DNA from: Escherichia coli
GTDB taxonomy: Bacteria > Pseudomonadota > Gammaproteobacteria > Enterobacterales > Enterobacteriaceae
Assembly: GCF_003334315.1 (NCBI RefSeq)
Contig: NZ_QOWR01000128.1
Reading direction: 5' to 3' (one strand)
Length of the DNA stretch: 887 bases
Shown here: positions 1 to 887 of the stretch, one piece after another
Position numbering within the stretch: the stretch's first letter is position 1
Layout: each line of letters begins with the position of its first letter
Notes under the pieces: generated by a model
What the model was told of the DNA's origin: nothing
Database searches by the model: none
Seen by the model: only the letters and a program-made list of their open reading frames with translations
Program-made: the position numbers and the translations under genes

Positions 1-887
1 CCCTCAGCATGTGGCCGGATAACCGTATCGCCCGTGACGCGCACTATCTTTACCGGTATGACCGTCACGGCAGGCTGACAGAGAAAACCGACCTCATCCC
101 GGAAGGGGTTATCCGCACGGATGATGAGCGGACTCACCGGTACCATTACGACAGTCAGCACCGGCTGGTGCACTACACGCGGACACAATATGAAGAGCCG
201 CTGGTCGAAAGTCGCTATCTTTACGACCCGCTGGGCCGCAGGGTGGCAAAACGGGTATGGCGGCGTGAACGGGACCTGACGGGCTGGATGTCGCTGTCAC
301 GGAAACCGCAAGTGACCTGGTACGGCTGGGACGGCGACCGGCTGACCACAATACAGAACGACAGAACCCGCATCCAGACGATTTATCAGCCGGGGAGCTT
401 CACGCCACTCATCAGAGTTGAAACCGCCACCGGTGAGCTGGCGAAAACGCAGCGCCGCAGCCTGGCGGATACCCTTCAGCAGTCCGGCGGCGAAGACGGT
501 GGCAGTGTGGTGTTCCCGCCGGTGCTGGTGCAGATGCTCGACCGGCTGGAAAGTGAAATCCTGGCTGACCGGGTGAGTGAGGAAAGCCGCCGCTGGCTGG
601 CATCGTGCGGCCTGACGGTGGAGCAGATGCAAAACCAGATGGACCCGGTGTACACGCCGGCGCGAAAAATCCACCTGTACCACTGCGACCATCGCGGCCT
701 GCCGCTGGCGCTTGTCAGCACGGAAGGGGCAACAGAATGGTGCGCAGAATACGATGAATGGGGCAACCTGCTGAATGAAGAGAACCCGCATCAGCTGCAG
801 CAGCTTATCCGCCTGCCGGGGCAGCAGTATGATGAGGAGTCCGGCCTGTATTACAACCGCCACCGCTATTATGACCCGCTGCAGGGG
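1..887 (+). CDS. rhs: Rhs-family (YD-repeat) core protein, internal fragment from the C-terminal part of the conserved core; partial at both ends (codon phase begins at base 3)
   Basis: Manual translation of frame 3 gives 295 codons with no stop: [295 protein letters not shown]. Frames 1 and 2 hit stops within the first 80 bases (tga at 76..78, taa at 20..22). Recurrent YxYDxxGRL-type YD repeats and the terminal [15 protein letters not shown] segment are hallmarks of Rhs core proteins. The paralog (rhsA/B/C/D-like) cannot be assigned from this conserved core, so the symbol is family-level only. Confidence 0.93.
51..83 (+). other. YD-repeat unit (protein-level motif) [11 protein letters not shown]
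   Basis: Codons 17-27 of frame 3 read [11 protein letters not shown], a near-perfect match to the Rhs/YD consensus YxYDxxGRL(T/I). Confidence 0.8.
141..176 (+). other. YD-repeat unit (protein-level motif) [12 protein letters not shown]
   Basis: Codons 47-58 read [12 protein letters not shown]; YxYD followed by a basic residue and Leu, a degenerate YD repeat. Confidence 0.7.
216..251 (+). other. YD-repeat unit (protein-level motif) [12 protein letters not shown]
   Basis: Codons 72-83 read [12 protein letters not shown]; YxYDxxGR core of the YD repeat. Confidence 0.75.
318..353 (+). other. YD-repeat unit (protein-level motif, degenerate) [12 protein letters not shown]
   Basis: Codons 106-117 read [12 protein letters not shown]; aromatic-x-aromatic-D-x-x-R-L-T pattern with W in place of Y. 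Confidence 0.6.
678..716 (+). other. YD-repeat unit (protein-level motif, degenerate) [13 protein letters not shown]
   Basis: Codons 226-238 read [13 protein letters not shown]; a YxxDxxG(L) variant of the repeat. Confidence 0.55.
747..773 (+). other. YD-repeat unit (protein-level motif, degenerate) EYDEWGNLL
   Basis: Codons 249-257 read E-Y-D-E-W-G-N-L-L; YDxxGxL core. Confidence 0.55.
828..887 (+). other. N-terminal part of the Rhs repeat-associated core domain ([20 protein letters not shown]), truncated by the window end
   Basis: Codons 276-295 read [20 protein letters not shown]. The G-L-Y-Y-x-x-x-R-Y-Y-D-P-x-x-G segment is the conserved opening of the domain that, in Rhs and TcC-type proteins, continues into the DPxGL motif and the autoproteolytic site separating core from variable tip. 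The rest of the domain is beyond base 887. Confidence 0.8.

Follow-up and report, generated by a model that had tools for sequence, protein, structure and literature searches.

The 887-nucleotide stretch of Escherichia coli DNA analysed here, referred to below as the window, is in all probability an internal segment of the core of an rhsA/B/C-type Rhs polymorphic-toxin gene, the closest counterpart being the rhsC-locus allele located between ybfA and ybfC. Among the repeated genes of E. coli, Rhs cores belong to the best known. All 887 bases are found with 100% identity in four complete E. coli chromosomes (strains STEC276, J2, 2017-19-1CC, and HCP30S3_I2), in every case inside an intact coding sequence of 4,200 nt annotated as "RHS element core protein". 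This gene is placed between ybfA, which lies beside the kdp operon, and ybfC, that is, in the position occupied by rhsC in K-12. The window comprises nucleotides 2759–3645 of the gene; base 3 of the window opens codon 921 of the annotated coding sequence, and the register of the annotation agrees with that of the open frame described below. Compared with WP_240992365.1, the RHS element core protein of this rhsC-locus gene, nucleotide identity is 100% in the same frame over residues 921–1215, with no difference detected. The gene is already known, and RefSeq contains an annotation of exactly this sequence. The original prediction, made from the bases alone, had placed the window in a well-known family without novelty, and the identical annotated genes of the four genomes agree with it. 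The features of the window are collected in Table 1.

Table 1. Features of the 887-nucleotide window, with positions counted from its first base.
Feature	Position	Strand	Basis or remark
Internal Rhs core coding fragment, without start or stop	3..887	+	Codons 921-1215 of WP_240992365.1 (1,399 aa)
YD-repeat segment, residues 1-143, last stretch of the beta-hairpin shell wall	3..431	+	TIGR01643; Yx[YW]D motifs
Non-repeat segment, residues 144-214 (protein 1064-1134), probably helical	432..644	+	Inside the RHS_core model
Pfam 'RHS protein' motif PF03527, residues 223-259	669..779	+	i-E 8.9e-15
First half of the Rhs repeat-associated core domain (TIGR03696, 1-42 of 76)	750..884	+	37.8 bits
188-aa antisense ORF, frame -1 (in register with the sense codons)	297..863	-	Not a gene
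96-aa antisense ORF, frame -2	476..766	-	Not a gene
80-aa antisense ORF, frame -3	109..351	-	Not a gene
63-aa antisense ORF, frame -3	412..603	-	Not a gene

Coding strand and antisense frames

Frame 3 of the + strand is open throughout the window, as had been claimed, without a single stop in its 295 codons (bases 3–887) in the six-frame translation; the remaining five frames contain 7, 17, 1, 16, and 8 stops. Such openness is rare in randomized sequences: any of the six frames was fully open in 19 of 5,000 dinucleotide-preserving shuffles, and the chance of one frame being open over 295 codons from base composition alone is about 7e-5. The window has a G+C content of 61.1%, which rises to 74% at the third codon positions of + frame 3. 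The comparison with rhsD points to the same frame. The ungapped alignment of the two sequences contains 204 substitutions, which fall on the first, second, and third codon positions of + frame 3 in the proportion 42/34/128, and the codons changed in this frame comprise 94 synonymous and 61 nonsynonymous cases. This distribution indicates that purifying selection is confined to + frame 3.

The list of open reading frames supplied with the window contains nine ORFs of at least 20 amino acids. It had been noted beforehand that this list held minus-strand ORFs only and lacked the real frame, probably for want of a start and a stop inside the window. The four ORFs of at least 60 amino acids are indeed all on the minus strand, and the real gene is absent from the list because ORFs running off either end are left out, according to the tool's own description.

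The same prediction regarded the four minus-strand ORFs as spurious, and several lines of evidence uphold this judgement. None of them matches a family in NCBIfam, PHROGs, or PADLOC, and the Pfam search of the two longest (188 and 96 aa) found nothing. Their substitutions relative to rhsD are not of the coding type: the changed codons are 15 synonymous and 140 nonsynonymous in frame -1, and 7 and 151, respectively, in frame -3, which holds the 80- and 63-aa ORFs. The frame of the 96-aa ORF (-2) shows a higher "synonymous" count (78 against 86), because the third position of its codons falls on that of the sense codons; this frame holds 16 stops. The ORFs are not kept in the paralogues either. 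The 188-aa ORF meets a stop at codon 8 in rhsD; the 96-aa ORF is interrupted by one stop in K-12 rhsC, three in rhsD, and two in rhsE; the TTG start of the 80-aa ORF is lost in five paralogues (rhsB, rhsC, ybfO, rhsD, and rhsE); and the 63-aa ORF has lost both its ATG start and its stop in rhsD and rhsE.

The longest of these ORFs deserves separate consideration as a possible real antisense gene of 188 codons overlapping rhs. Frame -1 has a single stop in 295 codons of the window and is nearly open in all the K-12 paralogues, with 0–1 stops each, even in the 23%-diverged rhsD (1) and in rhsE (0), and the GTG start of the ORF is conserved. This openness is nonetheless accounted for by codon usage: frame -1 is nearly open because a stop there needs a sense TTA, CTA, or TCA codon, and these are nearly unused in this G+C-rich gene (0, 0, and 1 times). 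Stop-free runs of at least 188 codons arise in 18% of the shuffles, and the ORF is not called by the RefSeq annotation among the matches listed. Together with its early stop in rhsD, its substitution pattern, and the lack of matches in the four libraries (NCBIfam, Pfam, PHROGs, and PADLOC), these data make an antisense gene at this place extremely improbable. The four minus-strand ORFs are by-products of G+C-rich codon usage and not genes.

Other scans of the window returned little. Promoter-like sites numbered zero and terminator-like sites one, both within the expectation from shuffled sequences, and no Chi site (GCTGGTGG) is present in the window. When both strands were scanned against Rfam at E <= 1, the one hit was a trypanosomatid snoRNA, which at 19.3 bits (gathering threshold 47, E = 0.21) is at chance level. 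The internal repeats, a single 15-nt direct pair and two inverted pairs that are imperfect, were treated as chance occurrences.

Family assignment and anatomy of the fragment

The translation of + frame 3 aligns along its entire length (residues 1–295) with positions 935–1229 of the 1,261 positions of the NCBIfam equivalog model NF041261 (RHS_core), without indels, at 629.6 bits and E = 1.1e-188. The curated cut-off of this model, 2,000 bits, is out of reach for a fragment covering 23% of it; for the complete protein encoded by the identical gene, the score is 2,638.8 bits, over positions 1–1261. The assignment to the Rhs core, which is what the prediction had proposed for this frame, is further supported by TIGR01643 (YD_repeat_2x), found in two stretches of the window at 32 bits against a cut-off of 15.8, and by the Pfam 'RHS protein' motif, which is aligned over positions 1–37 of the 38 of its model. 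Two models had been named beforehand as suitable checks. TIGR03696 (Rhs_assc_core) exceeds its cut-off of 32.5 bits in the window, and the complete domain is found at residues 1170–1247 of the identical full-length protein with 80.5 bits. The other, PF05593 (RHS_repeat), is weak within the window (i-E of 0.06 and 0.1) and significant elsewhere in the full-length protein; here the family is confirmed by the other models and not by RHS_repeat itself. At the N-terminus of the full-length protein, DUF6531 is recognized (3.1e-18), while the Pfam PAAR_motif is insignificant (E = 0.18). The sense fragment has no match in PHROGs or PADLOC. Nothing contradicts the assignment to the Rhs family.

It is important to note that the fragment is not uniform. 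The prediction had described it as a textbook YD-repeat/Rhs core segment, and it is Rhs core throughout; residues 144–214, about a quarter of the fragment, are not YD repeat. Three segments can be distinguished (Table 1). The first contains Yx[YW]D motifs at fragment residues 17, 47, 72, and 107, and aligns to residues 864–984 of Tse5 and to the Rhs core of Salmonella bongori. Solved type VI secretion system Rhs effectors matched by sequence are Pseudomonas aeruginosa Tse5 (8cp6), S. bongori Rhs (8qjb-d), Pseudomonas protegens RhsA (7q97), Acinetobacter baumannii Tse15 (8uxt), and Photorhabdus laumondii Rhs1/Tre23 (7pq5), and the similarity to them is significant at residues 3–143 and 215–293.

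The middle segment, of 71 residues, lacks an alignable counterpart in these solved effectors, Tse5 having 26 residues at the same place, and a search with residues 144–214 alone retrieved no PDB sequence at E <= 10. It is also the least conserved part of the fragment: relative to RhsD and RhsE, which form a second Rhs core subfamily, the rhsA–C type is merely 68% identical in this segment and 81–84% identical in the flanks. An AlphaFold2 model of the 295-aa fragment, built on a 6-sequence paralogue alignment, is poor (mean pLDDT 43.1, pTM 0.31). It displays beta-hairpins at residues 1–140 and helices at residues 154–213, with local pLDDT up to about 70. The model is too poor for a fold search, and its secondary-structure trend is tentative; according to it, residues 144–214 are probably helical. 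The segment of about 71 residues might constitute a functionally distinct module of the enterobacterial Rhs core, for example a toxin tether lining the lumen or an external docking surface, a speculative and rather unlikely idea at present.

Residues 215–295 can be aligned with the C-terminal ends of Tse5, P. protegens RhsA, Tse15, and P. laumondii Rhs1 (residues 1245–1307 of the latter). The beta-strip of the barrel extends to residue 1262 in P. laumondii Rhs1, and the embedded C-terminal plug that follows it (1263–1357) is the aspartyl protease (PMC8636562). By this alignment, the window stops within the plug and does not reach the catalytic residues. The sequences DPIGL (1221–1225) and DSMGL (1243–1247) of the identical gene are located 22 residues apart; they start 6 and 28 residues, respectively, after the last codon of the window and are thus both outside it. 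The strict form PxxxxDPxGL is not found in the identical gene, where position -5 is Arg.

Paralogues, locus arrangement, and origin of the window

Sequences of this type are widespread in the species. Matches of at least 95% identity occur in 3,889 of 5,426 complete E. coli genomes, nearly every genome having any match, and they amount to 19,816 places; the median per genome is 5 and the highest number is 15. A genome thus has several core copies that are nearly identical, which is the property of a rearrangement hot spot, and so it is in K-12, whose copies are 98–99% identical. Of all these places, three belong to plasmids instead of chromosomes, and there are eleven records in which the best match reaches merely 60–90% identity.

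Within K-12, the closest relatives are RhsA, RhsB, RhsC, and the orphan ybfO, which differ from the window by 8–18 substitutions and no indels (98.0–99.1% DNA and 98–100% protein identity). The individual values for DNA and protein are 99.1% and 99% for rhsA, 98.3% and 99% for rhsB, 98.0% and 98% for rhsC, and 98.9% and approximately 100% (1 difference) for ybfO. RhsD and RhsE are collinear with the window and ungapped, with the same order of segments including the non-repeat middle, at 77% DNA identity (77.4% for rhsD and 77.5% for rhsE) and 79% protein identity each. The comparison with rhsA to rhsD, which had also been put forward as a check, accordingly finds relatives in all four genes and assigns the window to the rhsA/B/C type.

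The gene of the identical genomes has a particular relation to the K-12 locus. Its nucleotides 1–3738 align with K-12 rhsC at 96.5%, and from nucleotide 2695 through the end of ybfC it aligns with the K-12 ybfO–ybfC segment at 99.3%, with 14 differences of which all but one fall before nucleotide 3175. By these alignments, the whole window belongs to the core portion present in two copies at the rhsC locus of K-12. The first base of the window corresponds to position 8213 of the K-12 rhsC locus (L003), where ybfO is annotated from 8221 and A+T-rich non-rhs sequence occupies 8100–8148, upstream of the orphan homology. An in-frame ATG at bases 9–11 of the + strand of the window coincides with the RefSeq start of ybfO, a truncated orphan pseudogene in K-12; in the full-length gene the same codon is an internal Met, residue 923.

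The 887 bases alone cannot separate a full-length rhs gene from an orphan fragment such as ybfO; in the latter case the window would belong to a truncated 3′ core piece with a displaced toxin tip, a silent cassette. The resemblance to ybfO is close: the orphan holds the whole window at 98.9% and is nearer to it than the main gene rhsC of K-12 (98.0%), its homology starts just 64 nt upstream of window base 1, its annotated start codon is contained in the window, and the rhsA and rhsD loci likewise hold partial downstream copies of the stretch. Against an orphan stands the fact that all four 100%-identical matches are inside intact 4,200-nt genes, while ybfO differs from the window at 10 positions. 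The exact matches thus favour a full-length gene as the source, and a truncated orphan appears quite unlikely. The prediction had spoken of the main gene, and this wording is backed by the exact matches in intact genes, although the window in itself, with ybfO 98.9% identical, cannot prove it. Even less can be said for a decaying rhs pseudogene remnant with no present function. K-12 does contain rhs pseudogenes and fragments (rhsE, ybfO, ylbH, and yibJ), and remnants of ISAs1 transposases lie downstream of the rhs locus; the frame is nevertheless intact over 295 codons, the whole gene of 1,399 codons is intact in the identical genomes, and the substitution pattern is that of purifying selection. 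Decay is therefore very improbable, and the segment of an intact rhsC-locus core gene remains the preferred reading.

Partial downstream copies of the 3′ part of the window are present at two other K-12 loci, namely yibJ at the rhsA locus (L005 7198–7581; 94.8% over 385 nt) and ylbH at the rhsD locus (L004 6986–7135; 83% over 150 nt). The orphan fragments begin at differing depths in the core.

The arrangement of the rhsC locus differs between K-12 and the exact-match genomes. K-12 has the order rhsC–ybfB–ybfO–ybfC, whereas the genomes with an identical match have one gene running into a tip of the ybfO type, followed directly by ybfC; the rhsC tip of K-12 and ybfB are absent from them (L001 5243–10008 in the exact-match locus versus L003 3584–10220 in K-12). 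The exact-match arrangement would be either the state before C-terminal displacement or the product of recombination between main gene and orphan. The arrangement fits the model of C-terminal displacement (PMC2935791) and also main/orphan recombination, which has been demonstrated in Salmonella (PMC3967940).

In base composition, the identical gene goes from a G+C-rich conserved core to a variable tip that is A+T-rich, and a small gene lies next downstream. From 0.623 in the core, the G+C content falls to 0.429 in the tip and to 0.367 in ybfC, compared with 0.535–0.556 in the flanking genes, and there is an overlap of 4 nt between ybfC and the rhs stop. The tip of K-12 rhsC differs from that of the exact-match allele. 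For the latter (residues 1216–1399; L001 8888–9439), Pfam gives nothing at a limit as loose as E <= 10, and YbfC (L001 9439–10005) has no family in NCBIfam. The tip and YbfC are a presumed toxin/immunity pair, YbfC being given this role from its position only. In strain HCP30S3_I2, ybfC is annotated as frameshifted next to an intact upstream rhs gene (L009 5439–6009), which could mean either that the presumed immunity gene has been lost or that the assembly contains an error. Further downstream of the rhs locus, remnants of transposases of the ISAs1 family (H-repeat), ybfQ, ybfL, and ybfD, are found in both K-12 and the matching strains (L003 10446–12854; L001 10234–12639), the middle copy differing among strains.

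Proposed working and significance

Rhs effectors have been described as cocoons with plugs and aspartyl autocleavage (PMC8636562, PMC8765631), in which the DPxGL motif demarcates variable tips paired with an immunity gene; orphan modules also exist (PMC3150448). By analogy with the solved homologues, the YD repeats encoded in the first part of the window would wind into a closed cocoon enclosing the variable C-terminal toxin. The Rhs-associated core domain, whose first half the window encodes, would spiral inward, plug one end of the cocoon, and carry the aspartyl autoprotease. This autoprotease would free the toxin at the DPxGL boundary, six codons past the end of the window, and the matching immunity protein would be the product of the small downstream gene ybfC. 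At the level of the genome, the stretch is one of about five near-identical copies and hence a substrate for homologous recombination, both among the rhs copies and of main genes with orphan fragments.

For the Rhs family the new biology provided by this window is small, and its value is mainly methodological. Short windows are unable to separate rhs main genes from orphan fragments. A list of ORFs that drops end-truncated frames hides the real gene and leaves the antisense artefacts alone visible. In G+C-rich genes, the antisense frame in register with the sense codons is open for compositional reasons, which yields long antisense ORFs.

Follow-up and report, generated by a model that had tools for sequence, protein, structure and literature searches.

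The 887-nucleotide stretch of Escherichia coli DNA analyzed here (hereafter, the window) is best explained, with considerable confidence, as the 3'-terminal part of a clade-I rhs gene's conserved core; it contains the last repeats of the shell and runs halfway into the C-terminal plug/autoprotease domain. A C-terminal tip and an immunity gene almost certainly lie a short way downstream of the window, and the tip is probably of the YbfO type, accompanied by ybfC. A sequence-only reading of this stretch had placed its end just short of an Rhs core/tip boundary. That observation is real and its interpretation is supported; neither the architecture nor the locus is new, and the reading, which points correctly to a textbook feature, adds little by itself.

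Domain content of the window

A reading frame without stop codons spans positions 3-887 of the window on the plus strand and corresponds to residues 921-1215 of a 1,399-aa protein (WP_240992365.1, 'RHS element core protein'). The coding sequence of this protein, at L001:5243-9442, contains the window at L001:8001-8887 with 100% identity, L001 being the locus of an exact-match genome, with coordinates equal to those of the window plus 8000. The 295-aa window translation aligned to positions 935-1229 of the 1,261-position NCBIfam profile NF041261 'RHS element core protein' (E 1.1e-188), and the identity of the window as Rhs core is far beyond chance. The window alone, a fragment, scored 629.6 bits against this profile, for which the curated equivalog cut-off is 2000 bits; the full-length exact-match protein exceeded that cut-off with 2638.8 bits over residues 1-1247.

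A 37-residue segment at positions 669-779 (plus strand) matched PF03527 'RHS protein' with an i-Evalue of 8.2e-15, corresponding to residues 23-59 of the frame at L001:8603-9439 (L001:8669-8779). The adjoining region at 750-887 (plus strand), residues 250-294 of the translation, matched the N-terminal 42 of the 76 profile positions of TIGR03696 'Rhs_assc_core', the C-terminal plug or aspartyl autoprotease domain, with 37.8 bits (curated cut-off 32.5); in the full protein the same profile covers residues 1170-1247 and scores 80.5 bits. The YD-repeat profile TIGR01643 (E 4.9e-41) matched six stretches of the full protein and gave a weak match in the window itself, and PF05593 repeats are present in the N-terminal 500 aa of the full protein.

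The last 20 codons of the window (828-887, plus strand), which the earlier reading had singled out as the start of the Rhs core domain, lie within this same frame. Their translation agrees exactly with the one given there and their Rhs identity stands, but their position within the domain has to be revised: they align to approximately positions 27-42 of TIGR03696, in mid-domain, and the domain itself begins near nucleotide 750. In the full protein these codons encode residues 1196-1215, the final hairpin of YD type ahead of the autoprotease Asp motifs.

An antisense open reading frame at 297-863 (188 aa) was considered and rejected as an artefact of the GC-rich coding strand, the plus-strand frame having overwhelming homology support. 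The remaining open reading frames of the window are short or antisense, with homology support for none of them, and a search of both window strands against Rfam returned a single match at chance level (E 0.21).

Exact matches at the rhsC locus

Comparison with a reference set of 5,426 complete E. coli genomes identified rhs genes 95-100% identical to the window in 3,889 of them, at a median copy number of five. Matches of 100% identity were found in four chromosomes, all at the rhsC locus (kdp-ybfA-rhs-ybfC) and all followed by the same downstream sequence. The sequence beyond base 887 described below was read from these four exact-match genomes, and not from the window's own contig. In each of the four, the gene encodes a full-length 1,399-aa 'RHS element core protein' and is located between ybfA, beside the kdp operon, and ybfC. 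The encoded protein consists of a short N-terminal segment, a DUF6531 plug (residues 46-123), a YD-repeat shell, the Rhs_assc_core domain and a tip. It continues past the window and ends 184 codons beyond it; neither of the outcomes that the sequence-only reading had named as contrary to its proposal, a long continuation of YD-repeat core or an end of the frame without a tip, was seen in the exact-match genomes.

A variant Asp motif at the core/tip boundary

Immediately after the window, the exact-match genomes encode RYITQ, DPIGL, a 17-aa spacer and DSMGL, followed by Ala. The first Asp motif, DPIGL (L001:8903-8917, window-equivalent 903-917), contains D1221 and lies 6-10 codons past the window, while the second, DSMGL (L001:8969-8983, window-equivalent 969-983), contains D1243 and lies 28-32 codons past it. 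We aligned the junction in eight E. coli sequences, namely K-12 RhsA, RhsB, RhsC and RhsD, the orphans yibJ, ylbH and ybfO, and the exact-match protein. Homology holds through a ten-residue stretch, (F/L)Y.Y.LNP, four variable residues and D(P/S)xGL, and there is none afterwards. As judged from this alignment, the core/tip boundary is the second motif, 32 codons after base 887, because paralogues and orphans diverge only after it.

The domain had been expected to end a few tens of codons downstream, at a DPxGL motif to be sought roughly 10-40 codons past the window. The distance was anticipated correctly, and the motif was not, since the boundary reads DSMGL. A DPxGL motif does occur downstream, but it is the first of the two Asp motifs, 22 residues away from the boundary: DPIGL at residue 1221 is the sole DPxG[LWF] in the entire exact-match protein. 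This first motif is canonical. In the ten-residue context of the boundary motif, compared with PxxxxDPxG[LWF], Pxxxx, Asp, Gly and Leu are retained and Ser takes the place of Pro. The second motif of relatives in this tip family is DPMGL, DSLGL, DALGL or DPKGL, and Pro is therefore not fixed in the ybfO-type tip lineage. Because the boundary reads DSMGL and the only DPxG[LWF] is the first Asp motif, in silico cutting at DPxG[LWF] (as in bioRxiv 10.1101/2024.02.26.582050) would mis-define this putative toxin by 22 residues.

The spacing of the two motifs fits the geometry of published Rhs autoproteases. D1221 and D1243 lie 22 residues apart, with a 17-residue spacer between the motifs and A1248 following the second. 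In P. laumondii Rhs1, 17 residues separate the two motifs, the second of which holds the catalytic Asp and is followed by the Ala at which the toxin begins (PMC8636562); P. protegens RhsA requires both D1324 and D1346, which are spaced 22 residues apart (PMC8765631); and the enterobacterial autoprotease signature is DPXG-X18-DPXG (PMC10684867), as against DPIG-x18-DSMGL in the exact-match protein. By analogy with Rhs proteins of published structure in which mutations abolish cleavage, D1221 and D1243 would constitute an aspartyl autoprotease dyad, the chain would be cut after L1247, and the resulting 16.9-kDa tip (A1248-K1399) would be kept inside the YD shell until its delivery into a neighbouring cell. 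Cleavage after L1247 is here predicted for a variant with Ser instead of the canonical Pro.

The likeness to the structurally characterised T6SS effectors P. aeruginosa Tse5 (PMC10684867), P. protegens RhsA (PMC8765631) and P. laumondii Rhs1 (PMC8636562) extends to the YD shell and the C-terminal aspartyl-protease plug, in which 17-18 residues separate the two Asp motifs and cleavage, predicted in the present case, falls after the second. Tse5 also shares the DUF6531 N-terminal plug, the short segment preceding it and the lack of a PAAR domain. The three systems differ from the one described here in their second motif, which is DPxG[LWF] instead of DSMGL, and in that the present gene has no adjacent vgrG or eag chaperone gene. 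Furthermore, Tse5-CT is pore-forming and targets the inner membrane, whereas the candidate immunity protein here, YbfC, is exported and soluble.

The K-12 rhsC locus and the identity of the tip

In K-12, the locus is arranged as rhsC-ybfB-ybfO(pseudogene)-ybfC. K-12 and the exact-match strains have in common the chromosomal site (kdp-ybfA ... ybfC-ybfQ-ybfD-ybgA), a core that is 98-99% identical, and one and the same tip and immunity candidate (ybfO/ybfC). They differ in that the exact-match strains lack the K-12 RhsC tip and ybfB, whereas K-12 carries the ybfO tip as a silent orphan. From about L001:7937 onward the exact-match sequence is 99.7% identical to K-12 ybfO-ybfC, while the part upstream is 96.8% identical to the K-12 rhsC main gene. 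The K-12 equivalent of the window (L005:7213-8099) lies wholly inside the orphan core fragment, and the homology of the orphan to the main core starts approximately 64 nt upstream of the equivalent of window base 1.

By these comparisons, the exact-match gene is a fusion of the main core with the ybfO tip, and the window is a shared homology tract through which tips would be swapped or orphans activated. Judging from the two loci, homologous recombination through the near-identical core segment would convert the fused and K-12 arrangements into one another, either by activation of the orphan through deletion or by displacement through an incoming tip. The locus comparison is compatible with both published models, that is, with the C-terminal displacement model of clade-I Rhs elements (Jackson et al., 2009; PMC2935791) and with orphan activation, the recombination mechanism having been shown experimentally for Salmonella orphans (Koskiniemi et al., 2014; PMC3967940). 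The rhs-main/rhs-CT-orphan system of Salmonella Typhimurium likewise pairs a full-length rhs with a downstream orphan, the two sharing several hundred bp of nearly identical core; recombination there joins the orphan tip to a delivery-competent gene, and the window would be the equivalent substrate. The two systems differ in that recombination is here deduced from strain comparison, and in that their toxins and immunity proteins are unrelated.

The assignment of a YbfO-type tip to the window is based on the agreement of all four exact matches and on the 3' 471 bases of the window, which are identical to K-12 ybfO. It is probable rather than certain because copies of the window with one mismatch precede other tips. 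Such copies were found in a ybfO-type orphan in strain H6 (same tip, followed by ybfC), in rhsB of strain QL57EC (RhsB tip, yhhH) and in rhsA of strain EC50 (RhsA tip, yibA). The toxin that a strain deploys cannot be foretold from a conserved segment of the core.

The module formed by the tip and ybfC is present in 3,509 of the 5,426 complete E. coli genomes (~65%), with 98-100% conservation. In an evenly spread sample of 36 module genomes, about one third of the corresponding genes are annotated as 'RHS element core protein', representing full-length fusions, O157-type strains included, and the other two thirds or so are annotated as partial, under the name 'RHS repeat-associated core domain-containing protein'. 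This proportion of partial annotations, together with the location of the K-12 window equivalent entirely within the orphan core fragment and the orphan of strain H6, with its single mismatch to the window, would fit an origin of the window in a silent K-12-type ybfO orphan behind a complete rhsC-ybfB. The same tip and ybfC would then follow, with the tip lacking a start codon and a delivery domain and not being deployed, and the sole benefit would come from ybfC, as immunity to attack by neighbours. We regard such an origin as unlikely: all four exact matches are full-length fusions, and there are 10 differences between the window and K-12 ybfO.

Considerably less probable is an origin in an rhsA- or rhsB-type paralogue, in which case the window would be followed by the RhsA tip ('polymorphic toxin type 34') with yibA or by the RhsB tip with yhhH. 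Overall identity between the window and K-12 sequences is in fact highest for rhsA (99.1%), followed by the ybfO orphan fragment (98.9%), rhsB (98.3%) and rhsC (98.0%). The last 138 nt of the window, and hence the 60 bases at 828-887, are 100% identical to both K-12 rhsA and ybfO, and the one-mismatch copies in EC50 and QL57EC point in the same direction. Against this, the 5,426 genomes contain no exact match at the rhsA or rhsB loci and four out of four at the rhsC locus with the YbfO tip, and within the 3' 471 bases that the window shares with K-12 ybfO, K-12 rhsA differs at 7 positions. A main-core gene fused to the YbfO-type tip remains the reading we prefer.

The YbfO-type tip

The tip follows DSMGL at L001:8984-9439, with its stop codon at 9440-9442, and comprises 152 aa (A1248-K1399). 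It is the K-12 ybfO orphan tip, here joined to a full-length rhs gene. The variable C-terminal tip of 100-200 aa forecast from the window alone is thereby borne out in length, and in variability by the paralogues, which are unrelated after the motif. So is the forecast drop in GC content past the boundary, from 0.62 in the core to 0.43 in the tip and 0.37 in ybfC. The tip has a pI of 9.1, is 13% Pro and includes three Cys residues; it has no hydrophobic segment, the maximum Kyte-Doolittle value of any 19-residue window being 0.14. Its toxic activity is assumed from context.

Homology searches did not connect the tip with any described family. Pfam yielded no matches to the tip even at an E-value of 10, nor to 16 members of its family; NCBIfam matched nothing in the tip query beyond its 22 core-derived residues; and a search of PDB sequences with the tip profile gave only spurious MAP-kinase matches (E ≥ 0.58). 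Structure prediction on the tip, which the earlier note had recommended, was run with AlphaFold2 on a nine-sequence alignment, and the resulting model was unusable (pLDDT 42.5, pTM 0.24). A profile search of 1.84 billion representative proteins retrieved only 27 tip relatives, and all eight of the distant relatives examined that retain the N-terminal part sit directly behind the end of an Rhs core.

Across family sequences that are 33-42% identical, 11 columns of the tip are invariant (S58, P59, Y62, C66, W69, D94, P107, G109, C112, A130 and D134), and at least 90% of family sequences keep C76, the third Cys, as well as a terminal Arg-Lys/Arg dipeptide. The family thus has conserved Ser, Asp, Tyr and Trp residues in addition to three conserved Cys. 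Its alignment contains no conserved His, and neither a known catalytic motif nor GxSxG was found in it; comparison with the known periplasmic T6SS effector families (amidase, muramidase and lipase) revealed no family motif and no Pfam or NCBIfam match.

The expectation that anything new at this locus would be found downstream of the window holds in that the tip and YbfC are without a Pfam, NCBIfam or PDB match, and fails in that the sequence itself is the K-12 ybfO/ybfC module carried by about 65% of genomes. Few Rhs tip/immunity pairs are as widespread in E. coli as ybfO/ybfC, which has no assigned family or structure. Our literature search did not find experiments on ybfO/ybfC; a study of EHEC RhsF/RhsFI, considered as possibly covering this module, was set aside, as it concerns a different locus and a nuclease-like tip.

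YbfC as candidate immunity protein

A small cognate immunity gene had also been predicted downstream, and the gene in that position is ybfC (L001:9439-10008), which encodes 189 aa and overlaps the rhs stop codon by 4 nt (ATGA). YbfC has a signal peptide, as do all its homologues, and its structure model suggests an Ig-like beta-sandwich; searches of Pfam, NCBIfam and PDB returned no matches to it. A transcriptome paper lists ybfC as a 'putative secreted protein' (PMC6033998). We considered, on account of an invariant Cys21, whether YbfC is a lipoprotein, and rejected this as a general rule because E. coli has Asp at position -1 (IADC), and because two of the three distant homologues (those of L016 and L017) lack Cys21 and retain a signal-peptidase-I-like A-x-A site.

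On three unrelated contigs, tip homologues with 33-42% identity are each followed by an overlapping gene for a YbfC homologue of 188-194 aa with a signal-like N-terminus (hhalign probabilities of 99.9, 99.3 and 91.6%), and the open reading frame behind a different tip on L016 is unrelated to YbfC. Such co-variation is the pattern expected of a cognate toxin/immunity pair, and points to YbfC as the candidate immunity protein. The region L001:7900-10300 contains six sigma-70-like sites where 3.7 ± 2.3 are expected, so that an internal promoter for tip and immunity gene is not indicated above chance.

Marginally less probable than a paralogue origin, and in our view very unlikely, is the reading that makes the YbfO-type tip a leftover, decayed or non-toxic, and YbfC an unrelated secreted protein, with nothing functional downstream of the window. 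In its favour, the tip lacks a family, a motif and a confidently predicted fold, K-12 ybfO is a pseudogene, one exact-match genome has a frameshifted ybfC alongside an intact toxin gene, and no experimental literature on the pair was found. Against it, the invariant columns, two of them Cys, and the third Cys persist at 33-42% identity, the pairing of tip and YbfC with overlapping stop and start codons is retained in distant lineages, and about 65% of E. coli genomes carry the module in highly conserved form, among them O157-type strains with full-length fusions. The conservation and pairing of the module therefore fit selection, not decay, and we retain the interpretation of tip and YbfC as a putative toxin/immunity pair.

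Proposed site of action

The tip would act in the periplasm of the target cell, on a component of the envelope, and exported YbfC would neutralise it by binding. We favour periplasmic action with some reserve, because YbfC is exported and soluble and the tip is non-hydrophobic and contains Cys. Periplasm-acting T6SS effector/immunity pairs include Tae/Tai, Tge/Tgi and Tle/Tli, in which, as here, the immunity gene directly follows the toxin gene and the immunity protein has an N-terminal signal peptide. They differ from the present pair in that no sequence or motif links them to it: the tip lacks both GxSxG and the conserved His of a Cys-His hydrolase, and an Rhs shell carries it.

A survey of 5,541 Rhs effectors predicted them to act almost exclusively in the cytoplasm (bioRxiv 10.1101/2024.02.26.582050), and a periplasmic target would for this reason be unusual for an Rhs cargo. 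As a tentative proposal, somewhat less likely to be right than wrong, the tip A1248-K1399 may found an undescribed family of periplasm-acting Rhs-borne toxins, new in fold or chemistry and countered by an exported Ig-like YbfC. If true, this would be a rare toxin class, and a directly testable one, since the module occurs in K-12 and in about 65% of E. coli.

Delivery

The best match to a PAAR domain in the full protein was not significant (PAAR_motif, E 0.24, residues 2-20). None of the four exact-match genomes has a vgrG or eag chaperone gene beside the rhsC locus, where the neighbours are ybfA and the kdp operon, and K-12 is not known to have a T6SS. A distant orphan array bearing the same tip family (L013) adjoins a vgrG-like gene (Gp5_C) and a DUF2169 gene.

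Mosaic variation and internal features of the Rhs core

Comparison of the window with ybfO, the K-12 orphan rhs fragment carrying a YbfO-type tip, revealed 10 differences, all confined to positions 80-416, six of which are shared with the full-length K-12 paralogue rhsC. Over positions 417-887 the window is completely identical to K-12 ybfO and differs from K-12 rhsC at 12 sites. Judged from the sequence, this mosaic pattern of SNPs, with its break between 80-416 and 417-887, looks like the product of gene conversion between rhs copies inside the window.

Visual inspection also showed a stretch of ~85 residues (window ~400-660) without an evident YD-repeat pattern. The YD-repeat profile yielded no match over this segment, which is included in the E. 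coli-specific NF041261 model and may represent an insertion in the Rhs shell. On the minus strand, opposite the rhs frame, a 188-aa ORF with a GTG start (window 297-863) is unsupported; the GC richness of the coding strand probably gave rise to it.

Termini of the Rhs protein

The Rhs N-terminus (residues 1-50) lies at L001:5243-5400 in one of the four genomes matching the window exactly. Residues 2-20 (SGKPAARQGDMTQYGGSIV) match the final PAAR-motif repeat at a sub-threshold level (E 0.24). The pair H47-P48 directly precedes the DUF6531 plug, the same position as the N-terminal cleavage sites of P. aeruginosa Tse5 (K47|P48) and P. protegens RhsA (H304|P305), and the PVxxxxGE motif reads PVNPLLGA. 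At the opposite end, an alignment of 16 YbfO-type tips shows that almost all family members terminate in Arg-Lys or Arg-Arg at their extreme C-terminus (last two tip codons, L001:9434-9439), preceded by a predicted amphipathic helix.

Candidate immunity gene and downstream region

Among the four exact-match genomes, strain HCP30S3_I2 carries a 1-nt insertion in the candidate immunity gene ybfC (L004:9439-10009), which is annotated as frameshifted. The extra base falls outside any homopolymer, at the L001-equivalent position 9624 (GGTGAGTAT to GGTGATGTAT), and the full-length rhs with its cognate tip is intact. Either the assembly is in error here, or this strain retains the toxin without its immunity gene. 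The region 3' of ybfC (L001:10234-12639) contains repeated ISAs1/H-repeat transposase remnants (ybfQ, ybfL-like and ybfD), with repeated blocks of ~380 and 886 nt that are ~94% identical; L001 and L003 hold one extra copy relative to L002 and L004.

Distant members of the tip family

Distant YbfO-type tips occur as orphans in multi-tip arrays on two further contigs (L013:1535-6981 and L016:1-4301). The orphan tip on L016 lies after a 1643-aa DUF6531-Rhs that has its own 188-aa ORF on the 3' side, bearing no relation to YbfC. After the array on L013 come a vgrG-like gene (Gp5_C) and one for a DUF2169 protein.

Follow-up and report, generated by a model that had tools for sequence, protein, structure and literature searches.

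The high GC content of an Escherichia coli Rhs core segment as a probable legacy of a GC-richer background

RESULTS

The window encodes the C-terminal part of an Rhs core

The window, that is, the whole stretch of 887 nucleotides analysed here, consists of 283 G, 259 C, 204 A, and 141 T, and its frame +3 is free of stop codons over the full length. It is 100% identical to segments of several E. coli chromosomes, including NZ_CP091022.1, where it lies inside CDS L1O93_RS16405. In strain STEC276, the window is located within a 4,200-nt CDS annotated as 'RHS element core protein', which is flanked by kdpFABC-ybfA and ybfC and corresponds to the rhsC locus of K-12. Remnants of ISAs1 (H-rpt) transposases lie downstream. 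The segment is present in 3889 of 5426 complete E. coli genomes, at a median of 5 places per genome, and is almost always chromosomal. A scan of contigs with a peptide pattern recovered at least six loci, one of them on a 463-bp low-coverage contig of a Terrisporobacter assembly that resembles E. coli contamination. The Rfam scan of the window returned nothing but a chance snoRNA match (19 bits; gathering score, 47), and a search of the window for repeats yielded only short ones attributable to chance.

Prior to these searches, a reading of the DNA made from the letters alone (hereafter, the sequence-only reading) had assigned the window to an Rhs core, and the profile searches bear out this assignment. 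The protein encoded by the window matched NCBIfam NF041261 (RHS_core) at positions 935–1229 of 1261, with an E value of 1e-188 and 629.6 bits. The parent protein covered profile positions 1–1261 with 2638.8 bits, which is above the curated equivalog cut-off of 2000 and makes it a member of the family. Model TIGR01643 (cut-off 15.8) detected YD repeats, scoring 32 bits for the window and 137.6 for the full-length parent, and the Pfam RHS_repeat model gave a weak match within the window (E = 0.06). PF03527 (Pfam RHS) matched window aa 223–259 (E = 9e-15), and TIGR03696 matched window aa 250–294 with 37.8 bits (cut-off 32.5). The motif DPIGL, with which the core/tip junction opens, starts 5 codons beyond the 3' end of the window and occupies residue 1221 onward in the parent. 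An RHS repeat-associated core domain is thus present, and in the parent protein it ends in a junction of the PxxxxDPxGL type.

The features of the window are compiled in Table 1. Among the structures in the PDB, Tse5 (8cp6) was matched by window aa 3–143 at its residues 864–984 (E = 5e-25), and the Rhs core of Salmonella bongori (8qjd) was matched as well. The segment of aa 144–220 is the GC-richest part of the window (GC 0.658, GC3 0.805). It is less conserved among the Escherichia subfamilies and shows many unresolved columns in the A1 consensus. In solved homologs, the conserved C-terminal region winds into the cocoon formed by the YD repeats and closes it; the same region houses the aspartyl autoprotease by which the toxin tip is released (PMC8765631). 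We conclude that the window represents the 3'-terminal ~890 nt, or ~300 codons, of the conserved core of an E. coli rhs gene that belongs to clade I of Jackson et al. (2009; RhsA-B-C-F type). It codes for the final YD-repeat strands of the Rhs beta-cocoon and for the onset of the plug/autoprotease region at the C-terminus. For annotation purposes, the window is thus recognized as Rhs core, with the core/tip boundary placed just past it.

Table 1. Position and strand of the features in the 887-nt window
Feature	Position	Strand	Remarks
Open reading frame, 295 codons	3..887	+	Frame +3; codons 921–1215 of 1399 in the RHS element core protein
YD-repeat shell segment, window aa 3–143	9..431	+	Aligns with the beta-cocoon of Rhs effectors of known structure
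Segment of window aa 144–220	432..662	+	Skipped by the PDB matches, which split into two stretches
Start of the 'RHS repeat-associated core', the conserved C-terminal region	669..884	+	PF03527, TIGR03696
Antisense open reading frame, 188 codons	297..863	-	Codon-aligned frame -1; from the list of open reading frames; not a gene

A GC-rich core is followed by an AT-rich tip

As described in passages of two papers on these elements, the Rhs element of E. coli, a composite defined by the Hill laboratory, consists of a GC-rich core of ~3.7 kb, which is followed by an in-frame, AT-rich variable extension and small ORFs (PMC7259588, PMC2935791). The gene studied here has this composite architecture. 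Its core of 1232 codons shows a GC content of 0.622 and a GC3 of 0.731, the in-frame tip has values of 0.431 and 0.351, respectively, and the small downstream ORF ybfC has a GC content of 0.367. The decrease is abrupt and occurs directly after the window, from 0.61 in its last 90 nt to 0.43 in the next 90 nt. The same pattern was observed for rhsA, rhsB, rhsC, and rhsD of K-12 and for two E. albertii cores, with a core GC content of 0.60–0.64 and, in the five such genes in which the core/tip junction was located, a tip GC content of 0.33–0.42.

For the tip (aa 1200–1399) and YbfC, no Pfam family was found. The gene arrangement fits a toxin–immunity module, and we presume that tip and ybfC constitute one. 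The parent protein contains DUF6531 near its N-terminus. A credible PAAR domain was not found in the parent protein, the best match having an E value of 0.2 over 19 residues, and vgrG and T6SS genes are absent from the 41-kb locus (within 20 kb). The parent protein thus shows neither the N-terminal PAAR domain nor the adjacent vgrG/T6SS genes by which T6SS PAAR-Rhs effectors are recognized, and T6SS delivery is, therefore, not established for it. More distant homologs (L016 and L017) adjoin T6SS or vgrG genes. We classify the parent as an Rhs core protein whose tip presumably forms a toxin–immunity module with ybfC, and not as a demonstrated T6SS effector.

Base composition of the window is atypical for the host

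The sequence-only reading had given 542 G+C in 887 nucleotides (61.1%), and an exact count yielded the same number. In frame +3, the GC contents of the first, second, and third codon positions are 0.664, 0.427, and 0.739, respectively. The composition is fairly even along the stretch, as 200-nt windows ranged from 0.585 to 0.650. The same reading had assumed an enterobacterial host with a GC content near 51%, and had pointed out that a host with ~60% GC or more would make the composition unremarkable. The host is E. coli, and the 41-kb locus outside the Rhs region has a GC content of 51.1%, so that this objection does not apply.

The proposed comparison with flanking genes and the host genome was carried out at two levels. 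The 26 other intact genes of the 41-kb locus have a mean GC content of 0.521 (SD 0.039, maximum 0.576) and a mean GC3 of 0.550 (SD 0.064, maximum 0.651), and the core has both the highest GC content and the highest GC3 of the locus. The host was sampled as 887-bp windows in 241 kb taken from five places on the chromosome that carries this locus. These windows have a mean GC content of 0.507 (SD 0.052), which places the window under study at approximately +2.0 SD. A GC content of at least 0.611 was reached by 0.45% of the host windows, all of which lie within the IS-flanked fec operon island. In terms of GC3, the window deviates by approximately +2.3 SD from 126 long ORFs (mean 0.565, SD 0.076). 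We conclude that the GC content is clearly atypical for the E. coli host, yet neither extreme nor unique in the genome. Because GC2 of the window is similar to that of the flanks while GC3 is ~0.19 higher, the GC excess resides mostly at synonymous sites.

The most frequent of the 295 codons are CTG (23), CAG (16), GAC (15), CCG and GAA (14 each), and GGC, CGC, and CGG (12 each). The sequence-only reading had described the codons as dominated by CTG, CCG, CGC, GGC, and GAC. These five are indeed enriched, accounting for 25.8% of the codons in the window versus 16.0% in the flanking genes, but CAG, GAA, and CGG are equally prominent.

Core GC3 follows host GC3 across seven lineages, and the E. 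coli core lies above this trend

Homologs were collected by exhaustive search, their contigs were retrieved, and the GC3 of each host was derived from curated neighbour genes. The GC3 of the homologous cores was 0.19–0.33 in AT-rich contexts and 0.84–0.92 in GC-rich contexts. A GC-richness intrinsic to all Rhs cores is rejected on the basis of this spread. Across seven independent lineages, the core GC3 tracked that of the neighbour genes with r = 0.98, where three of the seven points are based on one or two neighbour genes. Relative to this cross-host trend, the GC3 of the E. coli core is higher by 0.21, corresponding to 3.8 residual SD. The contigs retrieved for P0137, P0149, and P0130 were too short to yield a host composition. 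An automated comparison with flanking ORFs gave r = 0.30, which is not significant; this comparison is noisy, is dominated by Escherichia-type loci, and counts AT-rich orphan-tip arrays as flanks, and the curated comparison was preferred to it.

All relatives with at least 59% identity have a GC3 of 0.72–0.81. Thus, the high GC3 characterizes the clade as a whole, and all three E. coli subfamilies share it. The closest named relatives outside Escherichia among the matches listed are from Pseudocitrobacter, with 76% amino-acid identity and a core GC3 of 0.74, compared with ~0.63 for the host neighbours.

The core is losing GC at host-like rates

The direction of substitution was determined for four E. 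coli cores of the A/B/C type, polarised by the E. albertii ortholog. Among these paralogs, we counted 78 GC-to-AT and 41 AT-to-GC changes; as substitutions between paralogs or alleles may include gene-conversion tracts, these and the following counts are not fully independent. With polarisation by two outgroup subfamilies, 23 GC-to-AT versus 9 AT-to-GC changes were assigned to the E. coli lineage and 56 versus 11 to the E. albertii lineage.

In a matched design, six E. coli strains were compared at one locus with E. albertii as the outgroup, and the core was set against the adjacent genes kdpD, kdpC, kdpB, and kdpA. At third positions, the core had undergone 52 GC-to-AT and 24 AT-to-GC changes (binomial P = 0.002). 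The corresponding numbers for kdpDCBA were 85 and 47, and core and kdp genes were not distinguishable (Fisher P = 0.65). Calculated per available site, these changes imply an equilibrium GC3 of 0.53 for the core (95% interval 0.40–0.64), as opposed to its current value of 0.73. The kdp genes would come to equilibrium at 0.45 (0.36–0.54), as opposed to ~0.60 at present. Since the core changes at kdp-like rates and its equilibrium lies below its present GC3, it is undergoing the ordinary substitution process of the host and is losing GC. A composition off that of the host is here combined with a net flux toward it, as is characteristic of ameliorating DNA. Under a strict outgroup filter, the net loss at third positions since the split of E. 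coli and E. albertii amounts to ~0.01–0.02 GC3.

As an alternative to decay, the high GC3 could be under active maintenance, through processes such as GC-biased gene conversion between the ~5 paralogous cores of a genome or selection on GC. The multicopy state of the cores is in line with this proposal, as are paralog identities of 97–99%, which imply ongoing conversion. Moreover, the GC-richness is common to three subfamilies that share only 73–78% nucleotide identity, the cores of two GC-rich hosts also lie ~0.09 GC3 above their neighbours, and the equilibrium GC3 is nominally greater for the core than for the neighbouring single-copy kdp genes, with overlapping intervals. The matched test, however, revealed a net flux from GC to AT, an equilibrium far under the present GC3, and per-site rates like those of host genes. 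In the mid-GC hosts (L016 and L017), furthermore, the core is not enriched at all (-0.01 GC3). We therefore regard active maintenance as improbable. It is similarly doubtful that the GC content is partly propped up by GC-biased conversion among paralogs, so that the core is not purely a decaying relic. If this were true, such partial maintenance would explain how a GC3 of 0.72–0.81 was kept in the three subfamilies and in E. coli, E. albertii, and Pseudocitrobacter despite long residence.

Codon usage is compositional, not adaptive

The GC3 bias might also originate from translational selection in a highly expressed gene or be a by-product of the amino acids typical of YD repeats (Gly, Arg, Asp, and Tyr). 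CTG, CCG, GGC, and GAC are also frequent in E. coli genes, and GC1 of the window as well as GC2 of the whole gene (0.483) are somewhat higher than in the flanks. The codon adaptation index (CAI), whose determination the sequence-only reading had suggested, was calculated relative to a reference set of 24 ribosomal-protein and rpoA genes of K-12. It was 0.44 for the window and 0.435 for the core. These values are typical of weak expression; the weakly expressed neighbours have CAI values of 0.36–0.52, and the highly expressed rplM, rpsI, pta, ackA, fabB, mdh, and gltA are far above with 0.66–0.85. Codons that are rare in ribosomal proteins are, moreover, used heavily in the window (CGG 12 times, ACG 9 times, and GGG 5 times). 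CGG, for instance, makes up 12 of the 33 Arg codons in the window versus 2 of 315 in the ribosomal-protein reference set. Translational selection is rejected on the grounds of the CAI and this use of rare codons. The amino-acid composition is rejected as the cause because only GC3, and not GC2, exceeds the flanks, and because homologous proteins in AT-rich hosts are encoded with AT-rich codons. Both forms of this explanation are, accordingly, very unlikely, and we conclude that the codon bias is compositional, not adaptive.

The sequence-only reading had furthermore ascribed a nearly stop-free antisense strand to the high GC content. This is correct for the codon-aligned frame -1, which has a single stop, and so is the proposed role of GC3, but the two remaining antisense frames are interrupted by 16 and 8 stops. 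Stop codons in frame -1 come solely from the sense codons TTA, CTA, and TCA, and these occur 0, 0, and 1 times, respectively, in the window (1 of 295 codons). Upon recoding of the window with the codon usage of the flanking genes, 6.2 ± 2.3 stops are expected in frame -1, and one stop or fewer has a probability of 0.006. With the codon usage of the core itself, 3.3 ± 1.7 stops are expected (P = 0.14). The near-open frame -1 is thus a consequence of the GC3-rich codon usage, which almost removes the three codons, and the GC3 bias largely accounts for it.

That the 188-codon ORF is a real overlapping gene and that dual coding has shaped the composition is extremely unlikely: the ORF exists, and the single stop of frame -1 is improbable under host codon usage, but the number of stops is unremarkable under core usage, NCBIfam gave no match for the ORF even at E ≤ 1, the long antisense ORFs of other cores occupy different positions, and whole cores contain 9–18 stops in frame -1 and, hence, no long conserved antisense frame. 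An antisense gene is rejected on the combined basis of the codon-usage expectation, the NCBIfam result, and the stops in whole cores. In annotation, the long antisense ORF should be treated as a compositional artefact.

DISCUSSION

Origin of the GC-richness

We interpret the 61% GC and the GC3 of 0.74 as the compositional legacy of a GC-richer background, now slowly decaying in a genome of ~51% GC, and assign this reading a probability of roughly 80%. The core lineage would have evolved in, or been acquired from, a background richer in GC than E. coli, where both the background and the timing are what we infer. Once resident, the core would lose GC slowly by the ordinary mutation and fixation of the host, that is, by amelioration. 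Two tests, namely the disequilibrium relative to the cross-host trend and the GC-to-AT decay at host-like rates, favour GC-rich ancestry over maintenance. They also lend support to the compositional signature of foreign origin that the sequence-only reading had proposed, provided that it is understood as a GC-rich legacy. Composition and substitution direction reveal a disequilibrium, not a donor, and composition alone neither dates nor proves a transfer.

Descriptions of the GC-rich core and AT-rich tip of E. coli Rhs elements, and the proposal of a GC-rich origin, date back to the early 1990s, and the feature is in this sense already known and ordinary. A passage of PMC7259588 that cites Hill et al. 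1994 names a high-GC organism as the presumed source of the GC-rich core. Jackson et al. (2009) argued that rhs lineages are ancient, mostly predate the Enterobacteriaceae, and belong to the core components of the genomes of enterobacteria, with frequent gain and loss (PMC2935791). They also reported a GC content of 67.7% for a Serratia core versus 46.4% for its tip (PMC2935791). The ancient-lineage conclusion sits uneasily with a 'recent' transfer. Given the argument of Jackson et al. for an ancient family, 'foreign' is best read as the legacy of a GC-rich background, and not as recent transfer. The foreign-origin and ancient-lineage views would be compatible if 'foreign' denotes a GC-rich legacy with slow amelioration. 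To this picture, the matched substitution test adds a small quantitative confirmation, in that amelioration of the core proceeds at rates like those of the host genes and its GC is not being held high.

Comparison with known systems

The closest known counterparts of the window are rhsA, rhsB, and rhsC of K-12, with 98–99% nucleotide identity. With K-12 rhsC, the gene has in common the locus (kdp-ybfA-rhs), the GC-rich core, the AT-rich tip, and the downstream H-rpt/ISAs1 remnants. In contrast to K-12 rhsC, however, the best-matching strains join the full-length core to the tip of the K-12 orphan fragment ybfO, followed by ybfC, and the K-12 rhsC tip and ybfB are missing in them. The presence of a ybfO-type tip on an rhsC core is a case of tip displacement, which is a known process.

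The structurally solved T6SS Rhs effectors, Tse5 of P. aeruginosa (8cp6), RhsA of P. protegens (7q97), Tse15 of A. baumannii (8uxt), and Rhs of Salmonella bongori (8qjd), share with the parent protein the cocoon of YD repeats and, in front of the autoproteolytic junction, the conserved RHS-associated core at the C-terminal end (PMC8765631). The sequence similarity to these effectors is distant and extends over two stretches that omit window aa ~144–220. The parent protein further differs from them by having DUF6531 without a credible PAAR domain and without vgrG/T6SS genes within 20 kb.

A third point of reference is the concept of amelioration, which Lawrence and Ochman are said to have put forward for compositionally atypical, horizontally acquired genes. 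The Rhs core resembles ameliorating acquired genes in its off-host GC and GC3, its low CAI, the nearby remnants of mobile elements, the patchy distribution among strains, and the flux toward the composition of the host. Compositionally atypical islands of E. coli are mostly AT-rich. In contrast to typical ameliorating islands, the Rhs core is GC-rich, occurs in multiple copies with conversion among paralogs, and belongs to a family that has been argued to be ancient in enterics (PMC2935791).

Tip arrangement at the rhsC locus

In STEC276, 98E11, C236-04A and O8:H8, the AT-rich variable tip and ybfC were found attached directly to the full-length core. In K-12 and isolate 12, the same tip and ybfC belong to the orphan fragment ybfO, which lies downstream. 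The STEC276 stretch comprising window positions 500-887 and the sequence downstream of them was 99.9% identical over 1509 nt to its K-12 counterpart. Judged from these sequences, the STEC276-type arrangement looks like tip displacement, in which the main core has recombined with the core fragment of the orphan. The rhsC tip and ybfB were missing in those four strains in which the full-length core carries the ybfO-type tip.

Some strains possess two copies of the window region at the rhsC locus, one within the full-length gene and one within an orphan fragment. The two counterparts of window positions 1-887 listed in the table were 98.8-98.9% identical to the window, and the left edge of the K-12 pseudogene ybfO lies about 8 nt or less from the window start. 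Owing to this second copy at the locus and the proximity of the ybfO edge, the orphan copy could, by sequence, equally be the source of the window.

Coordinates of features at the rhsC locus and in other regions
Feature	Location	Remark
Compared stretch, STEC276	L001:20500-22008	window 500-887 and downstream
Same stretch, K-12	L015:7712-9220	
Window 1-887 counterpart, K-12	L015:7213-8099	
Window 1-887 counterpart	L026:11872-12758	
Left edge of ybfO, K-12	L015:7221	
~77-residue segment [24 protein letters not shown]...[10 protein letters not shown]	window 432-662 (aa 144-220)	skipped by solved-Rhs matches
fecIRABCDE operon	L005:~18000-26000 (NZ_CP091022.1 4,218,000-4,226,000)	GC3 0.68-0.71
Rhs and Imm58 genes	L021:14434-18605	TseH-family tip
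Junction with both motifs, STEC276	L001:20903-20983 (parent protein aa 1221-1247)	second motif DSMGL

GC-rich segments and relatives

None of the alignments by sequence to a solved Rhs structure covered the segment aa 144-220, which showed the highest GC within the window (GC3 0.805) and varies between Escherichia subfamilies. It does not have the appearance of YD repeats.

Among the 241 kb sampled from NZ_CP091022.1, the only other host windows to attain 61% GC were those of the fecIRABCDE operon, a further GC-rich and probably mobile island of this chromosome. Copies of IS3, IS66, IS30 and IS2 surround the operon.

A 463-bp contig of a Terrisporobacter petrolearius assembly (NZ_JAHZMO010000170.1, low coverage of 0.79) encodes a piece with 92% identity to the E. 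coli-type Rhs core described here, and most likely represents contamination of that assembly.

L021 harbors an Rhs gene and an Imm58 gene in a GC-rich host (GC3 of neighboring genes about 0.83), followed by a row of small unannotated ORFs that resembles an orphan tip/immunity array.

Comparison with other Rhs proteins

The GC3 of the L021 Rhs gene was 0.92 in the core versus 0.48 in the tip, a stronger contrast than in E. coli Rhs. The junctions of K-12 RhsA, RhsB and RhsC carry two DPxGL motifs, DPIGL and DPLGL, 22 residues apart, whereas the second motif of the STEC276 parent protein is DSMGL.

Follow-up and report, generated by a model that had tools for sequence, protein, structure and literature searches.

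The final quarter of an Escherichia coli Rhs core as a multi-copy segment, a probable repeat contig and a candidate homology arm for toxin-tip exchange

The window, i.e. the whole stretch of 887 nt that was analysed, comes from the conserved core of an Rhs gene of Escherichia coli (RhsA/B/C subfamily), of which it makes up the 3′ quarter. One joint explanation very likely covers what we have found: the segment forms the final quarter of an Rhs core, would serve at the same time as a homology arm for recombination and, being repeated, was emitted by a short-read assembler as a contig of its own.

Frame 3 of the plus strand (nt 3–887) is stop-free throughout, open at both ends and codes for a 295-aa product, a fragment of the YD-repeat shell whose assignment follows from its translation, from its profile match and from its place in the rhsC coding sequence. 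The product matches the NCBIfam profile NF041261 (RHS_core) over positions 935–1229 of 1261 (E=1e-188, 629.6 bits; the cutoff of this profile is 2000 bits, a score that a fragment of the size of the window cannot attain), and the full Rhs protein containing the exact window reaches 2638.8 bits against the same cutoff, over residues 1–1247. The Pfam RHS domain PF03527 was identified by hmmscan at 669–779 on the plus strand (residues 223–259, i-Evalue 8.9e-15), and the RHS repeat-associated core domain TIGR03696 (NCBIfam) is represented at 750–884 on the same strand (residues 250–294) by its first 42 positions out of 76. YD repeats (TIGR01643) are detected in the window with E=1.2e-7 and in the full Rhs protein with E=4.9e-41; the match of Pfam RHS_repeat in the window is weak. 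The GC content of the window is 58–65%. The preliminary description had placed the window entirely in Rhs core, and the stop-free frame, the NF041261 match and PF03527 agree with this placement.

In the genomes with exact matches, the window corresponds to nt 2759–3645 of the coding sequence, or residues 921–1215 of a 1399-aa Rhs protein encoded by a 4200-nt gene. The Rhs core ends at residue 1247, approximately 96 nt beyond the 3′ end of the window. The TIGR03696 domain runs on past the window up to the DPIGL motif marking the boundary between core and toxin; the motif lies outside the window and, in an exact-match genome, starts at the sixth codon past its end. Translation past the window in one exact-match locus (L002) passes from ...YYDPLQG into RYITQDPIGLKGGWN.... 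Residues 1248–1399 of the proteins in this locus and in L001 lie past the core profile, are without a Pfam match and form the variable C-terminal tip. In both loci ybfC is situated directly 3′ of the Rhs gene with a 4-nt overlap, and is presumed to be the immunity gene. Searches with the ybfO-type tip in Pfam and with YbfC in NCBIfam gave no match.

Comparison of the product with solved structures (phmmer against PDB) aligned residues 3–143 and 215–293 to Tse5 (8cp6_B). The stretch in between (432–644, plus strand, residues 144–214) was left unaligned by HMMER to solved Rhs structures; its approximately 70 residues are located between the last YD-type strands and PF03527, where the spacer of Tse5 (8cp6) has only about 27 residues, and they are included in the RHS_core profile of E. 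coli. An ORF of 188 aa lies opposite the Rhs frame (297–863, minus strand) and is treated here as a by-product of the GC-rich coding strand. The Rfam scan of both strands of the window gave as its sole result a sub-threshold chance hit to a trypanosomatid snoRNA (19.3 bits versus a gathering score of 47), and the Chi site (GCTGGTGG) is absent from the window.

The sequence is present in many copies. A megablast search of the window against 5,426 complete E. coli genomes returned 19,816 places in 3,889 of them, with a median of 5 places (range 1–15) per genome having any match. About 800 records had an identity of at least 99%, and matches of 100% occurred in only four records, those of strains STEC276, J2, 2017-19-1CC and HCP30S3_I2 from four countries, in each case over all 887 nt. 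All four exact matches reside in an rhs gene flanked by ybfA and ybfC, where K-12 has rhsC. The locus has a ‘fused’ form in these four strains, with the rhs gene followed directly by ybfC, as opposed to the order main gene (rhsC), ybfB, truncated orphan (ybfO) and ybfC that is seen in K-12 and H6. Alleles only one mismatch away from the window were found at rhsA in EC50, at rhsB in QL57EC and at the rhsC orphan in H6. With near-identical alleles at different loci across strains, the window allele is not locus-specific, and its sequence alone does not identify the locus.

Several features in the neighbourhood of these genes were recorded along the way. The main rhsC gene of H6 (L015, 1–4565) is 5′-truncated by an insertion of IS150, with ybfB and the orphan downstream intact. 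In HCP30S3_I2, ybfC (L014, 6439–7009) is annotated as frameshifted directly 3′ of an intact rhs gene with a ybfO-type tip, which could be either a real loss of immunity or a homopolymer assembly error. The K-12-type rhsD site of J2, between ybbP and mnmH (L011, 5891–7698), is empty, only a dinQ-like small toxin gene being annotated there; the rhs repertoire at this site thus differs between J2 and K-12. A few kb from rhsB, a Tn7-like island is inserted between yhiN and yhiJ-type (DUF4049) genes in both J2 (L009, 9953–46182) and HCP30S3_I2 (L022, 8818–35403). It carries sil silver/copper resistance genes in both strains, together with pco genes in J2, and is shortened in HCP30S3_I2 by IS1 elements after sil.

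Full-length copies within one genome fall into two classes by their identity to the window, with values of 98.0–100% for the RhsA/B/C type (a range covering the copies of J2, K-12 and HCP30S3_I2) and of about 77% for the RhsD/E type. In K-12, rhsA differs from the window by 8 mismatches, the orphan ybfO by 10, rhsB by 15 and rhsC by 18, and rhsD and rhsE show about 77% identity. The rhsA and rhsB genes of HCP30S3_I2 have 10 mismatches each; those of J2 have five each, at positions 617, 710, 714, 721 and 729. These five substitutions (617–729), evident from the variable-site table and the mismatch lists, set rhsC apart from both rhsA and rhsB in J2, and at all five the window has the state of the K-12 orphan fragment ybfO.

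Upstream of these sites the copies coincide. Positions 1–616 are without any variable site among rhsA, rhsB and rhsC of J2 and STEC276, cannot be assigned to a locus there and represent the 3′ end of a perfect repeat of 2.8–3.2 kb. The longest exact runs in J2 measure 3221 nt between rhsA and rhsC, 3125 nt between rhsA and rhsB and 2828 nt between rhsB and rhsC. Over nt 600–3374 of the coding sequence there are 0 differences among the three genes of J2, versus 44–94 differences (1.6–3.4%) between each of these genes and the same locus in K-12. STEC276, an independent assembly from another continent, has rhsA and rhsC DNA identical to that of J2 base for base. The statement that Rhs cores occur as near-identical paralogs therefore stands, rhsA, rhsB and rhsC of J2 and STEC276 having no differences over nt 600–3374. 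The further statement, that an 887-base window lying in core cannot be placed uniquely to one paralog, was correct in part: in J2 the first 616 nt are uninformative, and across strains the allele is not tied to one locus. For the window as a whole it is too strong, as the exact 887-mer occurs in J2 only at rhsC among the three full-length loci that were located (2 of the 6 megablast places in this genome were not located), and rhsA and rhsB differ from it at five sites (617–729) in J2 and at 10 in HCP30S3_I2. Placement of the window is thus not strictly precluded when its source genome is known, since five substitutions in its last 271 bases mark the locus in genomes with an exact match.

An exact look-up of the 295-aa product retrieved three contigs only, all shorter than 2 kb. 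One is the window itself, which constitutes a complete contig of 887 nt (L020; GCA_003334315.1, QOWR01000128.1) and whose product is named at NCBI ‘RHS domain-containing protein, partial [Escherichia coli]’. The other two are SPAdes contigs from metagenomes: L019 (ERZ1314578), with 887 nt, the same 5′ end and 2 mismatches, and L018 (ERZ4567094), with 889 nt, the same 5′ end, 5 mismatches and two extra bases at the 3′ end. Coverages given in the SPAdes names are 9.3 for L019 and 631.9 for L018, values that cannot be normalised. The 90% identity cluster of the product has 8,002 members, many of which are ‘partial’ proteins on contigs of 518–887 nt.

The ends of these contigs coincide with sites at which the gene copies begin to differ. 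Immediately 5′ of the window (position 0), rhs copies have A, C or G; at position 888, ybfO-type copies have A and main copies have C; position 890, just past the end of the 889-nt contig, is variable among rhs copies as well. The orphan of H6 has k-mers (k=55–127) in common with its neighbouring main gene over exactly 1–709 and 759–887, and at k=127 the sharing of k-mers ended at 887 in all four related complete genomes tested. A contig whose ends fall exactly on branch sites, and not k bases beyond them, corresponds to a shared repeat node of a de Bruijn graph. With the same high probability that we attach to the explanation as a whole, the window is such an assembly-graph repeat node, cut where the gene copies begin to differ. 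This accords with the assembly ambiguity that the preliminary description had suspected, the window being an entire 887-nt contig with both ends abutting paralog-variable sites. From the contig ends we infer that this contig stands for at least two collapsed copies in the source genome. As J2 lacks a variable site at position 0, a J2-like genome alone would not give a contig starting at position 1, and the other located copies in exact-match genomes differ from the window by 5–10 nt. Probably, the source strain has either an H6-like locus with main gene and orphan or more fully homogenised copies. HCP30S3_I2 was considered as a genome that would reproduce the contig by collapse and was rejected, its rhsA and rhsB differing from the window at 10 sites.

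Three other readings of the contig have to be weighed against a collapsed repeat. It is unlikely that the contig represents a single unique copy, namely rhsC of a J2-like strain, which is short since both its flanks are repeated. The exact matches in complete genomes do lie at rhsC in four cases of four, and the other full-length copies are separated from the window by 5 (J2) and 10 (HCP30S3_I2) substitutions. However, a unique edge between repeats would reach about k bases into the shared sequence and not stop at variable sites; moreover, 1–616 is common to three genes in J2, a genome in which position 0 is not a branch, and the 5′ end is the same in three assemblies whose internal alleles differ and whose contigs stop at 887 or 889.

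The branching at both contig ends might also have arisen from a mixture of strains, through contamination or in a metagenome, and not from paralogs within one genome. We consider this very improbable, as paralogs inside the single complete genome of H6 already give both ends exactly and the window-identical contig stems from an NCBI assembly with a product labelled Escherichia coli, even though two of the three contigs with such ends originate from metagenome assemblies (ERZ4567094 and ERZ1314578) and positions 0 and 888 vary between strains, too. Hardly any credence is left for an origin of the window as a chimeric consensus, occurring in no genome and created by merging SNP bubbles between paralogs. 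Such an origin could have been suspected from the mosaic of rhsA/B-type and ybfO-type sites in the window and from the sibling contigs L018 and L019, for which no exact match exists among the 5,426 complete genomes; yet the window is found at 100% over 887 nt in four complete genomes from four countries, and J2 and STEC276 agree base for base across the whole gene. For the window, a chimeric assembly consensus was consequently rejected, the exact sequence being carried by these four genomes. L018 and L019, having best identities of 99.4–99.5% and 99.9%, respectively, in the complete genomes, may be chimeric consensus sequences or unsampled alleles. L018 mixes variants from different paralogs (131C and 134C, 263A, 617C and 752T). 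Problems of short-read data at this locus are on record: a comparison of Illumina and Nanopore calls reported a discrepant Illumina SNP in rhsC (PMC6703438).

Beyond the collapsed repeat that we favour for the contig, the natural copies themselves have a mosaic structure. When the window was compared with rhsA of J2 and ybfO of K-12, 10 rhsA-type sites (80–416) were followed by 5 ybfO-type sites (617–729), and a perfect partition of 10 and 5 sites of this kind has p=6.7e-4. A three-way comparison of J2 rhsC with the main gene and the orphan of H6 revealed 4 consecutive main-type sites ending one base before the window and 8 consecutive orphan-type sites from 710 on, a pattern which implies a single crossover within 1–709 of the window. 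This interval (1–709) links the two natural forms of the rhsC locus, the fused one and that with main gene and orphan. Judging from sequence, the crossover could have proceeded in either direction, as a deletion between main gene and orphan (Salmonella-like) or as the acquisition of a new tip via C-terminal displacement, a model proposed earlier (PMC2935791). We infer from the site patterns that the mosaics are likely products of homologous recombination.

The K-12 orphan shows a pattern of its own. In its 5′ half (L005, 12213–12628, equivalent to 1–416 of the window), ybfO has six variants in common with the adjacent rhsC (131, 134, 193, 341, 350 and 416), and its 3′ half (417–887) is identical to the window and differs from the rhsC main gene at 12 sites. 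This looks like a second, independent conversion tract between main gene and orphan. The segment had been described as a substrate of recombination, and both the mosaic SNP patterns and the one-nucleotide alleles at rhsA, rhsB, rhsC main and rhsC orphan across strains speak for it. The origin of the name, a rearrangement hot spot, was likewise given correctly in historical terms, the recA-dependent unequal crossover between rhsA and rhsB being summarised in PMC2935791; the natural relevance is disputed in the same paper, which argues that rhs genes are not natural hot spots of chromosomal rearrangement.

Paralogs within a genome that are more alike than orthologues between genomes, as in J2 versus K-12, are a signature of gene conversion. 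We therefore lean towards the view that gene conversion actively homogenises the cores which an E. coli genome carries at its various rhs loci, a picture of concerted evolution drawn from two lineages only. If homogenisation is real, its conversion tracts would end inside the window, just short of the toxin tip. It would then also contradict the conclusion reached in 2009 on inter-locus recombination in clade I, according to which the cores of this clade group by genomic position and such recombination is ‘infrequent (if any)’ (PMC2935791). That assessment sits uneasily with the concerted evolution seen here.

The mechanism that would connect these observations is as follows. The window corresponds to the part of the core that is retained in the truncated downstream ‘orphan’ toxin fragments as well, and a core piece retained in orphans would provide a homology arm for RecA-type recombination. 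By one route, a full-length gene would recombine with its orphan, by which toxin tips could be swapped or displaced; by another, recombination between rhs loci would homogenise the cores by gene conversion. With several copies having the segment in common, a short-read assembler based on de Bruijn graphs would be unable to link it to unique flanks and would output it as a short contig on its own, which begins and ends where the copies first diverge.

For practical purposes, short-read calls of SNPs, gene presence and toxin tips in rhs genes are unreliable across this segment, and an isolated contig like the window cannot tell which Rhs toxin it belongs to. In biological terms, the last approximately 950 nt of the core would be the homology arm by which E. 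coli exchanges or silences the tips of its Rhs toxins, and both states of the rhsC locus, fused and with main gene plus orphan, occur in nature. The current understanding of Rhs systems is not changed by these results; their value is mostly practical, as a caution for short-read analysis.

What we have described matches the established picture of E. coli Rhs systems, in which multi-copy GC-rich cores are combined with variable tips and downstream immunity genes, orphan tips keep a piece of core and homologous recombination passes through this piece; all of this was already known. The closest relatives are the cores of the RhsA-B-C(-F) subfamily of E. coli (clade I of Jackson et al. 2009, PMC2935791), with which the window shares family and region. 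It is likewise a GC-rich part of RHS_core, its locus lies between ybfA and ybfC as rhsC does in K-12, its sequence is 98–99% identical to rhsA, rhsB, rhsC and ybfO of K-12, and there is no essential difference. Compared with K-12 rhsC itself, the exact allele sits in a fused locus, where the core bears the tip that K-12 has on its orphan (ybfO) and where both ybfB and the tip of K-12 rhsC are missing.

As a contig, the window resembles the collapsed or fragmented repeat contigs that short-read assembly yields for rRNA operons, IS elements and rhs genes: it is likewise short, stands alone, ends at the first differences between copies and recurs in independent assemblies with an identical 5′ end and a 3′ end that is almost the same. 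As a putative homology arm, it is best compared with the recombination between main gene and orphan in Salmonella Typhimurium LT2 (Koskiniemi et al. 2014, PMC3967940), where a partial core upstream of the orphan tip also supplies the homology. The shared block of LT2, over which this recombination was shown, has 522 bp at 95% identity, and the block described here has approximately 950 nt at 98–99%. Recombination was observed in LT2 by experiment, after duplication, whereas here it is deduced from natural locus variants and SNP mosaics; in both systems, it fuses, or in E. coli would have fused, the core of the main gene to the tip of the orphan.

Follow-up and report, generated by a model that had tools for sequence, protein, structure and literature searches.

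A predicted helical module in a hairpin turn of the Escherichia coli Rhs shell

The RHS core gene and its features

We analysed a single 887-nt stretch of Escherichia coli DNA (the window), in which frame +3 formed one open frame of 295 codons containing no stops. Codon 1 of this frame corresponded to residue 921, and the entire frame to residues 921–1215, of a 1399-aa E. coli protein annotated as "RHS element core protein" (Table 1). The window was 100% identical to part of the annotated RHS element core protein of E. coli STEC276, whose gene encodes 1399 residues and is located between ybfA and ybfC, which identifies it by annotation as the rhsC locus. Of the 5426 complete E. coli genomes, 3889 contained matches to the window, the median copy number being 5 per genome. 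The full 1399-aa protein scored 2638.8 bits against the NCBIfam equivalog NF041261 (RHS_core), above the family cut-off of 2000, and its residues 1–1247 were colinear with positions 1–1261 of this 1261-position profile. The C-terminal end of the core carried PF03527 and TIGR03696 (the latter at residues 1170–1247 of the full protein) followed by a variable toxin, which is the architecture of the RHS_core family; the toxin of the 1399-aa protein is ~155 residues long, and the C-terminal domains vary among homologues. The DPIGL and DSMGL motifs were found at residues ~1224–1245, downstream of the window. A search of the other strand of the window found nothing, a 188-aa antisense ORF (297..863) being taken as a shadow ORF of the GC-rich gene, and an Rfam search of the window returned no match.

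Table 1 Features of the 887-nt window.
Feature	Position (nt)	Strand	Evidence
Open frame (frame 3), residues 921–1215 of the 1399-aa RHS element core protein, ybfA-rhs-ybfC	3..887	+	Translation, genome matches, NF041261
Three canonical YD repeats	24..272	+	Motif scan, Pfam RHS_repeat and TIGR01643 matches, hhalign, predicted beta-hairpins
Degenerate YD-like unit WYGWDGDRL, invariant in homologues	318..344	+	Alignment, predicted strands
Interval between the copies of the 10-nt direct repeat (335–344, 539–548)	335..548	+	68-codon in-frame deletion in nine proteins
Outgoing hairpin beta-strand TPLIRVET (aa 135–142), conserved across Rhs proteins	405..428	+	Alignment to Tse5 and S. bongori Rhs, AlphaFold2
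Lineage-specific insertion (aa 143–220, residues 1063–1140), predicted five-helix module	429..662	+	phmmer, AlphaFold2
Predicted helices H1 (aa 143–148) and H2 (aa 154–162), including the invariant R-x-L-A of RRSLA	429..488	+	AlphaFold2 (pLDDT ~72), conservation
GEDGG, 5-residue indel of the Gly-rich loop that spans aa 161–172 (nt 483–518)	489..503	+	Alignment of variants
Predicted helices H3 (aa 173–188), H4 (aa 193–202) and H5 (aa 206–213), confidently predicted core	519..641	+	AlphaFold2
Returning hairpin beta-strand RKIHLYHC (aa 221–228)	663..686	+	AlphaFold2, alignment to Tse5 and S. bongori Rhs
Pfam PF03527 "RHS protein" domain (aa 223–259)	669..779	+	E = 8.9e-15
TIGR03696 (RHS repeat-associated core domain), first part; leads on to the C-terminal aspartyl-protease plug, which lies downstream of the window	750..884	+	Profile match

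A preliminary description of the window had singled out codons 129–225, which encode residues 1049–1145 of the full protein, as a stretch of about 97 codons lacking YD motifs between clusters of repeats. A motif scan confirmed that these codons contain no YxYD, YDxxG or plain YD, with YRYD, YHYD and YLYDPLG found upstream (aa 17, 47 and 72) and YDEWG, YD and YYD downstream (aa 250, 276 and 290). The flanks do carry motifs, as had been stated, but the region free of them is longer than the limits given, because aa 79–128 and 226–249 also contain no strict motif. Nt 387–677 indeed span 97 codons ending at L225, but the peptide quoted for them comprised 96 aa, equivalent to nt 387–674. The literal YD gap around the segment (residues 994–1170, 176 aa) was the longest in the core, in which the median gap was 25, and zero YD in 97 codons had P of ~0.05 from the motif density of the flanks alone. 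The motif count alone is therefore weak evidence; it is the alignments to solved Rhs structures described below that make the feature real.

The composition of the segment differed from its neighbourhood in a way other than that first proposed. No enrichment in charged residues was detected, D, E, K and R together contributing 23.7% of the segment versus 33.6% of the N-terminal and 22.9% of the C-terminal flank. Its real signature was a loss of aromatic residues (5% versus 17–19% in the flanks), with 1 Tyr in 81 residues compared to 9–10% Tyr in the flanks. The Gly-rich SGGEDGG stretch was located correctly by the preliminary description (aa 161–167, nt 483–503). The GC content of the insert was 64% versus 59–60% in the flanks, and GC3 was 0.78 versus 0.71–0.73; a recent DNA insertion was considered on this ground, but the GC shift is slight and the entire core is GC-rich, so composition gave no evidence for it.

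An insertion in one hairpin turn of the shell

The limits of the insert were fixed by a phmmer comparison of the window protein with PDB sequences. In the Rhs protein of Salmonella bongori (8qjc), window aa 8–141 aligned to residues 1193–1313 and aa 224–292 to residues 1317–1385, and because residue 1313 almost directly precedes 1317, ~80 residues of the E. coli protein stand in place of a 3–4-residue turn in S. bongori. In Tse5 of Pseudomonas aeruginosa (8cp6_B), aa 3–143 aligned to residues 911–1031 and aa 215–293 to residues 1058–1133 (chain B of 8CP6 begins at residue 48, and 47 was added to the chain index to obtain Tse5 numbering). The strands on either side of the insert were conserved in both proteins: the outgoing TPLIRVET strand paired with "GGFVPLLRLEQ" of Tse5 and "GSFTPLARYEK" of S. 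bongori, and the returning RKIHLYHC strand with "RIAFFHT" and "HYTITD", respectively. These alignments showed that ~78 residues (window aa 143–220, nt 429–662) represent an insertion into one hairpin turn of the Rhs shell. Of the segment delimited by the preliminary description, aa 143–220 were truly non-repeat, but ~14 residues at its start and ~5 at its end (RKIHL), together ~19 of the 97, belong to conserved, ordinary beta-strands of the shell.

The same turn has been noted before in both reference structures. In the S. bongori study, loop 1312–1315 was singled out as a site of longer loops in other Rhs proteins, the shells of Rhs proteins of the type VI secretion system being otherwise smooth (Kielkopf et al., bioRxiv 10.1101/2024.02.26.582050). 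In Tse5, residues 1031–1062 form "Helical Region 2", a resolved, helical and solvent-exposed protrusion that is absent from RhsA and Rhs1 (PMC10684867). Taken together, the phmmer limits and these two reports placed the segment at a known length-variable hairpin turn. The insert is also a built-in, regular part of a known family, as indicated by the ungapped match of codons 129–225 to positions 1063–1159 of NF041261, within the 935–1229 covered by the window.

Profile searches gave no indication of repeats within the segment. The RHS_repeat and YD_repeat profiles (Pfam PF05593 and TIGR01643) had no match within aa 129–225, even at permissive E-values, and none within the insert of any of 22 homologues, so that codons 129–225 do not qualify as members of either repeat family. 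In hhalign, an insert-only profile aligned to the upstream repeat region with a probability of 0.07%, and in a unit-by-unit comparison the insert gave P of at least 0.06 and a probability of at most 0.9% against every repeat unit; as a control, the three canonical repeats detected each other at P = 2e-5, 6e-4 and 1e-3. However, the neighbouring degenerate unit WYGWDGDRL, whose alignment columns W176, Y177, G178, G181, R183 and L184 are invariant, was also missed against the canonical repeats (P = 0.2–0.36), and the negative hhalign result on its own is thus not conclusive. Profile alignment to YD repeats, by which the preliminary description had proposed to recognise repeats that had merely diverged, accordingly failed for this segment, and its proposal of a non-repeat insertion was upheld by the missing profile matches, the absence of the segment from S. 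bongori Rhs and the prediction of helices rather than hairpins described below.

A 10-nt direct repeat, CGACCGGCTG, present at nt 335–344 and 539–548, brackets exactly 68 codons (204 nt), and nine database proteins, which differ in their toxin tips, had precisely this 68-codon in-frame deletion. In other records this region was altered by duplications or by a different deletion. The best 40 complete-genome records retrieved by a query spanning the deletion junction all contained the intact allele, the ranking being unable to isolate matches in one piece.

Predicted fold, conservation and distribution of the insert

The structure of the insert was predicted with AlphaFold2 on residues 851–1250 (400 aa) using a 20-sequence alignment. 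Beta-strands were predicted throughout the flanks, including the strands bordering the insert (positions 205–212 and 291–298 of the 400-aa target), and five helices within it, at aa 143–148, 154–161, 173–187, 193–201 and 206–210. The helical core, with pLDDT of 82–90, was the best-predicted part of the 400-aa model, and the Gly-rich loop had the lowest pLDDT of the insert, falling below 50 at aa 166–168. When the insert was folded with only its two strands, the same five helices were obtained with a core pLDDT of 85–87. Both models were moderate overall (mean pLDDT 63–67, pTM 0.50–0.54), and were built from shallow alignments of 20–22 sequences that shared no less than 52% identity with the query. 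On this basis, the insert is predicted to form a compact module of five short helices, with a floppy SGGEDGG loop between helices 2 and 3. With the 400-aa model as query, Foldseek retrieved Rhs shells with Tse5 as the top match (E = 1.3e-20). The suggestion that such a segment would be a loop was not borne out, since a folded module rather than a plain loop was predicted.

The module itself resembled nothing among known folds. The isolated module gave no significant Foldseek match to PDB folds (best E 5.7), and neither a single-sequence nor a profile search of the insert against PDB chains gave a match below E = 0.45. A known domain was sought with Pfam in 22 homologues, in which the only matches were two weak ones to the GrpE coiled coil, taken as compositional. 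The net charge of the module was −3, the hydrophobic moments of its helices were 0.39–0.48, and the mean hydrophobicity of none of the helices exceeded 0.2; the helices are only moderately amphipathic, and these properties gave no particular hint of a function.

An 82-residue query consisting of the insert alone returned only 130 matches among 1.84 billion representative proteins. The matches inspected were Rhs sequences, except for a few spurious compositional or repetitive ones: P0224, a 1579-aa repetitive protein matching over one 10-residue region only, and the low-complexity or repetitive P0245 and P0223 were all rejected as non-Rhs homologues. The named members of the insert cluster belonged to Escherichia, Shigella, E. 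albertii, Salmonella enterica, Citrobacter freundii and Kluyvera, that is, to Enterobacteriaceae. Among homologues of 52–99% identity, R, L, L, L, E, E, S and W-L-x-x-C-G-L were invariant, of which L, E, E, S and W-L-x-x-C-G-L fall in the core formed by predicted helices H3–H5. GEDGG was present in 65 and absent from 31 of the 104 unique variants, giving two length classes of 107 and 102, and this 5-aa indel was confined to the Gly loop of the insert. Mean column entropy was 1.07 in the insert versus 0.3–0.4 in the flanking strands. The insert is clearly under constraint despite being more variable than the strands around it. The module was found with many different C-terminal toxin domains and stayed with the core whichever toxin followed.

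A second long stretch without motifs, at residues 744–937, ended at the position of the "Predicted Helical Region 1" of Tse5; AlphaFold2 confidence was below 50 there.

Placement and possible role of the module

Tse5 was the best match for the window as a whole, by both sequence and fold, and offers the closest comparison for the insert. Helical Region 2 of Tse5 (8CP6) occupies the same hairpin turn, between strands of the type "...PG.F.PL.R.E" and ".I..(F/Y)H.DH.G.P": window aa 143 and 215 corresponded to Tse5 residues 1031 and 1058, compared to the published region 1031–1062. Both insertions are helical, that of E. coli by prediction, in its five helices with a core pLDDT of 82–90, and Helical Region 2 is missing from other solved Rhs shells. 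However, the two have no detectable sequence homology, phmmer leaving aa 144–214 unaligned to Tse5, and they differ in size (~78 residues with five predicted helices versus ~32 residues), in chemistry (acidic in E. coli, Arg-rich and amphipathic in Tse5) and in the toxins that accompany them (many toxin domains versus one pore-forming toxin). The homologous hairpin of the S. bongori PAAR-Rhs protein (8QJB/C/D) has the same flanking strands and a turn of only 3–4 residues at 1312–1315, on a smooth outer surface "lacking protrusions and decorations", in contrast to the ~80 residues of E. coli-type cores. Non-repeat additions to a YD shell are also known from the beta-propeller of TcB in Tc toxins, the NHL, ABD and Tox-GHH domains of teneurins and the N-terminal clade domain of Tse15, and in these decorated shells, as presumably here, extra domains are tolerated and encapsulation is undisturbed; such shells were among the Foldseek matches of the 400-aa model. 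Whereas the additions to them are either large domains at a terminus or modules set between domains and having known partners, the E. coli element is a small helical module within a hairpin. Our literature searches found no description of the E. coli insert.

We consider it likely that the insert is a clade-specific helical module set in the hairpin turn, most likely as a decoration of the outer surface of the shell. PLIRVET and RKIHLYHC would remain ordinary shell strands around the inserted module, which, judged from the corresponding position of Tse5 Helical Region 2, would project from the outer surface and would take no part in encapsulation or plugging; it stays with the conserved core when one C-terminal toxin is exchanged for another. 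Two considerations led us to infer the exterior placement. The only solved insertion in this turn, that of Tse5, is external; this comparison relies on one homologue that is 32% identical in the flanks and whose insert bears no similarity to that of E. coli. In addition, the cavity appears too small: the S. bongori Rhs shell has an internal volume of ~25,000 cubic angstroms (bioRxiv 10.1101/2024.02.26.582050), and a 78-residue domain (~10,000) together with a toxin (~20,000) would not fit inside. The most probable roles of such a module would be as a brace of the shell surface or as a docking surface for a partner or for the target envelope. Its net charge of −3, moderate hydrophobic moments and low hydrophobicity favoured a soluble surface knob serving as a brace or docking site over a membrane anchor.

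A bolder form of this proposal, which we regard as rather improbable, is that the module acts as a functional exterior adaptor of the RHS_core proteins of Enterobacteriaceae, providing a conserved docking surface for a component of the secretion machinery or of the target cell independently of the toxin delivered. If true, helical decorations at the site of Tse5 Helical Region 2 would be a general delivery device and not, as the Tse5 study had implied, a speciality of pore-forming Rhs toxins. This could also bear on the action of E. coli Rhs in strains such as K-12, which are not known to have a type VI secretion system.

We think it unlikely that the insertion is a plug or latch directed towards the lumen or the C-terminal opening, where it would help seal the shell or position the toxin near the aspartyl-protease site. 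The hairpin does lie late in the shell, directly before the PF03527/TIGR03696 region that spirals into the C-terminal autoproteolytic plug, the aspartyl-protease site is ~100 residues downstream of the insertion, and the invariant residues indicate a module under selection. Against this, the same turn of Tse5 bears a resolved protrusion exposed to solvent, the Rhs shells of known structure are sealed although they lack an element of this kind (S. bongori having a 4-residue turn), and the estimated volumes leave no room for the 78-residue domain beside the ~155-residue toxin. The known plugs of these shells are the N-terminal and the C-terminal aspartyl-protease regions, the latter downstream of the insert; the segment is located ~85–180 residues upstream of the DPIGL and DSMGL motifs and so is not at the plug position, which argues against the plug element entertained in the preliminary description.

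We give an equally low probability to a membrane-binding element on the exterior, which like Helical Region 2 would dock the shell on the target membrane for release or translocation of the toxin. The shared hairpin is suggestive, as Helical Region 2 contacts the membrane in molecular dynamics and is part of an amphipathic face of the Tse5 shell, and the predicted helices of the E. coli module have moderate hydrophobic moments. However, the insert has no sequence similarity to Tse5, its negative charge and a mean hydrophobicity of at most 0.2 per helix would be unfavourable at anionic bacterial membranes, and the role assigned to Helical Region 2 itself comes from a computational model. The authors of the Tse5 study also tied Helical Regions 1 and 2 to the pore-forming toxin, having found both absent from 13 Tse5 homologues with enzymatic toxins (PMC10684867), whereas the toxin domains on E. 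coli cores are annotated as polymorphic toxin families and not as pore formers.

It is most improbable, finally, that the segment consists of YD/Rhs beta-hairpin repeats diverged past motif recognition with the shell wall continuing through it: the strand residues at both ends of the segment and the limited sensitivity of a profile test that also misses the adjoining WYGWDGDRL unit would be in keeping with such decay, but the negative hhalign result in combination with the absence of ~80 residues from S. bongori Rhs, which has a complete shell in its crystal structure, and with helices predicted here at the highest confidence of the model is conclusive that the insert is not derived from repeats, and the same is indicated by its near lack of Tyr and the missing repeat matches in all 22 homologues.

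With an exterior helical module as the preferred reading, the insert would be a further exterior decoration of Rhs shells, one already contained in the curated family profile and visible in any public model. Its practical importance is small, as befits a minor feature in a protein that is already well known, the textbook E. coli Rhs core, though the exact limits of the non-repeat module help the engineering and modelling of E. coli-type Rhs shells. For the family, the hairpin of Tse5 Helical Region 2 emerges as a recurrent site of helical insertions. The presence of a larger predicted helical insert at this site in the enterobacterial RHS_core, on cores that carry domains of polymorphic toxin families, adds a small qualification to the published link between such protrusions and membrane-targeted toxins.

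Deletion between direct repeats and other rearranged variants

Nine database protein clusters related to the window protein (P0101-P0104, P0107, P0108, P0114, P0120 and P0170) showed an in-frame deletion exactly between the two copies of a perfect direct repeat, producing the junction WYGWDGD/RLESE; both shell strands and sequence of the insert were affected, with two of the strands and the N-terminal half of the helical insert being lost. Different C-terminal toxins were carried by the nine clusters sharing this 68-codon deletion. Among complete E. coli genomes, the 40 best matches all carried the intact allele, so the shortened proteins may reflect either a genuine deletion that recurs or an artefact of assembly.

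Further rearranged variants at window 387-677 were observed in related proteins from single-member or small clusters. Part of the insert was duplicated internally in P0096, the downstream segment was present in multiple repeated copies in P0001, and the portion from PGSFT to RWLAS was deleted in P0093. These variants are possibly pseudogenes or misassemblies of a multi-copy Rhs gene.

Features at and near the motif-free segment
Feature	Position	Details
Direct repeat CGACCGGCTG, 10 nt, perfect	window 335-344 and 539-548	copies 204 nt (68 codons) apart
Second extended stretch lacking YD-type motifs	residues 744-937 of the full RHS element core protein; end overlaps window nt 3-50	loose pattern, 193 residues
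Antisense ORF, 188 aa	window 297-863	minus strand, opposite the Rhs frame

Opposite strand and composition

The simplest reading of the antisense ORF is as the shadow ORF of a GC-rich gene, GC3 of the plus frame being 0.71-0.78. Rfam gave no match anywhere in the window. The GC content of window 387-677 was slightly higher than that of the flanks (64% vs 59-60%; GC3 0.78 vs 0.71-0.73), a small excess in a core that is GC-rich uniformly.

Correspondence to the Tse5 helical regions

The C-terminal end of the second motif-free stretch corresponded to the site of 'Predicted Helical Region 1' (residues 873-914, unresolved in Tse5) of the P. aeruginosa Rhs effector Tse5, which falls just upstream of window aa 3; residues 900-921 (IPYATDPAGNRLPDPELHPDSTL) of the E. 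coli protein had AF2 pLDDT <50. At the site of Helical Region 2, the helical insert of E. coli-type cores (window 429-662) was larger than its Tse5 counterpart. Helical Regions 1 and 2, tied to membrane delivery in the Tse5 study, were reported there to be missing from 13 homologues with enzymatic toxins (PMC10684867). The C-terminal domains of E. coli-type cores are annotated as polymorphic toxin families.
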